Part shown: positions 1 through 64,000 of the stretch, in pieces
How positions within the stretch are numbered: the stretch's first letter is position 1
How the letters are laid out: each line of letters begins with the position of its first letter
Source: Alphaproteobacteria bacterium
GTDB lineage: Bacteria; Pseudomonadota; Alphaproteobacteria; SP197
Assembly (NCBI GenBank): GCA_965200495.1
Contig: CBDAUG010000001.1
Coordinates: 1,191,406 to 1,255,405, forward strand
Reading direction: 5' to 3'
DNA length: 64,000 nucleotides
The notes under the pieces: generated by a model
Told to the model about the DNA's origin: nothing
The model's database searches: none
The model's input: the letters and a program-made list of their open reading frames with translations, nothing else
Made by a program: the position numbers and the translations under genes

Positions 1-170
1 GTTCGTCCTCCGAAGATCTCGACGTCGCCCGCGCCTGCACTGATGAGCTGATCCCTCGCACGGAGCGCCCGTGGCTCATAGTTTCAGGAGCGGCAGTATT
101 CAATTCTGATCGCTTCACTCATGGGTCTTTCCTTCATCCGGACGCGTCATCCTAGATCACTGTTGCCCGG

Positions 171-2588
171 TCAGCCAAGGAGACGCTTGTTGTCGGGGTC
201 GAACGGTGCCGTCGGGGCAATGCGCGCGCGTCGCAGCTCCCCGAGAATCTCGACGTGCAGGGACGTCGATGACAACGCGATTCCAGGATCGAGATAGGCC
301 AGCGCAATCGACTGTCCCACATGGTGACCAAAGCCTCCCGAGGATACCGTGCCCACCACCTCGCCGTTCATCAGGACCGGTTCGTTTCCCCAGGCGTCGG
401 CATCGTCGGCATCCACAAGCAGGGTCACGAGCCGGTAGCGGGGGCCCTCGTTGTGCGCCTTGCGCAGTGCGTCGCGGCCGATGAAATCACCCTTGTCCAT
501 GGCAACGAAGCGCCCCAGTCCGGCTTCGAACGGCGTCGTGTCGGCAGTGAATTCCGCACCCCAGCGTCCGTAGCCCTTCTCGAGCCGCAGGGAGTCAAGG
601 GCCCTCGCTCCGCAAGCGGCCAGATCGAGATCCGTGCCCGCCGCCGTCAGGGCGGCGTGGAGGGATCGCAGATCATGGCGCCCCACGTGGATTTCGTATC
701 CCAGATCGCCTGTGAAGGCGATACGCATGACGAAGGCCGGCAAGCCGGCAATCTCCATGTGACGTGCCGCCAGGAACGGGAATGAGGCGTTTGAAACGTC
801 CTCATGGGCAAGGCGCCCCAGGAGTGTGCGGGCGTTGGGTCCGGCAATGGCAAAGCCGCCATGGTCGGCGGTGACGCTGCGCAGCGTCACCTCGTGACCG
901 GGCAGGAGGCCCGCGAAGTGACGAAGATGGAAGGCCTCGGCAGCACCGGAGCCGACCAGCCAGAACGCCGTATCGGAGAGTCGTGTCACGGTGAAATCGC
1001 CGATGATCCCGCCAGCGGCATTGAGCATGGGTGCGAGGACCGTGCGTGCGTGCTTCCGGGGAAGGCGGCAGGCCAGCAGTTGATCGAGGAAGGCGGTCGC
1101 GTCCGGACCTTCGACCTCGTAGCGGGCAAAGCCGGTGATCTCGATCATGCCGACGGCCCGGCGCAGCGTCCGGCATTCGCGGCCCACGGCACTGAACCAG
1201 TTGGGTCTCCGGAAGGAGGGGATGTCGCGCGCCTCCTCGCCGGGACCGGCAAACCACAAGGGGCGCTCGAGACCGAAGGCGGCACCGAAGACCGCGCCGT
1301 TCCCAGCCAGCAGATCGTGCACCGGAGACGTCGTCACGGGGCGTCCCGACTCGCGTTCTTCTTCCGGCCAGCCAATGGCAAACCGTTTGGAATAGGTCTC
1401 TGCCGAGCGCGCCAGGACAAAGGTCCGGTCGGCCCAGTCGCCGAAGCGGGTGACATCGAGCGGCATCATGTCCAGCGGCGGCACGCCTTCGAGCATCCAC
1501 GCGGCCAGCGCCCAGCCGACGCCGGCGCTCTGGGAGAATCCCGGGATCATGCCGGCGGCGACAAAGTGGCCTTCCCTGCCCGGAACAGGACCGACAAGGG
1601 CCGCGCCGTCGGGCGACCACATCATCGGGCCGTTGACGACCCGCTTTACCCCGGCGGATCCGAGGCAGGGAACGATGCCGATGGCAGCCTCCATGTTGGC
1701 CGAGATGCGGCCGATGTCGTCAGGCAGGAGTTCCATGCCGAAGTCGTGCGGCGTGCCGTCAACGGCCCAGTGCACACCGTTGCGCTCATAGCACCCGATC
1801 AACATGCCGCTGCCTTCCTGGCGCATGTAGAATTCGCTGTCCTGGTCGCGGGTCAGCGGAATTTCACCGTCCAGCGCCGCGACCTCGGCGATGTCGTCGG
1901 TGACGACATACTGGTGTTCCATGGGAACGAGCGGCAGCGTGTAGCCGGCCATGGCAGCCACCTCCCTCGCCCACAGTCCTGCAGCATTGACGACCGTTTC
2001 GGCAACCACCGTGCCGGCGTCTGTCACGACGTCCCAGTCGCCGTCGCGGCGGCGCGCGAAGCCGGTCACCGGCGTGTTTCTCACGATGACACCACCAGCC
2101 TGGCGCACGCCCCGCGCAAAGGCATGGGTCACCCCGGAAGGATCGACGTGGCCGTCCGTTGCCCCCCACATGCCGCCCAGAATCCGGCTGGTATCGACAA
2201 GCGGATTGAGCCTGCGGATGTCGTCGAGGCCGATGATCTCGAAATCCTGCCCGAGATAGCGGGCCCGCGCCCTCTGGATCTTCAGTTCGTCAAGGCGGTC
2301 TGTGCTGGTGGCAAGATAGAGTCCGCCGCAGCGATGCAGACCGCAGGACTGCCCGGTTTCTTCCTCGAGGCTGTCATAGAGCCTCAGCGAATAGTCCTGC
2401 AGGCGGGCAAGGCTGGTGTTGGCGTGCATGGCATGGATGTTGGCGGCGGCATGCCATGTCGACCCCGACGTCAGGTCCGCGCGCTCAAGCAGCAGGACGT
2501 CGCGGCAGCCGGCGCGCACCAGGTGCCAGGCGATCGCGCAACCAAGAACGCCGCCACCCACGATGACGACACGGGCATGGGACTTCAT
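171..2588 (-). CDS. Dimethylglycine/sarcosine dehydrogenase family protein (FAD-dependent oxidoreductase fused to GcvT-like aminomethyltransferase domain)
   Basis: ORF 171..2702(-) trimmed to the ATG at 2588. The N-terminus VVIVGGGVLGCAIAWHL is an FAD dinucleotide-binding fold. The C-terminal roughly 400 aa has GcvT-like folate-binding sequence. There is a GGAG-like RBS just upstream (GAGGACATGTCCCG ATG). About 805 aa is typical for DMGDH/SarDH. Confidence 0.8.
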   Translation of the reverse strand: MKSHARVVIVGGGVLGCAIAWHLVRAGCRDVLLLERADLTSGSTWHAAANIHAMHANTSLARLQDYSLRLYDSLEEETGQSCGLHRCGGLYLATSTDRLDELKIQRARARYLGQDFEIIGLDDIRRLNPLVDTSRILGGMWGATDGHVDPSGVTHAFARGVRQAGGVIVRNTPVTGFARRRDGDWDVVTDAGTVVAETVVNAAGLWAREVAAMAGYTLPLVPMEHQYVVTDDIAEVAALDGEIPLTRDQDSEFYMRQEGSGMLIGCYERNGVHWAVDGTPHDFGMELLPDDIGRISANMEAAIGIVPCLGSAGVKRVVNGPMMWSPDGAALVGPVPGREGHFVAAGMIPGFSQSAGVGWALAAWMLEGVPPLDMMPLDVTRFGDWADRTFVLARSAETYSKRFAIGWPEEERESGRPVTTSPVHDLLAGNGAVFGAAFGLERPLWFAGPGEEARDIPSFRRPNWFSAVGRECRTLRRAVGMIEITGFARYEVEGPDATAFLDQLLACRLPRKHARTVLAPMLNAAGGIIGDFTVTRLSDTAFWLVGSGAAEAFHLRHFAGLLPGHEVTLRSVTADHGGFAIAGPNARTLLGRLAHEDVSNASFPFLAARHMEIAGLPAFVMRIAFTGDLGYEIHVGRHDLRSLHAALTAAGTDLDLAACGARALDSLRLEKGYGRWGAEFTADTTPFEAGLGRFVAMDKGDFIGRDALRKAHNEGPRYRLVTLLVDADDADAWGNEPVLMNGEVVGTVSSGGFGHHVGQSIALAYLDPGIALSSTSLHVEILGELRRARIAPTAPFDPDNKRLLG

Positions 2589-3260
2589 CGGGACATGTCC
2601 TCGGCAAGGGGGAGTCCGGCCGCCATCCCGGTCAGCCGGTGCCGGCGGCGCGCGTGATGTTCTGAAGGCGGACACGAGGACATTGCCGTCAGAACTCTGC
2701 ATTCATGATGTGGCCGAGCGTGGTGCGGTCTGCTCCCTGCTGCACGCCCTGCCCGCGGAACCCGGGGATTGGCGACGCGTCGGCCGCTGGCGGCAGCGTC
2801 ATGCGTTCTCCCGTCTCAGCCCGTTGTTGCCTTCGGTGGCCGTTCTCATCTTTTCTCCGTATCCGTGTGCGAGGCCGGGATGACGTGGCGGTTCGTCGTT
2901 GGTTTCGATGGTTGTGCTCTCAAGTAAAACACCCTTATGTCATTGAGATTAAAACCTTAAGTAAAAAGACGGTTTTCTGTCCTGCAAAGGGCCGCCGGAT
3001 GACGGCGGCGGGTCGTTTGTGGGCGACTGTGTAGCAACCACCGTGCTTCTGCACAAATCCCGCTTCTCGCTGCGCGGACCGGCGTCGACGCCTGCGGACC
3101 GGAAGATGACCTGCAACCGTCATCGTCGTTGTTGCGCGAGGTGATCAGCGGACTGGCGGGCCGCCCTTCAAACGGTTGTTCGAAAGCGCCGGGGCCTGTG
3201 CCATGGTAGGAGCAGCATTGCGGCAAGACCCTCCCACTGGAACAGGATCCGGATCGAACA

Positions 3261-4448
3261 ATGCGCCAGCCCCTTCGGCGCAGGCCGTCCATGCTGGTTC
3301 TGGTGATGATCGCGTCGATCGGTCCCCTGGCGCTGCAGGTCCTGGTCCCTGCGATGCCAGGCCTCGCCAGCGACTTCGACACGGATTTTTCCGTCACCCA
3401 GTTGTCTCTTTCGGTGTACCTGATCGGCATTGTGGCGGGGCAACTCGTCTATGGTCCGTTCTCCGACCGCTTTGGCCGCCGTCCGGTGCTCATCACCGGG
3501 CTCGTGGTCTATATCGGTGGCACGCTCTTTTGCCTGGTGGCCTGGAACATCGAGGCGCTCATCATCGGCCGGGCGTTGCAGGCCCTGGGCGGCAGCGCAG
3601 GGATCGTGCTGGCGCGTGCCATCATCAGGGACATGCATGATCGCGAGGGATCGGCGCAGATGCTGGCCTACGTGACGGCCGGCATGATTGTCGCGCCGAT
3701 GGTCGGCGCCATCGCCGGTGGCTACCTCTACGAGTGGTATGGCTGGCAGTCGGTCATGATTCTGGCGCTCACCATCGGTCTTCTCGTGACCGGAGTGTGC
3801 ATCGTCGTTCTGAGCGAAACCAACACGAAGCGCACATCCCGGACCTCGTTTCGGGACATGGTGAGGGATTGCGCGCGCCTCCTCGGCAAGCGGCTGTTCC
3901 TCGGCTACGCCCTGCAGGTCTCCTTCACCACGGCGACGTTCTTCACCTTCCTGGGAGGCGCATCGGCCGTGGCGGTGACCATCTACGAGCGCAGTCCGTC
4001 CGAGTACGCTCTCTGGTTCATGCTGGTGTCAGGCAGCTATATGACCGGCAATTTCATCTCCGGGCGGATCAGCCGCCGGATCGGCATCGACCGCATGATC
4101 ACCATCGGAACGACAGTCTCCTCCTTGGCCGCTCTCGTCATGGTGGCCCTTTTTCTCTTCGGCTGGTTCGGGCTGGTTCATTTCTTCGTGCTGGCAGGGG
4201 TGATGTCCCTGGGCAACGGTTTCAGCATGCCCAACGGCTTCGCCGGCATCGTCAGCGTGGAGCCTGGCCGCGCCGGGACGGCATCGGGTCTCTCCGGCGC
4301 CCTGCAGATGGGTCTGGGCGCCATCGCCATGACCGTTGTCGGCCACACCCTGACGGACAGCGCAATGCCGGTGATTGTCATCATGCTGATCCTTGCGTTT
4401 CTGGCGCTGATCGCCCATGTGCATGGCACAGGAGGAGACGCACCTTGA
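3261..4448 (+). CDS. MFS transporter, Bcr/CflA-like drug efflux family
   Basis: 395 aa with about 12 predicted TM helices. The N-terminal motif GPLALQVLVPAMPGLASDF...GPFSDRFGRRPV matches the MFS signature (D-R/K-x-G-R-R/K). The alternative start at 3291 (MLVLV) cannot be excluded. Confidence 0.75.
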   Translation: MRQPLRRRPSMLVLVMIASIGPLALQVLVPAMPGLASDFDTDFSVTQLSLSVYLIGIVAGQLVYGPFSDRFGRRPVLITGLVVYIGGTLFCLVAWNIEALIIGRALQALGGSAGIVLARAIIRDMHDREGSAQMLAYVTAGMIVAPMVGAIAGGYLYEWYGWQSVMILALTIGLLVTGVCIVVLSETNTKRTSRTSFRDMVRDCARLLGKRLFLGYALQVSFTTATFFTFLGGASAVAVTIYERSPSEYALWFMLVSGSYMTGNFISGRISRRIGIDRMITIGTTVSSLAALVMVALFLFGWFGLVHFFVLAGVMSLGNGFSMPNGFAGIVSVEPGRAGTASGLSGALQMGLGAIAMTVVGHTLTDSAMPVIVIMLILAFLALIAHVHGTGGDAP

Positions 4449-4477
4449 TGATCATGCCGAACCGGGAGATGCAGCGT

Positions 4478-5448
4478 TGAAAGCCTTGCTGTGCCGAGCG
4501 TGGGGTGGACCTGAAGATCTTGTCGTGGATGATGTGGCGGACCCTGAGCCCGGCCCCGGTGACATTGTCGTCCGCGTCGAAGGCTGCGGCGTGAATTTCG
4601 CCGATACCCTCATCATCCAGGGTGCCTACCAGGTGAAGCCCGAACACCCGTTCACGCCGGGCATGGAAGTGGCCGGCACGGTCCTGAAGACCGGGTCAGG
4701 GGTGGACAACGTCAAGCCCGGCGATGCGGTCATCGCCATGCCCGGTGTCGGTGGTTTCGCCGAGCAGGTGGTGTGCAAGGCTTCTCAGGCGATGCGGCGT
4801 CCCGCCGGCATCGATGCTGTGACAGCCGCCGCCATTCCCATCGCCTATGGTACGGCTCACATCGGCCTCGAGGTGCGGGGCAGGCTTCAACCGGGCGAGA
4901 GTCTCCTCGTGCACGGAGCGTCGGGTGGTGTCGGCCTTGCTGCAGTCGAGGTCGGCAAGGCCATGGGCGCCCTCGTCATTGCCACGGCGAGCAGCGCCGA
5001 CAGGCTGGAGACGGCACGCCGTCACGGTGCGGATCACGTCATCAACTATGGTGACGGCGAATTCCGTGGCGAGGTCAAGGAGATCACCAAGGGTGGCGCC
5101 GACGTCATCTTCGATCCCGTCGGTGGTGACGTCTTCGACCAGTCATTGCGCTGCATTGCCTGGGAAGGACGTCTGCTCACCATCGGATTTGCCTCGGGCC
5201 GCATCCCCCAGGCGCCGGCCAACATCCTGCTGGTCAAGAACATCTCCGTCGTCGGCGTTCACTGGTCCAACTATCGTGAAAGCCGGCCCGCACTCCTCGA
5301 ACGCTCCTTCGGGCAGATCTTCACATGGATGTCCGAAGGCGCACTGCGCCCGCTGGTCTCGAGAACCTTTACCCTCAAGGAGGCGCCGCAAGCCCTTGCC
5401 GATCTCGCCGGACGCCGGGCCCGCGGCAAGATCGTGGTCATTCCCTGA
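4478..5448 (+). CDS. NADPH:quinone oxidoreductase / zinc-type alcohol dehydrogenase superfamily (Qor-like)
   Basis: ORF 4417..5448. Qor-like N-terminus (L)KALLCRAWGGPEDLVV...GDIVVRVEGCGVNFAD and nucleotide-binding GASGGVGLAAVE. I chose the TTG at 4478 as start because it gives MKALLCRAWGG typical of the family, a GGGAGA RBS precedes it, and it avoids overlap with the upstream MFS gene. The ATG at 4417 is the alternative. Confidence 0.7.
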
Positions 5449-5463
5449 CATGGCGAGGAAGAC

Positions 5464-6246
5464 ATGATGAGACATCAAGGCAGGATTGCGGTGGTCACCG
5501 GGGCCGCCCAGGGCATCGGGCTTGCCTGTGCCAGGCGGCTGGCGGGAGAGGGTGCGCTGGTCGTCATGGGGGATGTCCAGGGTGCGAAAGTCGCCGAAGA
5601 GGCAGCGTCGCTGGGCGCCGTCGCCATGACCGTGGACGTGTCGCGTCGCGAGGACGTCGATGCGCTTGTCCGGTGCGCCCTTGATACCCACGGCAGGCTC
5701 GACATCATGGTCAACAATGCCGGTGTCGGTTTCAACGCCGGCGTTCTCGACATCGCCGAGGAGGATTTCGACCGCGTCCTCGGTGTCAATCTCAAGGGCG
5801 TGCTGTTCGGCTCGCAAGCCGCGGGCCGCGTCATGGTGGAGCAGGCGTCCGGCGGCGCCATCGTCAACATGTCTTCGGTCCAGGCAGAACTTGCCATTCC
5901 CAACAGTGTTGCCTACGGCGTCTCGAAGGCGGGGATCAACCAGCTGACAAGGATCTTTTCCGTCGCTCTGGCAAGCCACAATGTCAGGTGCAACGCCGTG
6001 GGGCCAGGCACCATACTGACCGACATGGCACGCGGCGCCGTGCTCTCCAGCGACGAGGCCTACCGCATGATCCTCTCGCGCACGCCGCTGGGTCGCCTCG
6101 GCGAGGCGGACGAGGTCGCGCGCGTCGTGTCGTTTCTGGCAAGCGACGATGCAGCCTATGTCACGGGCCAGGTCATCTATCCCGACGGCGGACGCATGCC
6201 GGTGAACTACACCGTGCCGGTGGAGACGCTGCCCGCCATAGAATGA
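5464..6246 (+). CDS. Short-chain dehydrogenase/reductase (SDR) family oxidoreductase
   Basis: 260 aa. TGAAQGIGLA Rossmann motif, NNAG motif, and a YxxxK catalytic region (SVAYGVSKAG). GAGGAAG RBS before the ATG. Confidence 0.85.
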   Translation: MMRHQGRIAVVTGAAQGIGLACARRLAGEGALVVMGDVQGAKVAEEAASLGAVAMTVDVSRREDVDALVRCALDTHGRLDIMVNNAGVGFNAGVLDIAEEDFDRVLGVNLKGVLFGSQAAGRVMVEQASGGAIVNMSSVQAELAIPNSVAYGVSKAGINQLTRIFSVALASHNVRCNAVGPGTILTDMARGAVLSSDEAYRMILSRTPLGRLGEADEVARVVSFLASDDAAYVTGQVIYPDGGRMPVNYTVPVETLPAIE

Positions 6247-6345
6247 CGCACAACGCCCGACTGCTTCAGCGACCGTCTCCAGGAACATTGCGGGCTTGCC
6301 GGGGCATCGATGCATGATTCCCTTGCCATGGCGGCGGCGTCCTAG

Positions 6346-7470
6346 TCATCGCGAGCGCCCGATGAAGGGCAGAGTCGTGACCTCTCCGTCACGCTCGCCG
6401 TCCGGCGTGGCGACCGACACCCGCGTTCCCGGATCCCAGGCGCTGCTTTCCACCATGGCAAGGGCGATGGTGGCGCCGAGGTCGGGTGAAAAGGCCGCGG
6501 ATGTCACCTGTCCGGCCGGTGCGCCTGACACAAGCAGGGGCCAGGGTTCAACACATGCTGGCGCCGCGGCGCCATCGAACCTGATGCCGCGGATCATCCT
6601 GTCGGGACCGCCCGCGTTGCGGATGCGCTCAAGGGCGTCACGGCCGATGAACTCCACGGGTGAGTCCAGATTCACGAAACGCCCGAGGGCACACTCGAAG
6701 GGATTGTTCTCGATTGTCATGTCGTTGCCGTGCGAGAGAAGGGCTCCCTCGATGCGCTCGATGAGATTCGGACAGCCCGGCCCCACGTGAAGATCCCGGC
6801 CGGCGTCGAAAAGCGCATCCCAAAGAGCCTGCCCGATGGCCGCATCGTCGATGTAGATCTCGAACCCGCCCTGCCTGGACCATCCCGAACGCGCCACCAC
6901 GAAGGCATGACCGGCAAAGGGCAGTGCCGCGAAGCCGAAGAAGCGGATGGTGCGCACCTGATCGCCGAGCACTCTCGAGAGGAGGTCGTCTGCCCTTGGA
7001 CCCTGTACGGCGATGGGGCCGACGCCCGGCTCGAAGACGCGTGCGTCGAGATCCAGGCCAAGGGCCAGGCCCTTGCCCCACAGGGCAACGTCGGAATCGG
7101 CGAGGGAAATCCAGAAACGGTCTTCCGCGAGCCGCAGAATGACCGGATCGTTGATCATGCCTCCCGTCTCGTCCACCATTGGCGCATAGGCACACCGGCC
7201 CGGAGCCAACCGGGAAACATCGCGCGACGTCATCAGTTGCACGAGGCGTGCGGCGTGCGGACCGACCACCTCGACCTGCTGTTCGCAGGTCACGTCCCAG
7301 ACCTGAACATGGCGCTTGAGGTGGTGGTAATCCTCCTCGAACCCGCGGAAGAACGTCGGCAGGAGCATGTGGTTGTAGACGGTGAACCCGCCGACGCCCT
7401 GCGCCTCGATACGTGACGTGAACGGTGTGCGGCGGGTGCGGCGCGACATCGAGATCACTGGCTCGTGCAT
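6346..7470 (-). CDS. Aminomethyltransferase-family (GcvT fold) protein, DmdA-like; candidate dimethylsulfoniopropionate demethylase
   Basis: ORF 6346..7923(-) trimmed to the ATG at 7470 (MHEPVISMSRRTRRTPF...), giving about 375 aa, as expected for single-domain GcvT/DmdA proteins. GcvT-fold motifs (FTVYNHMLLP, VQVWDVTCEQQVEV, GGFEIYIDD) and a C-terminal barrel are present. DmdA specificity is inferred from resemblance only. Confidence 0.65.
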   Translation of the reverse strand: MHEPVISMSRRTRRTPFTSRIEAQGVGGFTVYNHMLLPTFFRGFEEDYHHLKRHVQVWDVTCEQQVEVVGPHAARLVQLMTSRDVSRLAPGRCAYAPMVDETGGMINDPVILRLAEDRFWISLADSDVALWGKGLALGLDLDARVFEPGVGPIAVQGPRADDLLSRVLGDQVRTIRFFGFAALPFAGHAFVVARSGWSRQGGFEIYIDDAAIGQALWDALFDAGRDLHVGPGCPNLIERIEGALLSHGNDMTIENNPFECALGRFVNLDSPVEFIGRDALERIRNAGGPDRMIRGIRFDGAAAPACVEPWPLLVSGAPAGQVTSAAFSPDLGATIALAMVESSAWDPGTRVSVATPDGERDGEVTTLPFIGRSR

Positions 7471-7856
7471 GGTCCTGTCCCTGGTGGCCGAGAAGGCCCT
7501 CAATCGTGCTACGCTCGGCCGCCGGTGTATAGTTTTCCTCGACAGGGTCAGGACATGGTGAAACGCGACATCCTGCAGAAACTCTGCGGCAGCAGGGATC
7601 CGGTCCATGATTCCTGCGCCGAAACCTGTGATGCGACAATCTTCACGACACTGAACGACCGGGATCACGGGCTCGTTGTCGATGCCGTGCGGTCCCGTCC
7701 TGGCGACGATGCGAGGGTCCTTGATGCCGGAGCAGGCAGGGGATTTACCCATGTCGGCGCCATGGATGCCGGTGCCCTGGATCTCTCGGCGGGCATGATC
7801 GTCAAACACGAGAGGCTTGATCTGTTTCGCGATGCGCCACGACCGCTTACCGGCGG

Positions 7857-8645
7857 GTGTCGCCGTGCATGGGTGAGCGAGCCATGCGAGCCCATGCCGG
7901 GCGGTATGCCGGAACTCCGGCACAGGACCTGGCTTTTCCGGGTCATGTCGGGGCGTGCGGCAGCGTGACGGGCGCCGACCCGAAACCCGGACGCCCGGTA
8001 TGCGTGTGGGATCGCCCGACGCGGGTGTTTCACTGGGTTCTCGTCGTGCTTTTCGTCGTTTGCTATGTCAGCGGCGACCGTGGCAGGTTCGACATTCACA
8101 TCATGGCAGGAGAGGCCCTGCTGATCCTTGTCGTGGCGCGGATCATCTGGGGGTTCGTGGGCAGCGACACTGCCCGGTTTCGGCACTTCCTGCGCCCCCC
8201 GGGCGAGATCATGGCCCATGTGCGGTCCCTTGGTGAGCGACGGCCCGGCCACGAGGTCGGTCACAATCCCCTGGGAGGGCTTTCCGTTGTCCTGATGCTG
8301 TTCCTTCTCGTCATCCACACGGGTTCCGGGCTCCTTGCGGTGGATGTCGACGGATGGAACGAAGGACCGCTGTCGCATCTCGTGAGTTACGAAGCAGCGC
8401 GCAGTGCCTCGGCTGTTCACGCCATCACGGTTGACATGCTGCTCGTGCTGGTCGCCCTCCACGTGGCGGCTGTCGGATTTCACTGGCTCTACAGGCGCGA
8501 CAACCTCATCGGTCCCATGGTGACGGGCCGCAAGCGCCTTCCTCCGCAACGTGAGGCTCCGCGTCTCGTCGCGGACATCCGTGCCCTTGCCGCCCTTGCC
8601 ATTGCCGCTGCAGTGGTGTGCGCAGTGCTGTCGCTTGCCGGGTAG
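7857..8645 (+). CDS. Cytochrome b561 family (Ni/Fe-hydrogenase-type b cytochrome, CybB/YodB-like)
   Basis: VWDRPTRVFHWVLVVLFVVCYVSGD is the canonical start of the cytochrome b561 bacterial family. Four TM helices with conserved His residues are present. The start is uncertain: ATG at 7857, ATG at 7884, or the GTG near 7966. Confidence 0.7.
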   Translation: MSPCMGERAMRAHAGRYAGTPAQDLAFPGHVGACGSVTGADPKPGRPVCVWDRPTRVFHWVLVVLFVVCYVSGDRGRFDIHIMAGEALLILVVARIIWGFVGSDTARFRHFLRPPGEIMAHVRSLGERRPGHEVGHNPLGGLSVVLMLFLLVIHTGSGLLAVDVDGWNEGPLSHLVSYEAARSASAVHAITVDMLLVLVALHVAAVGFHWLYRRDNLIGPMVTGRKRLPPQREAPRLVADIRALAALAIAAAVVCAVLSLAG

Positions 8646-8648
8646 TGT

Positions 8649-9122
8649 TCAGTGGTCCTCGGCGCGGAAGACCGCATGACAGCCGCCGCACCCGTCGCGC
8701 CCAAGGGCCATGAAGGCCTCGGTCTGCGAGTCGCCATCTCCCGACGCCAGCGCCGTCTCGAGCATGGTCGCCCGCTCTCCCAGGAGTTGTGATGCCATCT
8801 CGAAGTCGGACCAGTTTTCCCAGATGGCATCGAGAGCGCCGGTTCGGGGCAGGGCGTCGACGCCGGTCCCCGGGGGAAAGAGCGATGGAATGGCGGCAGC
8901 TGCGTCCTTCAGGGCGCCGGTTGCCGCCAGAGCCTCCCCGGCACTGTTGCGGCCGGAGAGGAAACTCTTGATGGTCCGCATGGCTATTCCTATCTCTTTC
9001 ATGACCACGTGGCGCTCCTGGCCCAGCCTTTCGGCGTCCTCGAGGCTGACGATGTCGTCGCCCGACCAGGCCGCGGATCCCAGCACCACAGAAACAATCA
9101 CCGTCAGGATGGACTTACGCAT
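8649..9122 (-). CDS. Cytochrome c' (class II c-type cytochrome)
   Basis: ORF 8649..9170(-), start moved to the ATG at 9122, which has a GGAGGA RBS 8 nt upstream. It has a signal peptide (MRKSILTVIVSVVLGSAAWSG). The single CXXCH heme site (CGGCH) lies near the C-terminus, as in cytochrome c'/c556. Confidence 0.8.
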   Translation of the reverse strand: MRKSILTVIVSVVLGSAAWSGDDIVSLEDAERLGQERHVVMKEIGIAMRTIKSFLSGRNSAGEALAATGALKDAAAAIPSLFPPGTGVDALPRTGALDAIWENWSDFEMASQLLGERATMLETALASGDGDSQTEAFMALGRDGCGGCHAVFRAEDH

Positions 9123-9398
9123 GGCCGGTCCTCCACTTCTCAAGATGTGCAAGAGACTGAAACAGGTCATGTGGAGCCCGCAAGCCCCCGGCGCCGCTGT
9201 GAACGCAATCCGGCTGCCAGGGATCCGTCACGGAGCCTTGCGCAAGGGATCGCAACGAAGCCCGGACTTGACCCGGCATCACGATTGCGTAAATCGTGAG
9301 GCCTGCCCGGGTCACGGTGACATGGACCAGGCGGCCGATACGGTCCCGTGTCATGGGTCACGACAACCGGCTTTTTTTCAGGGCGGGGAGGTGCAGCA

Positions 9399-10844
9399 AT
9401 GAGCAGGGGCACCACTGTCTTTGCCCTTATTGTCTCCGTGCTGCTCATCGCTGTAGCCGGTGTGCTCAACATGCTGGCAAGGCAGAGCGGGGAAGCCGTC
9501 CTCGCCGATGCGGTGACGATGGCAACGGAGATTCGCGACGGCGTACGGGAAGCGGGAGTACCCGCTGTCAACGGAGTCCTGGAGACGGCATCACGCTTGC
9601 GGGCGACCCTTGATGCCGTTTCGGATCCTCAAGAAGACCTTGCCGGCAAGGTTGATGCATTGCGGGAGCGGCTGCAGCGGAGAGAGCGTGCAGCCGAAGC
9701 CCTCGGCGATGCTGATTCGTCGCTTTCCGAGGCGATCGATGTCTGGAAATCGGCGGTTGCCAGAGCCGGGAAGGGGGCATCGGACCTGGCCGGACTCGTG
9801 GAGGGCATGGACCGGTATCTCGCCGGAACCGGCCCTGCCCCGAGCCTTGAATCTGTCCGTTCCCACGGTGATGTGGCGCTTGTTGCGGCAGCAAACAGTC
9901 TGGTGAGCGAAAAGCGCGCTCTGGATGCGCTGCTCGAGGGGCTGGCTGCCAACAGGGTGACCGGTGCAGCCGAGCAACTCGTCATGTCCCTGGAGATCGA
10001 GCGCGGCCGCCGGGCGCTTGTCGCCCGCAACTATGATGATGCGACGGTTGCCGCCTTTGGTGCTCTGGCGCTGGTCTGGGTTCTGCTTGGCATCCGCGGG
10101 CGACGCCCCGGTGAGCCGGCGCAACACAAAGCCGATCCCGTCAGGGGAACACTGCTGATCCGCGGAACGGCGGCAGCGGTGGCGATGCGGGCGCAACGTC
10201 TCGCCGCGCACACCAATGCGCTGAGAGAGACCCGCCAGAGACTTGGAAACGCCATCGTCGAGGCCGGGCTGGACCGGTCGCTCAACGATGATGCTTCCCT
10301 TCACCTGGAAGTGGAAAACCTGGACGGTCATCTCGCCTGCCTGCGCGATGAAACCGGCGAACTGTCGTCTCTGGGCAAGCGCCTGTGGACTCTTGCCGGG
10401 GGGGCAGCGCAGGCGTCGACAGCCAGTATCAACGCGTGCATCAGGGAAGCGCTCGAGGCGATCAGGGCAGGCCACCGGATTCCTGTCATGACGGAACTTG
10501 CCGATGTCGGTGATGTCAGAGGTGTGGCATCCGACATCGTGCTGGCCCTGACGGCCCTGATCGAACGTGTCCTCACGGCGTCGCGGGAAGCAGGAATGGA
10601 CCACAGCGCCATTCGCGTCTTCAGCGCGGCCAGTGATGACCGGGTGCATGTCACGATCACCGGAGGCGCTCCCCTTCCACAGTTCACGGAGCGTACGTTC
10701 AGGCCGTACGGCGCCTCTCACGAGCTGGCACTGGCTATCGCTCTCCTCAGACGTCATGGCGGCAGCGTGATCCTGGGTTCGTCCATCGCCGGGGAGGCCT
10801 CGGCGCGCATATCCCTTGTCGCCGCATCGGGAGATCAGACATGA
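9399..10844 (+). CDS. Membrane-anchored sensor-histidine-kinase-like protein with degenerate (probably inactive) HATPase domain
   Basis: ORF 9348..10844, start at the ATG at 9399, preceded by a GGGGAGG RBS. Topology is TM1 (aa 5-25), a roughly 190 aa extracytoplasmic coiled-coil-rich region, TM2 (about aa 215-235), and a cytoplasmic region with a DHp-like helix (AAHTNALRETRQRL). The CA-like domain has an N-box LTALIERVLT (Asn lost), a G1 box TITGGAP (Asp lost) and a G2 box ASHELALAIA (degenerate). Its stop overlaps the next gene's start (ATGA at 10841-10844). Confidence 0.6.
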   Translation: MSRGTTVFALIVSVLLIAVAGVLNMLARQSGEAVLADAVTMATEIRDGVREAGVPAVNGVLETASRLRATLDAVSDPQEDLAGKVDALRERLQRRERAAEALGDADSSLSEAIDVWKSAVARAGKGASDLAGLVEGMDRYLAGTGPAPSLESVRSHGDVALVAAANSLVSEKRALDALLEGLAANRVTGAAEQLVMSLEIERGRRALVARNYDDATVAAFGALALVWVLLGIRGRRPGEPAQHKADPVRGTLLIRGTAAAVAMRAQRLAAHTNALRETRQRLGNAIVEAGLDRSLNDDASLHLEVENLDGHLACLRDETGELSSLGKRLWTLAGGAAQASTASINACIREALEAIRAGHRIPVMTELADVGDVRGVASDIVLALTALIERVLTASREAGMDHSAIRVFSAASDDRVHVTITGGAPLPQFTERTFRPYGASHELALAIALLRRHGGSVILGSSIAGEASARISLVAASGDQT

Positions 10845-12832
10845 AGGCGCTGCGCTTTCGGGTTCGCAACTATCGCAACATCGAGGACAGCGGCTGGGTA
10901 CCACTCGATCCGGTCACGGTCCTTGTCGGACGCAACGAGTCGGGAAAGACCTCCCTGCTGAAGGCGCTCAACAAGTTCAATCCGGGAACGGCGGAAACCT
11001 TTGACGCTCAGCGCGAATTTCCGCGTGACCGCTATACGCGCGACTATGTCCTTGCCGGTTCCACGGGCGCGGAGTGGCCTGTCTGTTCCATCGAGTTCGA
11101 GATTCCCGACCAGCAGAAACGCGATATCGCAACCCTGCTGGGTCCGGACCGGGCGGTGCCCGAGAAGGTCACCGTCACGCGCCACTACGACGGCTCTCTC
11201 GCATTTTCCTACATGCCTCAGATCGGGGCCAAACCGGCAGGGCCGGATCCTCTCATGGGGGCTCTCGAGGATCTGGCGCTTTCTGACGATTCGCCGCGCC
11301 TGGCTGCATGGGCCAGCGCGTGGCACGATCGGTTGAGCAAGATTGATGACGTCACAAGCGCTGCCGGCCGTGCCGCTCTGGCCGAAATCGACGCAGAGAT
11401 TTCCGGCCTCGGTGATGAACGGCTCGGCGCTCTCGGTGCGATCGTCGCCGCCATGCTGCGGATGCCCTTCGCAAGCAGGGTGATCGATCACGTCAACGCC
11501 CTGGTGGAACGCGAGCTGCCGCGGCTCGTCTACTTCGAGAACTATGGCGTTCTCGACAGTGCCATCTGGCTGCCGGAGATGTTGCGGGGCCTTGAACGCG
11601 AGGAACCGGAACCGCGGTTCCGAACCGCCCTTGCGCTCTTTCGTCATGCGGGCCTTGATCCGCGGGACATCGCGGAACTCGCCTCCCCGGGCAACACGGC
11701 GCCGGGCGAAGACATGCAACGCAAGATGGAGGAGCGGGCCATCCGTCTCAATGCCGCGTCGGTCGACATCAGCCGTCGCTGCAGCGCGTTGTGGTCGCAG
11801 AGGCGCCATCGCATCCGGTATCACGTCGACGGAGATTACTTTCGCATCAGGGTTGCTGACGATTCGCTGGAGGACGTGGAGATCGAGCTGGAATCCCGCG
11901 GCAAGGGTTTCCAGTGGTTCCTCTCGTTTTTCCTCGTCTTTGCCGCGGAGTCGGAGGGCGCCATGGGCGACGCCATCATCCTGCTGGACGAACCCGGCCT
12001 CAGCCTTCACCCGACGGCACAACGTGAACTGCTGGCGTTCTTCGAGCGTTTGTCCGCCGAAAACCAGGTCATCTACACAACGCATTCACCGTTTCTTGTC
12101 GACGGTGATCATCTCGAGCGGGTGCGTCCGGTGTTCGAGGAGGACAACGGGCGTGCCCGCATCCTCAAGGGTTCATGGCCCGCCCATCCCGAAACGGTGT
12201 TCGCGCTCAAGGCGGCTGCCGGATATGCGATGTTCGATTCCCTTGCGCAACGTGGTCGGGCGCTGCTTGTCGAACAGGTCAGCGACGCCTGTTACCTCGA
12301 GGCGCTGTCGCGGCACTGTGGCAGAACGGGGAGGAGCGCGCTGGACGATTCCGTCGACGTGGTGCCCTGTGGCGGTGCGGCGGTGTGCGGTTATCTGGCA
12401 TCCCTCCTCATGGCCGAGCACCGGCGTCCGCTGATCCTCTTCGACGGCACGGACGCCGGGCGCCTGCGGCGGCATGGACTGGTGAAGGGCCTCCTCGACG
12501 AGGGAGACAGTTCGATTGTTCTCCTCGACGAAGCTCTCGGCTGGTCCGGACATGATATGTGCCTCGAGGATCTCTTCGGCGAGAGCATCATCCTCGAGTG
12601 TCTCGGCACTGCGACCGGGATCAGGCTGTCGCTTGCCCATGACGCTGATCGGGCGAGCCTCGTCGGTCGCATCGAGAGCGCAGCAGCGACGGCAAACATT
12701 GCGCTTCCCCGATCCTGGCGGTTGGACACGGCCCTGACGGTGACGTTGTCGCAAGTGTCCCTGCCGGACGACGTCCTCGATTCGGCCTCGCTTCTCTTCA
12801 CGAAGCTTGCCGGTGACGACCAGGGACAATGA
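10841..12832 (+). CDS. OLD-family nuclease-like protein: N-terminal ABC-type (AAA_15/AAA_21) ATPase plus C-terminal Toprim-like domain
   Basis: 663 aa. Walker A GRNESGKTS at aa 30-38. An OLD/AAA_21-type Walker B/signature ILLDEPGLSLHP and an H-loop YTTHSP. The C-terminal about 200 aa has Toprim-like motifs (LLVEQVSD, VVPCGG, ILFDGTD, VLLDEA). Translationally coupled to the upstream gene. Confidence 0.65.
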   Translation: MKALRFRVRNYRNIEDSGWVPLDPVTVLVGRNESGKTSLLKALNKFNPGTAETFDAQREFPRDRYTRDYVLAGSTGAEWPVCSIEFEIPDQQKRDIATLLGPDRAVPEKVTVTRHYDGSLAFSYMPQIGAKPAGPDPLMGALEDLALSDDSPRLAAWASAWHDRLSKIDDVTSAAGRAALAEIDAEISGLGDERLGALGAIVAAMLRMPFASRVIDHVNALVERELPRLVYFENYGVLDSAIWLPEMLRGLEREEPEPRFRTALALFRHAGLDPRDIAELASPGNTAPGEDMQRKMEERAIRLNAASVDISRRCSALWSQRRHRIRYHVDGDYFRIRVADDSLEDVEIELESRGKGFQWFLSFFLVFAAESEGAMGDAIILLDEPGLSLHPTAQRELLAFFERLSAENQVIYTTHSPFLVDGDHLERVRPVFEEDNGRARILKGSWPAHPETVFALKAAAGYAMFDSLAQRGRALLVEQVSDACYLEALSRHCGRTGRSALDDSVDVVPCGGAAVCGYLASLLMAEHRRPLILFDGTDAGRLRRHGLVKGLLDEGDSSIVLLDEALGWSGHDMCLEDLFGESIILECLGTATGIRLSLAHDADRASLVGRIESAAATANIALPRSWRLDTALTVTLSQVSLPDDVLDSASLLFTKLAGDDQGQ

Positions 12833-13077
12833 ACGGCAGATTGATCCCATTCCAGGGTTTCGTCTCTGGAACCCGCCGCTGTTGGTGATGCCGACCGTCT
12901 TCTTCATCGCCAGACCCGTTGCCGATGTCGCGCACGGCACTGCGAGCACCCGGACATTGCCGGCATGGAGGCGGAGTTTGTCGATCGAACGATCCGTTGA
13001 TGCGGTTTGCATTGGCGCCGTGAAGTGGCTATAAGCAGCAATAGCAGGAAACTTCGTTTCATCAGAGGAAACAGACC

Positions 13078-13989
13078 ATGTGCGGAATCGCCGGTATCCT
13101 GTTGAAGAACGGGGACAGTGGCATCGACACCGGGACGGCGCTGGTCGACATGCTCGACGGCTGTCAGCACCGCGGACCGGACTCGACCGGCTTCGCCCTT
13201 TACGAGAGTGGCGAGGAAGGCCATCTCAAGCTGCGGTTTCAGGTCGGGTCCGACAACGAGGCGGGCGACGCCATCGCAGCCCTCAAGAAGGTTCTCGACG
13301 AACACGCCGCCGAGGTCGTCGAGGAAGAACGCATCGCTGGCAGCTATCGGGTCGTGGTGCGTTTCAGCGGTGACCTGCAGGCGTTCTCCTACGCCGTAGA
13401 GCAGGCCGCCAAGGTGGTGTCGATCGGCGAGAGCCTGGAGATCGTGAAAGACGTGGGCGGCGCCCATGACGTCGACGACACCTATGACGTCCATCTGTTC
13501 AGGGGCTCGCACGGTCTGGGGCATGTGCGCCTTGCCACCGAATCGGATGTCAAGCCGGAGGCCTCGCACCCCTTCTGGGCGACCGGATTTGCCGATGTCG
13601 CGATTGTCCACAACGGACAGATCACGAATTACTGGAAGATGCGCCGTCGTCTCGAACGCCGCGGGTTCGCGTTCGCGACGGACAACGACAGCGAACTCAT
13701 TGCCGTCTATCTGGCCGACAAGATGAGTCAGGGGATTGCCCTCAAGGACTCCCTGGCCTCGTCCATTGATGACATGGACGGAACATTCTCCTTTCTTGTG
13801 TCGACCCGTGACGAGATCGGCTATGCGAAGGATCGGCTTGCTGCCAAGCCGATGATCATGTTCGAGAACGATGACCTGATTGCCATTGCCTCTGAAGAGG
13901 TCTCGCTCAATCGCCTGTTCCCGGGCCGCGCACTCGATACCCGTGAACCGCCTCCGGGAAGCTACAGAACATGGTCACGATCGATCTGA
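13078..13989 (+). CDS. Class-II (Ntn) glutamine amidotransferase domain protein, GlxB/MgsA-like glutamate-synthase-type
   Basis: Starts MCGIAGI, with a catalytic N-terminal Cys after Met. 303 aa. GAGGAAACAGACC RBS. First gene of a glutamate-synthase-like operon. Confidence 0.8.
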   Translation: MCGIAGILLKNGDSGIDTGTALVDMLDGCQHRGPDSTGFALYESGEEGHLKLRFQVGSDNEAGDAIAALKKVLDEHAAEVVEEERIAGSYRVVVRFSGDLQAFSYAVEQAAKVVSIGESLEIVKDVGGAHDVDDTYDVHLFRGSHGLGHVRLATESDVKPEASHPFWATGFADVAIVHNGQITNYWKMRRRLERRGFAFATDNDSELIAVYLADKMSQGIALKDSLASSIDDMDGTFSFLVSTRDEIGYAKDRLAAKPMIMFENDDLIAIASEEVSLNRLFPGRALDTREPPPGSYRTWSRSI

Positions 13990-15944
13990 AGAACCTGTCG
14001 ACCCGCGAAGCCAACGAGAGCATTCGCGAGGCTGCGGCACGGGGCGAGACCATCGAGGTTCTCAATCCGGACGCTCGCCATCACATCGGTGTCGGCGTCA
14101 TTCACCCGGTTGATATCCATGTCCGTGGATCTGCCGGATACTTCTGCGCCGGACTGACCGACACACCGCGCTTTCACGTTGAACGCAATGCCGGCTGGGG
14201 GCTGGCAGACAACATGTACCGGGGATCCGTCGTGGTGGGCGGCAACGCCGGCGCCATCGCCGGGGTGGCGATCCGCGGCGCGGAAGTGGTGATCCGGGGC
14301 AACATGGGGTCGCGGGCCGGACAGGTCATGAAAAAAGGGACACTGCTGTGCTGCGGCAACGCCAACTTCATGGCCGGCTACATGATGTATGGCGGACGCC
14401 TGATCATCCTGGGCGAGTCGGGTGAGCGCCTCGGCGAGGACATGACGGGAGGCGAGATCTTCCTTGGCGGCGACCTCGTGTCGCTGGGGTCCGACGCCAT
14501 GGAGATCGATATCGCGCAAGACGAGATGGACGAGGTCCGGGCCTTTCTCGACCGCTACGAGATTGCCTTCCGTGGCGGGTTCCGCAAGATCGTGAATGCC
14601 GGAAAGAAACTGCGCTACGGCACCCCGGAGCGCCAGGTGCGCTCGATTCCCTACTTCAACTTTTCCGGCTCCAGCGATTACTGGAATCACAAGGTCCAGG
14701 AAGACGTCTACATCAAGTCCCAGATCGGACGCTATCGGGTGAGGGGGTACGGCGGCGCCCGCGAACTGCCGCATCTTTCCGACCTTGCCTTTGCCCGGGA
14801 CATCGTTCCGTACGCTGTCGGCGACGATCCGGTCTCCCATGTTCACATGCATACGCTGATTGGCGGCAAGAACGGTGCCAGACCCCTTGACCTGACGATG
14901 CCTGTGCTCATTGCTCCGATGAGCTACGGCGCTCTTTCGCGCTCCGCCAAGCAGGCGGTCGCCATCGCATCGGGCATGGCGGGGATCGCCGAGAATACCG
15001 GGGAAGGCGGCATGAGCGACGCGCAGCGTGACGCGGCAGGTCAGCTCATCTTCCAGATGCTCGGTGGCCGTCTGGGCTGGAACATCCACGACATGAACCG
15101 GGCGGACGGCCTGGAGATCTACATTTCCCAGGGCGCCAAGCCGGGATTCGGCGGCCAGCTCATGGCCAAGAAGGTGACGAAGGAACTGGCCGAGATCCGT
15201 GGCATCCCGGCCGGCATCGACCTTCGTTCACCATCACGCCATCCCGACATCCTGGGCGCCGACGATCTCGTCATCAAGGTCGAGGAGTTGCGCGAGGCGA
15301 CGGGCTACCGCCTGCCGGTCAGCGTCAAGCTGGGGGCGGGCCGCATCCACGACGACATCAAGATTGCCGTCAAGGACGGCTTCGATTTCGTCGAACTCGA
15401 CGGCATGCAGGGTTCGACCGGCGCCGGCGGCGCCGAGGTGATGGAGTATGTCGGCATCCCGACGATCTCTGCCATCTGCGAGGCAGAACGCGCCCTCGCC
15501 TCCATCGGCCGCCGCAAGGATATCGAGATCGTTCTCATGGGAGGGCTGAGAGACGGGGTTGATGCTGTCAAGGCCATGTGCCTGGGGGCCGATGCCGTGG
15601 CGCTGGGGACCGCCGCCATCATTGCCGGTGGCTGCATTGCCTGCATGCAGTGTCATGTCGGCCAGTGTGTCACCGGTATCGCCACCCAGGATCCCGACCA
15701 CGAGAAGCGCTACAAGCCCGAAATCGAGGCGCAGCACATCTATACTTTCCTTGAAAGCGTACGCTGGCAGATCGCGGCCATCACATGGGGATTGGGATAT
15801 GATGACGTACGTGGTCCGTGCCGCGATGACCTCGTCGCTCTCACACCTGAAGCGGCCGAGATTACCGGCCTTGCGCTGCGCCCGGAACGCCGGGCTGCCA
15901 GACTGCCGGAGACCGATGCAGCAATGGAACGGGTCCTTCGATGA
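13971..15944 (+). CDS. Fused GXGXG-domain (GlxC/MgsB-like) and FMN-binding glutamate-synthase central domain (GlxD/MgsC-like) protein
   Basis: 657 aa. The N-terminal about 230 aa has repeated G-x-G motifs (VVVGGNAGAIAG, VIRGNMGSRAG, LLCCGNANFMAG) typical of the GltB C-terminal GXGXG domain. The remainder has FMN-domain motifs (ISQGAKPGFGGQL, LDGMQGSTGAGG, GGLRDGVDAVKAMCLGADAV, CHVGQCVTGIATQD). The 19-nt overlap with the upstream gene is consistent with co-translation. Confidence 0.8.
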   Translation: MVTIDLKNLSTREANESIREAAARGETIEVLNPDARHHIGVGVIHPVDIHVRGSAGYFCAGLTDTPRFHVERNAGWGLADNMYRGSVVVGGNAGAIAGVAIRGAEVVIRGNMGSRAGQVMKKGTLLCCGNANFMAGYMMYGGRLIILGESGERLGEDMTGGEIFLGGDLVSLGSDAMEIDIAQDEMDEVRAFLDRYEIAFRGGFRKIVNAGKKLRYGTPERQVRSIPYFNFSGSSDYWNHKVQEDVYIKSQIGRYRVRGYGGARELPHLSDLAFARDIVPYAVGDDPVSHVHMHTLIGGKNGARPLDLTMPVLIAPMSYGALSRSAKQAVAIASGMAGIAENTGEGGMSDAQRDAAGQLIFQMLGGRLGWNIHDMNRADGLEIYISQGAKPGFGGQLMAKKVTKELAEIRGIPAGIDLRSPSRHPDILGADDLVIKVEELREATGYRLPVSVKLGAGRIHDDIKIAVKDGFDFVELDGMQGSTGAGGAEVMEYVGIPTISAICEAERALASIGRRKDIEIVLMGGLRDGVDAVKAMCLGADAVALGTAAIIAGGCIACMQCHVGQCVTGIATQDPDHEKRYKPEIEAQHIYTFLESVRWQIAAITWGLGYDDVRGPCRDDLVALTPEAAEITGLALRPERRAARLPETDAAMERVLR

Positions 15945-18457
15945 CGGATGCCAACATCCTGCCCGAGGAGCTCGCGGACGATACAGCCGACCGGCATTTC
16001 GTGCCCGCCCCCTGCCAGATCGCCTGCCCGGTCGGCACGGATGCGCCATCCTACATTGCCCATATCTGGGAGGGCAGGTTTGCCGAGGCCTTCGAGGCCA
16101 TCACGGCGACCAACCCGTTCAGCTCTATCTGCGGGCGCGTCTGCGATGCACCCTGTGAGCCGGCGTGTCGGCGCGCCTCAAGCGATGGCCCCTTGCAGAT
16201 CCGCAATCTCAAGCGCTTTGTCATGGACAGGCTCGGGGCCGAATGGGTGCCGGCAGCGGCGGCTGTGACCCGTGAAGAGAGTATCGGCATCGTTGGAGCC
16301 GGGCCGGCCGGACTGGTGGCGGCCCACGATCTTGCCGTTGCCGGCTTCAGGGTCGATGTCTACGAGATGACCGACCGTCCCGGCGGCATGATGATCTGGG
16401 GCATTCCGGCGTTTCGGTTGCCGGCGGGAACCCTGAAGGAAGATATGGACAGGCTGAAGGCCCGCTGTCCCGGTCTTTCCATCCACACGAATATTGCCCT
16501 GGGCCAGGACGTCACGCTTGCCGAGCTCAAGGAACGCCACGCTGCGGTGGGACTCACCATTGGTTCCTGGTGGGGCAAGACCATGGGGATTCCCGGTGAG
16601 GATGACGACCGCGTGATCGACGGCGTCGAGTTCCTGCGCCGGGTGAACGCAGGAGAACGCCCCGACATGCCGGCAACGGTCGTCGTCATTGGCGGCGGCG
16701 ATGTCGCCATGGATGCCTGCCGTGCCGCCCTGCGTTTGCCGGGGTGCGAGGAGGTCAAGGTCATCTACCGCCGCGGGCCGGAAGATATCCCGGCGCGGAA
16801 GATCGAACTCGAGGGCGCCATCGAGGAGGGCATCGAGTTCATCTACAACACGCAGCAGGTCGGCGTTCTTGCCGACAACGAGAACAGCTTGAGACTACGC
16901 TGTGTTCGCACCAAGGCTGGCGAACCGGATGCAGACGGCCGTCGCCGGCCGGTGACGGTCGAGGGATCCGAGCACGACATCAGCTGTGGCATGGTGATCG
17001 CCGCGGTCGGCCAGTATGGCGCCTGCGACGACCCCGCCACCCGGACTCTCATGTCTGACGATCGTGTGCGGACCGACTGGGAGACCATGCGGACCGATGA
17101 TGCGCAGGTCTTTGCCGCCGGTGACGGCGCCTTCGGGGGATCCACCATCGTCATGGCCATGAGCCATGGCCAGCGGCTTGCCTACTACATCAAGGCGTGG
17201 CTCGACGGTATCGACGATCCTGTTCCCTATCGTACGCCGTGGCGGACGCGGCGTGTGCCGGTGGCCCAGGACCTCAAGTGGGAGCTTCTGGGCCTGCATC
17301 ATCCGCCGTTCCACGGTGTTGGCGACAATCCGGTTGCGTTCCCGGAAATCGAGTCGACCTATACCTGGGCCGAAGCCCGCAACGAGGCGGCGCGATGCTA
17401 TCGCTGTGACGCCGAAACAGGCTCGGCGGACTACTCTGTCGCCAACCGGGAGGACATCTTCCTGATGGCGCGGATGAAGCGTGACGATACAACGCGCCAG
17501 GCCGCCATGCTGACCAAGCGCCTGCGGTCGCGCGACAATCCGTTTCCCGCAGATCGTCCGGCCACGGTCGACGATCTGGTTTTCCTGCCGGCCAATCTGT
17601 CGAGGCTGGTGATCGACCCCTATCGCGAGGCCTGCAAGGTGGCGACGGAACTGGGGTCCGGACGCATGGAGCTGGCGCAGCCCTTTTTCGTGACCGGCTT
17701 TGACAACGCGCCGGCCGAAGTGAAGCGGGGGATCGGACGCGGAATTGCAGAAGCGGCAGCGGGCTACATCGGCATGCGGCCGGTCGCCGACGATGTGGCC
17801 TGGCTGCAACTGGTGGTGGAGGGTCAGATTCCGCCACAGGCGGAGGCCGCGGGCCTCATTCATGTCATCGGTCCGCGCTTCGAGGCGCCAGGGAATATCG
17901 GCCGGTTCCGCGACGGGCAGGTCACCGGTCTTGCCGTCTCCCATGCGAGCGCTCTCGAGGATGCCATCGGCTTTGCCCTCGATCAGGACCTCGATGTTCT
18001 CCTGGTCAATGGCAACACCGCCACCGGGCGTGACTGGCCGGAACTGACCGGCGCTCCTGACCTCACGCTCATGCGTGACACCATTGCCTGCCTGCGCCGG
18101 CTCAACCGGGAAGAGGAAATCGATGTCCTCTGGTTTGGCGGCCTGCGTTCCGGAACCGACGCCGCCAAGCTCATCGCCATGGGTGCGAAGTCGCTGGTCA
18201 TGGGCATGACCGTGGCCTTGGCGGCAGGAGCCGAGTTTGACGATTCCCACCGGCTTGCATTTGCCCCCGATATCACGGCCGATGAATGCGCGAGGGCGGT
18301 TGCCAACATCCTGAAGTCGGCAGCGGGCGAGGCGTCGATGATGGCACGTTGCACCGGCAAGACCAATCTCCACAACCTGGAACCCGAAGACCTGCGCGCG
18401 CTCACGCTCGCCACTGCCGAGGCCACCGGACTGATTCTCGCCGGACACGCGTCCTGA
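15941..18457 (+). CDS. GltD-like NAD(P)H-dependent FAD/Fe-S oxidoreductase fused to a degenerate glutamate-synthase FMN-domain-like C-terminal module
   Basis: 838 aa. The N-terminal about 470 aa has Cys clusters (CQIACPVG, CGRVCDAPCEPAC) and dinucleotide folds (IGIVGAGPAGL, VVVIGGGDVAMD) like glutamate synthase small subunit GltD. The C-terminal about 370 aa resembles a GltB FMN barrel (LLVNGNTATG, VLWFGGLRSGTDAAKLIAMGAKSLV) but lacks the canonical GG-GGTGA motif. Start overlaps the upstream stop (ATGA). Confidence 0.7.
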   Translation: MTDANILPEELADDTADRHFVPAPCQIACPVGTDAPSYIAHIWEGRFAEAFEAITATNPFSSICGRVCDAPCEPACRRASSDGPLQIRNLKRFVMDRLGAEWVPAAAAVTREESIGIVGAGPAGLVAAHDLAVAGFRVDVYEMTDRPGGMMIWGIPAFRLPAGTLKEDMDRLKARCPGLSIHTNIALGQDVTLAELKERHAAVGLTIGSWWGKTMGIPGEDDDRVIDGVEFLRRVNAGERPDMPATVVVIGGGDVAMDACRAALRLPGCEEVKVIYRRGPEDIPARKIELEGAIEEGIEFIYNTQQVGVLADNENSLRLRCVRTKAGEPDADGRRRPVTVEGSEHDISCGMVIAAVGQYGACDDPATRTLMSDDRVRTDWETMRTDDAQVFAAGDGAFGGSTIVMAMSHGQRLAYYIKAWLDGIDDPVPYRTPWRTRRVPVAQDLKWELLGLHHPPFHGVGDNPVAFPEIESTYTWAEARNEAARCYRCDAETGSADYSVANREDIFLMARMKRDDTTRQAAMLTKRLRSRDNPFPADRPATVDDLVFLPANLSRLVIDPYREACKVATELGSGRMELAQPFFVTGFDNAPAEVKRGIGRGIAEAAAGYIGMRPVADDVAWLQLVVEGQIPPQAEAAGLIHVIGPRFEAPGNIGRFRDGQVTGLAVSHASALEDAIGFALDQDLDVLLVNGNTATGRDWPELTGAPDLTLMRDTIACLRRLNREEEIDVLWFGGLRSGTDAAKLIAMGAKSLVMGMTVALAAGAEFDDSHRLAFAPDITADECARAVANILKSAAGEASMMARCTGKTNLHNLEPEDLRALTLATAEATGLILAGHAS

Positions 18458-18642
18458 AGCGACCGTCGTCAGGTTCTCCTGACGGATCGCACATCACCAT
18501 GCATCCGTCGCTGACGCCGGGCGCCGTGCGGAAGCGACCGTCTTCAGGTGTTCTCCGAAACACTGTTTCATGTTCCGGGGCACGTGCTCCCAGGCATTCA
18601 TGACCGGTTTTCGTGGCGGGCCGCACAACACGGCGCGACCGT

Positions 18643-19176
18643 TCAGGTTCTCGTGGCGGGTGCGAAATCGATGACCCTGGCCTCGTGACCGCAGGCCGAG
18701 AGGAAGCGCAGGAGATCGCGCGGATGAAGCACTGTCGTCCGGTTGTTGACGAGCGGATGCAGGTTGACGCGATCCGTTTCCATGATGGCTTGATCGATGC
18801 ACACGCCGATGTCCTCGTCCGTGTCATTGATCAGGGCAAAGGGCGTGACGGCCCCGGGTTCGACACCGAGGATGTCACGCACTCTTTCGGGGCGAGCGAA
18901 ACTCAGGCGTGCAGAGCCGATGAGTCCGGCAAGGACCTTGAGGTCGAGTTGGCGTGATTCCTCGACCACCGCGAGCCACAGCTGCGCCTTCTTGTCCTTG
19001 AAGAACAATGTCTTGCAGTGAAGTCCGGGGAGGCTGCCACGCAACGCGCGGTTGTCGGCCACGGTATGCACAGGCTCATGTTCGTGGGTCGTAGAGGAAA
19101 TGCCGAGTTCCTTGAGTCTGGCGATCAGGTCCCCGGACGTCGCCCTGCCCGGCATTGTCGTCGTTGGTCGGTTCAT
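18643..19176 (-). CDS. YbaK/ProX-like aminoacyl-tRNA deacylase domain protein
   Basis: 177 aa ORF. The core (HxxVHT, GSLPGLHCKTLFFKDKK, AGLIGSARLSFARPE, GAVTPFAL) matches the YbaK/ProRS-editing fold. The start is uncertain: 19176 or the ATG at 19155. Confidence 0.6.
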   Translation of the reverse strand: MNRPTTTMPGRATSGDLIARLKELGISSTTHEHEPVHTVADNRALRGSLPGLHCKTLFFKDKKAQLWLAVVEESRQLDLKVLAGLIGSARLSFARPERVRDILGVEPGAVTPFALINDTDEDIGVCIDQAIMETDRVNLHPLVNNRTTVLHPRDLLRFLSACGHEARVIDFAPATRT

Positions 19177-19260
19177 GGGGCATGTGATCCGGTCTGTTGG
19201 TGCAATCGAACCCCGGCCTTGCGGCGGTCGACGAATGTCCTACACTTCGCCGGACCTGAT

Positions 19261-19282
19261 GCAAGGGGTCTCGATCCCTTGC
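19261..19282. promoter_or_regulatory. Perfect 7-bp inverted repeat with 8-nt spacer (GCAAGGG-N8-CCCTTGC) in the amt/ybaK-like divergent upstream region
   Basis: gcaaggggtctcgatcccttgc lies 28 nt upstream of the amt RBS. It could be an operator or an RNA hairpin. No sigma-54 (TGGCAC-N5-TTGCW) element was found nearby. Confidence 0.3.
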
Positions 19283-19309
19283 TGATCACTGCTGGAGGGT
19301 TCCAGGAAG

Positions 19310-20758
19310 ATGACTGAACAACTGGCTTCGCTTACCGTCATCTTCACGGAATTCTACTATTGGGTCACGGTCGTCCTCATGTTCCTGATCCATGTAGGGT
19401 TCTGTGTCTACGAGGTCGGCGCGTCGCGCCGCAAGAATATTCAACACACGCTGATGAAGAACACGATGCTGATCCCGCTGGTCACCATCACGTTCTTCTA
19501 TTTCGGGTGGTGGATCTATTTCGCCTTCCCACACTTCCCGCTGATGGGCGGATTGCTCGATGCGCCCTTTGCCGTGCCGTGGTCCGAACTCATGGGCGCC
19601 CACATGGGTGGCGCAGTCACTGTCCAAGCGTCGAGCCTGACGGCCGATGACACCATGTACTGGGCCCGCATCAACGGGGTCTTCTGGGCAGCATTCCTGC
19701 TGTTCTCATGGACCACCGCGTCGATCGTCTCCGGCGCCGTCATCGAACGCATCAAGACCCAGGCATTCCTGATCGTGGTCGTTCTTGTCGGTTCGGTGAC
19801 ATGGATCATCGATGCCGCCTGGGGCTGGAGCTACAATGGCTGGATGGTACAGCTGTGGGGCTATCACGATGCCTACGCATCCTCGGTGGTGCACGGCATT
19901 GCCGGTGGTTCGGCGCTTGGCATCCTCGTTGTGCTGGGTCCCCGGCTGGGCAAGTTCGCCGCCGATGGCACACCACGCGACATACCCCAGAACAACCCCT
20001 GGCTCGTCACGGTCGGTCTCTTCCTGATCTACACCGGGTTCTGGGGGTTCTATGCCGCGTGCAACATTCCCATCATCGACTACACCGCGGATGTCCTTGG
20101 AGCCGAGGGAGACCCCTTCTTCACGGCCACCAACATCTACCTGACACCGACATCGCTTTCCGCGATTACATTCAACTTCCTGATGTCGCTCTCGGGCGGT
20201 CTCCTGGCAGGCTATCTGGTCTCGAGGGGGCAGCCGTTCTGGAGTTATTCGGGCGGTCTTGCAGGTGTTATCTGCGCCTCTGCCGGCAACGATCTCTATC
20301 ATCCGATCGAGGCGATGCTCATCGCCATGGTCGGTGTGTGGATCGCCTACAAGATGCACCACTGGGTGGAGCGGAAGTTCAGGATCGACGATGCGGTGGG
20401 CGCCGTGGCCGTGCACGGTTACGCCGGTTTCGCCGGGACGGTGATCGCCGGCTTCATGCTTTGGGGTTATCCCTCCAACATCGCCTACGAGGCATCGGGC
20501 TGGTTCGGCAACACCGACGGTGTGGCATCCATCACCCCGCTCGGCCAGTTCCTCGGCGCCGTCATGATGTTCTGGGTTCTTGGTTTCCTGCCCTGCTGGG
20601 TTCTGGCCAAGATTCTCGACGGCCTGGGCTGGCTGCGCGTGCCGCGCGAGGTCGAACTGGCCGGTCTCGATACCCATGACTACGGGGACGCCTTCCCGTA
20701 CCATGCCTATCGGGACACGGCGATGGAGGACATCGACCGCGATCTTGCGAAGAGCTGA
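19310..20758 (+). CDS. amt: Ammonium transporter (Amt/MEP family)
   Basis: 482 aa, 11 TM helices. Amt signatures are present (SGAVIERIK, VVHGIAGGSALGILVVLGPRLGKF). GGAGGG RBS upstream. Confidence 0.85.
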   Translation: MTEQLASLTVIFTEFYYWVTVVLMFLIHVGFCVYEVGASRRKNIQHTLMKNTMLIPLVTITFFYFGWWIYFAFPHFPLMGGLLDAPFAVPWSELMGAHMGGAVTVQASSLTADDTMYWARINGVFWAAFLLFSWTTASIVSGAVIERIKTQAFLIVVVLVGSVTWIIDAAWGWSYNGWMVQLWGYHDAYASSVVHGIAGGSALGILVVLGPRLGKFAADGTPRDIPQNNPWLVTVGLFLIYTGFWGFYAACNIPIIDYTADVLGAEGDPFFTATNIYLTPTSLSAITFNFLMSLSGGLLAGYLVSRGQPFWSYSGGLAGVICASAGNDLYHPIEAMLIAMVGVWIAYKMHHWVERKFRIDDAVGAVAVHGYAGFAGTVIAGFMLWGYPSNIAYEASGWFGNTDGVASITPLGQFLGAVMMFWVLGFLPCWVLAKILDGLGWLRVPREVELAGLDTHDYGDAFPYHAYRDTAMEDIDRDLAKS

Positions 20759-20785
20759 GCGGTCTCGGAAAGGAGACAGGAAACC

Positions 20786-21019
20786 ATGTCTACCAATGTT
20801 CAAAGCTGGTCCGATGTTGCGTCTCTGGGCGCCATCTATCCCTTCCCGGGAATCGAGTGGGTGCTCGTTCTTGCCGCCGTCGCCATCTGGGTGATCTGGC
20901 ACGTCTGGCAGATCCGTTCGGAGAATGCCGAGTACGATGCCGCGGTCAGCCATTACAGGGATGTCGGTATGGATAAGGCCCTCGATCATCGAGGGCGCCA
21001 TGACGCCATGCTCGACTGA
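20786..21019 (+). CDS. Small single-TM membrane protein of unknown function, encoded 27 nt downstream of amt
   Basis: 77 aa. Strong AAGGAGA RBS. One hydrophobic helix (WVLVLAAVAIWVIWHVW). The third codon position is GC-biased like neighbouring genes. Confidence 0.5.
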   Translation: MSTNVQSWSDVASLGAIYPFPGIEWVLVLAAVAIWVIWHVWQIRSENAEYDAAVSHYRDVGMDKALDHRGRHDAMLD

Positions 21020-21311
21020 CGGGCAGTCACCGGTTCCGGGGGGCGGTGGTGGACCGCCTCCTGTCCGACGCGACCGGGGGATGGCATGGCGCCATCCCCC
21101 GATTGCTGTCGGCAAGGGACAATGCACACGTCATGGCTGTCCGGCAGACCGGACCCTGCCTGGCCTGATGAGGTCACGCGACAGCGGACGAAACCGGTCA
21201 TGCGTGCGCTTCGCGAACACGTGCCGCATCGTCCGTTCGACGCTGACGGGATGGCAGCCGGTCACACCTTCAGCAGGCTGTGACATGCCCATCGAACGAG
21301 TGCCCGGGGTG

Positions 21312-21728
21312 TTACAGGCGTACCGGCCAGCGGGGCTCCACCTCGGTCCACTCGTCATCGCGATCCTGCGGCCATGGTGGCATGGTGACCGCGAAGGCCG
21401 AGAGTGCGCCGCCCGGGTCGGCGCGGAACTGGAAGGAGGTGCCAAGCGGGATTGTCAGACAGAGGCCGGGGATCAGTGCGATAACCTCTTCGTGCCCGTC
21501 CATGCGGCGCCACATCTCGCCGCGGCCTTCGAGGATGTACCAGATTTCTTCCACACTGCGGTGGCATCCGGCGCGCGATACGGTGCCCGGTGCCAGGCGG
21601 AAATGGGCGCCGCTGCCGCCGGCAAGAGAGCACAGAATGCGGACCTCCGCACCATCCGGTGCGAGCGTATCGGCTTGGCGTGGCAACTGTCGGGCCGCAG
21701 GGCGCCGTTGGTGAACGTCAGCAATCAT
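21312..21728 (-). CDS. Cupin-domain protein
   Basis: ORF 21312..21887(-). The cupin barrel core (HRSVEEIWYILEGRGEMW...LIPGLCLTIPLGTSFQFRA) fills the C-terminal about 130 aa. The ATG at 21728 gives a typical roughly 138 aa cupin. The longer N-terminal extension to 21887 is not excluded. Confidence 0.55.
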   Translation of the reverse strand: MIADVHQRRPAARQLPRQADTLAPDGAEVRILCSLAGGSGAHFRLAPGTVSRAGCHRSVEEIWYILEGRGEMWRRMDGHEEVIALIPGLCLTIPLGTSFQFRADPGGALSAFAVTMPPWPQDRDDEWTEVEPRWPVRL

Positions 21729-22011
21729 GAGATGGCGTGACAGGAGTTCATCAATGGTGATTCCAGACAGTGCCCGGGCATGAGCGCATTGCGCGAGGGC
21801 GCCAGAGGGTGTGTCAGGTGTGATCCTGAACAGTGTTCGCCCAAGACCCATGGGCACGGGCGCCCCATGGGTACGGGCGATCGGCACGGCGTGTGGTCAT
21901 TCATCGGTGTTGTGATCCCGAAGAGTCGTCGCCCGTAACCCATACCATGCTGGACAAGGAACAGCCATCCGGTGCTGGCGATGCGCTTGGCTGCCGGGTA
22001 TCGTTGCGGCC

Positions 22012-22233
22012 ATGAAACAGGAACTCGATGTGCGGGGACTCGCCTGTCCCCTGCCCGTGCTCAAGGCGCGCAAGCGCCTCAAGGAGATGGCGAGCGGGGA
22101 GGTTCTCGTCGTTCATGCCACGGACCCTGGTTCGCAGAAGGATTTCGAGGCCTTCGCCGACACCACGGGTCATGCCCTGCTGGCCGCGGCGACGGATTCC
22201 GGCGTCTACACCTTCGAGATTCGACGCCGCTGA
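22012..22233 (+). CDS. TusA-like sulfurtransferase (SirA/YedF/YeeD family)
   Basis: 73 aa. The DVRGLACPLPVLKARKRL motif carries the conserved CPxP cysteine. It has the typical two-layer alpha/beta size. Confidence 0.75.
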   Translation: MKQELDVRGLACPLPVLKARKRLKEMASGEVLVVHATDPGSQKDFEAFADTTGHALLAAATDSGVYTFEIRRR

Positions 22234-22275
22234 TCCTTGTCTTGCGGATGGTCGCCTTGTGGTCCACACTGGCAC

Positions 22276-22368
22276 CAGTCACTCACGGGGAGCTCCTTGG
22301 GAGCTGAGAGATGCCGAGAGGCATCGACCCGTCGAACCTGATCCGGATCATGCCGGCGTAGGGATTGA
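22276..22368 (+). ncRNA. TPP (thiamine pyrophosphate) riboswitch, THI-box, in the 5' leader of thiB
   Basis: Conserved THI-element core: CACGGGGAGCTCCTTGGGAGCTGAGAG...GACCC...GAACCTGATCCGGATCATGCCGGCGTAGGGA (CTGAGA and the ACCTGATC(T/C)GGATAATGCCAGCGTAGGGA consensus). Downstream, CACCTCCCC can pair with the thiB SD GGAGG, which would be a translational expression platform. Confidence 0.8.
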
Positions 22369-22429
22369 GGAGACGGTCTTTCCCCCACCAGAAAGGCACC
22401 TCCCCGGCACCGGCGCCGAAGGAGGAACC

Positions 22430-23425
22430 ATGGCAAGAGTCTTGACCTTTCTGTCGGTTGCCTTGCTGACCATGCTGTCAGCGCGCGCCGAAACACTTGA
22501 TATCTACACCTACGAATCCTTTGTCAGCGAGTGGGGCCCGGGACCTGAGATCGAGGAGGCCTTCGAGGCGCGTTGCGCGTGCACCATCCGCTGGACGGCG
22601 GTCGATGACGCCGCAATCCTGTTGTCGAGACTGCGCCTCGAGGGATCAGGCGGCGAGGCGGATGTGGTGCTCGGGCTCGATACCAACCTGATGGCGGAAA
22701 CCCGCGATCTTGGCCTTGTGCGCCCGCACGGCCTTGCCGGCCTGGAGTTTGATCTTCCTGTTCCCTGGGATGATTCCGTCTTTGTTCCCTTCGATTACGG
22801 GTATTTCGCGGTGATCTACGATGATCAGGCGCTGCCTCGGCCACCGGCATCACTCGATGAACTGGTGTCGGGCGGCGACGGCGCCGATCTCATTATCCAG
22901 GATCCCCGTACCAGTACTCCGGGGCTGGGCCTCCTGCTGTGGATGAAGTCTGTCTACGGCGATTCTGCGGCTGACGCCTGGCGCAGGCTGTCGTCACGTG
23001 TTCTCACCGTGACCGCGGGCTGGAGCGAGGCCTACGGGCTGTTCCTGGAGGGCGAGGCGCCGATGGTGCTGAGCTATACAACCTCGCCTGCCTATCACCG
23101 GCTTGTCGAGGGCGAAACGCGTTACCGTGCCGCCATGTTCGAGGAAGGCCACTACATGCAGATCGAGGTGGCGGCCATGGTCGATGGCACGGACCAGGAA
23201 GACCTCGCCCGCGACTTTCTGAGCTTCATTGCGACGCCGGAGTTCCAGGGCGCCATTCCGACGGGCAACTGGATGTACCCGGTGATCGATCTCGGTGACG
23301 ATCTGCCGGACGTCTTCCGTGAACTGCCGGAGCCTGCCATGTCACTGCTGCTGGCGCCGGAAGAAGCCGGCGCCATGCGCCGACAGTGGACCGACGAGTG
23401 GCTGGAGGCGGCCATCGGAGAATGA
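22430..23425 (+). CDS. thiB: Thiamine ABC transporter substrate-binding protein
   Basis: ORF 22028..23425 trimmed to the ATG at 22430, which has a perfect AAGGAGGAACC RBS. Signal peptide MARVLTFLSVALLTMLSARA. Periplasmic binding protein fold of about 331 aa. Preceded by the TPP riboswitch and followed by thiP/thiQ. Confidence 0.85.
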   Translation: MARVLTFLSVALLTMLSARAETLDIYTYESFVSEWGPGPEIEEAFEARCACTIRWTAVDDAAILLSRLRLEGSGGEADVVLGLDTNLMAETRDLGLVRPHGLAGLEFDLPVPWDDSVFVPFDYGYFAVIYDDQALPRPPASLDELVSGGDGADLIIQDPRTSTPGLGLLLWMKSVYGDSAADAWRRLSSRVLTVTAGWSEAYGLFLEGEAPMVLSYTTSPAYHRLVEGETRYRAAMFEEGHYMQIEVAAMVDGTDQEDLARDFLSFIATPEFQGAIPTGNWMYPVIDLGDDLPDVFRELPEPAMSLLLAPEEAGAMRRQWTDEWLEAAIGE

Positions 23426-25023
23426 TGGTCGGTTTGCGGCCGCTGCTATGGCCCGGAGTGTTGGCGCTCGTCGCCTCTCCGGGTCTGGCGGTACTGGCGC
23501 TCGCGGCGCTTCTCGAAGCGGCCCCTCTGGGAGAAGCGGGGCGTCTGCTCGATCGCTACGCACTCCACGTGCTCGCCTTCACGGTTCTCCAGGCCACGCT
23601 CTCCACGGCTCTTTCCCTGGGGTTTGCCGTTCCTCTTGCCCGGGCCCTGGCGCGCCGCCCGGTTTTTCCGGGACGCGGCATCGTGATCCGCCTCTTCGGC
23701 ATCCCGCTGGTCCTGCCGGCCATCGTCGCCGTGTTCGGGGTGGTGGCCGTGTGGGGACACGACGGCGCCGTCAACGCTGCGCTGGGCGCGCTCACAGTGG
23801 AGAAACTCGGTCCGATCTATGGACTGGGCGGCATTCTCATTGCCCACACCTTCTTCAACATTCCGCTTGCCGTGCGCCTGATGCTGCCGCTCTGGGAGTC
23901 CATTCCCGGGGAAACATGGAGGCTTGCCGCCCAGCTCGGCATGTCCTCGTGGCCGATCTTCCGGCTGATCGAGTGGCCCCGCATGGCAGAGATTCTGCCC
24001 GGCATCGCGATGCTCGTCTTTCTCCTCACATTCTCCAGCTTCACCGTCGTGCTCGCCCTTGGCGGCGGCCCCCGGGCGGCCACCCTTGAAGTGGCGATCT
24101 ATCAGGCGCTGCGGCTGGATTTCGACATCGTGCGTGCGGTCTTCCTTGCCGTGCTCCAGGTGGTGATCTGCGGCACCGTTGCCATCGTCCTCTTCCGTTT
24201 CGCCAGATTTTCCCTGAGTGAGGCCGGGGCGGGCAGGATCACCAGGCGTCCTGATTCCCATGGCTGGCCGGGCCGCATCGGCGATGTCCTCATGATCGCC
24301 GCCGGCATCTTCTGGGTTGGCGCGCCGCTGGCCGGAGTCGCGATTTCCGGTCTGACCGGGCCACTCGCGGATGTTCTTGCCCGCCAGGATGTCTGGCTTG
24401 CGGCGCTGCGCAGTGTGGTGGTCGGGCTTGGCGCCGGTGTCGTTGCCGTCACCGTCGGCCTCCTGCTCGGCGCCACGACCTGCGATCTGGCCATGCGCCG
24501 CCACCGTCGCCGCATGGCTGATGTCCTCGAGATTGCCGGCAGTCAGACCCTTGTCGTGTCACCGGTGGTGCTGGGCGCCGGCCTCTTCGTTCTTCTCCTC
24601 GGGCATGTCCGGGTGTTCGACTGGGCCCTGCCGCTTGCCGCCCTGGTCAACGGACTGGTTTGCGTCCCCTATGTGCTGCGACTCGTCTCGCCGGTCCTGC
24701 GCCGGGCGGCAGCCCACCATGACCGGCTGTGCGCCAGTCTGGGTCTTGCAGGAATCCGCCGGATTGTCTGGCTCGAAGGCCCTCTGGCGCTGCGTCCGCT
24801 GGCCACGGCGCTCGCCCTGGCCACGGCGCTGGCCGCAGGCGACCTCACCGCTATCGCGCTGTTTGGAACCGAGCGCGAGGCAACCCTTGCGCTGCTTCTC
24901 TACCGGGCACTGGGCAGTTATCGGATGGATGAGGCGGCGGTGATCGCACTCTTTCTTGTGCTCGTGTGCCTTGCCATCTTTGTTGTCATCGAGGGCCTCG
25001 GTCGTGTCGCTGCCCGGACTTGA
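23422..25023 (+). CDS. thiP: Thiamine ABC transporter permease (duplicated TMD)
   Basis: 533 aa with two tandem ABC permease domains (12 TM). Start overlaps the thiB stop (ATGATG at 23422-23427). Confidence 0.85.
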   Translation: MMVGLRPLLWPGVLALVASPGLAVLALAALLEAAPLGEAGRLLDRYALHVLAFTVLQATLSTALSLGFAVPLARALARRPVFPGRGIVIRLFGIPLVLPAIVAVFGVVAVWGHDGAVNAALGALTVEKLGPIYGLGGILIAHTFFNIPLAVRLMLPLWESIPGETWRLAAQLGMSSWPIFRLIEWPRMAEILPGIAMLVFLLTFSSFTVVLALGGGPRAATLEVAIYQALRLDFDIVRAVFLAVLQVVICGTVAIVLFRFARFSLSEAGAGRITRRPDSHGWPGRIGDVLMIAAGIFWVGAPLAGVAISGLTGPLADVLARQDVWLAALRSVVVGLGAGVVAVTVGLLLGATTCDLAMRRHRRRMADVLEIAGSQTLVVSPVVLGAGLFVLLLGHVRVFDWALPLAALVNGLVCVPYVLRLVSPVLRRAAAHHDRLCASLGLAGIRRIVWLEGPLALRPLATALALATALAAGDLTAIALFGTEREATLALLLYRALGSYRMDEAAVIALFLVLVCLAIFVVIEGLGRVAART

Positions 25024-25735
25024 ATTCGACGGCGTCATGTTCGAACAGGGAGGCTGGAGTCTGGCCGCCGATCTTGCCGTGCGCCGCGGCGCACTGCTGG
25101 CGCTCATCGGCGCCAGCGGCGCCGGAAAGAGTACGCTGCTGTCTCTGGCCGCCGGATTCGACAGGCCGCGCGCGGGGCGCGTTCTCGTCGATGGAAGGGA
25201 GGTCACGGATCTCCCGCCGGCATCGAGACCGATCACCACGCTCTTTCAGGAGCACAATCTGTTTGCCCACCTCTCGGCTCTCGAAAACGTCGCCCTTGGG
25301 CTTCATCCCGGTCTGGCATTGACGGCCACGGAGCGGCGCATGGCCCATGAGGCTCTCTCACGCGTGGAACTGGAGGCCATGGTTCATCGGCGGCCCGGCG
25401 CGTTGTCCGGTGGCGAGCGTCAACGGGTCGCCATTGCAAGGGCGCTTGTGATGAAACGCCCCGTGTTGCTGCTCGACGAGCCCTTCGCGGCTCTCGGCCC
25501 GGCGCTGCGGCGCGCCATGCTCGATCTCGTATCAAGGCTGAGAAGCGAGGCGGGGCTGACCGTGGTCATGGTCACCCATGCCCCCGCCGATGCCCGGCGC
25601 ATTGCCGACTCGGTTGCCTTCATGGACGGCGGACGCATTCTTCTCACCGGGCCCACGGACACGGTTCTTGACGCTCCGGAACTGCCCGAGCTGGTGCGCT
25701 ATCTTGATCCCGGTCAGGATGAGGATGGGTTGTGA
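25004..25735 (+). CDS. thiQ: Thiamine ABC transporter ATP-binding protein
   Basis: Walker A GASGAGKSTLL, signature LSGGERQRVAIARAL, Walker B LLLDEPFAAL. Start chosen as the GTG at 25004, overlapping the thiP end. The ATG at 24956 would overlap thiP by 68 nt. Confidence 0.8.
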   Translation: MSLPGLEFDGVMFEQGGWSLAADLAVRRGALLALIGASGAGKSTLLSLAAGFDRPRAGRVLVDGREVTDLPPASRPITTLFQEHNLFAHLSALENVALGLHPGLALTATERRMAHEALSRVELEAMVHRRPGALSGGERQRVAIARALVMKRPVLLLDEPFAALGPALRRAMLDLVSRLRSEAGLTVVMVTHAPADARRIADSVAFMDGGRILLTGPTDTVLDAPELPELVRYLDPGQDEDGL

Positions 25736-26133
25736 TCCGCCAGGGCGGTAGCAAGGGCTGCCTTCTCGGGGCCGGCAACGAGAGGACTTGCGAACACCGC
25801 GTCGGGGTCCATGAACTGCATGTCGATCTCCTCGCCCGGCGGCACGCACGGAGAATCGTCCGACTCGATCAGGTAGTAGACTGGCGTGTAGGGTGCGCGT
25901 GTCCACGCGCTGATGAGCGTTCCCGGATCATGGAGCTCCCGCACGATCCGAATGTCCATGCCGGTCTCTTCCCGGAACTCCCTCCGAAGGGCCTCGTATG
26001 CGGTCTCGCCGTCATCGACTCCACCGCCCGGGTACTTCCATACGAAGACCCCGGCGACATGTTCGGCGGCAACGAGAACCTGGCGGCTGCGCAACAGGAC
26101 GCCATAGACACGGTAGTTCTGTGGATGGGTCAT
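25714..26133 (-). CDS. NUDIX hydrolase
   Basis: ORF 25714..26385(-) trimmed to the ATG at 26133 (MTHPQNYRVYGVLL...), about 139 aa. Nudix box GGGVDDGETAYEALRREFREETG. Convergent with thiQ. Confidence 0.75.
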   Translation of the reverse strand: MTHPQNYRVYGVLLRSRQVLVAAEHVAGVFVWKYPGGGVDDGETAYEALRREFREETGMDIRIVRELHDPGTLISAWTRAPYTPVYYLIESDDSPCVPPGEEIDMQFMDPDAVFASPLVAGPEKAALATALADHNPSSS

Positions 26134-26217
26134 GAGGCGGGCGCCGACCGCATTCGTGTCATGATGCAGGACCTGTTGTAAGAGACACGGGTGGTCGGCT
26201 CTACCGGAAAATGCACC

Positions 26218-27591
26218 ATGGCGGCAAGCACGAACATTCTCGAGACCATCGGCAACACGCCGATTGTCGAGGTGCGATCCTTCGATACCGGTCCCTGTCG
26301 TTTGTTCCTGAAGCTGGAAAACCAGAATCCGGGAGGATCGATCAAGGATCGCCCGGCGCTTTCCATGGTGGAGGCCGCTGAACAATCAGGTGCCATCGGG
26401 CCTGGCGGTACGCTGATCGAGGCAACTGCGGGGAACACGGGCCTCGGCCTTGCCCTCGTGGCGCGCCAGAAGGGCTATCGCCTGCTTCTCGTGATACCCG
26501 ACAAGATGAGCCAGGAGAAGATCTTCAACCTGCAGGCCATGGGAGCGGAAGTGCGCCTGACGCGGTCGGATGTCACGAAGGGGCACCCGGAGTACTACCA
26601 GGATCTTGCCCGCCGCCTTGCCGACGAGACCCCCAACAGCGTCTTCGTCAACCAGTTCGGCAATCCGGCGAATCCCTTGGCCCACGAACAGGGCACGGCG
26701 CCGGAGATCTGGGAGCAGATGGACCACGCGGTGGATGCCGTGGTCTGCGGTGTGGGATCAGGCGGCACGATCACCGGGATGGGCCGCTTCTTCGGCCGTG
26801 AGGCACCGCATGTCGAGATGATCCTCGCCGATCCGGTCGGATCGATTCTGGCCGACCACGTCAACACGGGAACCATGGGATCGCTGGGATCCTGGCTTGT
26901 CGAAGGTATCGGCGAGGACTTCATTCCCGAGGTCAGCGATCTCTCCCTCGTCGCGAAGGCCTACAAGGTGACGGATGCCGAAGCCTTTGCTGCGGCGCGC
27001 AAGCTCCTCGTTGACGAAGGCATCCTGGCAGGTTCGTCTTCGGGCACCCTGCTGGCGGCCGCGCTGGCCTATTGTCGTGAACAGGATGAGAAGAAGAACG
27101 TGGTGACGCTGGTCTGCGACAGCGGCAACAAGTACCTCTCCAAGATGTACAACAACTACTGGATGCTCGATCAGGGATTTCTCGAGCGCGAGACCCACGG
27201 CGACCTGCGCGATCTCATCGCCCGTCCCCACGCCGAACGGGCCTCCGTCACCACGTCACCGGACGACACGCTCGCCAACGCGCTGTCGCGCATGAAGCTC
27301 TATGACATCAGCCAGCTTCCCGTCATGACCGGCAACAACGTGGTCGGCATCATCGATGAATCCGACATCCTGTGGGTCGTTCACCGGCGTCCGGATGCCT
27401 TCACGGATCGCGTCGCCTCGGCGATGTCGGCAAGCCCGGAAACCGTCGACGCCACCGCCGACATCGACACCCTGATGACCATCTTCCGCCGCGACCTGAC
27501 GGCGATCGTCGTCGACGGCGACGCCTTTCTCGGCGTCATCACCCGAATCGATCTGCTCAACTGGCTGCGCCGGGAGCGTCGCACGGCCTGA
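26218..27591 (+). CDS. Cystathionine beta-synthase-like protein (PLP-dependent CysK/CBS fold plus C-terminal CBS-domain pair)
   Basis: The PLP lysine region (GGSIKDRPAL) and TAGNTGLGLALVA are typical of the tryptophan-synthase beta / cysteine-synthase family. The C-terminal about 120 aa has two CBS motifs (YDISQLPVMTGNNVVGIIDESDIL..., AIVVDGDAFLGVITRIDLL). Start at the ATG at 26218. Confidence 0.75.
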   Translation: MAASTNILETIGNTPIVEVRSFDTGPCRLFLKLENQNPGGSIKDRPALSMVEAAEQSGAIGPGGTLIEATAGNTGLGLALVARQKGYRLLLVIPDKMSQEKIFNLQAMGAEVRLTRSDVTKGHPEYYQDLARRLADETPNSVFVNQFGNPANPLAHEQGTAPEIWEQMDHAVDAVVCGVGSGGTITGMGRFFGREAPHVEMILADPVGSILADHVNTGTMGSLGSWLVEGIGEDFIPEVSDLSLVAKAYKVTDAEAFAAARKLLVDEGILAGSSSGTLLAAALAYCREQDEKKNVVTLVCDSGNKYLSKMYNNYWMLDQGFLERETHGDLRDLIARPHAERASVTTSPDDTLANALSRMKLYDISQLPVMTGNNVVGIIDESDILWVVHRRPDAFTDRVASAMSASPETVDATADIDTLMTIFRRDLTAIVVDGDAFLGVITRIDLLNWLRRERRTA

Positions 27592-27648
27592 CGAACGCTG
27601 GCTGCAACCCGTTTCCGCGGGGGGTCCTCGGCGGGCGTCGTTCTTGCG

Positions 27649-27906
27649 GTGACGCGGCTGCCAAAGTGGATTGAAAGGCGCGACGATCGACGCTATATCT
27701 CCGGCATGAGCACGTGCAGTCACACAGACGCGCCGCCCGACATACCGGGGTTTCCCCGAGACTGGCGCGAGCAGATCAGGGCGGATCTGGCGGCCCAGCT
27801 TGAGGCCGGCGGTACGCTTTACGGTGTGCGTTCGGACGGCGCCTATATCGCACGCACCAAGGACGGGGACCGGGTGCTTGAGGTGTCCGGGCGAACATCT
27901 GCCTGA
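27649..27906 (+). CDS. Hypothetical small protein (possible remnant antitoxin partner of the downstream zeta-like ATPase)
   Basis: 85 aa ORF immediately upstream of the ATPase remnant. No recognizable motif. The coding call is weak. Confidence 0.25.
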   Translation: MTRLPKWIERRDDRRYISGMSTCSHTDAPPDIPGFPRDWREQIRADLAAQLEAGGTLYGVRSDGAYIARTKDGDRVLEVSGRTSA

Positions 27907-28470
27907 CCCGGTCGCCGCCCGCTCCGACTCTTCTCGTCGTCGCCGGTCCGAACGGGTGCGGCAAGTCCACCCTGACCCGCATGAGCGGGTTCAACGGCAT
28001 TGACATCATCGACCCTGACGCCATTGTGCGCAACATCGAGTCCGGCGACCTTCTTCTACAAGCGGCGCGCGCGTCGCTTCGTCGCCGGCGGGAGGCGTTG
28101 GACGCCGGACGGTCGCATCTGGTGGAGACCACGCTCGCAGGTTCCAGCATTATCCCCCACATGGCGGCGGTCCGGCTACCGGGTCGTCCTGCATGACGTG
28201 TCGATCGCCTCGCCGGAACAGGCGCTCGACCGCATCCGCAGCCGGGTGGCGCTTGGCGGCCACGATGTCCCGGAGGCGGACGCACGCCGGCGGTTCGTGC
28301 GCTCGTACACCAATCTCCCGGTTGCGATGGTGCACGCTGAGGAGGTTTTGCTCTACGACAACACCGACCCCGACAGGCCGCACCGGGAGGTTGCGATCCT
28401 GATGAACGGGATCCGGTGGGTTGCCGGGGCGGTTCCCGGCTGGGCGGCTGCGGCTCTCGCTCGAAGCTGA
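27882..28470 (+). pseudogene. Zeta-toxin-like / COG4185-type P-loop ATPase, disrupted (no canonical start, one frameshift)
   Basis: Intact Walker A LLVVAGPNGCGKSTL and ETTLAGSS motifs in one frame, 27882-28196. The rest of the family core (GYRVVLHDVSIASPEQALDRIRSRVALGGHDVPEADARRRF) continues in the +1 frame up to 28470. The shift maps to the C5 homopolymer at about 28153-28157. No ATG or GTG lies upstream of the P-loop in frame. Confidence 0.5.
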
Positions 28471-28498
28471 ATCGGCCCATGCCGCTGGATAACGGAGG

Positions 28499-29477
28499 GT
28501 GTCGGACGTGTGCCCGGACCAGATCACGATCGAGGCCTCGGGCCTGAGAGACGCGTACCCTGGTGGACATCGTCTTCGAGGTCACCGCCACCCGTGTCGA
28601 GGCCGCGATCAAGACCTGCCTGAGACTGCCGCAAGGAGACCCGCGGCGTCTTCCCCGACACCATGCCCGGTCCGCTCCAGGACGGGCATGGCATCATCGC
28701 CTTCGCCATCCACCAGATGGCCGCCCACATGGTGCCCCTCAGCCGTGTCGCGCAGACCCTCAAGGCGCTCACCGGACGCTGCATCGCCGAGGCCACACTG
28801 CTGGCCTGGTGCACACGCCACGGCCAGCGCCCTCGAAGAGGTGGGAAAAGGCCGCCATCGCGTCCGTCCTCGCGGCACCGGTCCTGCACACAGACGAGAC
28901 CTCGATCCGCATCAACGGGAAGAACCACGGGCTGCACGATGGCAGCACGGGAGACATCACTGATGTTCTGCCACCCCAACAGGGGGCGCGCCGCCATGAA
29001 CGACATCGGGATCATCCCCCGTTACGGGGGCGTCCTCATCCACGACCGATGGTCGAGCTCTCTCTCCTTCGTGCACTGCCTCCACGCACTGTGCGGCGCC
29101 CACCTCGAACGCGACCTCCAGTGCATCGTCGATGCGCAACACATGCTCGCGCTGTTGAACCGGACCGCGCGCAAGGTCGGCAAGAGATCCGACAGGACGC
29201 TCTGCAGGAAGGACGTCAAGGCCCTGCGCAAACGCGACAGAACCATCCTCACCATGGGCCGGCGGGAACTCCCGCCCGTCCCGCCGCGCACGGACGGCAA
29301 ACGCGGACGCATCGCCAGGCCGAAAACCCCCTCGAAGCCCTCGCCAAACACGAAGACGCCGTCATAGGGTGCCGCATCGACAGCGACTTGAAGTCCGCAA
29401 GCGACCAGAGATACAACCCTCTCACCGCCATCCAGATCGCTCTCAAGGAAAACGCCGTCAACCTGACCCCCGGGTAA
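28499..29477 (+). mobile_element. IS66-family-like transposase remnant (multiple frameshifts, no intact ORF)
   Basis: Transposase-like segments are scattered over three frames: VLHTDETSIRINGKNHGLH, IGIIPRYGGVLIHDRWSSSLSFVHCLHALCGAHLERDL, and RDRTILTMGRRELPP. These resemble the IS66 TnpC DDE region and C-terminus. No inverted repeats identified. Confidence 0.5.
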
Positions 29478-29538
29478 TCACTCAAGTACGTGCAAAATGG
29501 GGCGAGTCGTTACGTTCCAGGATTCGATTCGTGACGGA

Positions 29539-30024
29539 TCATGCCTGGTACATGTGGTAGCGGCCGTGTGCGATGCCGTCGGGGAGGGCGAGGGGGCGCC
29601 AGGCGGCATGGGCGAGGGGCTGATCGCTGATGATGATGGCATCCTCGGCGAGAAGGGGCGGCAGGGCTTTGGCGAGCCAGGCGGCCAGGGCGAGGCTCGC
29701 CTGGCGGTCGCCCGAGCCGATATCGGCGTGGGCAAGGACGGCGGATGGCCCGAGGCGGTGCGCGGCACGGGGAAGTGTGTCGCGAAGCTCGCCGGAAAAC
29801 ATGTGGTGATCGTCGGGGATACAGTCGGGATGGGCGGCGATCCGACGGTCGAAACAGTAGATGTCGCGCTTGCCGAGGAGACAGCGCAGGTGGTCGTAGG
29901 TGCGGCCGTTGCCAAGCCCGATTTCAAGGATGTGACCGGGCCGCGCGCTGACAAGGCGGGCGGCCTCGTCGAGGCACAGCCGCTGGGCCTGAAGACGGCG
30001 AATGGCGCTGTCGAGCCGGCTCAC
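29539..30024 (-). CDS. Class I SAM-dependent methyltransferase-like protein
   Basis: ORF 29539..30093(-). A GTG start at 30024 avoids overlap with the upstream cNMP gene. The ILEIGLGNGRT glycine-rich SAM-binding motif I is present. Confidence 0.55.
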   Translation of the reverse strand: MSRLDSAIRRLQAQRLCLDEAARLVSARPGHILEIGLGNGRTYDHLRCLLGKRDIYCFDRRIAAHPDCIPDDHHMFSGELRDTLPRAAHRLGPSAVLAHADIGSGDRQASLALAAWLAKALPPLLAEDAIIISDQPLAHAAWRPLALPDGIAHGRYHMYQA

Positions 30025-30028
30025 GCCT

Positions 30029-30478
30029 TCAGGAGCCGGCCATGGCGTCACGCAGGAGGGTGGTCGTTTTCTCCACGCGGCGGGCGAGTTCACGCATGAT
30101 CTCGATCGAGATCGACGGGAACTGGTTGACCAACTGGAAGAAGAGCTCCTTGGAAATCATCAGTGTCTCCACCTTCGTCGAGGCCTTCACCGTTGCCGTG
30201 CGCGGCACGTCGCACAGGATCGCATTCTCTCCGAGGAGATCGTTGGGACCGAGCGTTGCCACCTTCACCGGCCCGGACTCCGATTCGACGAGGACATCGG
30301 CGTCGCCGGCAATGATGATGTAGGCGGCATCGCCCTCGTCACCCTGGCGGCACAGCAGATCACCGGGTGCGAAGGTCAGGCGTTGCGCCGTGAAGGCAAG
30401 GAGCTTCAGCCGGCTCGGCTCGATTTTCGAGAACAGCGGGATGGTGCGCAACAGGTCGACTTCCTCCTGCAGGCTCAT
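30029..30478 (-). CDS. Cyclic-nucleotide-binding (cNMP/CAP effector) domain protein, stand-alone
   Basis: 149 aa. CAP-family cNMP-binding signatures are present (LLRTIPLFSKIEPSRL...FAPGDLLCRQGDEGDAAYIIIAGDADVL...LGPNDLLGENAIL...RTATVKA). No DNA-binding HTH follows. Confidence 0.75.
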   Translation of the reverse strand: MSLQEEVDLLRTIPLFSKIEPSRLKLLAFTAQRLTFAPGDLLCRQGDEGDAAYIIIAGDADVLVESESGPVKVATLGPNDLLGENAILCDVPRTATVKASTKVETLMISKELFFQLVNQFPSISIEIMRELARRVEKTTTLLRDAMAGS

Positions 30479-30497
30479 GGGTTATGTCCTCCTCATG

Positions 30498-33176
30498 TCA
30501 TTCTTGTGCTATCAGGCGGGCGAGAACGGAATCGGCGCTTTGGGTGAGTTCCGCGAAGGTGCCCCTCTCGGCAAGCGTGCCGTCCTTCAAGACGAGGACC
30601 TGGTCGAACCGGGCGGCATCGCTTGGCCGGTGTACCACCCAGATCAGCGCTCTCGAGCGAAATTCCTGGCGCACATTGTCCATGACGGCGGCCTGGGAGG
30701 CTCCGTCGAGCATGGCTGTCGCTTCCGAGAGGACCATGATAGCCGGACGTTTGAGAATCGCACGGGCAATGGCTGTCTTCTGCCGCTGCGCCGGCGAGAG
30801 ACGGGCGCCGCCGATTCCGACCTCGGTTTCGAGGCCGAGTTCGATTACCAGGGGGCGAAGATCGAGGTCGCGGATGACGTCGGCCATCAGGCGTCCCACC
30901 TTCTCCTGGGATCCGGCCATGCCCCAGGCGATCTTGCCGAAGAGGATGTTGTCCTGGAGTGACAGCGCGGGATTGTATTGCGCCCGGTCGAAGAACGAGA
31001 TGGCGCTCTTGAGGTCTTCCGAAAGGTTGGCGGCAAAGGCGTGACGCACCTCGAGAAGCCGGTCCTGCATGGCGTCGTCGATCAGGCCGAGACGATGGCG
31101 CGCCGGGGCGAGGCGGAAGGGAAGTGCGAGGAAGCGCTGGCGTTCCTCGTCATCGAGACTCTCCTCGCCGCTGCGTCCCACCTTGGCAAGCAGTGTGCGG
31201 TATTCGGGCAGATCATCGGGCGAAATGAACGAGAACTGCAGGAAGAACTCGTGATCTGCCGGCAGGTCGGCGAAGAGTTCGACCATGGTGCGGGCGACCT
31301 CGCACCCCATGGTCAGGAACTCTTCCGTCAGCCCGGCGCTGGTGAGCAGGGACATGACGTGGTCGTTTTGCGGCAGGCGATCAAGATCGAAGGTGTCACC
31401 GACGGGCGTGCCGAAGAGCAGGTTCTCGCCGACCGTCGCATTGGTGTTGTAGGTGCCACGGTCGAACGGCTCGACCAGTCCGGCCAGAGTATCGCACGCG
31501 AGGCGTTCCTCGAGAATGCGGCGCGCCTCGAGGAGCCTTTCCGCCTCCCGGGGGCGGCTCGCCGGATCAAGCTGGCGCCGCAGTCCCATACGGTAGACAT
31601 CATCCTCGAAATCGGCGACCGCCAGGGCGTGGCGTACCGCATCGATCAGGCCTGACCCGGTGTCCGCACCGGCCAGGCCCAGGTTGACCCAGTCGTCCTC
31701 GACGTCATCGGGACTGTTGGCCGTCAGTTGACGCTCGCGCGCCTGGCGGGCCACTGCATCCTCGATCGCCTGCGGGACAGGCCGCGACTCTTGCGGCGTC
31801 TGGCGCAGACCGTAGAGAAGATTGTCGAGAAGTGATGCGGAAAACAGCGACGTCGCGGGGCCGACATAACCGATCCGTCGCCCCAGGGTGGCCTCCGGAA
31901 GATCGCCGGCGTCCTCGACTCCGTAGGAAAGACGGCCCTGCGTGGTGTCGACGAGACGGACGATCAGTGCCGCAATCCTGTCGCGACCGCTTGCCGCGTC
32001 GCCGGTGACGGCGACGTGACTGTCGAGCGGAATGTCGAAGTTGAGACTGTCAATGAGAGTGTCATCGTCCTCGATGTACTTCACGCCGGTTGCCGCCAGG
32101 CTACCCGTAAACGGCGCGACCTCGCGGTCGTCAAAGACGACGGCGTCGCTTCTCATGCCGGCCGGCGCAAACTGGGTGACCACCTGGTCGTACTTGATCC
32201 TGGCGTCCTCGCGGATCTGGTAGTGATTGAGCAGTTCCTTCCAGGGAGGCGGCAGATCCTTGTAGGCGGCCAGGACGGCAACCAGGCCACCAAGGGTGAG
32301 CGATCCATCGATCACGAACCAGCCGCCGATGGCATAAAAGAAGAATGGTGTGATCTGCGCCAGAAAGTTGTTGAGGAACTTGATGAAGAACTTCTTGCGA
32401 TAGATCTGGTAGCGGATGTCGAAGATGCGACCCATGCGCGCGGTAAACTCGGCCGCCTCCCAGCGCGCCATGCCGTTGGCGTGCAGTTCCTCGACCCCCT
32501 GGACGGTTTCCGAGATGCGCTCCGAGACCTTGCGCACTTCCCTGACGCGATCCTTCGCAAGAAGATTGACCTGGCGCTGGAGTTTCGGAATGAGCCAACC
32601 TTGCATGGGGTAGAGCGCGACCGAGGCGAGGCCCATCAGGGGATCCTGCACGAAGATGAAGAACAGGGCCGTGATCAGGAGGCCACCCTGATACATGGGC
32701 AGGGCAAAGGCGTCGCCGATAAAGCCGCCGAGAGGCTCGACTTCCTGTGTCACCATGGGGATCAGTTCGCCGGAACTCACCCGCCGGAAGTGGGGGGAGG
32801 GAAAGCGCAGGATCCGGCTGTAGAGCTGGTAGCGCAGCCGCCGCAGCATGCGCTCGCCAAGAAGGCCCTTGTACACGTTGATGGCGTACTTGAAGCCGCC
32901 GTTGGCAAGCACGAGAGCCAGGAAGAGACCGCAATAGAGGGCGAGCAGTGTCAGACGTTCCATCTCGCCGAGGTGCATGCCAAGGACGACGACAGGGCGC
33001 AGGTCCGCCGTGCCGGGAGAAAGCGAGTCCGGGTCCTCGAGCACGTGGTTGACGATGAGCTTGGGAATGTCGAGGGAGGCGTAATAGAACGGCAACGAGA
33101 ACAGCGTGAAGAGCAGGATGAAGATCTGCTCCTTGCGCGAGTACCGGAAGATGAACTTGTAGACTGTGGATTCCAT
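30498..33176 (-). CDS. ABC-exporter-like protein: N-terminal 6-TM ABC transmembrane domain plus long C-terminal NBD-like region with degenerate Walker A
   Basis: 892 aa. The N-terminal about 330 aa is a type-1 ABC TMD. The C-terminal region retains the signature LSPAQRQKTAIARAIL and Walker B IMVLSEATAMLD. The Walker A position reads VTGDAASGRDRIAALIV, with no GKS/T. A roughly 300 aa insertion lies between the A-site and the signature. Confidence 0.65.
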   Translation of the reverse strand: MESTVYKFIFRYSRKEQIFILLFTLFSLPFYYASLDIPKLIVNHVLEDPDSLSPGTADLRPVVVLGMHLGEMERLTLLALYCGLFLALVLANGGFKYAINVYKGLLGERMLRRLRYQLYSRILRFPSPHFRRVSSGELIPMVTQEVEPLGGFIGDAFALPMYQGGLLITALFFIFVQDPLMGLASVALYPMQGWLIPKLQRQVNLLAKDRVREVRKVSERISETVQGVEELHANGMARWEAAEFTARMGRIFDIRYQIYRKKFFIKFLNNFLAQITPFFFYAIGGWFVIDGSLTLGGLVAVLAAYKDLPPPWKELLNHYQIREDARIKYDQVVTQFAPAGMRSDAVVFDDREVAPFTGSLAATGVKYIEDDDTLIDSLNFDIPLDSHVAVTGDAASGRDRIAALIVRLVDTTQGRLSYGVEDAGDLPEATLGRRIGYVGPATSLFSASLLDNLLYGLRQTPQESRPVPQAIEDAVARQARERQLTANSPDDVEDDWVNLGLAGADTGSGLIDAVRHALAVADFEDDVYRMGLRRQLDPASRPREAERLLEARRILEERLACDTLAGLVEPFDRGTYNTNATVGENLLFGTPVGDTFDLDRLPQNDHVMSLLTSAGLTEEFLTMGCEVARTMVELFADLPADHEFFLQFSFISPDDLPEYRTLLAKVGRSGEESLDDEERQRFLALPFRLAPARHRLGLIDDAMQDRLLEVRHAFAANLSEDLKSAISFFDRAQYNPALSLQDNILFGKIAWGMAGSQEKVGRLMADVIRDLDLRPLVIELGLETEVGIGGARLSPAQRQKTAIARAILKRPAIMVLSEATAMLDGASQAAVMDNVRQEFRSRALIWVVHRPSDAARFDQVLVLKDGTLAERGTFAELTQSADSVLARLIAQE

Positions 33177-33325
33177 GGTCCCGGTCCGTCATTCCTTCTC
33201 CCGGCGATACTAGGTTCGCATGGCGCCGGATCAAGACTCTGCGCGTTTGCCGGCATTCATCCGGTGACGACAGGGCGGCGGACATGGCAGGATGCGGACC
33301 GGATCGGGAAACAGACGGGTGCGTC

Positions 33326-34573
33326 ATGAGCAAGGTGCCGGAACGCCCGCGCGTCCTGATCTACAGTCATGACAGTTTCGGACTGGGGCATTTGCGCCGG
33401 TGCCGGGCCATCGCCCATGCCATGGTGGGAGCCGTCGACAACCTCACTGTCCTCATCCTTTCCGGCCTTCCCATCATTGGCAGCTTCGATTTTCGTGCCC
33501 GGGTGGACTTCGTGCGCATTCCGGGTGTCATCAAGTTGCGCAACGGAGAGTACTCGCCGCTCAATCCGATGCTCGGTATCGAGCAGACCATGGCGTTGCG
33601 CTCTTCCATCATGCGGCACACCGCCGACATCTTTGATCCCGATATCTTCCTCGTCGACAAGGAACCCCTCGGACTGCGGGGCGAGGTCCGCGAAACGATC
33701 GACATGCTCAAGGATCGCGGCACCAGGATCATTCTCGGTCTGCGTGACGTCATGGATGACCCTGAGCTCCTGAAGCCGGAGTGGGAGCGCAAGAACGCGG
33801 TCCCGGCCCTGAGCGATCTCTACGACGAAATCTGGATCTATGGCCTGCCCCAGATTCATGATCCGCTTGTCGAGATCGACATGCCGGACTCGGTGCGTCG
33901 CAAGGTGGTCTACACGGGATATCTCAAGCGCACGGTGCCCGTGCTGAGCCCGGAAGCAGCGCTGCCGGACGCCATTGATGAGCCCTTTGTGCTCGTCACC
34001 ACGGGTGGTGGAGGGGATGGCGATTTGCTGGTTGACCGGGCGCTGGCAGCCTACGAAAGCGCCAGGGCGCCTGAACAGCCGGCTCTGGTGGTGTTCGGAC
34101 CATTCATGCAGCCCGAGGTCAAGACTGCGTTCCAGCTCCGTGTCGATCGCCTTGAACAGGTATCGGCCATCACCTTCGAGACGCACCTCGAGTCGCTGAT
34201 GGCGCGGGCCGTGGGTGTGGTGGCCATGGGGGGCTACAACACGTTCTGCGAGATCCTGTCATTCGACAAGCCGGCTCTCATCGTTCCGCGACAGGCGCCG
34301 CGCCGCGAGCAGATGATCCGGGCCAGCCGCGCCTGCGAACTCGGCCTTGTCTCGATGCTGACCGAAGACGCCGCGGCCCGTGACGACGCAATGGCGACGG
34401 CGATTCGCCAACTGCCGCAACAGCGCCGCCCCAGCCAGGTTGTGGTTCCAGGGCTCCTCGACGGCCTCGAGAATGTCAATCGGCTGGTCGGGATGCATCT
34501 CGCCGCAAACCGCGCTGGCCCGCGCCCTGCGCCAGAAGGGTTGACCGTCAGCCGGCGGCACGGCGGTGGATGA
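33326..34573 (+). CDS. Glycosyltransferase, GT-B fold, COG4671 / GT28-MGT-like (UDP-sugar dependent)
   Basis: ORF 33284..34573, start at the ATG at 33326. N-terminal motif YSHDSFGLGHLRRCRAIAHAM and C-terminal GGYNTFCEIL resemble MurG/UDP-glycosyltransferase GT-B enzymes. Paralogous to 39458..40588. Confidence 0.65.
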   Translation: MSKVPERPRVLIYSHDSFGLGHLRRCRAIAHAMVGAVDNLTVLILSGLPIIGSFDFRARVDFVRIPGVIKLRNGEYSPLNPMLGIEQTMALRSSIMRHTADIFDPDIFLVDKEPLGLRGEVRETIDMLKDRGTRIILGLRDVMDDPELLKPEWERKNAVPALSDLYDEIWIYGLPQIHDPLVEIDMPDSVRRKVVYTGYLKRTVPVLSPEAALPDAIDEPFVLVTTGGGGDGDLLVDRALAAYESARAPEQPALVVFGPFMQPEVKTAFQLRVDRLEQVSAITFETHLESLMARAVGVVAMGGYNTFCEILSFDKPALIVPRQAPRREQMIRASRACELGLVSMLTEDAAARDDAMATAIRQLPQQRRPSQVVVPGLLDGLENVNRLVGMHLAANRAGPRPAPEGLTVSRRHGGG

Positions 34574-35741
34574 GAGCACTTCGTGCAAGCCACAGCGCCG
34601 GAATGAGGAAGAGCGGTATGGAGGTGAGGATGAATGTCGACCAGCCCAGGGTCACTGTCAGCGCTCCTGAGGCAAAGGACGCAACCGCAGCCGCGAGCGC
34701 GATCAGAGTCTCGTTCAGTCCCTGGATCCGTGACTGATCCTCGGGCCGGACATGTTCGGCAAGCAGGCTTGTCGCCCCGATGAAGCCGAAGTTCCAGCCG
34801 AGCCCGAGCAGGACAAGGGCAAGATAGAAGTTCTCCAGAGCAACACCGGACCACGCGGTGAAGGCGGCCGCAGCCAGCAGGGCAAGACCGATGGCAATGA
34901 CACGGTACGTCCCCCAGCGGGCGATCAGCGACCCGGTCAGGAAGCTCGGGCCAAACATGGCGACGACGTGCCAGCGCACCACGTCGGCCGACTGATCGGT
35001 CGACAGCCCGCAGCTGGCCATCGCGATACTGGTGGGTGTCATCACGAATACCATCATGGCATGGGCGGCGGCGGCGCAGACAATGGCGGTCACCACTGGC
35101 GGGCTGCCAAGAATCTGCCCCAGTGGCCGTGCCGTTGTCCGTGGACGCGCAGGAGGCTTTGCAAGATCGAGAAAGGCGACCGGAAGACAGCCGACAAGGC
35201 AGATGATCACGATGGCCGCATAGGCCCCGGCAAAGGGTACGGGGAAGAAGTGATCCCGGGTGTGGATCAGGATTTCCGGGCCGAGCAGCGCGGCAATCAG
35301 ACCCGCTCCGGTGATGATGGCGATGGCCTTGGGTTTCCAGGGGCCGTCAACGGCATCGGCGGCGGCGAAGCGGAAGTACCACAGGCTGCTCTGCATGGCG
35401 CCGAAGCACACATGGGCGAGGCACAGATAGACGAAATCCCTTTCGAAGAGGGCCACCGCGCCCAGCCAGCCTCCTGCCATGGCGCACCCGGCACCGCCAA
35501 GAAACCCGGCGCGGCGTCCGAATCTCCCCATGATGAGGGAAATGGGCGTGGCCATGACCATGGCGCTCAGCATCTGCAGGGAAATGGCGACGGTGGCGAG
35601 ACTGGGCACAGGCGCCACGTAGGTTCCGGCAAGTCCCGCCATGATGATGAGCATGGGCATCTGGGCGCCAAGCACGGCGTTGCCCGCAAACAGCAGGACG
35701 AGATTGCGCACGGCACTTCGATCGTTGACTGAATGGCTCAC
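34548..35741 (-). CDS. MFS transporter
   Basis: 397 aa, 12 TM. MFS loop motif MGRFGRRAG. Convergent with the glycosyltransferase; their 3' ends overlap by 26 nt. Confidence 0.75.
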   Translation of the reverse strand: MSHSVNDRSAVRNLVLLFAGNAVLGAQMPMLIIMAGLAGTYVAPVPSLATVAISLQMLSAMVMATPISLIMGRFGRRAGFLGGAGCAMAGGWLGAVALFERDFVYLCLAHVCFGAMQSSLWYFRFAAADAVDGPWKPKAIAIITGAGLIAALLGPEILIHTRDHFFPVPFAGAYAAIVIICLVGCLPVAFLDLAKPPARPRTTARPLGQILGSPPVVTAIVCAAAAHAMMVFVMTPTSIAMASCGLSTDQSADVVRWHVVAMFGPSFLTGSLIARWGTYRVIAIGLALLAAAAFTAWSGVALENFYLALVLLGLGWNFGFIGATSLLAEHVRPEDQSRIQGLNETLIALAAAVASFASGALTVTLGWSTFILTSIPLFLIPALWLARSALIHRRAAG

Positions 35742-36538
35742 GCGTTCAGCCTCCGGTCCGTTTCACGGGTCATCGCCATGCCTGGAGGCAACGCTTCCTC
35801 TGCGCGCAGACGCGCCAGTTCCTGGCGCCACGCCAAGGATTTGAACACCGCTTGTGCCGTGCCGTACCTTGCGCATGTCGGGTGCGCATGCGTTGCCTTC
35901 TCAGGCTGCTCAATCCGGCGGCGCGTATGAAGCCGTCCTTGCGGCGCACGCTGGCGCCGGGTTTGTCGACGACATCCCGGGTGCCGGGGTCTTTCGCAAT
36001 GACCGCTCCGCTCGCCGGCTTCCGGGAGGCGAGACGCCGCCGGTTGCGCCGCTTCATGGCAATGCTGCACGTCGTCCGGCCATGCCCGCCGCATGAATGA
36101 TCCCGCAGTCACCGGTGGCCCTCTGGCCCGTCTTCATGTCGAGACCTGTCACGCTGCCAGCCTGCAACGGGCGGTTGCCGTTGATTCGCCTCATGACAGC
36201 GCGCAACGGGGTTTGCCGTCACGGCGTCACCGGCCCGGTCTGCGGTACGCTGTCGATGGACAATCTGACGACATTCGGTATCGTCCGCCATGCGCGGTCG
36301 GCTCTCCATTGAGCGTTTGGTGGGGCGGGGTAGGCGGCCCCGGAACCACATGCCTCATCCCGTAACATCGCCATTCAGTCAAGAACTGCTGACGGGCGTA
36401 TCATGGTTCGCTGCACGGAGGATCTACCGGGCGATGAAAGGGAAAGGCTGTTCATGACGGACTCGTCGAGTGTGCGGGACAGATCACATCGCCGGCGCCG
36501 TGCCCGATGCCTCCACTCCGGGCGGATGTTGCTGACTC

Positions 36539-37777
36539 GTGCCCGGTAACGTTGCCTTCGTGGTGAAGGGTTGGCCCCGCCTCTCCGAGACCTTCATCGC
36601 CCAGGAGATCCTGGCCCTGGAGAAGCGCGGACTCGACATCCGGATCGTCTCCCTGCGTCATCCATCGACGCCGGATCGTCATGCGATCCACGATGCCGTG
36701 AGGGCACCGGTCACGTGGCTTCCGGAGTATCTTCACGAGGAACCCGTGCGGACCTGGAAGGCCTGGCAACGTGCCCGGAAACTGCCGGGCTATGCCAGCG
36801 CGAGGCGCTGCTGGTGGTCCGATCTCCGGCGGGACCCGACACGCAACAGGGTGCGGCGCTTCGGTCAGGCCTGTGTTGTTGCCACGGAAATCACCCCTTT
36901 CGTGAACCACCTTCATGCCCATTTTCTCCATACCCCGGCATCCGTGACCCGCTATGCAGCGATGATGACCGGGCTTTCGTGGTCGGCATCGGCCCATGCG
37001 AAGGACATCTACACCACCCCCCGTCGCGATCTCGCGGACAAGATGTCCGACTGCGCCTGGCTGGTGACCTGTACGGCGGCAAACCGTGACTGGCTCGAGT
37101 CGCTGGCTCCGGGGCGACGTGTGTCACTCGCCTATCACGGCATTGATCAGGCGCGATGGCCGTCACCGGTCCGTTCCCCGGCGATACGCGATGGCAGCAA
37201 TGCGGACGATCCCGTGCGCCTTGTCACGGTGGGCCGCGCCGTCGAGAAAAAGGGGTATGGCACGCTCCTTGCCGCACTCGCCCTGCTGCCTGATGATCTC
37301 CACTGGCGCCTTATCCATGCCGGCGACGGACCGCTGCTTTCCTCGCTCGCCGAAACAGCCGCCCGGAAGGGACTCGACAGGAGAATCACCTGGCTGGGCG
37401 CCAGACGCCAGGACGAGATCCTTCAAACTCTTCAGGAGGGAGACCTCTTTGTTCTGGCGCCCCTCATCGCCCGTGACGGGGACCGTGACGGGCTTCCCAA
37501 TGTTCTCATGGAGGCGCAGAGCCAGGCACTCGCGGTGGTCACGACGGATGTCTCGGCAGTCGGCGAACTGGTGATCGACGGTTTCAACGGCTGTCTGGTT
37601 CCCCCAGACGATGCCCCGGCGCTGGCTGCCCGGCTCAGTCATCTTGTCCGCAACCCGCAGTTGCGCGAGCGCATGGGCCGCAACGGTGAGGATCGTGTGA
37701 GAACGGAGTTTTCCATGGAGAGCGGCATCGACAGGCTTGTTGATCTCTTCGCGTCGAGCGGGGTGACATGCGCGTAG
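36539..37777 (+). CDS. Glycosyltransferase family 1 (GT4-type, WcaL/colanic-acid-like)
   Basis: 412 aa. The C-terminal GT1 motif is present (VLAPLIARDGDRDGLPNVLMEAQSQALAVVTTDVSAVGELV). GTG start at 36539 per the ORF track. Confidence 0.8.
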   Translation: MPGNVAFVVKGWPRLSETFIAQEILALEKRGLDIRIVSLRHPSTPDRHAIHDAVRAPVTWLPEYLHEEPVRTWKAWQRARKLPGYASARRCWWSDLRRDPTRNRVRRFGQACVVATEITPFVNHLHAHFLHTPASVTRYAAMMTGLSWSASAHAKDIYTTPRRDLADKMSDCAWLVTCTAANRDWLESLAPGRRVSLAYHGIDQARWPSPVRSPAIRDGSNADDPVRLVTVGRAVEKKGYGTLLAALALLPDDLHWRLIHAGDGPLLSSLAETAARKGLDRRITWLGARRQDEILQTLQEGDLFVLAPLIARDGDRDGLPNVLMEAQSQALAVVTTDVSAVGELVIDGFNGCLVPPDDAPALAARLSHLVRNPQLRERMGRNGEDRVRTEFSMESGIDRLVDLFASSGVTCA

Positions 37778-38871
37778 CCTTCTATGCACCCATGAAGGCG
37801 CCGTACCACGAACGGCCCTCGGGTGATCGAACGATGGCACGACAGTTCCTGCGCCTTCTGGGCGAACTCGGACACAACGTGGACGTCGCCTCGACGCTGC
37901 GCGCATGGGAGCATGGCGACGAGAAACGCCAGGAGGCGATCCTTGAGGCGGCGGTCCGGGAAAGGGAACGTCTCCTCAGCCGCTGGCAGTCCCGGCCGCC
38001 CCACGCGTGGTTCACCTATCATCTCTACCACAAGGCGCCCGATCACCTCGGACCGGCCATCGCCGATGCCCTGGGAATTCCCTATGTCGTCGCCGAGCCG
38101 TCGATATCTCCCGCCCGGGCTCACGGCCGGTGGCGGCGTCCCTGGGCCCATGCACGGGCAGCCCTCGAGCGTGCCGATGTTCTGCTGACCATGACGATGA
38201 AGGACGAACGGGGTCTCCTCGCCGCCGGTTTGCCGTGTCGCAGGATCGTGCGCCTGCCACCCTTCATCGATGCTGCGGATGCACCGGTCGCGAGGATGGA
38301 GGCGCGGCGCACCCTTGTTCGGGACTTCGGTCTTGATGGAGAGCGCATGATTGCCATCACCGTGGCCATGATGCGCGCCGGCGACAAGCTTGAGTCCTAC
38401 CGCGTCCTGGCCCGGGTGCTGGCGGCGCTGGATCGCGACGACTTTCATCTTCTGGTTGTCGGCGACGGTCCGTCGCGCGGCGAGGTTGAACACCTCCTCG
38501 CCGGGCGCGCCGTCTTCACCGGGGTCCGTGACGAGGACTCGATCCGGCAGATCCTGGCCGGGTGCGACGTCTTCATCTGGCCCGCCATCAACGAGGCTTA
38601 TGGCATGGCGATCCTTCTCGCCCAGGCCTGCGGATGCCCGGTGGTCGCCGGTGACGCGCCGGGGGTCGGCGAGATCATCGGTCATGGCGACACCGGTCTT
38701 CTGGCACCGTCAGGCGATGCGGCAGCGCTGGCTCTTGCCGTTTCCCGCCTGCTCGACGATCCGGATCTGCGCCGGTCCATGGGGGATGCCGGACGACGCC
38801 ATGTCCTCGCGAATCATTCGCGCGATACGGCCCGGCGCATTCTCGGCCGGGCGCTGGAGACGCGGCCGTGA
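37768..38871 (+). CDS. Glycosyltransferase family 1 (GT4-type)
   Basis: 367 aa. GT1 C-terminal E-x7-E region (FIWPAINEAYGMAILLAQACGCPVVAGDAPGVGEII). Overlaps the upstream gene by 10 nt. Confidence 0.8.
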   Translation: MRVAFYAPMKAPYHERPSGDRTMARQFLRLLGELGHNVDVASTLRAWEHGDEKRQEAILEAAVRERERLLSRWQSRPPHAWFTYHLYHKAPDHLGPAIADALGIPYVVAEPSISPARAHGRWRRPWAHARAALERADVLLTMTMKDERGLLAAGLPCRRIVRLPPFIDAADAPVARMEARRTLVRDFGLDGERMIAITVAMMRAGDKLESYRVLARVLAALDRDDFHLLVVGDGPSRGEVEHLLAGRAVFTGVRDEDSIRQILAGCDVFIWPAINEAYGMAILLAQACGCPVVAGDAPGVGEIIGHGDTGLLAPSGDAAALALAVSRLLDDPDLRRSMGDAGRRHVLANHSRDTARRILGRALETRP

Positions 38872-39458
38872 AACTCGCGTTGCTGAGACATGCGCAGACA
38901 AAGTGGAACGAGGCAGGCCGGCTCCAGGGTCTGAGCGACATAGGGCTCTCGAGGACAGGCAGGACCGCGGCCAGGGCCTGGCGGTTGCCCGGTCACCTGC
39001 ATGGCTGGCGACGGCTTTCGAGTCCGTTGCTGAGAGCGCTGGAAACGGCTGCGCTCACGGGTTTGGCGGATCCGGAGATTGAACCGCGGCTGCGCGAAAT
39101 GGATTGGGGAGACTGGGAAGGCAAGACGCTCGACAGTCTGCGCCATGCCGATCCATCGGCCATGTCCGCCAACGAGGCAGCGGGTCTCGACTTTCGCCCC
39201 CCTGACGGCGAAAGCCCCCGGGACGTCCGGCGCCGTCTCCTCGATCTTGTCCGGGACCTTGCGGCAGACGGCCGCCACACGGTTGCCGTGACACATCGCG
39301 GTGTGATGCGCGCAGCCCTCTCGGCTGCCACAGGCTGGGATTTCACAGGCGCGCCGCCCATCAGGATGCCGCGATACGGACTGCTGATGCTCACCGTGGA
39401 CGACAACGCGGCAGTCGTTCCCGACGATCCCCCTGTCATTGCGACGGGAGGAGGCTGA
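38868..39458 (+). CDS. Histidine phosphatase family protein (phosphoglycerate-mutase-like)
   Basis: N-terminal LLRHAQTKWN (catalytic RHG-type His) and a later VTHRGVMRA motif (second His). 196 aa. GTG start overlaps the upstream stop (GTGA). Confidence 0.75.
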   Translation: MKLALLRHAQTKWNEAGRLQGLSDIGLSRTGRTAARAWRLPGHLHGWRRLSSPLLRALETAALTGLADPEIEPRLREMDWGDWEGKTLDSLRHADPSAMSANEAAGLDFRPPDGESPRDVRRRLLDLVRDLAADGRHTVAVTHRGVMRAALSAATGWDFTGAPPIRMPRYGLLMLTVDDNAAVVPDDPPVIATGGG

Positions 39459-40588
39459 TGGACGGGCCGGTTCTCTTCTGGGTCCAGCATCTCTTGGGAA
39501 GCGGCCATCTCAAGCGCGTGGCGCGCATTGCGTCGGTGCTGGCCGGGAACGGCACGGCGGCGGTGATCGCGTCGGGAGGCATGCCTGTGGCGACTCTCGA
39601 TACGGGAAAGGCCCGTCTCGTCCAGTTGCCGGCGGTGCGTGCGGGTGATGAGACGTTCTCCAGGCTTGTGGACGCTGCAGGGCGGCCCGTGGACGCGGCC
39701 TTTCTCGATGATCGCCGCCGCCGCCTCGAAGACCTGGTTGGTCAACTCGACGCGCGTCTTGTGGTCACCGAGACCTGGCCGTTTGGCAGGCGCCAGCTCA
39801 CGGCGGAAGTGCTCGCTCTTGTTGCTGCCGCACGCCGTCATCGCTGCAACACGATGGTGGTCAGTTCGGTGCGGGACATTCTTCAGCGCCCGTCAAGGCC
39901 CGAACGCCACGACACCATGCGCGACCTGGCGCTGCAGCACTGCGATCACGTCATGGTACACGGAGTCGAGAGCTTCGTGCCGTTCGGGAAGACCTTTTGC
40001 CATGCTGGGGCCTTGAGCCACCTGCTTCACTACACAGGCTACGTCGCCGACGCGCCGCCGGTCGTCAGCGAATGGGGTCCCGGCCGCGGGGAAATCGTGG
40101 TCTCTGCTGGCGGCGGGGCTGTCGGAGAAGGTCTCCTCAAGGCAGCCATGGCGGCGCCAGCGTACTCGAAGCGCGCCCGCCGGAAACGGTGGCGGCTCCT
40201 GGTCGGTGACAGCGGTCTTGCGCCATGCGAACAACAGGGCATGGTGGCCGAACCCAATCGTTCCGATTTTCCCGAACTTCTTCGCCGTTGCGCCGTTTCG
40301 GTGTCGCAGGGTGGCTACAACACGGTGGCGGAGATCCTTGGCGCCGGCGCCCGGGCCGTCGTCGTGCCATGGTCAGCGGCCGGCGAAACCGAACAGACGG
40401 AGCGCGCACGGCACTTGCAGCAGCGCCGGCTTGCCATCGTTCTCGATGACGCGGCACTGACACCCCGAAGCATGGCAAGGGCTGTCGATGAAGCCTTCGA
40501 CCTCGAACCAGGGAACATGGGGGACATCAGGCTCGATGGTGCCGGCGAGAGCGCCAGGCTTATCGCTGACTGGCTGCGCCATGGCTGA
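39458..40588 (+). CDS. Glycosyltransferase, COG4671 / GT28-MGT-like (paralog of 33326..34573)
   Basis: N-terminal FWVQHLLGSGHLKRVARIASVL parallels YSHDSFGLGHLRRCRAIAHAM of the paralog. C-terminal GGYNTVAEIL. GGAGGAGG RBS. TGATG overlap with the upstream gene. Confidence 0.65.
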   Translation: MDGPVLFWVQHLLGSGHLKRVARIASVLAGNGTAAVIASGGMPVATLDTGKARLVQLPAVRAGDETFSRLVDAAGRPVDAAFLDDRRRRLEDLVGQLDARLVVTETWPFGRRQLTAEVLALVAAARRHRCNTMVVSSVRDILQRPSRPERHDTMRDLALQHCDHVMVHGVESFVPFGKTFCHAGALSHLLHYTGYVADAPPVVSEWGPGRGEIVVSAGGGAVGEGLLKAAMAAPAYSKRARRKRWRLLVGDSGLAPCEQQGMVAEPNRSDFPELLRRCAVSVSQGGYNTVAEILGAGARAVVVPWSAAGETEQTERARHLQQRRLAIVLDDAALTPRSMARAVDEAFDLEPGNMGDIRLDGAGESARLIADWLRHG

Positions 40589-41354
40589 CTGGACGGCGCT
40601 GGTGCGGGAGCTTGGCCTGTGGGCGCAATCAGGACGGACGGCGACGTTCTGGTGGCGGGACGACGATGCCGGCAACGATGTCGCGAAACTCAAGGAGCTC
40701 CTTCATCTGCAACAGAGTCTCGGCGTTCCCCTTGCCATCGCCGTGGTGCCGGGCTGGCTGAGCGATGAGGTCGCAGCGCTCATTGCCGGGACGGGCGATA
40801 TCCATGTATTGCAGCACGGCGTGGCCCATGCCGACCACAGCGCAGGCAGGGGGCGCAGAATGGAGCTCTGTGACAGGGCCCTGTCTTCCGGTCTCCGCCA
40901 AGCCCTGATACGGTCGCGAAACGTGCTTCGCGCATCCTTTCCGTCGACACTGAGGGAGGTCATGGTACCCCCATGGAACAGGATTGATGAGGCGGTGGTT
41001 TCCATCCTTGCCAGGAGCGGATTTGTTGGTCTCTCGACACTCGGTCCACGGCGCGGCGCACGAAGGCACGGTCTTGTTGTCAACAACGTTCATGTCGATA
41101 TCATCGACTGGAAGGCGGGAAGGCGGTTTGCCGGCGACAAAGCCTGCCTGGAAGCATCGCTCAGACACCTCGAAGATCGCCGCCTTGGTGTCGTGGACTC
41201 CGCGGAAGCCACAGGGCTGATGACTCATCACCTCGTTCACGACGCAGCATGTCGCACCTTCATTGACCGATTCGTCCATACCGTTGCGCGGCACCCGGCG
41301 GGCCGCTGGCTCTCCGCCGGCACGGTGTTTGCCGCAGGGGGGGCGGATGCATGA
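40578..41354 (+). CDS. Polysaccharide-deacetylase-like (NodB-fold) protein
   Basis: ORF 40488..41354 trimmed to the ATG at 40578, which overlaps the upstream stop. ATFWWRDDD and a His-rich VLQHGVAHADH motif are present. About 259 aa. Confidence 0.55.
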   Translation, partial: AMADWTALVRELGLWAQSGRTATFWWRDDDAGNDVAKLKELLHLQQSLGVPLAIAVVPGWLSDEVAALIAGTGDIHVLQHGVAHADHSAGRGRRMELCDRALSSGLRQALIRSRNVLRASFPSTLREVMVPPWNRIDEAVVSILARSGFVGLSTLGPRRGARRHGLVVNNVHVDIIDWKAGRRFAGDKACLEASLRHLEDRRLGVVDSAEATGLMTHHLVHDAACRTFIDRFVHTVARHPAGRWLSAGTVFAAGGADA

Positions 41355-41884
41355 AGGCACCCGGGGTTCTTTGCTATGATACCCGGAGCATCGCAGCCGA
41401 CTATGCGCGTGCCGTGTTCGGCGCGGTGGTATGCCTCGCGCCGCCGCTGCTGATGGACGTCGCTGCCGTGCTGGCGTGGATCCTGGTGGCGATGGGTGCG
41501 CTGTTCGTGGCCTTCGGCCTGAGAACCCTGCTGCGCCATCTGACCGTCTATGAACTCACCCCGGAAGGGATGACAGCCAGCGGACCGCTTGGCGCTGCGG
41601 TTTCCTGGGAGGACCTGACGGCCATCAACCTCGCCTATTTTCAGACGCGCCCGCGGCGCAAGATCATCACACAGTCCCCGAGCGGCTGGATGGAGCTCAC
41701 CCTTCGCGAGGGGCGCCAGACCATCAAGGTCGATTCCTCCCTTCAGGGATTCGATGATGTCGTCGGCGAGGCCGCCCGGGTTGCCCGCGAGCGTGGATTG
41801 ACGCTCAATTCGGTGACGCTCGCCAACCTGGCGGCCATGGGGTTCGTCCACGCTTCGCCGGAAAGCGGGGAGGTGTCGTTGTGA
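41351..41884 (+). CDS. Membrane protein with two N-terminal TM helices and a bacterial PH-like (YdbT/bPH) domain
   Basis: 177 aa. Hydrophobic segments AVFGAVVCLAPPLL and VLAWILVAMGALFVAFGL. The C-terminal segment has a bPH-like fold prediction from pattern only. ATGA overlap with the upstream gene. Confidence 0.45.
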   Translation: MKAPGVLCYDTRSIAADYARAVFGAVVCLAPPLLMDVAAVLAWILVAMGALFVAFGLRTLLRHLTVYELTPEGMTASGPLGAAVSWEDLTAINLAYFQTRPRRKIITQSPSGWMELTLREGRQTIKVDSSLQGFDDVVGEAARVARERGLTLNSVTLANLAAMGFVHASPESGEVSL

Positions 41885-43749
41885 CCCCGCTCATCGAGGT
41901 CGACGATCTCCACATCAGCTTCCGGATCGGCGATGGCACCGTCGAAGCTGTCAAGGGGGTGTCGCTCACCATGTTGCCGGCGCGCACCCTTGCACTGGTG
42001 GGTGAATCGGGCTCCGGCAAGACCGTGATCTCCCAGGCCATCATGCGCATTCTGCCGCGCGTTGCCGAGATCACCTCGGGCCGCATCCTGTTTCACGACC
42101 CTCACAACCGTGATGGAGGGCCGGTCGATATCGTTTCCCTCGAGGAGAATGGTCGGGGGATGAGAGCCATCCGTGGCGGGCGCATATCGGTGATCTTCCA
42201 GGAGCCGATGACATCCCTCTCGCCGTTGCATACGGTGGGTGATCAGGTCGGTGAAGCCCTCCATCTCCACCGCCGCTGCTCAAGGGCCGAAGGCCATGAA
42301 CTGACCATCGACATGCTGCGCCTTGCCGGTTTTCCGGATGCGCGCGCCGCCTTCAACAGCTACCCCTTCGAACTGTCCGGTGGTCTGCGTCAACGCGCCA
42401 TGATCGCCATGGCGCTGGTCTGTCGTCCGGCGTTGCTGATCGCCGATGAACCCACCACCGCTCTTGATGTCACCGTCCAGGCACAGATCCTCAAGCTGGT
42501 GAACGACCTCAAGGCCGAGCTTTCCATGGCCGTGTTGATGATCACGCACGATCTCGGTGTTGTCGCCAACGTCGCCGAGGACATTGTGGTGATGTACCAC
42601 GGCAGGATCATGGAACGGGGCTCCCTCGACGACATCTTCCATCGGGCTCGCCATCCCTATCTCAAGGGACTGCTGGCGGCCGTGCCACGCTTTGGTCTTC
42701 GTCCCGGAGAGCGGCTGGTTCCGCTGCGCACGATACCGATGACGAACATTGCTTCCATGAGCCGGACGGGAGTGCGCGGGAACGCCGGCGAAACGCTGCT
42801 TTCGGTGCATGGTCTCGTGAAGACATTCACCACCCGCAAATCCGGATTGCTGGCCCGGGCCCGGACCTCCCATGTTGCGGTCAACGATGTCAGCTTCGAG
42901 GTGCGGCGCGGCGAGTGCCTTGGTCTGGTCGGCGAGTCGGGATGCGGCAAGACCACGACAAGCAAGCTCATACTGAGGGCTCTCGACCCCGATGCGGGAA
43001 CCATCACCTTCCTTGACGACGGGGTGCCGCGGGACGTCTTTGCCCTGAAGGACAAGGACCTCTTCGCCTACCGCAGGAAGGTGCAGTTCATCTTCCAGGA
43101 CCCATTCGGATCGCTCAATCCACGCATGACGGTGTTCGACATCATCGTCGAACCACTGCTGATTCATGGTGTGGGTAACGCCGAAGGGCGCGCCGAAAGG
43201 GTCAAGGATCTCATCAATGTCGTCGGCCTGGATGTCCGCCACCTGCGCCGCTATCCGCACAGTTTTTCCGGAGGGCAGCGTCAGCGGATCGGCATTGCCC
43301 GGGCCCTTGCCCTTGAACCGGAGCTGCTGATCTGCGATGAACCGGTCTCGGCTCTCGACGTGTCGATCCAGGCGCAGGTTCTCAACCTGCTGAAGGACCT
43401 GCAACGGGAGATGGGCCTCACCTACATCTTCATTTCGCACAATCTCGCCGTGGTCGACTACATGGCCGACCGCATTGCCGTGATGTGTGCCGGGCGTCTC
43501 GTCGAGCAGGCGAGTCGCGAGGAACTGTTCAGCAATCCGGTGCATCCCTACACCCGGGCCCTGCTCGCCGCGGTTCCCGAGCCCGACCCCGAACGCCAGC
43601 TTGATCTCTCACTGCTCATGGAAGGCCGCGCCTCCGTTCCGGGCGAGTGGCCCGAGCCCTTCAGGGAGACCGGCTGCCTCGGGATCGTCAGCGTCGGCGC
43701 CGATCACTGGGTGCGGGCCACGGCAGAGCCGGGAGACGTCCGGATATGA
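41881..43749 (+). CDS. Fused double-NBD ABC ATP-binding protein of a peptide/opine importer (YejF/DppDF-like)
   Basis: 622 aa with two complete NBDs (GESGSGKT... [12 protein letters not shown]... [10 protein letters not shown], and GESGCGKTT... [12 protein letters not shown]... [10 protein letters not shown]). GTGA overlap with the upstream gene. Confidence 0.85.
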
Positions 43750-45632
43750 GCGGGCGTGTCGCAGTGGCGCTGCTTGTGGCGTTTCTCGCCATGCCTGTCC
43801 CGGCGTCCGAGGCGCCCTGGTTTGCGGAACAGGTCGCTTCCGGCGATCTGCCGGCCCTTCACGAGCGTCTGCCGGACAACCCGCGCGTTGTCGACGATGG
43901 CCGGGAAACCGGCGACTACGGCGGCGACTGGAACATGCTGATCGCGCGCAGCAAGGACACGCGAATCCTCGCGGTCTTCGGCTACGCCCGGCTGATCGGA
44001 TACGACAAGACCTTCACCCTTCAACCGGATCTCCTCGACTCCTTCACCGTCGAGGACGGGCGCATCTTCACCTTCCGCTTGCGCAGAGGCCACCGATGGT
44101 CGGATGGTCATCCCTTTAGCTCAGAGGATTTTCGCTACTGGTGGGAGGACGTTGCCGGCAACCCTGAACTCTCTCCGTCGGGCCCGCCGACTGCCATGCG
44201 CGCCGGCGGCGTCTTGCCTCTTTTCGAAGTCATCAGCGACGAGGTCGTGCGCTACACCTGGCCCGTTCCCAACCCCGATTTCCTGCCGGCACTGGCCGGT
44301 GCTGCGCCCCTCTTCATCTACCGTCCGGCGCACTACATGAAGCAGTTCCACGTGGATCATGGTGACGCCGAGGCCATCCGGCGTCAGGCCACCGAGGCCG
44401 GCAAGCCTGGCTGGGCATCGCTTCACAACGCCAACGACAACCTCTATCGCTTCGACAACCCCGACCTTCCCACACTGCAGCCATGGTTCATCACCAACGA
44501 GGCGCCGGCCCAGCGGTTCATCGCGGAGCGAAATCCCTTCTTTCACAGGGTGGATGCCCGGGGGCGGCAGCTTCCCTACATTGACCGCGTCGTCATGACC
44601 GTCGTTGACAGCAAGCTCATCCCCCTCAAGACGTGGGCCGGGGAAGCCGATCTGCAGGTACGGGGGCTTGCCTTCAACGACTACACCTTCCTGAAGGAAG
44701 GAGAGGAGCACAACGACTACCAGGTACGGCTGTGGCAGACGGCGAGAGGGAGCCAGCTGGCACTCTATCCCAATCTCAACGTCGCCGATCCGGTGTGGCG
44801 CACGGTGCTGCGGGACCTTCGCTTCAGGCGGGCTCTTTCGCTGGCCATCAACCGCCGGGAGATCAACCAGGTGATCTACTTCGGTCTCGGCATCGAAGGG
44901 CAGAACACGGTTCTTCCCGCATCGCCCCTCCACCGCGCCGAGTTCCGGGATGCCTGGGCCCAGTTCGATCTTGAGGAGGCCAATCGGCTGCTCGACGACA
45001 TGGGACTCATTGTCGATGACGGCATGCGCCTGCTTCCCGATGGCAGACCGCTGGAAATCATCGTCGAGACCGCGGGCGAGAACCCCGAAGAGACCGACAT
45101 ACTCGAACTGATCCACGATTCCTGGGCAGCGGCCGGAATCAAGCTCTATCCCAAACCCCTGCAGCGAGAGGTCCTGCGCAACCGCATCTTTGCCGGGGAG
45201 ACGGTGATGGCCATGTGGTTCGGCAATGAGAACGGCGTACCCGTGGCCGACATGAGTCCCGGTGAGTTCGCTCCGACGACCCAACAGCTGCTGATGTGGC
45301 CGCGGTGGGGCCAGCACCACGAAACCGGCGGTGCCGCCGGGGAGCCGATCGACATGGAAGTGCCGCGCCGCCTTATGGATCTCTATCTCGCTTGGCGCAC
45401 CAGCAGGACCTCCGATGAGCGCCGGGCCATCTGGGACGAGATGCTGGAACTCTACTGCAACGGGGTCTACTCCATCGGCCTGGTTGCCGGCATCCTCCAG
45501 CCCCTTGCCGTCTCGAACCGGATGAGGAACGTGCCGGCGGAAGCCATCTACAACTGGGATCCCGGAGCCCAGCTCGGTGTGTGGCAACCTGACACCTTCT
45601 TCTTCGTCGATGGCGACGACGGTCGGTCATGA
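43746..45632 (+). CDS. ABC transporter substrate-binding protein, family 5 (YejA/oligopeptide-like)
   Basis: ORF 43647..45632, start at the ATG at 43746, overlapping the upstream stop. Signal peptide [23 protein letters not shown]. The roughly 628 aa size fits YejA-type SBPs. Confidence 0.85.
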   Translation: MSGRVAVALLVAFLAMPVPASEAPWFAEQVASGDLPALHERLPDNPRVVDDGRETGDYGGDWNMLIARSKDTRILAVFGYARLIGYDKTFTLQPDLLDSFTVEDGRIFTFRLRRGHRWSDGHPFSSEDFRYWWEDVAGNPELSPSGPPTAMRAGGVLPLFEVISDEVVRYTWPVPNPDFLPALAGAAPLFIYRPAHYMKQFHVDHGDAEAIRRQATEAGKPGWASLHNANDNLYRFDNPDLPTLQPWFITNEAPAQRFIAERNPFFHRVDARGRQLPYIDRVVMTVVDSKLIPLKTWAGEADLQVRGLAFNDYTFLKEGEEHNDYQVRLWQTARGSQLALYPNLNVADPVWRTVLRDLRFRRALSLAINRREINQVIYFGLGIEGQNTVLPASPLHRAEFRDAWAQFDLEEANRLLDDMGLIVDDGMRLLPDGRPLEIIVETAGENPEETDILELIHDSWAAAGIKLYPKPLQREVLRNRIFAGETVMAMWFGNENGVPVADMSPGEFAPTTQQLLMWPRWGQHHETGGAAGEPIDMEVPRRLMDLYLAWRTSRTSDERRAIWDEMLELYCNGVYSIGLVAGILQPLAVSNRMRNVPAEAIYNWDPGAQLGVWQPDTFFFVDGDDGRS

Positions 45633-46627
45633 TCGCCTTCACTGTCCACAGGCTCATCATCATGGTGCCGACGCTGATCGGCATCAGCCTCATCACCTTT
45701 GTCATCATCCAGCTTCCGCCCGGCGATTTCCTGTCGACCATGATTGCCGAATGCGAGGCCCAGGGTGAGTCGGGTTGCATGGAACAGATTGGCATATACC
45801 GCCAGGAGTTCGGTCTCGACCGGCCCATGTCGCATCAGTACGTGATATGGGTTGCTGACCTTGTCCGGGGCGACATGGGAATCAGCTTCGAATACAACCG
45901 GCCGGTGGCCGAGGTCATCGGCGAGAGCCTTTGGCTTACCATCATTGTTTCCGGCGCGACCATCATCTTTACCTGGGTTGTCGCCTTTCCCATCGGGGTC
46001 TACTCGGCGACACATCAGTATTCCTGGGGCGATCACGGGCTCACCTTCCTGGGATTTCTCGGCCTGGCGACGCCCAATTTCCTGCTCGCCCTTGTGCTGC
46101 TGTTCCTCGGGAACGTGTGGTTCGGGACATCGATTGGCGGTCTCATGGATCCCGTCTATATCGATCAGCCCTGGACCTGGGGAAAATTCCTCTCGATCCT
46201 CGAACACCTGTGGATTCCGGTGGTGGTGATCGGCACCTCCGGCACGGCGGGCATGATCCGCCGCCTTCGCGCCAATCTGCTTGACGAACTCCACAGGCAG
46301 TATGTCGTCACGGCGAAGGCCAAGGGCCTGCATCCGGCGCGCGTGCTTGTCCGCTACCCGCTGCGCATGGCCCTCAATCCGTTCATTGCCGATATCGGCA
46401 ATCTTCTTCCCCAGGTCATCTCAGGAGCGGTGATCGTGTCGGTGGTGCTGTCGCTCCCCACCACCGGCCCCATCCTTCTGCGCGCCCTGCAGACCCAGGA
46501 CATGTATCTCGCCGGTTCGTTCCTGATGTGTCTGGCGCTGCTGACCGTTCTCGGGGTGCTGGCCTCCGATCTGCTGCTGGCGCTGCTCGATCCACGCATC
46601 CGTCTGGGGAGCAGCGGGAACAGGTAA
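45629..46627 (+). CDS. ABC transporter permease (YejB/DppB-like)
   Basis: 332 aa, 6 TM. ABC permease EAA-like loop. ATGA overlap upstream. Confidence 0.85.
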   Translation: MIAFTVHRLIIMVPTLIGISLITFVIIQLPPGDFLSTMIAECEAQGESGCMEQIGIYRQEFGLDRPMSHQYVIWVADLVRGDMGISFEYNRPVAEVIGESLWLTIIVSGATIIFTWVVAFPIGVYSATHQYSWGDHGLTFLGFLGLATPNFLLALVLLFLGNVWFGTSIGGLMDPVYIDQPWTWGKFLSILEHLWIPVVVIGTSGTAGMIRRLRANLLDELHRQYVVTAKAKGLHPARVLVRYPLRMALNPFIADIGNLLPQVISGAVIVSVVLSLPTTGPILLRALQTQDMYLAGSFLMCLALLTVLGVLASDLLLALLDPRIRLGSSGNR

Positions 46628-47790
46628 TGAGCGGCGCACCTGGCCAGACCGATCACTGGGCCGACACCCGGCCGTGGGATCCTCATGACGTCGACAAGCT
46701 GACACCGGAGCTGGAGCGCTTCTATCTCGCCAACCAGTGGACGCTGATGTGGTGGAAGTTCCGCCGCCACCGCCTCGCCGTCATTTCCGGCATGATCCTC
46801 CTGGCGACGTTCTTTTCCATCGCCGTTTCAGAGATTCTCGCTCCCTACAATCTCCATACGCGCAACACTGATCACATCTATGCGCCGCCGCAGATGGTGC
46901 GGCTGTTTCACGAAGGCCGGTTCATCGGACCCTTCGTCTACGGCTACGACTATCATCTCGACATGTCCAACCTGCAGCGGGTCTACACCCCGGATCCAAC
47001 CAGGGTCGAACCTCTGCGATTCTTCTGCCTGGGGGATGCGTACACGTTCTGGGGCATGGTCGAGATGCGCTTCCATGTCGTCTGTCCGGCCGAGGGCGGC
47101 ACCCTCTTCCTGCTGGGAACCGACAGGCTGGGGCGCGATCTCCTGTCGAGGATTCTCATGGGTGCGCGCATATCGCTCACCGTGGGCCTCATCGGCATCG
47201 CCATCAGCTTCCTCCTGGGGATCGTCCTGGGTGGCCTTTCGGGCTACTACGGCGGCTGGGTCGACAGCCTTGTTCAGCGCACGATCGAGATCATCCGCAG
47301 TTTCCCGGAGTTACCCTTGTGGATGGCGTTGTCGGCGGCCCTGCCGATCACCTGGAGCCCGGTCCTGGTCTATTTCGGCATCACCATCATCCTCGGCCTC
47401 TTCGACTGGACCGGTCTGGCGCGGGCCGTGCGTTCGAAACTGCTGGCCCTGCGGGAGGAAGACTTTGCCACGGCCGCCGTGCTGATGGGCGCAAAGCCGT
47501 CACGGGTCATCTTTCGTCACCTGCTTCCGGGCTTCACCAGCCACCTCATTGCCTCGGCGACCCTTTCCGTTCCCGGCATGATCCTCGGAGAGACGGCGCT
47601 CTCCTTCCTGGGTCTGGGTCTCAGGCCACCGATCACGAGCTGGGGCGTTCTCCTCAACGAGGCCCAGAACATCAACATCGTGGCGCTCTATCCCTGGCTC
47701 ATGCTGCCCGTCGTTCCCGTCATCATTGTCGTCCTCGCCTTCAACTTCCTCGGCGACGGACTGCGCGACGCCGCCGATCCCTACCGCTAG
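46627..47790 (+). CDS. ABC transporter permease (YejE/DppC-like)
   Basis: ORF 46528..47790, start at the ATG at 46627 (TAATG overlap). A long N-terminal periplasmic extension precedes 6 TM, as in YejE. Confidence 0.85.
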   Translation: MSGAPGQTDHWADTRPWDPHDVDKLTPELERFYLANQWTLMWWKFRRHRLAVISGMILLATFFSIAVSEILAPYNLHTRNTDHIYAPPQMVRLFHEGRFIGPFVYGYDYHLDMSNLQRVYTPDPTRVEPLRFFCLGDAYTFWGMVEMRFHVVCPAEGGTLFLLGTDRLGRDLLSRILMGARISLTVGLIGIAISFLLGIVLGGLSGYYGGWVDSLVQRTIEIIRSFPELPLWMALSAALPITWSPVLVYFGITIILGLFDWTGLARAVRSKLLALREEDFATAAVLMGAKPSRVIFRHLLPGFTSHLIASATLSVPGMILGETALSFLGLGLRPPITSWGVLLNEAQNINIVALYPWLMLPVVPVIIVVLAFNFLGDGLRDAADPYR

Positions 47791-48521
47791 TCCGCATCGC
47801 GGGATCATGATCGGGCCCCGCGCACGCTCCGTCACCGTGTCGCCCTGGCTGGAAGGCGAGGACGTCGGGTGCGTTTTTCCGGCGAGCCTTCTGTGATCGG
47901 TTTTGTCCCCGTGGGCAACGGCAGTCGGGAGCGGGTATTGCACCCTGGCTGTCAGGGACGGGCGCCGACGCGAGAACGGCGCTGACAGGCACGCCACGCA
48001 CTTTCGGTGAACTCCCTGGCGTTCTCCTTGCTTTCGACATCTCAAGGTCCTGATCAACGCGTCGAGCATGTCCTCGACGCGCATGCCGCGCAAAACGGCT
48101 CACAATTCCTTTGCTTCGCCCTCAACGTCGACCGCCGCGCTTGCGCCCGCCTTCCGGCACCAACGTCTCCCGGACCTTGATGGCCGTCGAATCCCGCGAG
48201 ACATGGCCTACAATCTCACAGCCCAGCGCCTCCTCAGACGAGGTCTCCCCGCAAGACGCGACGGGGAGAACTCAAGCCTCGCGTGGACTTCCGGCAAGCG
48301 CGACCAGCCGCGCAGCCGGCACAAGCGTCGCGTCCTCCAGCAGCCTCTTCGATCAGGCGGCACGCGTCCACACACCGCCTTGGCCCTGAAGGCCCGGACC
48401 GTCCCCACGTGCCTGACCGGCAAGGCGCTCCACCTGAACCAGTGACAAGGACGGTCACGAAACGCCGGTTCCGTTCGAGAAAGGGGGCCGGCCTCCTCGG
48501 CCAGATCGCCCTTGCTTGCTT

Positions 48522-48791
48522 CTAGGAGCCGCCCACCAATTGCTGCAAATTGGGCGCAAAAGTGATCAGGGCTGCAATGGCGGCAATCAGGATGGCCGTC
48601 TGCCACCATCTCGCGTTGGCATCCCGCTCTGATCGCGCCGCATCCCGTTCTGATCGTGCCGCATCCCGTTTCGCCATGTCTTCGGCCAGGCGGGCAATGT
48701 CCGTGCGATACTCGGCCTGCATCGTCTTCATGCGTTCCTCCAGGGCGGCAAGTTGCCGTGCCAGTTCGTGGTTGTCCGGTGCTTCACTCAT
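48522..48791 (-). CDS. Small coiled-coil, C-terminally tail-anchored membrane protein (ElaB/DUF883- or XhlA-like) with internal RDAARSE tandem repeat
   Basis: 89 aa. The N-terminus is predicted coiled coil (LARQLAALEERMKTMQAEYRTDIARLAEDM). It has an RDAARSE x2 repeat and a C-terminal TM (WWQTAILIAAIAALITF). A frameshifted paralog lies at 51506-51726 on the other strand. Confidence 0.5.
   Translation of the reverse strand: MSEAPDNHELARQLAALEERMKTMQAEYRTDIARLAEDMAKRDAARSERDAARSERDANARWWQTAILIAAIAALITFAPNLQQLVGGS
48619..48675. repeat. Tandem direct repeat, 21-bp unit x about 2.7 (GCATCCCG[C/T]TCTGATCG[C/T]GCC), inside the small-protein CDS
   Basis: The sequence shows gcatcccgctctgatcgcgcc, then gcatcccgttctgatcgtgcc, then a partial gcatcccgtttcgcc. 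It encodes the RDAARSE peptide repeat on the minus strand. Confidence 0.9.
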
Positions 48792-49420
48792 GCGTCATGG
48801 TCGTTGTGAATCCTGCGACGCCGAGCAGGACGTCATGGCATCCACCCGCAAGCGCTGGCATCGCCGACGCTGCCAGTGCCACAAATAGTTGCTACAATGT
48901 TCAGTTGCTTCACGATCGGTTCTCGACCCGAACTCAGCGTCGGATGGTTCTGTTGGCCATTGCGCAACCCTGTTCCCGTGCCTAACAGTATGTGCATTCA
49001 GGGCGGGTCCATCAAGCGGTTATGCGTATTGCGCCACATGATTGCCCTCGCGATCCTGTCGCCGCCCGGGTGCCCGGTCGCCACCGCGCCCGAACAATGG
49101 TGGCGCTATCTCGATGAGAGGAAGGGCATCAGTCACGACACCCGTATCTCCTGACTCAATGCCATTGCCCTCGGCTGGGGGTAAGAAACATCATGTTGGT
49201 TTGCGACGAAACCGCGCCAATTCCCATGTCACGAAGCGCTGCCGCCAGACGGGCTGCACGAGCGTGATCTTCTGCCAGTTGCGGCAAATGATGTTCCAGA
49301 GCATACAGTTCCGCGGCGGCCAAGAAACGCCACAGCCTGCCGGCACATCCAGAAGTCTTCCCCGTCAATCAGGGCGCGGGCTGCGCACATCGTCCCGGAA
49401 ACCGCCGTCGGGAAGGTCGT

Positions 49421-50386
49421 TCACGAAGGTCCATCGTCATAGGAGAATGCTCTGGCCATGCGTGATACCAGGTAATCGCCGCAGGCAATCGGATCGTGGG
49501 CCGGAATTTCACCGTGCGCGCACGATACCGACGGATCGATCAGGGTGTCGAAATCGGGGTCGAAAGCCACAACGATGGACAGTCTCTCGCGTCCCGACCG
49601 GTTGATGACCCGGTGCGGTGTCGAACGCAGTTTCCCGTTGCTCCATCGCTCCAGCAGGTCGCCCACGTTGACGACGAGTGTGCCTGGAACAGGAGGTGCG
49701 GCGATCCATTCGCCTTCGTAGTCCTGAACGTGGAGACCTCCGACCTCGTCCTGGCATAGCACGGTCAGAACTCCGAAGTCAGTGTGCGGCGAGACACCGA
49801 AGACCTCCGGGCCCAGGGTGTCGGGTTGAGGCGGATAGTAGGTCAGTGACGCCCGGCTGAGAGGCCTCGAGGTGGTCTGAAGAAAGGCATCGGCCGACAG
49901 GCCAAGACCCAGGGCGCAGCCGCGCAGGACATGCCGGGCGACGTCGCTGGCGGACGTGAGATAGCGTTCCAGAAGCGGACGCAGGGCCGGCATCGACGCG
50001 GGCCACCGGTTGACGCCCTGCAAGGGCCTGTTGCGTTGTGAGACGGGGAAGTCATGACCCCACACGAAACTCTCCTTGAGATCTGCAATGGCGTCATCAT
50101 CCATTTTCGAGGCGCCCTGTCTCAGATAGCCCCGGTGGTCTCTGCTGATGGAGACGTCCTGCTTGATCTCGTCCTTCTGCCGGAAGAACGCCAGTCCCAT
50201 GCGATGCGCCCGGGCGATCAGCTCCGCATCGATCCCGTGATTGCGGATGTAGAGAAACCCGACATCCCGGCTGGCTTCGTGGATCTCCCTGGCAACGCGC
50301 AACTCTGCAGAACCGTCGCGCAACGGGTCGATATCGATGATCGGTATGACAGAGGCGTCGATCTCCCTGTGTGCGGCGTAACCCAT
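49421..50386 (-). CDS. 2-oxoglutarate/Fe(II)-dependent oxygenase, isopenicillin-N-synthase-like family
   Basis: ORF 49421..50410(-), start at the ATG at 50386, which has an AGGAGA RBS. The HxD...H facial triad context is present (SPHTDFGVLTVLCQD ... RSTPHRVIN) with an RxS 2OG-binding motif. It has the N-terminal non-haem dioxygenase domain. Confidence 0.8.
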   Translation of the reverse strand: MGYAAHREIDASVIPIIDIDPLRDGSAELRVAREIHEASRDVGFLYIRNHGIDAELIARAHRMGLAFFRQKDEIKQDVSISRDHRGYLRQGASKMDDDAIADLKESFVWGHDFPVSQRNRPLQGVNRWPASMPALRPLLERYLTSASDVARHVLRGCALGLGLSADAFLQTTSRPLSRASLTYYPPQPDTLGPEVFGVSPHTDFGVLTVLCQDEVGGLHVQDYEGEWIAAPPVPGTLVVNVGDLLERWSNGKLRSTPHRVINRSGRERLSIVVAFDPDFDTLIDPSVSCAHGEIPAHDPIACGDYLVSRMARAFSYDDGPS

Positions 50387-50387
50387 G

Positions 50388-50987
50388 TCAGGTATCTCCT
50401 GTCGTCTCACCGGCTGAGACGTAAAATCCTACCATGTCGCCTGCAAGGGTCACGCCAAGACCGTTAAGCAGGCGGTTGACGTAGTTGAAGTAGCCGCAGA
50501 TCTGGTTGACTTCAAGAATGACGCCGTCGTCAACGCCACAGTCACGCATGGCGGCAAGATCACTTTCGACCATCGTGCCGGGGTCGAGGGTCAGTTTCTC
50601 GGCATAACGAAGCATGGCGAGATGAGCGGTTTCGAAGGCGGTCTCCGGACGCCCGGCCTTGAGCGCGTTGAGGATGGTGTCGGCACGTTCGTCATCGGCG
50701 ATGAGATGGCGGGCGTTGGCGAAGTGGTTGGTGAGTGAGTAGTCGCAACGGTTGAGAATGCTGACCCAGGAGGCGATCACCTCCTGAAACCACATGGGGA
50801 GCTCGTTCCCGTCGTTGTGCAGGACGCTCATGTAGAGTTCCCAATGGCCCATCATGGTGTGTGGCCGCAGCGCATGGACACGCATGACGTTGTCCACCCG
50901 CCCGGACGGGCCACGCGCCCGTTCGAGAGTGGCCTTCAGCTCCGGCGAGGCCTTCGAATCCTCGATCATGGTGATCCAGGCCGTCAT
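50388..50987 (-). CDS. Carboxymuconolactone decarboxylase / AhpD-like (peroxidase-related) family protein
   Basis: ORF 50388..51050(-) trimmed to the ATG at 50987, which has a GAGGAGG RBS. The CDYSLTNH motif fits the AhpD-fold CxxxH-type signature. About 199 aa. Its stop sits 1 nt before the oxygenase start codon. Confidence 0.65.
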   Translation of the reverse strand: MTAWITMIEDSKASPELKATLERARGPSGRVDNVMRVHALRPHTMMGHWELYMSVLHNDGNELPMWFQEVIASWVSILNRCDYSLTNHFANARHLIADDERADTILNALKAGRPETAFETAHLAMLRYAEKLTLDPGTMVESDLAAMRDCGVDDGVILEVNQICGYFNYVNRLLNGLGVTLAGDMVGFYVSAGETTGDT

Positions 50988-51505
50988 GGATGACCTCCTC
51001 GTGACGCGTCGCAAGCCGCCACATTGTCGGGATTGCCCCTGCGAGTCCACGACGCAGATCCGGCGATCGATCGGAAACCGCCTGAAATCCCCGAGAAGGG
51101 ATCATCCGCTGCCGCCTTGGTCTCGCGAGTGTTTTCTCGGTGCAGACGGTCTCCGATGTGCGCGAGCATACCGATCCAGACTGACTGGCGCCCTTTAACC
51201 GCTCATTCTGGATCAGCGTGATCCAACGGCTCACCCTTGGTTTGAAGTGCCTGCCCTTGTTCATTTGTCGGGAGGAACCCGAATGGACCGAGCGCGTCCT
51301 TGACCACCTGAACCGTGCCCGGCGTCGGGGCGCCCATGGGGCGCGCCGGATCAGATGGGCCCGGGACTCTGCGACGGTCCTGAGCCCATCACCTTCCCCG
51401 AGGAGTTGCGGCGTCTGTCAGACCCCGACGCGCAAAGCGCAGTTCCAGAACGGACGCACCCCCTGCGGGCTTGAGCGGTCCGGCAGGCGCGCCTATCCTT
51501 GGGGC

Positions 51506-51726
51506 ATGGGTGGTACGTCGGACAACCACGAGCTCAACCGGCGGGTCGCCATTCTGGATGAATGCATGAAAACGATGCAGGCCGACCTTTCGGCGTCCCT
51601 TGAGCGGTTCCGGGCCGACATGGGTCACACCGTAATGCGGCGAAACGGGACAGGGACAACCAGCGCTGGCAGATCGCTCTCTGGATCGCCGCCGTTGTCA
51701 TCCTGGATTTCCTGATCCGGGCATGA
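51506..51726 (+). pseudogene. Frameshifted paralog of the small coiled-coil tail-anchored protein (inverted relative to copy at 48522-48791)
   Basis: MGGTSDNHELNRRVAILDECMKTMQADLSASLERFRADM parallels copy 1 (MSEAPDNHELARQLAALEERMKTMQAEYRTDIARLAEDM). The C-terminal TM-like segment (NQRWQIALWIAAVVILDFLIRA) is only readable in the +2 frame after about 51625, consistent with a 2-nt insertion. Confidence 0.35.
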
Positions 51727-51887
51727 GCGGCATGCCGACTGCCCGGGATTGGTATAATCTCCTTTCGTTCGGCGCGCGTGCCGTCGACCGGAACCATGGC
51801 GTTTGAACGGGTCAACGAAACCCGGGAACCAGGATGCTCAACTCTTTGAAAGGTGGCCAAGGTCGACCGGAGTATTCCGCGATTCGC

Positions 51888-53354
51888 TCAGTTCCGGGTT
51901 CCGCGAAGAGTCAGGCGGTCGCCCGTATCGGCGAGCATGGCGACCGTGCGTCGTATGTCATCCTCGCTGGTTCGGGGGTTGATGAGGCACATGCGCAGCA
52001 CGGTTCGACCGTTCAAAACAGTTGAGGTGACGACAGCTTCGCCAGTCGCCATGATTTCATGCGGTATCGCGCCGTTGACCTCGTCGAGCCTCGCATCCCC
52101 GTGCGATCCGTTGCCGACATAGCGAAAGGTGACGATGCCCAGGCATGCCGATGATGTCACCTCAAGCCGGTCATCGCTTTTGACCTCCCGCGCCGCCACC
52201 TCTGCAAGAAGAATGCCCCTGTCGATGGCTTCCCTGATGGCGTCCAGCCCCAGGCACTGAAGGCTCACCCAGAGCTTGAGGGCCCGAAATCCACGGCTCA
52301 ACTGGATGCCGCAGTCGCAAAAATTGACTTCCTGGCCGATTGTCTTCGCGTCCTGCATGTAGTCGCCCGAGTTGCGAAACGTCTTGGCGAGCAGGGTCCT
52401 GTCACGCACCAGGACGGCACCTATCTCGTATGGCTGGAACATCCACTTGTGGGGATCGAGAACCAGGGAGTCGGCCCTGCCCAGGTCCGCCAGCAGTTCC
52501 CCGGAGCGCTGGCCCAGGGCCGCACTTGCGCCATAGGCGCCGTCAACGTGCAGCCACATTTCCTCCTCGCTGCAGATGTCAGCCAGGGGAGCCAGTGGAT
52601 CGACGGCGCCGGTGTTGGTTGAACCTGCATTGGCAACGACACAAAACGGCCGTTTTCCCTGGGTGCGATCCCTCGCGATGGCCTCGCGAAGACGATCGGG
52701 ATCCAGCCTGAAATCGCAGTCGGCCCTGATTCGGAGAAGTTGATGAGATGCAAAGCCGAGCAGGTGGAGCGCCTTGTCGACGGACGCGTGCACCTGATCG
52801 GAGCAATAGATGACAGTGTTGTCCGTTCGATCATCGAGCCTCTCGCGGCGTGCGACTGCCAGACCGGTCAGATTGGCCACCGAACCGCCACTGACAAACA
52901 GCCCCCCCGACCGTGGCGGCAGGCCCACCGTCCGGCACAACCAGTCGATCAGGGAGAGTTCGACCGCCGCCGGTCCGGAGCTTTCGAGCCAGGTGCCGGT
53001 AAAGACGTTGAAACCGGAGGCCAGCACGTCTCCCAGGACGCCATAGAAGTTGCTCGGACCAGGGACGAAGGCAAAGTAGCGCGGGTGGTTGCAGAGCAGG
53101 CTGTTCGCGAAAATGTCTTTGCTGGCATGCGACAGGACATCCGCAAACGGGCGCCCCTTCTCGGGCGGATCGGCGGAGAAGAGGTCCGTCATCTCGCCCA
53201 CGGAACCGACCTGTCCGACCGAACGGTCCGCAAGTGTGGCGAGGTGTTCGACCAGGAGATCGATGGCAGCGTAGCCGTCACGTCGCATCTGCTCGATGTC
53301 GGGCTCAAGACGCGCACGCCACGGCGCATAGCCGTGCTCCGGCTGATCTTTCAT
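51888..53354 (-). CDS. Pyridoxal-phosphate-dependent group II decarboxylase (aromatic amino acid / diaminobutyrate / glutamate decarboxylase family)
   Basis: 488 aa. PLP-lysine region SLVLDPHKWMFQPYEIG and the upstream motifs (HVDGAYGASAA, SGGSVANLTGLAVAR) are characteristic of the group II decarboxylase fold. Confidence 0.8.
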   Translation of the reverse strand: MKDQPEHGYAPWRARLEPDIEQMRRDGYAAIDLLVEHLATLADRSVGQVGSVGEMTDLFSADPPEKGRPFADVLSHASKDIFANSLLCNHPRYFAFVPGPSNFYGVLGDVLASGFNVFTGTWLESSGPAAVELSLIDWLCRTVGLPPRSGGLFVSGGSVANLTGLAVARRERLDDRTDNTVIYCSDQVHASVDKALHLLGFASHQLLRIRADCDFRLDPDRLREAIARDRTQGKRPFCVVANAGSTNTGAVDPLAPLADICSEEEMWLHVDGAYGASAALGQRSGELLADLGRADSLVLDPHKWMFQPYEIGAVLVRDRTLLAKTFRNSGDYMQDAKTIGQEVNFCDCGIQLSRGFRALKLWVSLQCLGLDAIREAIDRGILLAEVAAREVKSDDRLEVTSSACLGIVTFRYVGNGSHGDARLDEVNGAIPHEIMATGEAVVTSTVLNGRTVLRMCLINPRTSEDDIRRTVAMLADTGDRLTLRGTRN

Positions 53355-53566
53355 GGCGCCGATCCCGGGACATCCGTATCCCTGCCTGGCGCGGCCTCCA
53401 CTCTCGCAGAGTTGCCAACGGAATGACGAAACTTCGTGTCATGATGGGATGGGGAGCAGCCGTGGTTGACAAGCCGCGCGACCGGTTCGAGTTCACGGTC
53501 ACTGGCGAAAAAGCCGTCGGCTTCCTCCGGTTCAACCATGTCAAGCCAGCAAGACGGGTCGGCCAT
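53351..53566 (-). CDS. Candidate small Cys/His-containing ORF translationally coupled upstream of the decarboxylase (hypothetical)
   Basis: About 71 aa (MADPSCWLDMVEPEEADGFFASDRELEPVARLVNHGCSPSHHDTK...). A GGTGGAGAG RBS precedes its ATG. Its stop overlaps the decarboxylase ATG (ATGA on the minus strand at 53351-53354). The third codon position is only moderately GC-biased, so the coding call is tentative. Confidence 0.25.
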   Translation of the reverse strand: MADPSCWLDMVEPEEADGFFASDRELEPVARLVNHGCSPSHHDTKFRHSVGNSARVEAAPGRDTDVPGSAP

Positions 53567-53967
53567 CGCGCTCTCCACCGGAGGCCCGTCGTGACACACT
53601 CACACAGCACCGACCTTCCTTGTCGCCAGCCTAGGTAGGCGATCCATCACCCGTCAAGACGGTGATCATTGAGTGATAGGAAGGGCCGCAACGCGCCATG
53701 ACCCACCCTCTTTCCTTCCCTTCATGGCCGCCGGAGGGCACGGTCTGGCGATCGCCTGGTCCTTGATCCGCTAGACTCCGTAAACGGCCCATTGTTGTGG
53801 GAATTATAGCGGAAAGCCACCATGCGGCGGGTCAGGGTGACCCGTCGCGGATGAATCTCACTGGCCGGAAGAACGTACGCCGGATCTTCTCGTCGTCCAT
53901 CTCCGGCATACGGATCGCATCCCACGCCGTGGCGTAGAAACCTGGGCACACTCAGCGCCGCGTTGCA

Positions 53968-55620
53968 TCAGTTTCCGGCCGCTTTCTGGCCGGTTCGGCG
54001 CCGGTGTTCCATGACCGTCTCGAGCCAGCCGACCTTGAGGTCGGGAACGGACTTCACGAGCAGATCGGTGTAGTCATGATGAGGCGGCCGCAGCACCTCG
54101 GCTGTCGGCCCCGCCTCGACGATTGCGCCGTCACGCATGACCGCCACCCGGTCGGCAATGCGCGCGATCGTGGAAATGTCGTGGGAGATGAAGATGTAGG
54201 CCACATTCAGCCGCTCTTGCAGGGAAATGAGAAGGTCCAGGATGGCCTCGGCGACCACCGTGTCGAGAGCCGAGGTGATTTCGTCGCAGATGATAAGCTG
54301 GGGGTCGGCGGCAAGGGCCCGGGCCAGGTTGACCCGCTGTTTTTGACCGCCGGACATCTCGCGTGGAAGGCGCCGCGCAAAGGCGGGATCGAGACCGACC
54401 AGTTCAAGGAGTTCGCTGACCCGTCTCTCGATCGCCTGGCGGTCCGCGCCGAAATAGAATGCCAGCGGGCGGCCCAGGATCTTGGCGACAGTGTGACGCG
54501 GATTGAGCGCCACATCGGCCATCTGGAAGACGATCTGGATATTGCGCAACTCGTCACGCGTGCGTTGCTTCAGAGAAGCGGCAAGCGGCTCGCCCCTGAG
54601 CAGGATCTCGCCTGTCCAGGGCGCCATGAGTCCACTGACAACGCGACCGAGCGTCGACTTTCCGGAACCGGATTCACCGATGACGCCGACGGTTTCCGCG
54701 ACACGGACGTCGATGGAGACATTGCGCAGGGCCGGCACTTTCTGCTGGCGGCCATACCCGGCCGAGACACCGTTAACCGAAAGCAGGTGCGTCCCTTCGC
54801 CTTGCGAGGCTCTCTGCCTGACCTCCGTCGGCATGACATGGGCCGCGGCGATCAACTGTCTGGTGTAATCCTGCCGTGGAACGGTGATGATCGTTTCCGC
54901 AGGTCCGCACTCAATCATTCGGCCGTCCTTGAGAACCAGAATCTCGTCGGCGATCTGGGCAACAACGGCAAGGTCATGGCTGACATAGATGGCCGAGGTC
55001 CGGTTCTCGCGCACCAGGTTCTTGAATGCCTGCAGGACTTCGATCTGGGTCGTGACATCAAGTGCGGTGGTCGGCTCGTCCAGGATCAGCAGCTTCGGAC
55101 TGCACATCATCGCCATGGCTGCCATCAGGCGTTGCAACTGGCCGCCGCTGACCTGATGGGGATAGCGCCGTCCGATTGTCTCCGGCGACGGCAGGTCGAG
55201 CTCGCCGTAGAGTGCTGCCGCCTTGCGGGTTGCATCATCCCGGCTCATCAGATTGCGGATCAGCGGGATTTCGGTGACCTGGCGGTTGATGGAGAGGGCG
55301 CTGTTGAACGATGCGGCGGCGCTCTGGGCGACATAGGAGACATCGACGCCACGGATCTGCTGACGCCTGACAAGGCTGAGCTGCAGCACGTCGCTGCCGT
55401 CAAGCAGGATTTCGCCGCCCCTGAAGGCGCAGCCAGGGCGGGTATAACCCAGACAGGCAAGCGAAATGGTTGTCTTGCCCGAACCGGATTCACCGATCAG
55501 CGCAACCACCCTGCCGGGAGCGACCGAGAAGGAGACATCCTCGACAATCGGCGTGCGCCCGCCACGTTTGGCGACGGCGTCGACCGACAGGTTGCGCACA
55601 TCGATGACGTTGTCGGCCAT
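53968..55620 (-). CDS. Fused double-NBD ABC ATP-binding protein (glutathione/peptide importer GsiA-like)
   Basis: 550 aa with two NBDs (GESGSGKTT...VSGGQLQRLMAA...[11 protein letters not shown], and GESGSGKSTL...MSGGQKQRVNLA...IICDEITSALD). Confidence 0.85.
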   Translation of the reverse strand: MADNVIDVRNLSVDAVAKRGGRTPIVEDVSFSVAPGRVVALIGESGSGKTTISLACLGYTRPGCAFRGGEILLDGSDVLQLSLVRRQQIRGVDVSYVAQSAAASFNSALSINRQVTEIPLIRNLMSRDDATRKAAALYGELDLPSPETIGRRYPHQVSGGQLQRLMAAMAMMCSPKLLILDEPTTALDVTTQIEVLQAFKNLVRENRTSAIYVSHDLAVVAQIADEILVLKDGRMIECGPAETIITVPRQDYTRQLIAAAHVMPTEVRQRASQGEGTHLLSVNGVSAGYGRQQKVPALRNVSIDVRVAETVGVIGESGSGKSTLGRVVSGLMAPWTGEILLRGEPLAASLKQRTRDELRNIQIVFQMADVALNPRHTVAKILGRPLAFYFGADRQAIERRVSELLELVGLDPAFARRLPREMSGGQKQRVNLARALAADPQLIICDEITSALDTVVAEAILDLLISLQERLNVAYIFISHDISTIARIADRVAVMRDGAIVEAGPTAEVLRPPHHDYTDLLVKSVPDLKVGWLETVMEHRRRTGQKAAGN

Positions 55621-56477
55621 TACCGGAGATCTTCCGGCGAGCTGGCGTCGCTGCGACGCAGATACCAGTCGACCAGGAGATTGATGCTGACGGTGACGGC
55701 CGCGATGCAGAGCGCCGGATAGAGCGGCGTGAACGTGCCATAGAGGAGACCCTGCATGTTCTCCCGGATGAGGACGCCGAGGTCCGCCTGCGGCGGCTGC
55801 ACGCCAAGGCCAAGGAAGCTCAGTGCAGAGATGAACAGGATGGCATAGGTGAAGCGGATACCGAATTCCGCCGCCAGCGGGACGAGGGCGTTGGGCAGGA
55901 TTTCATGCCACATCAGCCAACCGAACCGCTCCCCGCGCACGGTCGCTGCCTCAATGTAGTCCTGAACCACGATATCGATGCCAAGCGCTCGCGCCACCCG
56001 GAAGACCCGGGTTGAATCGATAAAGGCGATGGTGACCACAAGAACCGGGATCGACGGGCCGAGCGCCGTGAGCACGATCAGCGCCAGCATGATCGCCGGG
56101 AAAGCGATGAGCGCGTCGACCAGACGGCTGATCAGCATGTCGAAACGGCCTCCGAGGACGGCGGCCAGGAAACCGAGGCTGCAGCCGACGAGGAAAGCCA
56201 GGAAAGCAATCAGGAAAGAGACGACGACGGTCAGCCGGAGGCCGTAGAACAGCCGTGAAAAGAGGTCGCGCCCCAGATAGTCGCTGCCCAGCAGCAAGCC
56301 CCCGCCCGGCGACGCGAAGCTGCCGGTCGTCAGGATCTCGCCTTCCCGGTAGGGAGCCAGGAATGGCGCCAGGATCGCGGCAAGCAGGATCAGACCGATG
56401 ATCACCAGGCATACCGTGGCCGTCGGCGTCAGATCGCGTCTGGTTTCGCCAAGCGCGATGGCGATACGTTCGACCAT
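55620..56477 (-). CDS. ABC transporter permease (DppC/GsiD-like)
   Basis: 285 aa, 6 TM, binding-protein-dependent transport permease fold. Stop overlaps the ATPase start. Confidence 0.85.
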   Translation of the reverse strand: MVERIAIALGETRRDLTPTATVCLVIIGLILLAAILAPFLAPYREGEILTTGSFASPGGGLLLGSDYLGRDLFSRLFYGLRLTVVVSFLIAFLAFLVGCSLGFLAAVLGGRFDMLISRLVDALIAFPAIMLALIVLTALGPSIPVLVVTIAFIDSTRVFRVARALGIDIVVQDYIEAATVRGERFGWLMWHEILPNALVPLAAEFGIRFTYAILFISALSFLGLGVQPPQADLGVLIRENMQGLLYGTFTPLYPALCIAAVTVSINLLVDWYLRRSDASSPEDLR

Positions 56478-57431
56478 CTACCTGGGATGCCTGACGCGCG
56501 GGTTGGCGATCAGCGAGATGATGTCGGCAGCCAGATTCAGCACGACATAGGTCGAACAGAAGATCATCGCTGCGGCCTGCACCAGCGGGATATCGCGCGT
56601 GGTCACGCCTTCGACCATCAGCCTGCCAACGCCTGGAAAGTTGAACATCGACTCGATCACGACAATACCGGTGATGAGATAGGCGAGGTTGAGCGCGATC
56701 ACGTTGACGATCGGCGCAATGGCGTTCGGCAGCGCATGAACCAGAATGATCCGCCACTTCGGCACACCCTTGAGGATCGCCATTTCGATTGGCGACGAGG
56801 TCAGCACGCTGAGGACGGCGCTGCGTGTCATCCGCGCCATGTGCGCCATGATGGTGAAGGAAAGCGCAGTGACCGGCAGGGCGAGGACCCGCGCGTACTC
56901 GAGAAAGCCGTCGACGCGGTTCAGATTGGCGATCGCCGGCAGCCAGCCGAGCTGAACGGCAAAAAGGGACACCAGGAGGACCGCAATCAGGAAGTCGGGT
57001 ACGGAAATGAGCGCCAGGGTCGATGTCGAGATCAGCCGGTCAACCGCGCTGTCCGGTCGGGTCGAGGCCACCAGGCCGAGCACGATCGAGAGCGGCACGG
57101 CGATTGCCGCCGTCACGGCTGCCAGCAGAACCGTGTTGCCGATGCGCTCACCGATGACATCGTTCAGGATCGCCCCGTTGGCCAACGAGGTGCCGAGATC
57201 GCCACGCAGCAATTCACCCAGCCAGGCGAGGTAGCGCAGGGAGGCCGGCACATCGAGACCCAGCCGTTCCCGTATGTTGGCGACCAGTTCGGGCGTTGCT
57301 CCCTGCCCCAGGATGGCATGGGCGACATCGCCAGGCAGGATCTCGGTACCTGCAAAGACCAGAAGCGAGACGATCAGCACGGTCAGAATGCCCAGCCCCA
57401 AACGCTGCACGATCACGCCGAGGATGTTCAT
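56478..57431 (-). CDS. ABC transporter permease (DppB/GsiC-like)
   Basis: 317 aa, 6 TM. Adjacent to and co-oriented with the other transporter genes. Confidence 0.85.
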   Translation of the reverse strand: MNILGVIVQRLGLGILTVLIVSLLVFAGTEILPGDVAHAILGQGATPELVANIRERLGLDVPASLRYLAWLGELLRGDLGTSLANGAILNDVIGERIGNTVLLAAVTAAIAVPLSIVLGLVASTRPDSAVDRLISTSTLALISVPDFLIAVLLVSLFAVQLGWLPAIANLNRVDGFLEYARVLALPVTALSFTIMAHMARMTRSAVLSVLTSSPIEMAILKGVPKWRIILVHALPNAIAPIVNVIALNLAYLITGIVVIESMFNFPGVGRLMVEGVTTRDIPLVQAAAMIFCSTYVVLNLAADIISLIANPRVRHPR

Positions 57432-57524
57432 GAATCCTGCTTCCCGTCACCGGACGGCGATTCAACAGCCACCGCGCAAGCGAACCCCGCGGTGGCTGTT
57501 ATGGGCGAGAGGGAACCTTGAGGC

Positions 57525-59123
57525 TCAGCTCTCGGCGTTCTCAATCCACGCGGTACGCGCAATCTGGTAAAAACCGAGCGGCCCTGACGGATGCGGCTCG
57601 GTCCCCTGGACTTCGGCTCGCGTTGCGTCCATGTAGTCGGCGAAAGCCATGGTGATATGGCCGCCGTCGTTCTGGAGCATGCGTTGCAGTGCGCAGTACA
57701 TCTCGCTGCGCAGCGCGAAGTCGGTGACACCACGCGCTTCGACCATAATCTTGTCGAAGTCCGGATTGTTCCATGCCGTCTCGTTGTACGAGGCGCCGCC
57801 GGCAAAGGCGATCGACAGGATGAGGTCGGGTACGGGCCGCGCATCCCAACCGGAAACGCACATCGGTTTCACCAGCCACGCGGTCTGCCAGTAGGTATCT
57901 GCCGGCGGCTGGATCAGGTTGATGTCGATGCCCGCTGCCCGCGCCGATTCCTGGAAGACCTGGCCGGCGGCAAGACCACCCTGTCCCGGCACGTCGGAGG
58001 CATAGAAATCGATGGGCGTGCCCTCAAGTCCGGTTTTCCGGAAATGGAACCTGGCCTTGTCAGGGTCATAGGCACGCTGTTCGACGGCGTCGCAGTAGTA
58101 GGGATCGATCGGCGAGATCGGATGATCATTGCCGACATGGGCGAAGCCCTTCATCACGTTGTTGACGATCGCCTCGCGATCGATGGCGTGCTTCATCGCC
58201 AGCCGGAAGTCGGGATCGCTCGTCGGCTCACGGTCGAGCATCATGGCGATGTTGAGGAAGGAGGCGCTCTTCGAGTTCAGCACCCGGACATCGTCTCGCT
58301 GTTCAATCAGACCGACCGCCTTGGGATCAAGATAGAGCAACACGTTGATGTCGTCGGACAGCAATGCGTTGGTCCGCGCCGTCGGGTCGCCGATCGCCAC
58401 TGTTTCGAATTCGTCGACCCAGGGGCCGTCTTCACCCCAATAGTCATTGTTGCGCTCGAAGACATAGCTCAGGCCGGCCTGGAAATCCTTGACCCTGAAC
58501 GGTCCCGTACCAGAGGTGTTGTTGGTGAAATCGGTCCAGCCTTCCTGGGAGACATGGACGCGCGTATCGCTGAGGACGATCGGAAAGTCCGCATTGGGCG
58601 ATGACAGCCTGAACTTGACGACGTGATCGCCGTCCTTCGTCATCTCGACGATCTGTCCCAGATAGGCCTTGGCCGGTGATTCCGAATCCTCCGCGAGGTG
58701 GCGGCCAAAGGAGAAGATGACGTCATCGGCGTTGAATGTCTTTCCGCTGTGAAAGGTGACGCCCTTGCGCAGTTCGAAGGTCCACTCCGTCGCGTCGTCG
58801 TTGACGTCCCAACCGGTGGCGAGCCAGGGAACGGGACGCAGGTCGGGTCCGCGGTTGACCATGAGGTCATAGACCGAGAATCCCCGCAGCAGATCGGATG
58901 TCGAGTAGAACCCTGTCGGATCGAGCGAATCGACGTTCTGCGCGGCTTCCACACCGACCGTGAGACGACCGCCTTTCTTCGGCGATTGCGCGCTGGCCGC
59001 GTTTGTGATGAGGTCGGGAAGGATCGATGCGCCAACTCCGGCAGCCGCCATGCGGCCGGCAAACTCGCGGCGCGAAATGCGCCGTTTCACGAACAAGTCC
59101 GTCAGATAGTCAATCCTTGACAT
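57525..59123 (-). CDS. ABC transporter substrate-binding protein, family 5 (peptide/glutathione/nickel-type), Tat-type signal
   Basis: ORF 57525..59498(-) trimmed to the ATG at 59123, which has a GAGGAGG RBS 6 nt upstream. The N-terminus [35 protein letters not shown] is a twin-arginine signal peptide. Family 5 SBP body of about 532 aa. Confidence 0.85.
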
Positions 59124-59496
59124 GGATGCCTCCTCTTCTGCCTCCATGGTAGCCGGTGGGGGCAATGGCACTGTGATCGATGCGAAACGATGATCACACA
59201 GTGTAAGGGCTTGATGAAGCGATTCAAGGAAATTGCCGGATGGCTGCGAGAGGGCGATTCTGTCCCTGTGCCTCGACGTTGCGCCATCCACATCGTGTGC
59301 GTTGTCCGCAATCCCGCAGGGATTGCTGCAGCAGATCCGCGACGATGATCCAGGGTCCGCAAGGTCGGCCTTCTTGTCGGATAGATGGCGGCAGCCCTTG
59401 ATCGTTCCCGACTGATTCATCACAGTGTTGCAGCTGTCCCGAACAACGGCGTTTCGCTCAACAGGGTCGCGATCTGTCAACGACGGAGGCTGGGTC

Positions 59497-60504
59497 ATGT
59501 CCGATACCTTTTCCGCACTCGTTGCGGTCGATGTGTCACCCCTGTTTGGTGGCGTTCAGGCCGAAGTGGCGGATACGGGAGCGGCCATGCTGACGGCCAT
59601 GGAGACATCCAATGGCTTTGTTGCGACCGGGCTGCCCGGCGCGGCATCTCTCGACGCCCGGATCGGCAATCTGCTCCGCTTCTTCGAATTGCCGGAGCCG
59701 GAACGGTTGGCGCTTGCCACGCGCCGGCACCGTGCCGACGCCGGACATTGCTACCGTGGCTATTTTCCCTTGCCCGAAGAGAGGGGCTGGGCCCACAACG
59801 AGATTTTCGATTTCGGACCGAATGAGCCGTCTCTCGCGCCGCAAGGTCATCCGATAAAGCGGTTTCTGGAAGAGAGGAACCAGTGGCCGACACGCGAGCC
59901 CTGTTCAGGCTGGCGCAGCGCAGCCGAAGCGCTCTTTGGCGATTTGCGCGCACTTTCCGTTGCTGTCATGGCGGCGCTTGCCGGTGCGCTCAAGGAGGAT
60001 GTCGGGGCCGTGATGAGCAAGTTCTCTGACGGGAACGGGACGCTCCGCATTCTCCACTATCCGCCGCCGTCTGACGACTTCGTCGCCGCGGTGAGGGAGA
60101 ACCTTCCAGAGCGGGTGGACGCTGCGGGACGACGCATCATCACCCACCGCCATACCGACGCCTGTGTCCTTTCGGTGCTTTGGCAGGACCGGATCGGCGG
60201 TCTGCAATACGAGGGACGTGACGGCGCATGGCGCGACGTGCCGTCCGGCAACGGACGGCTTTCGATACACGCAGGCCGTGCCCTGACCCTGATGACCCGT
60301 GATCGTATCGCGGGTACGCCGCACAGGGTCGTCGGTACGGGACTGGACCGCTGTTCCCTGGGTTTCTTCCTTGAGCCCGGCTTTGCCGAGGTGATCGCCC
60401 TTGACGAAGAGGAAGGGCCGTTCACCTACGCCGATCACATGAAGGATGATTTCGCCGGTCTGGACGACTACGCCGACGTCATGGGAGATGCCGTGGCGGC
60501 ATAG
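59497..60504 (+). CDS. 2-oxoglutarate/Fe(II)-dependent oxygenase, isopenicillin-N-synthase-like family (second copy)
   Basis: ORF 59425..60504, start at the ATG at 59497 with a GGAGG RBS. Motifs [17 protein letters not shown] and GTPHRVV (HxD...H plus RxS) are present. Divergently transcribed from the peptide ABC importer. Confidence 0.8.
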
Positions 60505-60831
60505 CAGCACGATAACGGGTCCGAACCGCTTCGGTCGCGCCGGACGTTGCGGCGGCGCGTTCCCTTGCGCAAGCCGGTCCGGTACTGGGAAAAGCTGCCG
60601 GTGTCGGGCCCTTATCGTCGGGGACGCTGGTGAAACCGTCAATGAGCCATCCGTTTGCTCCGGTGGGCCAGCATGCCTGTGCTCTCGTACCAGGTGCTGG
60701 CAGACGTCGCGCAGCGCATGTCGGGATCCTCACGGCCCGTGATCTGGACGTTGTGGTTGCCACCAAGAGGTGTGATGCTCCCTGATGGTGGCGGGTCAGG
60801 GAGCGTCGGGAGGGGCGCCAGTGTCGTGACG

Positions 60832-61479
60832 TCATGACCCCTGGTCCGTGCGGCCGGCAATCCATCGCTCGTAGACAAGCTGCACGCTTGGCCGGGGCAT
60901 GACAGCATCGGCGATCCGCCTGACATTGGGGAATGCGGCTGGTGCCGGATGGCCCTGCGAAGGAACAAGCCAGGTCGTCAGCATGAAGAGGTAGATATCG
61001 ACCGCACTGAAGCGGTTGCCGAGAACCCATTCATTGTCGCCAATCTGATCGTCGATCACCTTCCACGATTCGCGCAATCGTCTGATGCCCCGTCGTTGCG
61101 CACTTGATTCATCGGCCGCCGCATCGACAAAGCGATCCGGATAGTAGTAGGTCTGGAAGGCCGTCTGCACGGTGTTGGAAAAGTACACCAGTGTCTGCAG
61201 GTACCGGGCGCGTTCCGGCTCGTCGAGCCCGGGCGCCAGGTTTGCCTCGCAGTGACGATCGCACAGGAACATCGTGATCGCGGCGCACTCGTACATGCCC
61301 TTGTTGTCCCACAGGAGAACCGGCACCCAGCCGTTGGGATTGACCGCCAGCTGTTCGGGCGGGCGCGGCACACCCATGTTTATCGTTGACGGGATCAGTT
61401 CGTAGGGGCTGCCGATTTCTTCCAGGATCACCCGAACCCCCTGGGCGGCGCTGCCTTCGGCATAGAACAGCTTGTACAT
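60832..61479 (-). CDS. Glutathione S-transferase
   Basis: ORF 60832..61785(-) trimmed to the ATG at 61479 with an AAGGAG RBS. N-terminal thioredoxin-like GST domain (MYKLFYAEGSAAQGVRVILEEIG...VPVL) and a helical C-terminal domain. 215 aa. Confidence 0.8.
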   Translation of the reverse strand: MYKLFYAEGSAAQGVRVILEEIGSPYELIPSTINMGVPRPPEQLAVNPNGWVPVLLWDNKGMYECAAITMFLCDRHCEANLAPGLDEPERARYLQTLVYFSNTVQTAFQTYYYPDRFVDAAADESSAQRRGIRRLRESWKVIDDQIGDNEWVLGNRFSAVDIYLFMLTTWLVPSQGHPAPAAFPNVRRIADAVMPRPSVQLVYERWIAGRTDQGS

Positions 61480-61771
61480 CGTGGACTCCTTCCCGTTCGT
61501 CCGCGCCATTGCTTCTGCGTCCCTGCAGGATACGTGGGGATACAGAACGCCAACATCCCTGTAAACACGACGTCTGCATGCGTCGTCCGAAAAGAGTCCG
61601 ACCTGCTGCTGTGCGCACGCTTTCCCGACACCGGGTTCCGGTCGCCCTTGTCCGATTGATCCCGCCGGCATGCGCCGGCCGGTTCCCGGCAAGACGCTGC
61701 GGGTGGCGTGAGGGCGCCGGTCCCGCAGTGCGCGGCTGTGCCGGTATTCCCGGCAACACCATTGTAACGGG

Positions 61772-62689
61772 TTGTTGCCTGACAAGACCTTGAAGGCATC
61801 GGGCCATGTGGCGAATAATGGCGGACTTGTAATGGCGGACTTGGCGATTCAAGCCCGTCCCTTCGCTGGCGGCCCGGAATTCGATTTGATGTACACAAGA
61901 CGGTGGCTGGAGTTTACATCCTCCATACCGCGCACGACGGCCATCGCACTCGGCGTCGCCATCTGGCTGATCTTCTTCGGGTTGTGGGAAATGGCGGTGA
62001 TGCTGGCATGGGTCAACTCCCTGTTCATGCCACCGCCCCACATCGTGCTTGCGACACTCTGGTCCCTTCTGACGAGTGGCGATTATCTTGTCGATATCGG
62101 CGTCAGCATCTACAGGATCGCCACAAGCTTCGCGGCCGCATGTCTGGTGGCCACCGTCCTCGGCATCCTCATGGGATCCTTCCGCCGCGTCGAAGCCTTC
62201 TTCAATCCCCTGGTGTCCGCATGGCGCTACCTCCCTGCGCCCTCGTTCATCCCTCTTCTCCTGATGTGGTTCGGCACCGGCGAGGGACAGAAAATCGCGC
62301 TTCTCTTCATCGGCGTACTGTGGTTCCTCATCACGCTGATCATGGACCATGTCAAGGCTGTCCGCCGTGAACTCATCGAAACCTCGATGACACTCGGGGG
62401 CAACCGCTGGCAGATCCTGATGACCGTCGTCGTGCCCGCCTCGATGCCCAACATCGTGGTCGCCATGCGACAGATGCTTGCCGTCAGCTGGACATACCTT
62501 GTTATCGCGGAAATCGTCGCCGCGACCACGGGAATAGGCGCCGTCATGATGCGCGCCAAGAGATTCCTGCATGTCGACAAGATCATGGCGAGCATCATTG
62601 TCATTGGCCTTCTCGGTCTTCTGTTCGATTTCCTTTTCCGTGTTGTGCACCGTCGGCTGTTCCCATACCTTGAACAAAGGAACCGTTGA
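61772..62689 (+). CDS. ABC transporter permease, NitT/TauT (nitrate/sulfonate/bicarbonate) family
   Basis: 6 TM permease with the family-typical loop (LIETSMTLGGNRWQILMTVVVPASMP). The start is uncertain: TTG at 61772 or ATG at 61832. Confidence 0.7.
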   Translation: MLPDKTLKASGHVANNGGLVMADLAIQARPFAGGPEFDLMYTRRWLEFTSSIPRTTAIALGVAIWLIFFGLWEMAVMLAWVNSLFMPPPHIVLATLWSLLTSGDYLVDIGVSIYRIATSFAAACLVATVLGILMGSFRRVEAFFNPLVSAWRYLPAPSFIPLLLMWFGTGEGQKIALLFIGVLWFLITLIMDHVKAVRRELIETSMTLGGNRWQILMTVVVPASMPNIVVAMRQMLAVSWTYLVIAEIVAATTGIGAVMMRAKRFLHVDKIMASIIVIGLLGLLFDFLFRVVHRRLFPYLEQRNR

Positions 62690-62715
62690 CGATCACGCAA
62701 ACCGGAGAATTCAGC

Positions 62716-63774
62716 ATGATGAAGAAGATCGGAGTCGTCGCGGTGGCAGTGCTGGCATGTCTTGGCGTGTCCATCGTATCCACAAGTCGCGTTCTTGGCA
62801 GCGAGGAAGTGCGTGTTGCCGGTCTGACCTGGCCCGGCTACGGCTTCTGGTTCATCGCCGACGAGAAGGGTCTCGCTCCCGATCTCGAGATCAGCTACCA
62901 GGCCATCGAGGATCCCTTCCAGACCTTTGCACTCGCGGCGGCAGGCCAGATCGACGTGGTCTCGAGCACCATTGAATTCGCGCCCATCGCCGCTGCGGAG
63001 GGCATACCCGTCAAGCTCGTCGCCTATGGCAACATCTCCTACGGCACCGACAAGATCGTGGTCGCGCCGGGCATCGAGAGCGCGGCGGACCTCGTGGGCA
63101 AGAAGGTTGCGGTGCTTGAGGGCGGTCTGGCCCAGCTCTACATGGCAATCTGGCTGGAACAGAACGGTGTTGCGTACGACGAGGTCGAGTATGTCAACCT
63201 GATCATGGACGACGCCGCCTCGGCGATGATCGGCGGGGATGTTGCTGCTGCCGAGTTCTGGGAGCCCTTCGGTACCCAGGTCCTGGAAGCCCGGGAGGGC
63301 ACGTCGCTCGCTGCCCATTCGCAGGAACCCTTCTGGTTGCAGAATGCCCTTATCGCTGATGCGCTCTTCATGAATGCGACCTTCATCGAGGATCGCCGTG
63401 ACGTCGCGCTCAAGACCATGAAGGCGCTCTACGATGCGATCGCGTGGTGGCGTGAAAACCCGGCAGAAGGCAACGAAATCATCGCCCGCGGGATGAAAAT
63501 GTCCGTGGAAGATGTCGAACTCGTCATTGGCAGGGATGGAACCGGCACCGACGGTGGCCTCTATCCCTATTCGTTCATCGAGACCGCCCGGTTCTGCGGA
63601 TCGGCGCCGGGAGAGCCGCCCTTTGGCCAGTCCAACGGACAGATCGCCGATCACTGGCGCATGACGAATGAATGGTGGATCAGGTTCGGCCTCATGTCAG
63701 AGACCGTCGAACCGTCCCGGGGAACCGATTGTTCGCTCCTCTCGGATCTTCATGCTTCCGGTTACGGGGGATGA
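62716..63774 (+). CDS. ABC transporter substrate-binding protein, NitT/TauT family (aliphatic sulfonate/taurine-like)
   Basis: ORF 62686..63774, start at the ATG at 62716 with a GGAGAA RBS. Signal peptide MMKKIGVVAVAVLACLGVSIVSTSRVLG. SsuA/TauA-like periplasmic fold. Confidence 0.75.
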   Translation: MMKKIGVVAVAVLACLGVSIVSTSRVLGSEEVRVAGLTWPGYGFWFIADEKGLAPDLEISYQAIEDPFQTFALAAAGQIDVVSSTIEFAPIAAAEGIPVKLVAYGNISYGTDKIVVAPGIESAADLVGKKVAVLEGGLAQLYMAIWLEQNGVAYDEVEYVNLIMDDAASAMIGGDVAAAEFWEPFGTQVLEAREGTSLAAHSQEPFWLQNALIADALFMNATFIEDRRDVALKTMKALYDAIAWWRENPAEGNEIIARGMKMSVEDVELVIGRDGTGTDGGLYPYSFIETARFCGSAPGEPPFGQSNGQIADHWRMTNEWWIRFGLMSETVEPSRGTDCSLLSDLHASGYGG

Positions 63775-63864
63775 GATCACAGTGACTCCATCGCCGGTGT
63801 GCCGGGCTCCGCTCACGGTCCGGCCCATCGCCCTTTTTGACGGGTTTCGCGCACGAGCGCCGGC

Positions 63865-64000
63865 ATGAGTCAGAATGAACAGAGCATCAAGAACTCCAAG
63901 CTCTCGGTGTCAGGTGTCGGCAAGACCTATCGTTCCGGTGCCAACCGCAGCATTGATGCGGTCGTGGACATGACCTTCGACGTTGTCGACAATGAACTCT
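63865..64000 (+). CDS. ABC transporter ATP-binding protein (NitT/TauT family), 5'-partial at window end
   Basis: The N-terminal 45 aa (MSQNEQSIKNSKLSVSGVGKTYRSGANRSIDAVVDMTFDV) is typical of SsuB/TauB-type NBD starts. Truncated by the window edge. Confidence 0.55.
   Translation, partial: MSQNEQSIKNSKLSVSGVGKTYRSGANRSIDAVVDMTFDVVDNEL

What the first reader, a model, noticed from the sequence alone, without database searches (positions are those of the whole stretch)
9399..12832. Translationally coupled pseudokinase-sensor plus OLD-family ATPase/Toprim nuclease: candidate undescribed defense-type module
Two genes share an ATGA stop/start overlap at 10841-10844, so they are almost certainly co-translated. 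Gene 1 has the full topology of a sensor histidine kinase, but every ATP-binding box of its HATPase domain is substituted. It cannot be a conventional kinase. Gene 2 is an OLD-family protein carrying an AAA_15/AAA_21 ABC-type ATPase and a C-terminal Toprim-like module with E and DxD motifs. Known OLD-family systems partner with helicases (Gabija GajB, class 2 OLD), DUF4435 proteins (PARIS) or HNH proteins (Septu). A membrane-embedded dead-kinase sensor partner is not one of the described architectures. The pair sits between unrelated housekeeping genes (cytochrome c' and a glutamate-synthase-like operon), like an inserted accessory cassette. A plausible model is that the membrane sensor detects an envelope or phage cue and licenses the nuclease.
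Basis: partly seen in the sequence, partly recalled or inferred. Interest (0 to 1): 0.85.

Follow-up and report, generated by a model that had tools for sequence, protein, structure and literature searches.

The report
Dead-kinase membrane sensor plus eroded OLD ATPase
Two overlapping genes encode a membrane sensor shaped like a histidine kinase that has lost its catalytic motifs, and an OLD-family ATPase-nuclease with an intact ATPase but a partly eroded nuclease site; the pair has been inherited vertically at one fixed chromosomal site in a clade of uncultured Alphaproteobacteria, so it looks more like a domesticated sensor-ATPase module than a mobile anti-phage cassette.

Summary
Both genes are real: gene 1 at 9399-10844 and gene 2 at 10841-12832, with an ATGA stop/start overlap.

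**Gene 1** is a two-TM protein with a DAHL-like periplasmic domain and a DHp+CA histidine-kinase fold.
- It has no phospho-acceptor His.
- The N, G1, G2 and G3 ATP boxes are all destroyed.
- A graded series of homologues runs from intact to dead.

**Gene 2** is an OLD-family protein; its best structural match is Thermus scotoductus OLD (TsOLD).
- The ATPase motifs are invariant.
- There is no DxD motif. The TsOLD D433 equivalent is T537 and the S478 equivalent is C574.
- Both positions are conserved acidic residues in 33/33 (D537) and 32/33 (E574) relatives that lack the kinase partner.

**The pair is not a recent insertion.**
- All 13 related Alphaproteobacteria MAG loci have the same order: cyt b561, cyt c', gene 1, gene 2, glutamate-synthase-like genes.
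- GC content is not anomalous and divergence tracks the flanking genes.
- dN/dS is 0.28 for gene 1 and 0.14 for gene 2.
- Relatives carry a third, coupled gene (DUF1045, a 2H phosphoesterase). The window has deleted it, leaving a 19-codon stub.

**A second lineage** carries CCP_MauG, an intact DAHL-kinase-like gene and an OLD gene inside a Tad pilus cluster.

No paper in the held library (two keyword searches) and no PADLOC model describes a kinase-OLD pairing.

**Verdict:** a new architectural variant of the OLD family. It is probably an exapted sensor-gated ATPase. A defence role is possible but is weakened by this evidence.

The parts
9267..9295 (+). Promoter-like element in the divergent cyt c'/gene 1 spacer: CTTGAC, 17 nt, TAAATC. 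It overlaps an inverted repeat, TCACGATT..AATCGTGA (9279-9299).
   Evidence: The block is conserved in 12 type-a loci and in L015. The consensus scan did not call it, so its role as a promoter is inference only.
9399..10844 (+). Gene 1: a 481-aa membrane sensor with a histidine-kinase-like core that has lost its catalytic motifs.
   Evidence: ORF and sequence. No direct profile hit. hhalign to a DAHL+HATPase_c homologue gives probability 99.9 and E 2.7e-37. Fold search returns only histidine kinases. dN/dS is 0.28.
9411..9479 (+). TM1 of gene 1 (residues 5-27).
   Evidence: Hydrophobic stretch TVFALIVSVLLIAVAGVLNMLA, nearly invariant in the family. Predicted helical. Topology is inferred from sequence.
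9480..10043 (+). Periplasmic all-helical, DAHL-like sensor domain of gene 1 (residues 28-215). It is the fastest-evolving part of the protein.
   Evidence: It aligns to the DAHL domain (Pfam E 4e-29) of the L016 homologue. The direct Pfam DAHL hit is only E 0.42, though in the matching register. dN/dS is 0.35.
10044..10097 (+). TM2 of gene 1 (residues 216-233), followed by a basic RGRR patch.
   Evidence: Conserved hydrophobic block across types a, b and c.
10137..10397 (+). DHp-like helical hairpin of gene 1 (residues 247-333), without a phospho-acceptor His.
   Evidence: Helices 247-288 and 299-333 match the DHp of solved kinases. No His is conserved at the candidate H-box. By motif register, that position is Ala in types a and b and Gly or Arg in type c (by-eye register against the CckA/FixL-type hits).
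10419..10823 (+). CA (HATPase_c)-like domain of gene 1 (residues 341-475) with all nucleotide-binding boxes lost.
   Evidence: The N box reads LIERVL (Asn to Arg). G1 reads IT--GGAP (Asp lost). G2 is deleted. GQGT has become AGEA. Type c retains IIENS, DNGDG, GIGLAL and GQGT. The domain is still under constraint, with dN/dS 0.21.
10841..10844 (+). ATGA stop/start overlap between gene 1 and gene 2.
   Evidence: Sequence. An identical junction occurs in 11 orthologous loci.
10841..12832 (+). Gene 2: a 663-aa OLD-family ABC ATPase with a Toprim domain.
   Evidence: AAA_15 8e-26 and AAA_21 1e-19. Best Foldseek hit is 6P74 TsOLD at 3.5e-16, followed by GajA, PtuA and the retron-Eco8 OLD. A profile alignment to 6P74 runs through the Toprim E-G-x-x-D and CGG motifs. 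dN/dS is 0.14.
10946..10948 (+). Walker A lysine K36 (GRNESGKT). Walker B D383/E384 lie at 11987-11992 and H-loop H415 at 12083-12085.
   Evidence: All are invariant in the 44 aligned family members.
12236..12640 (+). Toprim domain of gene 2 (residues 466-600) with a partly eroded metal site.
- Kept: E478 (12272-12274), D482 (12284-12286), D535 (12443-12445) and E576 (12566-12568).
- Lost: T537 (12449-12451) replaces the second Asp of DxD, and C574 (12560-12562) replaces the E/S metal-B ligand.
   Evidence: Register to TsOLD E377 and D381 comes from the HMM alignment; D431 and D433 are placed by counting on from its end, and S478-x-E480 is matched by sequence pattern only (residues from PMC7049728). 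Among 33 relatives without a kinase partner, D537 is Asp in 33 and position 574 is Glu in 32. Among 11 kinase-associated members, both are lost in 10.
12829..12888 (+). 19-codon stub (MNGRLIPFQ...) of a deleted third gene, a DUF1045/2H phosphoesterase. Its start overlaps the gene 2 stop as ATGA.
   Evidence: Relatives have a 214-230 aa DUF1045 gene that starts VNGRFAVYY with a GTGA overlap. Window homology stops at 12842 and resumes at about 12942-13004, against about 940 bp in L004.

Best explanation
This is a vertically inherited, lineage-restricted operon of uncultured Alphaproteobacteria. It couples a membrane sensor to an OLD-family ABC ATPase.

**Shown**
- Gene 1 is a TM / DAHL-like periplasmic domain / TM / DHp / CA protein. 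It descends from an ATP-binding, His-less, histidine-kinase-like partner and has since lost every nucleotide-binding box.
- Gene 2 keeps a fully conserved ATPase engine. Its Toprim site lacks two of the six metal ligands used by characterised OLD nucleases.
- The two genes are translationally coupled. They were joined once in evolution and have stayed together in three diverged lineages.
- In relatives, a 2H phosphoesterase (DUF1045) is a third coupled gene. The window has deleted it.

**Inferred mechanism**
- The pseudokinase acts as a membrane-anchored scaffold and allosteric switch. A periplasmic cue is read by the DAHL-like domain, possibly relayed by the neighbouring periplasmic haem proteins (cytochrome c' here, CCP_MauG in the sister lineage).
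- The cue is passed through the DHp-like helices to the bound OLD ATPase and gates its ATP-driven dimerisation cycle.
- The output is at most weak nicking or nucleic-acid binding, not robust degradation.

Overall it reads as an OLD protein recruited from a defence-type ancestor into a host sensory or maintenance role. This is comparable in spirit to archaeal class 5 Cran1 with its membrane partner.
For: **Domain identity**
-.

**Graded decay of the CA boxes**
- Type c is intact, type b partly decayed, type a dead.
- In type c the kinase-like partner evolves as slowly as OLD (63-67% versus 63-69% identity).
- Between types a, b and L015 it evolves much faster than OLD (40-47% versus 60-70%).

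**Toprim ligands**
- D537 and E574 are conserved in 33/33 and 32/33 relatives without a kinase partner, and lost in 10/11 kinase-associated ones.
- K36, D383/E384 and H415 are invariant.
- P2 Old D455A, the equivalent of T537, abolishes in vivo activity (PMC7049728).

**Single origin**
- Kinase-associated OLDs are monophyletic in an NJ tree (199/200 bootstraps).
- Their partners are homologous.

**Vertical inheritance**
- Gene order is identical in 12 species-representative genomes plus L024.
- Divergence is parallel across the genes and GC is normal.

**Purifying selection**
- It acts on every domain, including the dead CA domain and the Toprim domain.

**Precedent**
- A non-defence OLD with a conserved membrane-protein partner exists (PMC12796447).
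Against: - No experiment supports any step of the mechanism.
- Four of the six Toprim ligands remain, and D538 sits next to T537, so residual or altered nuclease activity is possible. TsOLD single-site triple mutants still nick DNA (PMC7049728).
- The nearest relatives without a kinase partner sit in type I RM operons and defence-like islands. A defence role could have been retained.
- 'Core' status is not proven. Most related loci were found through gene 1 or gene 2 themselves. The independent GATase-anchored scan found only one same-clade locus.
- Physical interaction between the two proteins, and any link to the haem proteins, are inferred only from gene order.
Confidence: 0.45

Rival explanations
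1. One reading: an active two-gene anti-phage system. The membrane pseudokinase senses an envelope or phage cue and licenses the OLD Toprim nuclease to cut phage or host nucleic acid (abortive infection or direct interference).
For: - OLD-family proteins characterised in bacteria are defence effectors (PMC10568477).
- The closest homologues without a kinase partner (about 50% identity) lie after hsdS or hsdR, or beside other defence-like genes.
- The PADLOC 'Old' model covers their Toprim domain.
- E478, D482, D535 and E576 are retained, as is the whole ATPase.
- Both genes are under purifying selection.
Against: - The chromosomal position is fixed and inheritance is vertical across every related locus recovered. 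There is no island, no mobile element and no GC anomaly.
- The kinase-associated clade has specifically lost D537 and E574.
- Gene 1, and the DUF1045 gene of relatives (L007 copy), have no PADLOC match.
- The sensor faces the periplasm, and its kinase chemistry is gone.
Confidence: 0.27
2. A decaying relic. The operon is losing function in a shrinking genome, and the two ORFs are intact only because decay is recent.
For: - The window has deleted the third gene and degraded the upstream methyltransferase.
- The window contig is 2.45 Mb, against 3.9-4.7 Mb for the complete-chromosome relatives.
- L008 shows a frameshifted gene 2, and L012 a frameshifted DUF1045.
- Catalytic motifs are lost in both proteins.
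Against: - Gene 1 is intact in all 13 lineages examined. Gene 2 is intact in all but L008 (apparent frameshift), and is cut by the contig end in L006.
- dN/dS is 0.14-0.28, with the ATPase lobes at 0.08.
- The ATPase motifs are invariant.
- The motif losses are old and shared across lineages. They are not specific to the window.
Confidence: 0.1
3. The kinase-like protein of type c is a direct Ser/Thr/His kinase or an ATP sensor for the OLD partner (partner-switch logic as in SpoIIAB/RsbW). In types a and b only the binding function survives.
For: - Type c has intact N, G1, G2 and G3 boxes but no conserved acceptor His.
- No response regulator is encoded beside any version.
Against: This is purely inferential. 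No phospho-site has been identified on the OLD proteins. It is compatible with the best explanation rather than exclusive of it.
Confidence: 0.15

Closest known systems
Class 1 OLD nucleases (P2 Old; Thermus scotoductus OLD, PDB 6P74)
   Same: [quoted passage not shown]
- 6P74 is the best structural match and the best PDB sequence match.
- The E-G-x-x-D and CGG motifs align in register.
   Different: - Class 1 genes are stand-alone. This one has a conserved, translationally coupled partner.
- The equivalents of TsOLD D433 and S478 are Thr and Cys.
- It is about 130 aa longer than TsOLD.
Class 5 OLD, Cran1 of Sulfolobales (PMC12796447)
   Same: An OLD-family protein that is vertically conserved in one lineage, sits in a conserved putative operon with a membrane protein, and is apparently not a defence gene.
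   Different: - Cran1 is archaeal, and its partner is an uncharacterised membrane protein, not a kinase-like sensor.
- Cran1 is an active nickase.
- No phylogenetic link was tested here.
PARIS (AriA/AriB), Gabija (GajA/GajB), Septu and retron PtuA systems
   Same: An ABC ATPase of the AAA_15/AAA_21 type combined with a nuclease module. The PADLOC ATPase models of these systems hit gene 2 at 1e-13 to 1e-26.
   Different: - There is no DUF4435 partner, helicase, HNH protein, reverse transcriptase or ncRNA nearby.
- The matches cover only the ATPase.
- The partner here is a membrane pseudokinase.
Sensor histidine kinases of the FixL/CckA/ZraS type, and pseudo-kinases such as DivL
   Same: - Two-TM sensor topology and a DHp+CA fold.
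- The type c homologue aligns to ZraS, CckA and FixL CA domains.
- DivL (4Q20) is among the fold hits. From general knowledge, it lacks the acceptor His.
   Different: - There is no acceptor His and no ATP-binding boxes.
- There is no response regulator.
- The coupled output is an OLD ATPase.

Membership tests
OLD family (ATPase-Toprim) | N-terminal ABC-type ATPase with Walker A, Walker B and H-loop | tested here: met
   AAA_15 8e-26 and AAA_21 1e-19. K36, D383/E384 and H415 are invariant.
OLD family (ATPase-Toprim) | C-terminal Toprim fold | tested here: met
   Foldseek alignment to 6P74, GajA and the Eco8 OLD over 600+ columns. The HMM alignment to 6P74 runs through LVEGxxD and CGG. Homologues at about 50% identity hit PF20469. 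Direct Pfam hit on the window protein is only E 0.06.
OLD family (ATPase-Toprim) | Complete two-metal ligand set: E, D, DxD and S/E-x-E (TsOLD E377, D381, D431, D433, S478, E480) | tested here: not met
   E478, D482, D535 and E576 are present. T537 stands for D433 and C574 for S478 (PMC7049728).
OLD family (ATPase-Toprim) | Metal-dependent nuclease activity | not testable with these tools
   Needs biochemistry.
Class 1 OLD | Stand-alone gene in variable neighbourhoods | tested here: not met
   The overlapping partner gene is conserved, and the neighbourhood is fixed, in all 13 related loci.
Class 2 OLD / Gabija | Adjacent UvrD/PcrA/Rep-like helicase (GajB) | tested here: not met
   The neighbours are cyt c', gene 1 and GATase, with DUF1045 in relatives. 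There is no helicase.
Class 3 OLD / retron | Adjacent reverse transcriptase and msr/msd ncRNA | tested here: not met
   None of the Pfam-scanned neighbours from 5.4 to 18.5 kb is a reverse transcriptase. The only Rfam hit in the window is a TPP riboswitch at 22276.
Class 4 OLD / PARIS | Split AriA ATPase plus AriB DUF4435 Toprim | tested here: not met
   ATPase and Toprim are fused in one ORF. There is no DUF4435 gene.
Two-component sensor histidine kinase | Transmembrane sensor plus DHp and CA fold | tested here: met
   hhalign to a DAHL+HATPase_c homologue.
Two-component sensor histidine kinase | Conserved phospho-acceptor His in the DHp H-box | tested here: not met
   No His is conserved in DHp helix 1 in any of the three types. 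Candidate positions are R/A (types a, b) or H/Q/N and G/R (type c). The register against canonical H-boxes was judged by eye.
Two-component sensor histidine kinase | N, G1 and G2 ATP-binding boxes (Pfam HATPase_c) | tested here: not met
   No HATPase_c hit for the window protein, and the boxes are substituted or deleted. Met in type b (4e-11) and type c (2e-18) homologues.
Two-component sensor histidine kinase | Cognate response regulator | tested here: not met
   No receiver-domain gene occurs in the neighbourhood of any version.
DAHL extracytoplasmic sensor domain (PF19443) | Match to the Pfam model | tested here: inconclusive
   Direct hit E 0.42, at 10.7 bits against a cutoff of 38. The region does align over its full length to the DAHL domain (4e-29) of the L016 homologue.
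Known defence systems in PADLOC-DB 2.0 | Specific model match for every component | tested here: not met
   Gene 2 hits only generic ATPase portions. Window gene 1 has only a marginal local match to PADLOC C3a168 (E 0.007, 13.9 bits). The type c kinase and DUF1045 have no match.

The most novel reading that the evidence does not exclude
This may be a sixth kind of OLD-family system. An OLD ATPase-Toprim protein would have been captured once by a His-less, DAHL-type, histidine-kinase-like membrane sensor and then domesticated. The result would be a periplasm-to-cytoplasm signalling device whose output is an ABC-ATPase cycle rather than phosphotransfer. Both original chemistries, kinase and nuclease, would have been progressively discarded, and periplasmic haem proteins (CCP_MauG, cytochrome c') would act as the upstream sensors.
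Probability: 0.3. Interest if true: 0.75.

Novelty: new variant of a known kind. Interest (0 to 1): 0.55.

Why it matters
OLD-family proteins are treated almost exclusively as anti-phage nucleases. Their classes are defined by partner genes: none, a helicase, a retron, or a split Toprim.

This locus adds a partner type that has not been described: a membrane-spanning, kinase-shaped sensor. It also offers a natural series in which ATP binding by the partner and metal binding by the Toprim domain are lost stepwise, while the ABC ATPase stays frozen.

If the module has been exapted, it would be a bacterial counterpart to archaeal Cran1. It would also be an example of a defence gene turned into host signalling hardware.

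If it still defends, it would be a rare case of an immune effector gated from the periplasm and fixed in a lineage's core genome. Either outcome can be tested with the type c, b and a proteins.

Tried and rejected
- **Direct profile scans of gene 1.** Pfam, NCBIfam and PADLOC gave nothing usable. phmmer against PDB gave one spurious hit.
- **RecF/SbcC-type repair ATPase for gene 2.** Rejected. Only the Walker A stretch matches RecF/SMC, while the full-length fold and the Toprim motifs match OLD.
- **Recent horizontal insertion.** Rejected on synteny, co-divergence and GC.
- **Retron, Gabija or PARIS membership.** Rejected because the partners are missing.
- **The L003 upstream ORF as the same partner family.** It is HsdS.
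- **Empty-site test using the GATase gene as anchor in metagenomes.** Of 80 loci, only one came from the same clade, and it carries the pair. The others lack the cyt c' synteny altogether, so the test is uninformative.
- **Look-ups of P0026, P0002 and P0025.** None is on record, so the window's closest relative and its sample could not be examined.
- **First NJ script.** It timed out and was redone with numpy.
- **Exhaustive representative search.** Types a, b, c and the other close homologues were not resolved as separate top hits (the best was a single 703-aa representative), so it gave only the background frequency of ligand loss: position 537 is Asp in 102 of 118 representatives.
- **Plasmid search.** Only homologues at or below 32% identity, annotated as AAA family ATPase.

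Full report
**1. Observation**

The + strand carries two ORFs, 9399-10844 (481 aa) and 10841-12832 (663 aa). ATG at 10841-10843 overlaps TGA at 10842-10844. The same CAGACATGAAGG junction is present in 11 orthologous loci. The coupling is therefore real and conserved.

**2. Gene 2**

*Family assignment*
- Pfam gives AAA_15 (8e-26) and AAA_21 (1e-19). The OLD-like TOPRIM model scores only E 0.06.
- PADLOC and NCBIfam match only ATPase segments of the AriA, Old, GajA and PtuA models.
- The protein belongs to a very large family of about 700 aa proteins (4715 hits). Many members at about 50% identity carry PF20469, OLD-like_TOPRIM.
- An AlphaFold model (pLDDT 76) matches T. scotoductus OLD 6P74 best (E 3.5e-16, 623 columns), followed by GajA, PtuA and the retron-Eco8 OLD.

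*Register to TsOLD*
- A family profile aligns to 6P74 so that LVEGxSD falls exactly on TsOLD E377 and D381.
- Counting on from the end of that alignment puts D535 and D537 on D431 and D433. The E574-x-E576 match to S478-x-E480 rests on sequence pattern only (residue roles from PMC7049728).

*The Toprim site is incomplete*
- The window protein reads E478-Q-x-x-D482, D535-G-T537-D538 and C574-L-E576.
- Among 33 aligned relatives that lack the kinase partner, E478, G479, D482, D535 and D537 are invariant, and position 574 is Glu in 32.
- Among the 11 kinase-associated members, D537 and E574 are each lost in 10, and G479 in 9.
- K36, D383/E384 and H415 are invariant everywhere.
- Across 118 diverse cluster representatives, position 537 is Asp in 102.
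- In P2 Old, the equivalent D455A mutation abolishes in vivo activity.

**3. Gene 1**

*Fold and homology*
- No profile library recognises it.
- Its family is tiny: 28 clusters among 5.8 billion proteins, even with a profile query.
- The model (pLDDT 68) has long N-terminal helices, a helical hairpin and an alpha/beta domain. All top 50 Foldseek hits are DHp+CA regions of histidine kinases.
- hhalign of the family against the protein upstream of a 52%-identical OLD homologue (L016) gives probability 99.9 and E 2.7e-37 over 480 columns. That protein has bona fide DAHL (4e-29) and HATPase_c (2e-18) domains.

*A decay series*

| Type | Size | N box | G1 | G2 | G3 |
|---|---|---|---|---|---|
| c | 611-620 aa | IIENS | DNGDG | GIGLAL | GQGT |
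| b | 527-528 aa (HATPase_c 4e-11) | N kept | D-N-G kept | lost | GQGT kept |
| a (window) | 481 aa | Asn to Arg | Asp lost | deleted | AGEA |

- L015 is further truncated.
- No His is conserved in DHp helix 1 in any type. Even the ATP-binding versions are therefore not canonical autophosphorylating kinases.

**4. Context and inheritance**

*Synteny*
- A scan of species-representative genomes found 12 loci, all uncultured Alphaproteobacteria MAGs. A metagenome scan anchored on the downstream GATase gene added one more (L024).
- All of these loci show the order GCV_T, methyltransferase, cyt b561, cyt c' (divergent), gene 1, gene 2, a variable 0.9-3 kb segment, then GATase and GltS-like genes. 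Three loci end on a contig or flank boundary before GATase.
- Window flanks were confirmed by Pfam.

*Divergence and selection*
- Identity to the window is 62-90% for gene 2, 37-79% for gene 1, 91-96% for GltS and 49-84% for cyt c'. The same loci are the most divergent for every gene.
- GC is 0.63-0.65 across the pair, the same as the flanks.
- Pairwise dN/dS among nine type-a orthologues:

| Region | dN/dS |
|---|---|
| Gene 1 overall | 0.28 |
| Gene 1 CA-like domain | 0.21 |
| Gene 2 overall | 0.14 |
| Gene 2 ATPase lobes | 0.08 |
| Gene 2 Toprim | 0.14 |

- This is not an inserted cassette.
- Caveat: most loci were found through the pair itself, so universal presence in the clade is unproven.

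**5. A third gene**

- In the 12 related type a/b loci that extend past gene 2, a DUF1045 gene follows gene 2 directly. In the type-a loci and L014 its start overlaps the gene 2 stop (GTGA, ATGA in L014). It carries two HxTL motifs typical of 2H phosphoesterases (Pfam 2.7e-55).
- The window keeps only a 19-codon stub at 12829-12888. Homology to relatives ends at 12842 and resumes near 12942-13004.
- The ancestral operon is therefore three genes. The window lineage lost the third, and L012 has it frameshifted.

**6. A sister lineage (type c)**

- Five loci (L016, L020, L021, L022 and L023, the last carrying the identical OLD protein as L022) place the kinase-like and OLD genes inside the same Tad pilus cluster. 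The three with full upstream sequence read T2SSE, T2SSF (x2), CCP_MauG, DAHL-kinase-like, OLD (755-768 aa), prepilin peptidase, RcpC, with an ATGA overlap between CCP and the kinase-like gene.
- Their OLD and kinase-like proteins are each 63-69% identical to one another.
- In an NJ tree, all kinase-associated OLDs form one clade (199/200 bootstraps). The association therefore arose once.
- Other family members sit after hsdS or hsdR, or next to protease/helicase genes near mobile elements. The PADLOC 'Old' model covers their Toprim domain.

**7. Interpretation**

*Best-supported reading*

An OLD gene of defence-type ancestry became coupled to a His-less, kinase-like membrane sensor. It has since been inherited vertically. 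The ATPase is under strong constraint, while the Toprim metal site, and later the partner's ATP site, eroded.

The pseudokinase most plausibly tethers the OLD ATPase and gates it allosterically in response to a periplasmic signal. Periplasmic haem proteins recur beside the sensor gene (cyt c' here, CCP_MauG in type c). That is suggestive but untested.

*Rivals*
- An active defence system remains possible, because four ligands and the whole ATPase persist and the relatives sit in defence contexts.
- Decay towards a pseudogene is unlikely given the selection data.

**8. Literature**

OLD classes 1-4 are defined by partners: none, a helicase, a retron, or a split Toprim. Class 5 (Cran1) is an archaeal, non-defence OLD with a conserved membrane-protein partner (PMC10568477, PMC12796447). 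That work also reports 11 uncharacterised clades. Searches combining OLD/Toprim with histidine kinase, DAHL, pseudokinase or Tad pilus found no paper describing this pairing.

**9. Verdict**

This is a new architectural variant of a known family.

Noticed in passing
window 12829-12888, and 12843 to about 13003: There is a 19-codon stub of a DUF1045/2H-phosphoesterase gene whose start overlaps the gene 2 stop. Relatives carry the full gene. The window has a deletion of about 0.8-0.9 kb here.
   Followed up: yes
window 7465-7965 (+): A 167-aa ORF retains a VLDAGAGRG SAM-binding motif but has no Pfam hit. It shows only fragmentary similarity (37% in the longest piece) to the 208-aa methyltransferase that is 72-76% conserved among relatives. 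It is probably a degraded gene. Together with the 2.45 Mb contig size, this hints at genome reduction.
   Followed up: partly
window 9267-9299: A conserved CTTGAC, 17 nt, TAAATC promoter-like block overlaps an 8-bp-arm inverted repeat (TCACGATT / AATCGTGA) in the divergent spacer between cytochrome c' and gene 1. It could be a shared operator.
   Followed up: partly
L016 3208-8292; L020 1025-6282; L022 4158-9268: A three-gene unit (CCP_MauG, DAHL+HATPase_c kinase-like, OLD) is embedded between tadC-like and prepilin-peptidase genes of a Tad pilus cluster. CCP and the kinase-like gene overlap by ATGA.
   Followed up: partly
L008 about 9723-9760: The gene 2 orthologue appears frameshifted: two tblastn segments in different frames, and the ORF stops at 168 aa. 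This is either a pseudogene or an assembly error.
   Followed up: no
L012 11446-12082: The DUF1045 orthologue is split into two frames, and the ORF is only 8 aa. This may be a second, independent loss of the third gene.
   Followed up: no
L004, L007, L008, L012, between DUF1045 and GATase: The cupin_7 gene, intact in L010, L011, L014, L015 and L024, is reduced to 27-40 aa C-terminal fragments here. An acyl-CoA dehydrogenase gene is present in only some loci. The segment downstream of the operon is a hotspot of gene loss.
   Followed up: partly
L003 4535-6004; L017 1-6004: OLD homologues at about 50% identity overlap by 4 nt the end of hsdS (L003) or hsdR (L017) in type I restriction-modification operons. 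L017 also carries an Abi_C gene inside the operon.
   Followed up: partly
window 22276-22382 (+): A TPP riboswitch (Rfam RF00059, 79.7 bits). It is the only Rfam hit in the window, and no tRNA genes were found.
   Followed up: no
P0176 (representative library hit, 667 aa): A distant OLD homologue shows the same substitution pattern as the window protein (S479, T537, S574). It could mark another kinase-associated or nuclease-eroded lineage, but its genomic context could not be retrieved.
   Followed up: no

Follow-up and report, generated by a model that had tools for sequence, protein, structure and literature searches.

The sensor gene and its locus

The gene studied here lies in a 64-kb stretch of alphaproteobacterial DNA (hereafter, the window) and encodes a protein of 481 aa. 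The features of the gene and of its surroundings are the following:

7857-8645, plus strand: cytochrome b561 gene (Pfam Ni_hydr_CYTB, E 1.4e-24)
8649-9170, minus strand: cytochrome c' gene, divergently transcribed (Pfam Cytochrom_C_2, E 1.8e-18)
9268-9297, plus strand: promoter-like block, TTGACC (9268-9273), 16 nt, TAAATC (9290-9295), from intergenic alignment
9385-9391, plus strand: ribosome-binding site GGGGAGG, 7 nt ahead of the ATG at 9399
9399-10844, plus strand: gene of the predicted histidine pseudokinase, a degenerate DAHL-family sensor of 481 aa (open reading frame, 24 close homologues)
9417-9479, plus strand: TM1, residues ~7-27 (Kyte-Doolittle window means up to 2.67)
9480-10043, plus strand: periplasmic domain, residues ~28-215, a shortened and divergent DAHL, all-helical in the AF2 model
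10044-10097, plus strand: TM2, residues ~216-233 (Kyte-Doolittle 1.5-2.0)
10140-10397, plus strand: DHp-like helical hairpin, helices 248-289 and 299-333 (AF2 model, Foldseek)
10416-10826, plus strand: CA-like domain of predicted Bergerat fold, residues ~340-476, without the N, G1, F and G2 box residues and with a shortened lid
10841-12832, plus strand: OLD-like ABC ATPase gene, 663 aa, AAA_15/AAA_21 with a TOPRIM-like C-terminus (Pfam, NCBIfam, PADLOC)

The sensor gene starts at the ATG at 9399, and MSRGT is the N-terminus in all the homologues. An antisense open reading frame (9591-10904, minus strand) was ruled out as the real gene, because the homologues, the fold and a dN/dS below 1 all belong to the plus-strand frame. 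About 100 nt ahead of the sensor start, the promoter-like block contains an inverted repeat, ACGATT (9281-9286) and AATCGT (9292-9297), and the columns CTTGACC...GATT.CG..AAT.GT are invariant in an alignment of the cytochrome c'/sensor intergenic region from six genomes, including the distant L002 and L006. The block was not called by a rule-based promoter scan; from the alignment we infer that it is a putative promoter.

The genes of cytochrome c', possibly a periplasmic co-sensor, and of cytochrome b561, which probably begins further downstream than the mechanically assigned GTG, are syntenic in every locus of the clade to which the window belongs, except for the short contig L094. In most relatives the third member of the operon encodes a DUF1045 (2H-phosphoesterase family) protein, and a search of the window for a DUF1045 remnant found none. 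As a whole, the clade locus is a stable syntenic block, set among housekeeping genes and maintained over deep divergence.

A divergent member of the DAHL/HATPase_c sensors

The preliminary description of this DNA, made from the letters alone, had proposed the TM1-periplasmic-TM2 architecture of a sensor kinase, and this is borne out by the two hydrophobic segments and by homology to sensors over the full length. TM1 aligns with TM1 of the intact relatives and shows a dN/dS of 0-0.16, while in TM2 the residues L225 and W227, and in the hairpin R328 and L329, are invariant throughout the family. The periplasmic domain gives 10.7 bits (E 0.42) against Pfam DAHL (PF19443), which is below the threshold, the cut-off being 38. 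On the other hand, the clade profile matches the N-terminal, DAHL halves of 10 out of 10 proteins tested, all of which have strong DAHL matches; the periplasmic region also matches the N-terminus of the L011 sensor by BLASTP (E 5e-13), and hhalign spans the domain too. As judged by these comparisons, the periplasmic domain is homologous to DAHL, but shorter and diverged.

The relationship with kinases is much less evident. Up to E<=1, the protein has no HATPase_c or HisKA match in Pfam or NCBIfam. Among the PDB sequences, no kinase is matched by the protein or by the clade profile, so that from its own sequence the protein cannot be recognised as a kinase; within the clade, P0025 alone reaches Pfam HATPase_c (43.7 bits). 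Short PDB matches annotated 'Mpp10/U3 snoRNP' (E 0.005-0.02) had no corroboration and were dismissed. Since the clade profile alone fails to reach the kinases, homology had to be demonstrated via intermediates: a search with this profile by hmmsearch retrieves DAHL and HATPase_c proteins (E 1e-24 to 1e-4), and hhalign aligns the clade with the intact DAHL/HATPase_c sensors over the full length, in 480 columns (99.8 %, E 5e-29). Moreover, the top 50 Foldseek matches of the full sensor model are all histidine kinases, in alignments to their DHp and CA modules that span ~240 columns (E 5e-8), and the predicted structure of the CA-like domain contains the Bergerat (GHKL) alpha/beta fold. The alignments behind the AF2 models were shallow (19-20 close sequences), the full-length pLDDT was 66.7, and in the run on the CA domain only the best of the five models was confident (79.6), the other four ranging from 46 to 61. 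Taken from sequence and model, the alignment of the sensor to the kinase boxes is far above chance.

The intact relatives are uncharacterised sensors with DAHL and HATPase_c domains (PF19443 and PF02518; for instance L011:3146-4981, of 611 aa, and P0028-P0046), which we call CCP-linked; 75 of their 76 loci have a di-haem cytochrome c peroxidase gene upstream. These loci were found from the intact subgroup alone, as degenerate and intact sequences together made too divergent an alignment. Like the protein of the window, these sensors consist of TM1, DAHL, TM2, hairpin and CA, homologous from end to end, and some of them have an OLD-like ATPase next downstream; unlike it, they have canonical N, G1, F and G2 boxes, a length of 550-780 aa and a longer linker. 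About half of them adjoin recognisable Tad pilus genes; neither these nor the peroxidase gene occur in the clade of the window.

Loss of the ATP-binding boxes

The four motifs quoted in the preliminary description are placed as it had claimed, at residues 269-280, 382-395, 418-425 and 439-450. The N-box Asn is replaced, the column being, more exactly, Arg390 in the window and Asn in 65 of the 70 intact relatives, against none of 8 in the degenerate clade; within the clade it is R, G or A, with Asn only in P0025. For the G1 box, the loss of the Asp stands, but not its substitution by Thr, as the box reads IT--GGAP and the 'DN' of DNGxG is deleted; DxGxG is present in 67 of 70 intact relatives versus none of 8 in the degenerate clade. 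Also the glycines of G2 are lost, as had been suggested, through a deletion of ~6 residues which removed the 'DGAMGxG' stretch (GxG[LIVMF] in 66/70 intact relatives, 0/8 in the degenerate clade). The segment from G1 to G2 is 31 residues long, against a median of 39 in the intact relatives, and the lid is 8 residues shorter. P0025, in which both Asn and Asp are kept, is an intermediate.

Across 20 homologues the degenerate boxes do not vary, and intact boxes occur only in far more distant relatives, at 21-26 % identity. Since the close homologues share the degenerate boxes under purifying selection, the loss marks, on the sequences compared, the whole clade and is not a strain-specific decay. 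Thus, the idea of a degenerate kinase withstood comparison with homologues and, given the predicted Bergerat fold, structure prediction as well.

The downstream OLD-like ATPase

The ATG of the ATPase gene overlaps the stop codon of the sensor gene as ATGA. The protein matches Pfam AAA_15 (E 8e-26), its closest PDB sequence match is the class 1 OLD nuclease 6p74, and the motifs GRNESGKTS (Walker A), SRGKGFQW (signature), LLDEPG (Walker B) and TTHSP (H-loop) are intact in all copies. Conversely, the Pfam OLD-like TOPRIM model reaches only E 0.06; the TOPRIM Glu is kept (LLVEQ), and DGD reads DGT. The DxD is non-canonical in 11 out of 11 sensor-linked ATPases and canonical in 8 out of 8 unlinked ones.

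In each of the 11 contexts from the clade the ATPase gene directly adjoins the sensor gene or overlaps it, with sensor identities from 39 to 100 %; however, as this adjacency lies inside a larger conserved syntenic block, it amounts to about one evolutionary observation. Outside the clade, 7 of the 76 sensor loci (counted at species level, with intact sensors) carry an OLD-like ATPase, so that it is not an obligate partner of the sensor family. At these seven loci the ATPases are 29-52 % identical, four being adjacent to the sensor and three separated from it by one ORF. The sensor diverges faster than the ATPase, with identities of 70 vs 85 %, 39 vs 68 % and 27 vs 52 %. In L009 the ATPase homologue is preceded by the gene of a 489-aa protein, which was considered as a distant relative of the sensor and, when compared, found to be unrelated. 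The gene arrangement hints, though tentatively, at a partnership of sensor and ATPase and at a direction of signalling from the former to the latter.

An alternative, which we regard as unlikely, is that the protein resembles RetS, one of the known histidine pseudokinases, and that its hairpin forms a heterodimer with an active paralogue or another kinase and tunes that kinase, the adjacency of the ATPase being incidental. The conserved parts are indeed the hairpin and the CA-like module, and intact paralogues exist in related Alphaproteobacteria, in several copies in some genomes; in one metagenome sample a degenerate copy (L006) and an intact one (L011) were found on separate contigs. However, an intact paralogue is absent from the window and from every clade locus examined, and a RetS-like action leaves unexplained why the start/stop overlap with the ATPase gene was kept over that whole range of sensor identity. 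RetS of Pseudomonas aeruginosa (6dk8) also differs in having a 7TMR-DISM sensor, receiver domains and largely preserved kinase-like motifs, and its target is another kinase rather than an ABC ATPase.

Less likely still, the two genes could form an anti-phage pair, in which a membrane sensor of the perturbation of envelope or pilus by phage would activate an OLD-family nuclease effector. In PADLOC, NCBIfam and PDB the best matches of the ATPase are AriA, Old, GajA and PtuA, those in PADLOC being no more than general models of the ATPase part, and ATPase homologues of ~49 % identity adjoin methylase, Schlafen-like and helicase genes, in contexts resembling defence islands. Furthermore, Tad pili serve phages as receptors, and intact relatives of the sensor are encoded in Tad pilus loci. 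Yet, the locus is a stable syntenic block and not a variable island, and the degenerate TOPRIM DxD of every sensor-linked ATPase argues against a nuclease activity. In PADLOC, sensor and ATPase do not both match one described system, only the ATPase having matches of note; the match of the sensor, to a model of unknown function at E 0.007, is not meaningful.

His271 and the question of a phospho-acceptor

Contrary to the earlier suggestion that a DHp histidine had been retained, His271, on the first helix of the hairpin (codon 10209-10211), is not a conserved residue. The same column contains Gln in P0022, Arg in P0025 and P0026 and Leu in P0027, and R, S or G in the 70 intact relatives. Between TM2 and the CA domain of the intact relatives no column is conserved as His (the best has 29 of 68), with the H-box register judged from column conservation and spacing only, and a Pfam HisKA-type domain has no match in the protein of the window or in the intact relatives. 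On this comparison His271 is a derived residue and not the ancestral phospho-acceptor, and classical His phosphotransfer may never have been the mode of action of the DAHL/HATPase_c family, even in its intact members. The earlier interpretation is borne out in part: the sensor-kinase architecture and the loss of the ATP boxes are supported, a retained phospho-accepting His is not.

In the clade loci with flanking sequence, no gene of a receiver domain or response regulator was found within ~5-8 kb; as orphan kinases exist, a missing neighbouring response regulator is a weak criterion. It is very improbable that the protein acts as a membrane phosphotransferase like ChpT, with His271 relaying the phosphate and the CA-like domain as a mere docking surface. 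The position of His271, 119 residues ahead of the N-box position, does fall in the range of classical kinases, in which this spacing is 104-120. Nevertheless, the residue is Gln in a locus otherwise identical (P0022), it varies in the other homologues listed above, no HisKA-type motif surrounds it, and a receiver-domain gene is lacking nearby. In contrast, ChpT (4fpp, 4qpj) is soluble, and its phospho-accepting His is strictly conserved. With the Asn that coordinates Mg-ATP, the Asp and glycines of G1, the F box, the glycines of G2 and part of the ATP lid lost, and no conserved His, the protein is, according to sequence and model, very probably incapable of autophosphorylation or phosphate transfer, although a non-canonical pocket might still bind ATP.

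Purifying selection on the degenerate module

Within the clade, dN/dS is 0.22-0.35 for the full sensor gene, 0.10-0.32 for the CA-like domain, which is the most constrained soluble part, and 0.32-0.45 for the periplasmic domain, the least constrained; the partner ATPase shows values of 0.13-0.15. When the window is compared with L002, where divergence is near saturation, the CA-like domain gives a nominal dN/dS of 0.86. By these sequence measures the degenerate module is kept by selection and the gene is not a pseudogene. That it is a relic, a decaying kinase gene without a role, can hardly be maintained: all the catalytic motifs are gone, the periplasmic domain is shortened, and halved again in P0027, and there is the nominal 0.86 against L002, but all the homologues have an unbroken reading frame, the degenerate boxes do not vary, the CA-like domain is constrained within the clade, and both the ribosome-binding site and the promoter-like block are conserved.

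Proposed role of the pseudokinase

Sequence and structural model make a solid case for a histidine pseudokinase, which would preserve the DHp-CA fold of a kinase and has lost the catalytic residues. The protein would be a two-pass membrane sensor, with a periplasmic domain that is a short version of the DAHL type, a hairpin for dimerisation and the CA fold of a kinase. It would descend from ATP-binding DAHL/HATPase_c sensors, whose ATP boxes were lost in one alphaproteobacterial clade. The cytoplasmic module is under purifying selection and, therefore, would act through its conformation and through binding, and not through catalysis. The most likely client would be the OLD-like ABC ATPase encoded by the overlapping downstream gene: a periplasmic cue could be relayed through the hairpin and the CA-like module and the ATPase recruited or gated at the membrane, so that the only nucleotide hydrolysis in the pair would come from the ATPase. 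The cue might be read through the neighbouring cytochrome c', while the relatives appear to use the adjacent di-haem peroxidase. The explanation as a whole, with the pseudokinase as membrane sensor or scaffold for the OLD-like ATPase, seems to us probable. The preliminary description had also spoken of a signalling scaffold, which was a conjecture and overlooked the most telling clue, the translationally coupled ATPase gene directly downstream.

A broader and rather doubtful extension is that CCP-linked DAHL sensors and OLD-like ATPases form an undescribed transmembrane pair, in which the output is directed to an ATPase with a dead TOPRIM and not to a response regulator, and ATP binding by the sensor is dispensable. 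An output to an ATPase instead of phosphotransfer would agree with the lack of a conserved His in the family. If so, the clade of the window would be a natural experiment, in which the kinase fold works as a pure conformational coupler.

Comparison with known systems

The protein had been called unusual, and this holds in a relative sense, as histidine pseudokinases have already been published, such as DivL (PMC4211667) and PsmA (PMC12963549). PsmA of Streptomyces venezuelae is without the H-box His and the ATP motifs, is conserved and works by protein-protein interaction (PMC12963549). It shares with the protein of the window a kinase-like DHp and CA module devoid of His and ATP-binding motifs; by contrast, it is a hybrid protein of the cytoplasm which contains PAS and a receiver domain and binds DivIVA (PMC12963549), it is unrelated in sequence, and it has no periplasmic sensor or ATPase partner. 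DivL of Caulobacter crescentus (4q20) carries a Tyr instead of the His, contains several PAS domains and, through DivK~P, acts on CckA (PMC4211667), and, unlike our protein, has neither a periplasmic DAHL domain nor an OLD-like partner.

As for the candidate client, the OLD family (Thermus scotoductus class 1, 6p74; the archaeal class 5 protein Cran1) has the same order, with a TOPRIM-like domain placed after an ATPase of ABC type. Cran1, an archaeal OLD ATPase, shares its operon with a membrane protein, as does the ATPase of the window, and its role lies outside defence (PMC12796447). Unlike the sensor-linked ATPases, which are without the DxD metal motif of the TOPRIM, Cran1 keeps all the active-site residues and cuts DNA (PMC12796447), and so do the class 1 OLD enzymes (PMC7049728).

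While eukaryotic protein pseudokinases are well charted, very few histidine pseudokinases have been reported from bacteria. The protein described here would be a clean case, with a full sensor architecture, a stepwise loss of ATP-binding elements with extant intermediates, strong purifying selection and a candidate client ATPase which itself is without the nuclease metal site. If the partnership is true, the kinase fold would have been reused as a coupler from membrane to ATPase, and the OLD-family ATPases would acquire a bacterial role outside defence.

With regard to the intact relatives, a search of the literature on the DAHL domain, or on an association of peroxidase, kinase and Tad genes, found nothing relevant in the literature covered. 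Peroxidase and DAHL sensor make up an uncharacterised and very tightly linked cassette, often within Tad pilus loci, and could provide a periplasmic oxidant-sensing input to pilus control.

The Sensor Gene and Its Product

Features of the locus (positions in the window)
9268-9297: promoter-like block (TTGACC, 16 nt, TAAATC)
9348-10844, plus strand: sensor ORF as called mechanically
9399-10844, plus strand: sensor gene, real start
9591-10904, minus strand: antisense ORF, 437 aa
10841-12832, plus strand: partner ATPase gene, 663 aa

The ATG at 9399 is the real start of the sensor, being preceded by GGGGAGG at 9385-9391 and giving an MSRGT N-terminus shared by 24/24 homologues. The product, 481 aa long and rich in Ala, Leu and Arg, has two hydrophobic segments (residues ~7-27 and ~216-233), and the four motifs quoted in the preliminary description were located in it at residues 269-280, 382-395, 418-425 and 439-450. 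The antisense ORF covers nearly the whole gene; overlapping antisense ORFs are frequent in DNA of 64% GC, the value of the window, and this one, which nothing supports, is most probably an artefact of high GC, all the evidence on the sensor lying in the plus-strand frame.

No match to HATPase_c or HisKA was found in Pfam or NCBIfam even at E ≤ 1; the sole match in these libraries was DAHL (E 0.42, below threshold), and the PDB sequences gave none of relevance. A word-indexed search of 5.8 billion proteins returned only 24 relatives, at 70-100% identity, annotated as unnamed or 'hypothetical' and with a Pfam domain in 0/24, while an exhaustive HMMER search of 1.84 billion cluster representatives with the profile of the close homologues (alignment A1) matched 58 proteins. 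The family is new, without a Pfam or NCBIfam model. The clade, i.e., the sensor and its relatives with degenerate ATP-binding boxes, belongs to the Alphaproteobacteria (one cluster-mate bears the label Alphaproteobacteria bacterium); the MAG bin names of many relatives look like those of sponge metagenomes.

A Histidine Kinase Fold Inherited from ATP-Binding Sensors

As asked of a structure prediction, a kinase-like fold was present. In the full-length AF2 model (pLDDT 66.7) the periplasmic domain is all-helical, helices 248-289 and 299-333 form a hairpin, and the C-terminal unit is ordered beta-alpha-beta-beta-alpha-beta-beta-[disordered 424-439]-alpha-beta-beta. Foldseek against the PDB gave 209 matches at E ≤ 1e-3, the top 50 being exclusively DHp+CA modules of histidine kinases (HK853, E 5e-8; WalK, EnvZ, DivL, AdeS). 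The models come from shallow alignments, and a CA-only job was confident in just the best of five, but homology to intact sensors backs the fold assignment independently. Aligning A1 with nine intact members (A3) by hhalign gave 99.8% probability and E 5e-29 over 480 columns, spanning TM1, periplasmic domain, TM2, hairpin and CA domain. Among the profile matches, P0025 (528 aa, E 3e-105), a relative over the full length, still passes Pfam HATPase_c, P0026 and P0027 are degenerate as the target is, and all those scanned from P0028 onward carry a strong DAHL, most with HATPase_c as well, some aligning with the C-terminal half of the target and others with the N-terminal half. The clade profile matched no solved histidine kinase by sequence; the intact-family profile matched 48 (ZraS, 4e-19). 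The target is thus a homologue of ATP-binding sensors with a kinase fold.

Intact-sensor loci derive from Alphaproteobacteria, Gammaproteobacteria and Ca. Binatia. Across the evaluable species-level loci (L012-L087), the gene for a di-haem cytochrome c peroxidase (CCP_MauG) ends at the sensor start in 75/76, with a median gap of 9 bp (e.g., 9111-9998 then 10001-11806 in L012; 2208-3149 then 3146-4981 in L011), which suggests that a haem co-sensor works in the periplasm; two such cassettes are present in some loci (L085-L087). Tad/Flp pilus genes at ≥40% identity occur in 40 of the intact-sensor loci, and in L011, L012-L036 and others the sensor lies inside the pilus cluster, with T2SSF genes upstream and Peptidase_A24 and RcpC downstream; the order in L011 is CpaF, TadB, TadC, CCP, sensor, ATPase, prepilin peptidase, RcpC. 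In L044 (Ca. Binatia), TadE-like and VWA genes follow the sensor. We found no description of this CCP-linked, often Tad-associated cassette in the literature searched, and the ancestry of the clade sensor in it is new.

Stepwise Loss of the ATP-Binding Boxes

The degeneration of the ATP-binding boxes, as first described, was borne out by comparing the clade with 70 complete intact sensors from 79 species-level loci: N, G1 and G2 are lost.

ATP-binding boxes in intact sensors and in the target
N-box Asn: intact 65/70; target Arg390
G1 motif DxGxG: intact 67/70; target absent ('DN' deleted, reads IT--GGAP)
G1 glycine columns: intact 69/70 and 70/70; target first kept (Gly422), second Ala424
F box (F, P, F, Y): intact 65, 65, 65, 55 of 70; target reads F-R-P-Y-G
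G2 (GxG[LIVMF]): intact 66/70; target 'DGAMGxG' stretch deleted
G1-G2 segment length: intact median 39 residues; target 31 residues

Neither DxGxG nor GxGh occurs in any of eight degenerate-clade sequences, and the three degenerate boxes are invariant in A1 (VASDIVLALTALIE, VHVTITGGAPLP and SHELA.A.ALL.RHG). All ATP-binding determinants have been lost across the whole clade, and we infer that the target cannot phosphorylate.

P0025 keeps the Asn and 'DNG' and has lost G2, while P0026 and P0027 have lost all boxes. Since the partner ATPase is 68% identical to that of the window in the P0025 lineage and 63% in that of P0027, the more distant lineage is the more degenerate one, which suggests that ATP binding ceased to be under constraint where the clade began and that parallel erosion followed. 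P0027 (L006:8001-9197; 398 aa) has a periplasmic domain of about half the usual length and keeps the hairpin, the CA-like module and the ATPase partner, a pattern hinting that the protein cannot do without its cytoplasmic module.

Histidine pseudokinases are already established by DivL (PMC4211667) and PsmA (PMC12963549), the latter without both His and ATP motifs, so that the principle is known; what is new is a membrane sensor with two passes in which the boxes have been lost completely and in steps.

Coupling to an OLD-Like ATPase

The start codon of the next gene in the window and the sensor stop share ATGA; this gene codes for an AAA_15/AAA_21 protein of 663 aa, TOPRIM-like at its C-terminus. 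The same order, abutting or overlapping, was found in 11/11 clade contexts (window, L001, L002-L005, L006, L091-L094) at 39-100% sensor identity, so the clade sensor is constantly coupled to this gene. The block lies amid housekeeping genes (GCV_T, methyltransferase, split glutamate synthase), syntenic throughout, and is therefore unlike a mobile island; the same synteny makes adjacency weaker evidence of a functional link. Outside the clade the arrangement is a minority one (7/76 loci): the ATPase directly follows the intact sensor in L011, L052, L065 and L071, and one dCache-like ORF intervenes in L017, L020 and L053. As these seven ATPases are only 29-52% identical to that of the window, the association recurs over a long evolutionary distance.

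The sensor would signal by conformation, with the partner ATPase as its putative client, and haem proteins of the periplasm (cytochrome c' in the clade, CCP in the relatives) may take part in the input. A less likely reading is a RetS-like modulator of another kinase. No receiver-domain gene was found near the sensor in the clade loci.

Another, unlikely reading takes sensor and ATPase as a defence pair. The best matches of the ATPase are to OLD-family and related proteins (class 1 OLD 6p74, E 3e-10, then AriA, GajA and PtuA models), and two of its thousands of homologues, many of ~700 aa with an OLD-like TOPRIM match in Pfam, lie in defence-island-like contexts (L009:3535-7106 and L010:5001-7127; ~49% identity). 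L009 neighbours are DNA methylase, Schlafen-like and HATPase_c_3/4 genes and, upstream with an ATGA overlap, a 489-aa protein unrelated to the target; those of L010 are an S8 peptidase, an AAA protein and a DEAD helicase. Every ATPase copy compared has its Walker A, signature, Walker B and H-loop intact. At the TOPRIM metal motif, 8/8 unlinked ATPases read canonical LLDGD(D/E), and 11/11 sensor-linked ones depart from it, with DGT, DGS, GGT, DGE, NSS, GGA, DVP or DLS (window 12434-12460, residues ~532-540; L002, L006, L011, L017, L020, L053, L065, L071, L093, L094). Since DxD has an established role in TOPRIM catalysis, the sensor-linked ATPases are, from their sequences, probably ATPase-competent and not nucleases; coupling to an OLD-type ATPase with degenerate TOPRIM is new. 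The published archaeal OLD ATPase Cran1 likewise shares its operon with a membrane protein gene, and its role lies outside defence, though its nuclease site is kept.

Most clade genomes have, overlapping the stop of the ATPase, a gene for a DUF1045 protein of the 2H-phosphoesterase family (e.g., L002:11670-12362; L091:9415-10107); it is shortened to 108 aa in L001 (11651-11977), and tblastn found no remnant in the window (12833-13077). The ATPase is split into two ORFs (296 and 388 aa) in L003 (9589-11672), and in L092 (7618-9447) it is called 160 bp past the sensor stop as a 609-aa product, reflecting either assembly errors or incipient ATPase loss in some genomes.

Upstream of the sensor lie a divergent cytochrome c' gene and, beyond it, a cytochrome b561 gene. 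The promoter-like block lies between the cytochrome c' and sensor genes, with −35/−10-like elements ~100 nt upstream of the sensor start and an embedded inverted repeat (ACGATT-N5-AATCGT). Conserved in six genomes, the distant L002 and L006 among them, it may be the operon promoter and operator. Elsewhere in the window, a TPP riboswitch (Rfam RF00059, 79.7 bits) at 22276-22382 (plus strand) falls within ORF 22028-23425 as called mechanically, which matches a solute-binding protein in Pfam only from residue ~174 on; the real start is probably downstream of the riboswitch, which would make this the gene of an ordinary thiamine-regulated transporter.

The Hairpin Histidine

The DHp His had been described as retained. 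We found that His271, on hairpin helix 1, is derived rather than a phospho-acceptor kept from the ancestor: its column holds Gln in P0022, Arg in both P0025 and P0026, Leu in P0027, and R27/S17/G9 among intact relatives. The comparison was by column conservation in family alignments. On the same basis, the 70 intact sensors, drawn from L011-L087, have no conserved His column between TM2 and CA domain (in the best, 29 of 68 are His, 17 Tyr and 8 Gln), and a Pfam HisKA-type domain is absent from all scanned intact relatives; the whole sensor family, intact relatives included, may be no classical histidine kinase family. A ChpT-like phosphotransferase is a very unlikely reading of the target, given this variable column.

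Purifying Selection on the Degenerate Domain

Pairwise Nei-Gojobori dN/dS was calculated within the clade (window, L091, L092, L001; dS 0.2-0.7).

dN/dS by region
CA-like domain: 0.10-0.32
Hairpin: 0.11-0.27
TM1: 0-0.16
Periplasmic domain: 0.32-0.45
Partner ATPase: 0.13-0.15

The CA-like domain is the most constrained soluble part in most pairs; in the two pairs with L001 the hairpin is slightly lower. The catalytically dead domain is under purifying selection, not decay, and a relic is a very unlikely reading. For the CA-like domain, comparing the window with the P0025 lineage gave 0.86; this comparison is near saturation and only compatible with a burst of change.

Follow-up and report, generated by a model that had tools for sequence, protein, structure and literature searches.

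A predicted OLD-family Toprim domain with an altered metal-A site in an ATPase encoded beside a histidine-kinase-like gene

The OLD-like gene and its neighbourhood

We examined an alphaproteobacterial window of 64,000 nt (the whole stretch of DNA that was analysed; contig CBDAUG010000001.1, positions 1,191,406 to 1,255,405), in which an OLD-like ORF of 663 aa at 10841–12832 (+) is predicted to encode an ABC ATPase followed by a Toprim domain and a C-terminal helical region. Its ATG shares four nucleotides (ATGA) with the stop codon of the upstream gene, and a GGAGA sequence is located 8 nt 5′ of the ATG. The product of the upstream gene (9399–10844, +) is a histidine-kinase-like membrane protein, 481 aa long when counted from M18, the ORF as called starting at 9348. 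Both genes are part of the same operon and are co-transcribed, and translational coupling to the kinase-like gene means that the OLD-like gene does not stand alone. An antisense ORF at 10835–12085 (−) recurs at related loci only as a shadow of the conserved plus-strand gene and was therefore set aside.

The N-terminal part of the OLD-like protein matched the Pfam families AAA_15 (E 8e-26) and AAA_21 (E 1e-19). Its Walker A motif GRNESGKT (K36; 10928–10951, +) was invariant in the full-length family alignment A1 and in 59/59 family loci. The stretch from Walker B to the H-loop (11978–12091, +), comprising ILLDEPG (D383, E384; nt 11978–11998) and YTTHSP (H415; aa 412–417, nt 12074–12091), was likewise invariant among the family loci and aligned to ‘IIEEPE...YSTHSP’ of Ts OLD, the OLD nuclease of Thermus scotoductus, whose P-loop also aligned to that of the query. 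With K36, D383/E384 and H415 all invariant, the ATPase is intact.

The ATP-binding domain of the kinase-like protein is degenerate, the DNG and N-box residues being lost in the query according to the alignment. Relatives of this protein at 39% identity carry PF02518 (E 1e-11), and its profile matched the kinase domains of FixL, ZraS and VanS. A conserved phospho-accepting His was not found, the candidate site being occupied by H, R or L. In each of the 12 loci of the query subclade, the kinase-like gene immediately preceded the OLD-like gene. Wherever the kinase-like gene was examined, the OLD-like gene lay beside it, and it adjoined none of the OLD-like genes of the main family (P0008–P0120).

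Within the subclade, the locus is fixed and syntenic, with the OLD-like gene between the genes for cytochrome c′ and glutamate synthase, even where the OLD proteins share just 63–68% identity with that of the query. The downstream neighbour is a glutamine amidotransferase gene in our window and a DUF1045 gene in relatives. Unlike its ∼50%-identity relatives, which are found in type I restriction-modification (HsdS/HsdR) or DUF1156-methyltransferase/DUF499 operons, the OLD-like gene is a vertically inherited chromosomal gene. We detected no defence-island or mobile-element context within the window and no Rfam family between positions 4000 and 20000. Similarly, the gene tables contained no helicase, no helicase cluster recurred beside the gene in 78 related loci, and neither a reverse transcriptase nor AriB was present among the neighbouring genes.

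Homology of the C-terminal third to OLD-family Toprim domains

A preliminary description of this DNA, made from the letters and translations, had proposed an OLD-type Toprim domain in the C-terminal third on the basis of short motifs. The translation of 10841–12832 (+) contains all of the strings it cited: besides the H-loop described above, these are LLVEQVSD (aa 475–482, nt 12263–12286), VVPCGG (aa 507–512, nt 12359–12376), ILFDGTDAG (aa 532–540, nt 12434–12460) and VLLDEALG (aa 560–567, nt 12518–12541), all on the plus strand. The interval it assigned to the domain, 11950–12832, does hold the Toprim core but begins at aa 370 and therefore includes the Walker B motif and H-loop of the ATPase.

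Profile comparisons at the level of the family bore out the proposed homology. Profile A1, built from the full-length family, matched the Ts OLD structure 6p74 in the PDB with an E-value of 6e-14. One stretch of this match (E 7e-8) ran from the C-lobe of the ATPase through the Toprim Glu, the CGG motif and the first DxD Asp, equating Ts E377, D381, CGG and D431 with query E478, D482, C510–G512 and D535. When A1 was aligned to P2 Old with hhalign (probability 94.9%), P2 E398 and D453-C-D455 corresponded to E478 and D535-G-T537. In addition, of 23 C-terminal regions taken from family members, 19 were matched by Pfam PF20469 (best E 1.4e-7), which is also among the precomputed annotations of most ∼50%-identity relatives. 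A Foldseek search with the full-length model returned 6p74 (E 4e-14) and GajA 8x5i (E 4e-11) as top matches, both over the whole length.

Searches with less context were weaker. The query alone remained below threshold for all Toprim profiles (PF24395, E 0.0095–0.06; PF20469, E 0.047), and single-sequence searches against Pfam, NCBIfam and PADLOC yielded matches to nothing but the ATPase, with Toprim models sub-threshold. A phmmer alignment of the query to PDB sequences was limited to the ATPase, and the C-terminal profile A2 retrieved nothing from the PDB with HMMER even at E ≤10. Aligned by hhalign to the single P2 Old sequence, A2 gave the same register as A1, but non-significantly (E 0.12, probability 0.5%). 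Similarly, the C-terminal model alone had no significant Foldseek match, 6p74 ranking sixth (E 0.13). The Toprim alignment to 6p74 thus appears only when it is anchored by the ATPase. DUF4435, which the preliminary description had named as a possible match together with Toprim and OLD profiles, was absent from the matches of the query (E ≤1) and of the 23 C-terminal regions (E ≤0.1). Of the profile evidence it had anticipated, the Toprim/OLD matches are significant for the family, whereas those of the query by itself are not.

Both parts of the OLD-family architecture were present, namely an ABC-type ATPase at the N-terminus, complete with the Walker A, Walker B and H-loop motifs, and a C-terminal Toprim fold homologous to OLD Toprims. 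Chance occurrence of the motifs was rejected as an explanation in view of this homology and of the conservation of the motif positions in relatives. Judged by these alignments, the C-terminal third of the 663-residue ATPase is predicted to be a genuine, nuclease-type Toprim domain of the OLD family.

The putative metal sites and their conservation

The Toprim core spans about aa 470–585 (12248–12595, +) and consists of four beta strands alternating with helices. We compared its residues with published OLD structures, taking the roles of metal-A and metal-B ligands from PMC7049728 and PMC6755086, and scored conservation in 53 relatives of 28–50% identity, all outside the query subclade. According to the alignments to Ts OLD and P2 Old, the segment E478-Q-V-S-D482 (12272–12286, +) contains the Toprim Glu after beta-1 (E478, metal A; equivalent to Ts E377, P2 E398 and Bp E400, Bp OLD being the Burkholderia pseudomallei enzyme) and the acid at +4 (D482, metal B; Ts D381, P2 E402, Bp E404). 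These were kept in 52/53 and 50/53 relatives, respectively, in agreement with the Glu position proposed earlier for LLVEQVSD. Q479 stands where the family has Gly (49/53). This substitution had also been recognized correctly, and it is specific to the query lineage. After beta-2 follows the Toprim glycine motif C510-G511-G512 (12368–12376, +), which aligned to ‘DCGG’ of Ts OLD and whose two glycines were each kept in 52 relatives.

The DxD motif is degenerate (D535-G-T537-D538; 12443–12454, +). In the register given by Ts OLD and P2 Old, D535 is the first Asp (Ts D431, P2 D453; kept in 51/53 relatives), and T537 occupies the position of the second (Ts D433, P2 D455, Bp D457; Asp in 51/53), so that a full DxD is absent. 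The earlier reading of DGTD as a DxD-like motif is therefore right for D535 and wrong for D538, which is out of register. We considered D538 as a stand-in for the missing Asp, which is possible for this protein. Position 538 varies in the 53 relatives, however (D25/E10/K4/R3 and others, including A and G), and is therefore not a ligand of the family.

Further downstream, VLLDE had been put forward as a catalytic motif, which did not hold, as its D563 varies (D/G/S) among distant relatives. Overlooked in its place were the invariant E576-D577 (53/53 each; LEDLFGE, nt 12563–12583) and a basic residue at position 627 (K48/R5 in the 53 relatives). The putative metal-B motif C574-L-E576-D577-L-F-G-E581 (12560–12583, +) was assigned by pattern and position: C574-x-E576 fits the S/T/D-x-E pattern of Ts S478/E480, Bp T506/E508 and P2 D541/E543, and position 574 is E, A, S, T or C in the relatives. 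The equivalence of E576 to the published metal-B residues is suggested by this pattern and by its position at the start of the helical region. R627 (nt 12719–12721), in the C-terminal helical region (aa 586–663; 12596–12829, +), may correspond to Bp K562, P2 K550 and Ts R487, judging by pattern and conservation. K514 and R568 were rejected as catalytic base since they are conserved only in the ∼40–50%-identity clade and the family-wide basic position is 627. Taken together, most of a two-metal site seems to be retained, with E478 and D535 for metal A, D482 and E576 (with D577) for metal B, G511-G512, and R627. Of the acidic residues on whose conservation the preliminary description had staked its case, E478 and D535 are conserved in homologues, and the outcome that it had named as its own refutation did not occur.

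The main family (P0008–P0120; loci L008–L056) is homologous to the query over the full length (49–52% identity, E about 1e-200), has the same domain order and is spread over many phyla. Its motifs are canonical (VLVEGMSD, CGGTK, LLDGDDAGR and EIEDILGE), with G479 and D537 retained. The loss of these two residues is derived and confined to one alphaproteobacterial subclade. Within this subclade, position 479 is Q, H, N or D, position 514 A or T, position 537 T, A or S, and position 574 C, R or S, a variation that looks like relaxed constraint. In the sister lineage P0007, GGT replaces DGD and both DxD aspartates, including D535, are gone. Nevertheless, E478, D482, D535, E576, D577 and R627 were kept in six of the seven subclade sequences (the query and P0002–P0007), and dN/dS of the Toprim core among close relatives was 0.09–0.15, equal to that of the ATPase. 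The Toprim domain of the subclade is under purifying selection (dN/dS about 0.1).

Possible activities and comparison with known OLD systems

The reading we favour is that aa ∼470–663 are a real OLD Toprim and helical region on an intact ATPase, and that the protein is, on balance, probably a nuclease that depends on metal and whose metal-A site is weakened. The nuclease label is putative: only two of the three metal-A residues are present, and the sister lineage P0007 has neither DxD aspartate. Such a protein would be an ATPase-gated nuclease dependent on divalent metal, and the weakened metal-A site would lead one to expect nicking or slow cutting instead of processive DNA degradation. The membrane-anchored histidine-kinase-like protein may control or localise it.

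Much of what sets this lineage apart could also fit a domesticated, catalytically dead Toprim, that is, a metal-, nucleic-acid- or protein-binding module with a housekeeping or signalling role alongside the kinase-like protein and cleavage no longer selected, although we regard this as rather unlikely. No other lineage has lost D537 and G479 in this way, together with the clade-conserved K514, R568 and E572/E574, and the lost positions vary inside the subclade, up to GGT for DGD in P0007. Replacement of family-conserved columns was more frequent in the C-terminal region (24.8%) than in the ATPase (10.9%; Fisher p 0.002), degenerate sites are found elsewhere in the family too (L027, L043 and L057), and the gene resides at a fixed housekeeping locus as opposed to the restriction-modification or DUF1156/DUF499 operons of its relatives. 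Furthermore, the single mutation D455A in P2 Old, at the position of T537, abolished killing in vivo (PMC7049728). However, a dead site would be expected to drift at the catalytic acids too, so their retention in six of seven sequences at a dN/dS of about 0.1 counts against a loss of catalysis. So does the behaviour of Bp OLD, in which the role of the second DxD Asp is limited to hydrogen bonds with metal-A waters and replacement of single metal ligands by Ala caused no defect in vitro (PMC6755086). Thr or Ser could, moreover, hold a metal-bound water, compare Ts S478 and Bp T506 at metal B.

The same tolerance of Bp OLD to single-ligand mutations would suit an ordinary, processive Class 1 OLD exo-/endonuclease that serves phage defence alone, with neutral substitutions and an irrelevant kinase-like gene; the architecture identical to that of Ts OLD and P2 Old and the absence of helicase, reverse transcriptase and AriB genes nearby point the same way. 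We nevertheless consider this improbable. D537 and G479 are near-universal outside the subclade and therefore not neutral positions of the family, and processive cleavage by Bp and Ts OLD depends on an intact site for each of the two metals and on an intact basic residue (PMC7049728, PMC6755086). The constant pairing with the kinase-like gene (12/12 loci) and a window devoid of defence-island or mobile-element context also argue against it. Finally, the C-terminal region might have no nuclease function and instead be a receiver-like module of the CheY fold, signalled to by the kinase-like protein, which is highly improbable: a general alpha/beta fold is common to Toprim and receiver domains, OLD matches score higher and extend over 143–179 residues compared with about 100 for receivers, and no Response_reg Pfam match was found at E ≤1 (query) or E ≤0.1 (23 C-terminal regions). 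The sequence also grades without a break into canonical OLD Toprims at 50% identity, and the supposed partner has no conserved phospho-accepting His and, in the query, no DNG or N-box residues.

OLD-family nucleases (P2 Old, Gabija, retron effectors and PARIS) are widespread effectors of phage defence whose regulation is poorly understood. The OLD-like protein is a somewhat unusual member of this well-known family because of the lost metal-site Asp and the operon with the kinase-like gene. Its lineage is a natural experiment, in which the DxD Asp and the Gly were lost while the rest of the two-metal site stayed under purifying selection. Should the protein still cut, it would illustrate the extent to which the metal-A site of OLD can be trimmed; should it not, it would exemplify a defence nuclease put to other use. 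Either way, the pairing with the kinase-like gene points to a mode of OLD regulation outside the four described classes, and the plain label ‘active OLD nuclease’ should be avoided in annotation. More speculatively, the two genes could form an undescribed, vertically inherited OLD system outside Classes 1–4, in which an ATPase-Toprim protein with an attenuated or repurposed nuclease site answers to a degenerate membrane sensor. We put this forward as a doubtful possibility; if true, a mobile defence nuclease was domesticated by one alphaproteobacterial lineage.

Among known systems, the Class 1 nucleases Ts OLD (PDB 6P74) and P2 Old are closest. Like the query, they combine an ABC ATPase carrying a helical insert with a C-terminal Toprim and have no helicase, reverse transcriptase or AriB partner. 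6P74 was the best match of the query both by sequence profile and by full-length Foldseek, and the two align one to one at the Toprim Glu, the acid at +4, the CGG motif and the first Asp of DxD. The query differs in having Thr for the second DxD Asp and Gln for the Gly after the Glu, in its length (663 aa versus 528 for the 6p74 chain) and in its C-terminal helical region, which Ts OLD lacks (PMC7049728). Furthermore, it is coupled to the kinase-like gene, unlike the single-gene systems of Class 1. Strict Class 1 membership, which implies a stand-alone old gene, was rejected given the 4-nt overlap and the pairing in 12/12 subclade loci, the functional link being putative.

Bp OLD (PDB 6NK8; Class 2, GajA-like) has, as does the query, a helical domain after the Toprim, and C574-x-E576 and the basic residue 627 fit its T506-x-E508 and K562 by pattern. 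However, identity is 16%, no UvrD/GajB helicase gene adjoins the query, and the missing second DxD Asp is absolutely conserved in Class 2 (PMC6755086). Assignment to Class 2/Gabija GajA was rejected on account of the missing helicase and the weak matches to PADLOC GajA models. A Class 3 retron effector was dismissed for want of a reverse transcriptase and an Rfam ncRNA, the NCBIfam retron Eco8 effector model scoring 29 bits against a cut-off of 250. Class 4 (PARIS) was discarded as well, with no DUF4435 and with PADLOC AriA matches that cover only the generic C-lobe of the ATPase (residues 307–421). Lastly, Vc OLD of Vibrio cholerae (Class 1) has a variant metal-B site, acts as a nickase and still defends against phage (PMC12392090). 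It is a single-gene defence system whose variation affects the metal-B triad (Asn for Ser) and not the DxD motif; likened to the query by description, not by sequence, it provides a precedent for a functional OLD site that is attenuated.

ATPase and Toprim domains of the OLD-like protein

The ORF called and translated at 10841–12832 (+ strand) encodes an OLD-like protein of 663 aa with 4712 homologues at E ≤1e-5. An OLD/AbiEii-type ABC ATPase makes up its N-terminal two thirds (Pfam AAA_15, E = 8e-26; AAA_21, E = 1e-19), and the ATPase lobes were matched by the PADLOC models for AriA, Old, GajA and PtuA. The translation contains the Walker B motif ILLDEPG (aa 380–386, + strand), and the ATPase is intact and of the OLD type. 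The top PDB sequence match of the protein was OLD from Thermus scotoductus (6p74, E = 3e-10).

Queried by itself, the protein remained below threshold for Toprim families (PF24395, OLD-like_TOPRIM_1, E = 0.06, or 0.0095 with the C-terminal fragment; PF20469, E = 0.047), yet the question could be settled because the family does match, both through homologue C-termini and through profiles. PF20469 is carried by most relatives at 49–52% identity and was found in 19 of 23 C-terminal regions of family members scanned separately (best E = 1.4e-7). A profile built from 48 full-length members matched 6p74 at E = 6e-14, including a single stretch (E = 7e-8) from Walker B through the Toprim, in which LLVEGYGD, DCGG and VVVHD (D431) of T. 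scotoductus pair with VLVEGMSD, PCGG and LVLLD of the family. With hhalign, the same profile matched phage P2 Old at 94.9% probability, pairing LLVEGKTE and ILADCD of P2 with LLVEQVSD and ILFDGT of our protein. Full-length and C-terminal AF2 models were both confident (pLDDT 80.4 and 83.8) and predict that helices alternate with four β strands and that a helical region comes next. With the full-length model as query, Foldseek ranked 6p74 (4e-14) and then GajA (4e-11) at the top, aligned over their whole length, versus ∼500 aligned columns for ATPase-only proteins (PtuA, SMC heads). A C-terminal profile found no match in the PDB by HMMER and reached only E = 0.12 with hhalign against the single P2 Old sequence, and Foldseek with the C-terminal model by itself gave no significant match. 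All tests combined, the Toprim identity of the C-terminal domain is well supported and, as such, ordinary.

Family profiles, hhalign and full-length Foldseek thus agree with the preliminary description, which had assigned the C-terminal third to an OLD-type Toprim, and significant profile matches were found. All strings it quoted are present in the translation (YTTHSP, aa 412–417; LLVEQVSD, 475–482; VVPCGG, 507–512; ILFDGTDAG, 532–540; VLLDEALG, 560–567). The interval proposed for this third, 11950–12832, does contain the Toprim strings but starts at aa 370, so that it also includes the Walker B and H-loop of the ATPase. A match to DUF4435, suggested as a check, was not found for the protein in the Pfam scan.

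Active-site residues and their loss in one lineage

In OLD proteins, metal site A consists of the Toprim Glu and both Asp of DxD (E377, D431 and D433 in T. scotoductus; E400, D455 and D457 in Burkholderia pseudomallei; E398, D453 and D455 in P2), metal site B of the acid four residues after this Glu and an S/T/D-x-E motif (D381, S478 and E480; E404, T506 and E508; E402, D541 and E543, in the same order), and the catalytic Lys/Arg is R487, K562 or K550, respectively (PMC7049728, PMC6755086). The 6p74 and P2 alignments equate E478 of our protein with the Toprim Glu, D482 with the +4 acid, G511-G512 with the Toprim glycines and D535 with the first Asp of DxD, and put T537 at the place of the second. 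We compared these positions across 53 relatives outside the query subclade (28–50% identity, many bacterial phyla and some archaea). Seven of nine near-universal positions are kept, namely E478 (Glu in 52 of 53), D482 (Asp in 50), G511 and G512 (Gly in 52 each), D535 (Asp in 51), and E576 and D577 (both in all 53). Only G479 (Gly in 49) and D537 (Asp in 51) are lost, to Gln and Thr, so that the second DxD Asp is the canonical active-site feature absent here.

Position 574 is Glu, Ala, Ser, Thr or Cys in the relatives, and C574-L-E576 therefore fits the S/T/D-x-E pattern. From the pattern, the conservation and the placement within the helical region, C574-L-E576 would be the metal-B motif and R627, a position that is basic throughout (48 Lys, 5 Arg), a candidate counterpart of the catalytic Lys/Arg. 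The preliminary description had correctly noticed the Gly-to-Gln change after the Toprim Glu. Its proposals of D538 as a catalytic Asp and of VLLDE as a catalytic motif did not hold, since positions 538 and 563, like 514, vary among distant relatives and neither feature is family-wide; it overlooked the true fourth motif, LEDLFGE (aa 575–581).

Both substitutions recur in all seven cluster representatives of the subclade (our protein and P0002–P0007, 63–91% identity), with Gln, His, Asn or Asp at 479 and Thr, Ala or Ser at 537; P0007 has lost D535 too (GGT). K514, Y506, R568, E572 and E574 of the ∼50%-identity clade are likewise missing. The alignments indicate that the losses at 479 and 537 are a derived trait of a single lineage. 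Columns at least 90% conserved among the ∼50%-identity relatives were fully replaced in the subclade at 24.8% in the C-terminal part versus 10.9% in the ATPase (Fisher p = 0.002, indicative only as the sequences are interrelated). Pairwise dN/dS among close relatives was 0.11–0.16 for the ATPase and 0.09–0.15 for the Toprim core, and the latter domain is therefore under purifying selection rather than decaying.

Degenerate Toprim sites also arose independently in other lineages: a Thalassobaculaceae MAG (L027; E-S-G for D-x-D), Prosthecomicrobium hirschii (L043; D-D-G, His for D482) and a Thaumarchaeota MAG (L057; Q478, N535). Asp replaces G479 in these three and in L020, where DxD is kept (match at 8001 to ∼10100 in each of the four loci). 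Two subclade copies are interrupted, one by a 1-nt length difference with a stop after 168 aa (L006:8001–9990), the other being called in two pieces of 296 and 388 aa (L082:7589–9672). Both copies are pseudogenes unless the long-read assemblies are in error.

A kinase-like neighbour at a fixed locus

The OLD-like gene is operon-coupled to a gene for a kinase-like membrane protein (9348–10844, + strand; annotated start 9399, 481 aa), its start codon overlapping the upstream stop (ATGA) and GGAGA lying 8 nt upstream of the start. This gene was seen in this alphaproteobacterial subclade only, immediately 5′ of the OLD-like gene at every locus examined (L001–L005, L007 and L079–L083, as well as L006, where OLD is frameshifted). 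The alignment of its product shows two hydrophobic, membrane-like segments, and the C-terminal domain is an ATPase domain of the histidine-kinase type; PF02518 (HATPase_c) is matched at 1e-11 by relatives of 39% identity, and the family profile matches the kinase domains of FixL, ZraS and VanS. In the alignment, the copy in our genome has lost the DNG and N-box residues and has a degenerate G2 box, and there is no conservation of the candidate phospho-His. The protein looks like a pseudokinase.

The syntenic order is GCV_T, methyltransferase, cytochrome b561, cytochrome c′, kinase-like, OLD-like, DUF1045 (in relatives) and split glutamate-synthase genes. In relatives, the DUF1045 (2H-phosphoesterase-like) gene overlaps or abuts the OLD stop, with cupin and acyl-CoA dehydrogenase genes sometimes next. 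Within 12833–13077, homology with relatives ends ∼10 nt past the OLD stop and picks up again near 12970. The window has lost DUF1045 by deletion, apart from the initial few codons (ATGAACGGCAG...). The split, archaeal-type glutamate synthase set (13078–18457, + strand; GATase, GXGXG/Glu_synthase and Fer4_20/Pyr_redox subunits) has overlapping stop and start codons and is ordinary, highly conserved housekeeping, with a GATase 92–96% identical across the subclade. No Rfam elements were found near the OLD-like gene in the window.

In contrast to this fixed locus, the ∼50%-identity relatives, which come from many phyla, sit in restriction-modification or defence-type operons (L008, L011 and other Latescibacterota loci, L017, L018 and L042), often flanked by HsdS-like and HsdR genes. 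In about 10 loci, the last 4 nt of an HsdS-like gene lie inside the OLD gene, and HATPase_c_4 and HsdR genes come after it; in about 9–10 others, genes for a DUF1156 methyltransferase and a DUF499 ATPase precede OLD, and helicases with a NOV_C domain are encoded close by. Several of loci L001–L078 come from MAGs of Poribacteria and Latescibacterota, which are sponge-associated lineages, and the isolate names IRC4, RHO2, RHO3 and COS3 among them resemble sponge-host labels.

Predicted activity and relation to known OLD classes

We propose that the protein would be a nuclease that depends on metal and is gated by its ATPase, its metal-A site being weakened. The literature is divided on the importance of the missing second DxD Asp. 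In B. pseudomallei OLD, the contacts of this Asp are limited to hydrogen bonds with metal-A waters, and the enzyme remains active in vitro after single Ala substitutions; one metal site alone suffices for nicking, and processive cutting requires both (PMC6755086). Vibrio cholerae OLD, in which the metal-B triad deviates, acts as a nickase and retains phage defence (PMC12392090). P2 Old D455A, on the other hand, is null in vivo (PMC7049728). We lean slightly towards retained nuclease activity, probably nicking or slow, and regard a catalytically dead, repurposed Toprim as possible but rather unlikely; other readings are minor. On sequence and context, three features would be unusual: the incomplete DxD, inheritance by vertical descent and the kinase-like gene alongside.

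Descent and architecture place the protein in the OLD ATPase-Toprim family. Its four classes are defined by context, as a lone gene (Class 1), together with a GajB helicase (Class 2), as the effector of a retron (Class 3) and as PARIS (Class 4) (PMC10568477, PMC12392090), and the context of our protein matches none of these definitions. The neighbour tables of the subclade loci and the window contain no helicase, reverse transcriptase, AriB or integrase near the gene, which sets it apart from Classes 2, 3 and 4 by the first three, respectively; and whereas Class 1 OLD is a lone gene, this one lies behind a kinase-like gene with overlapping start and stop codons.
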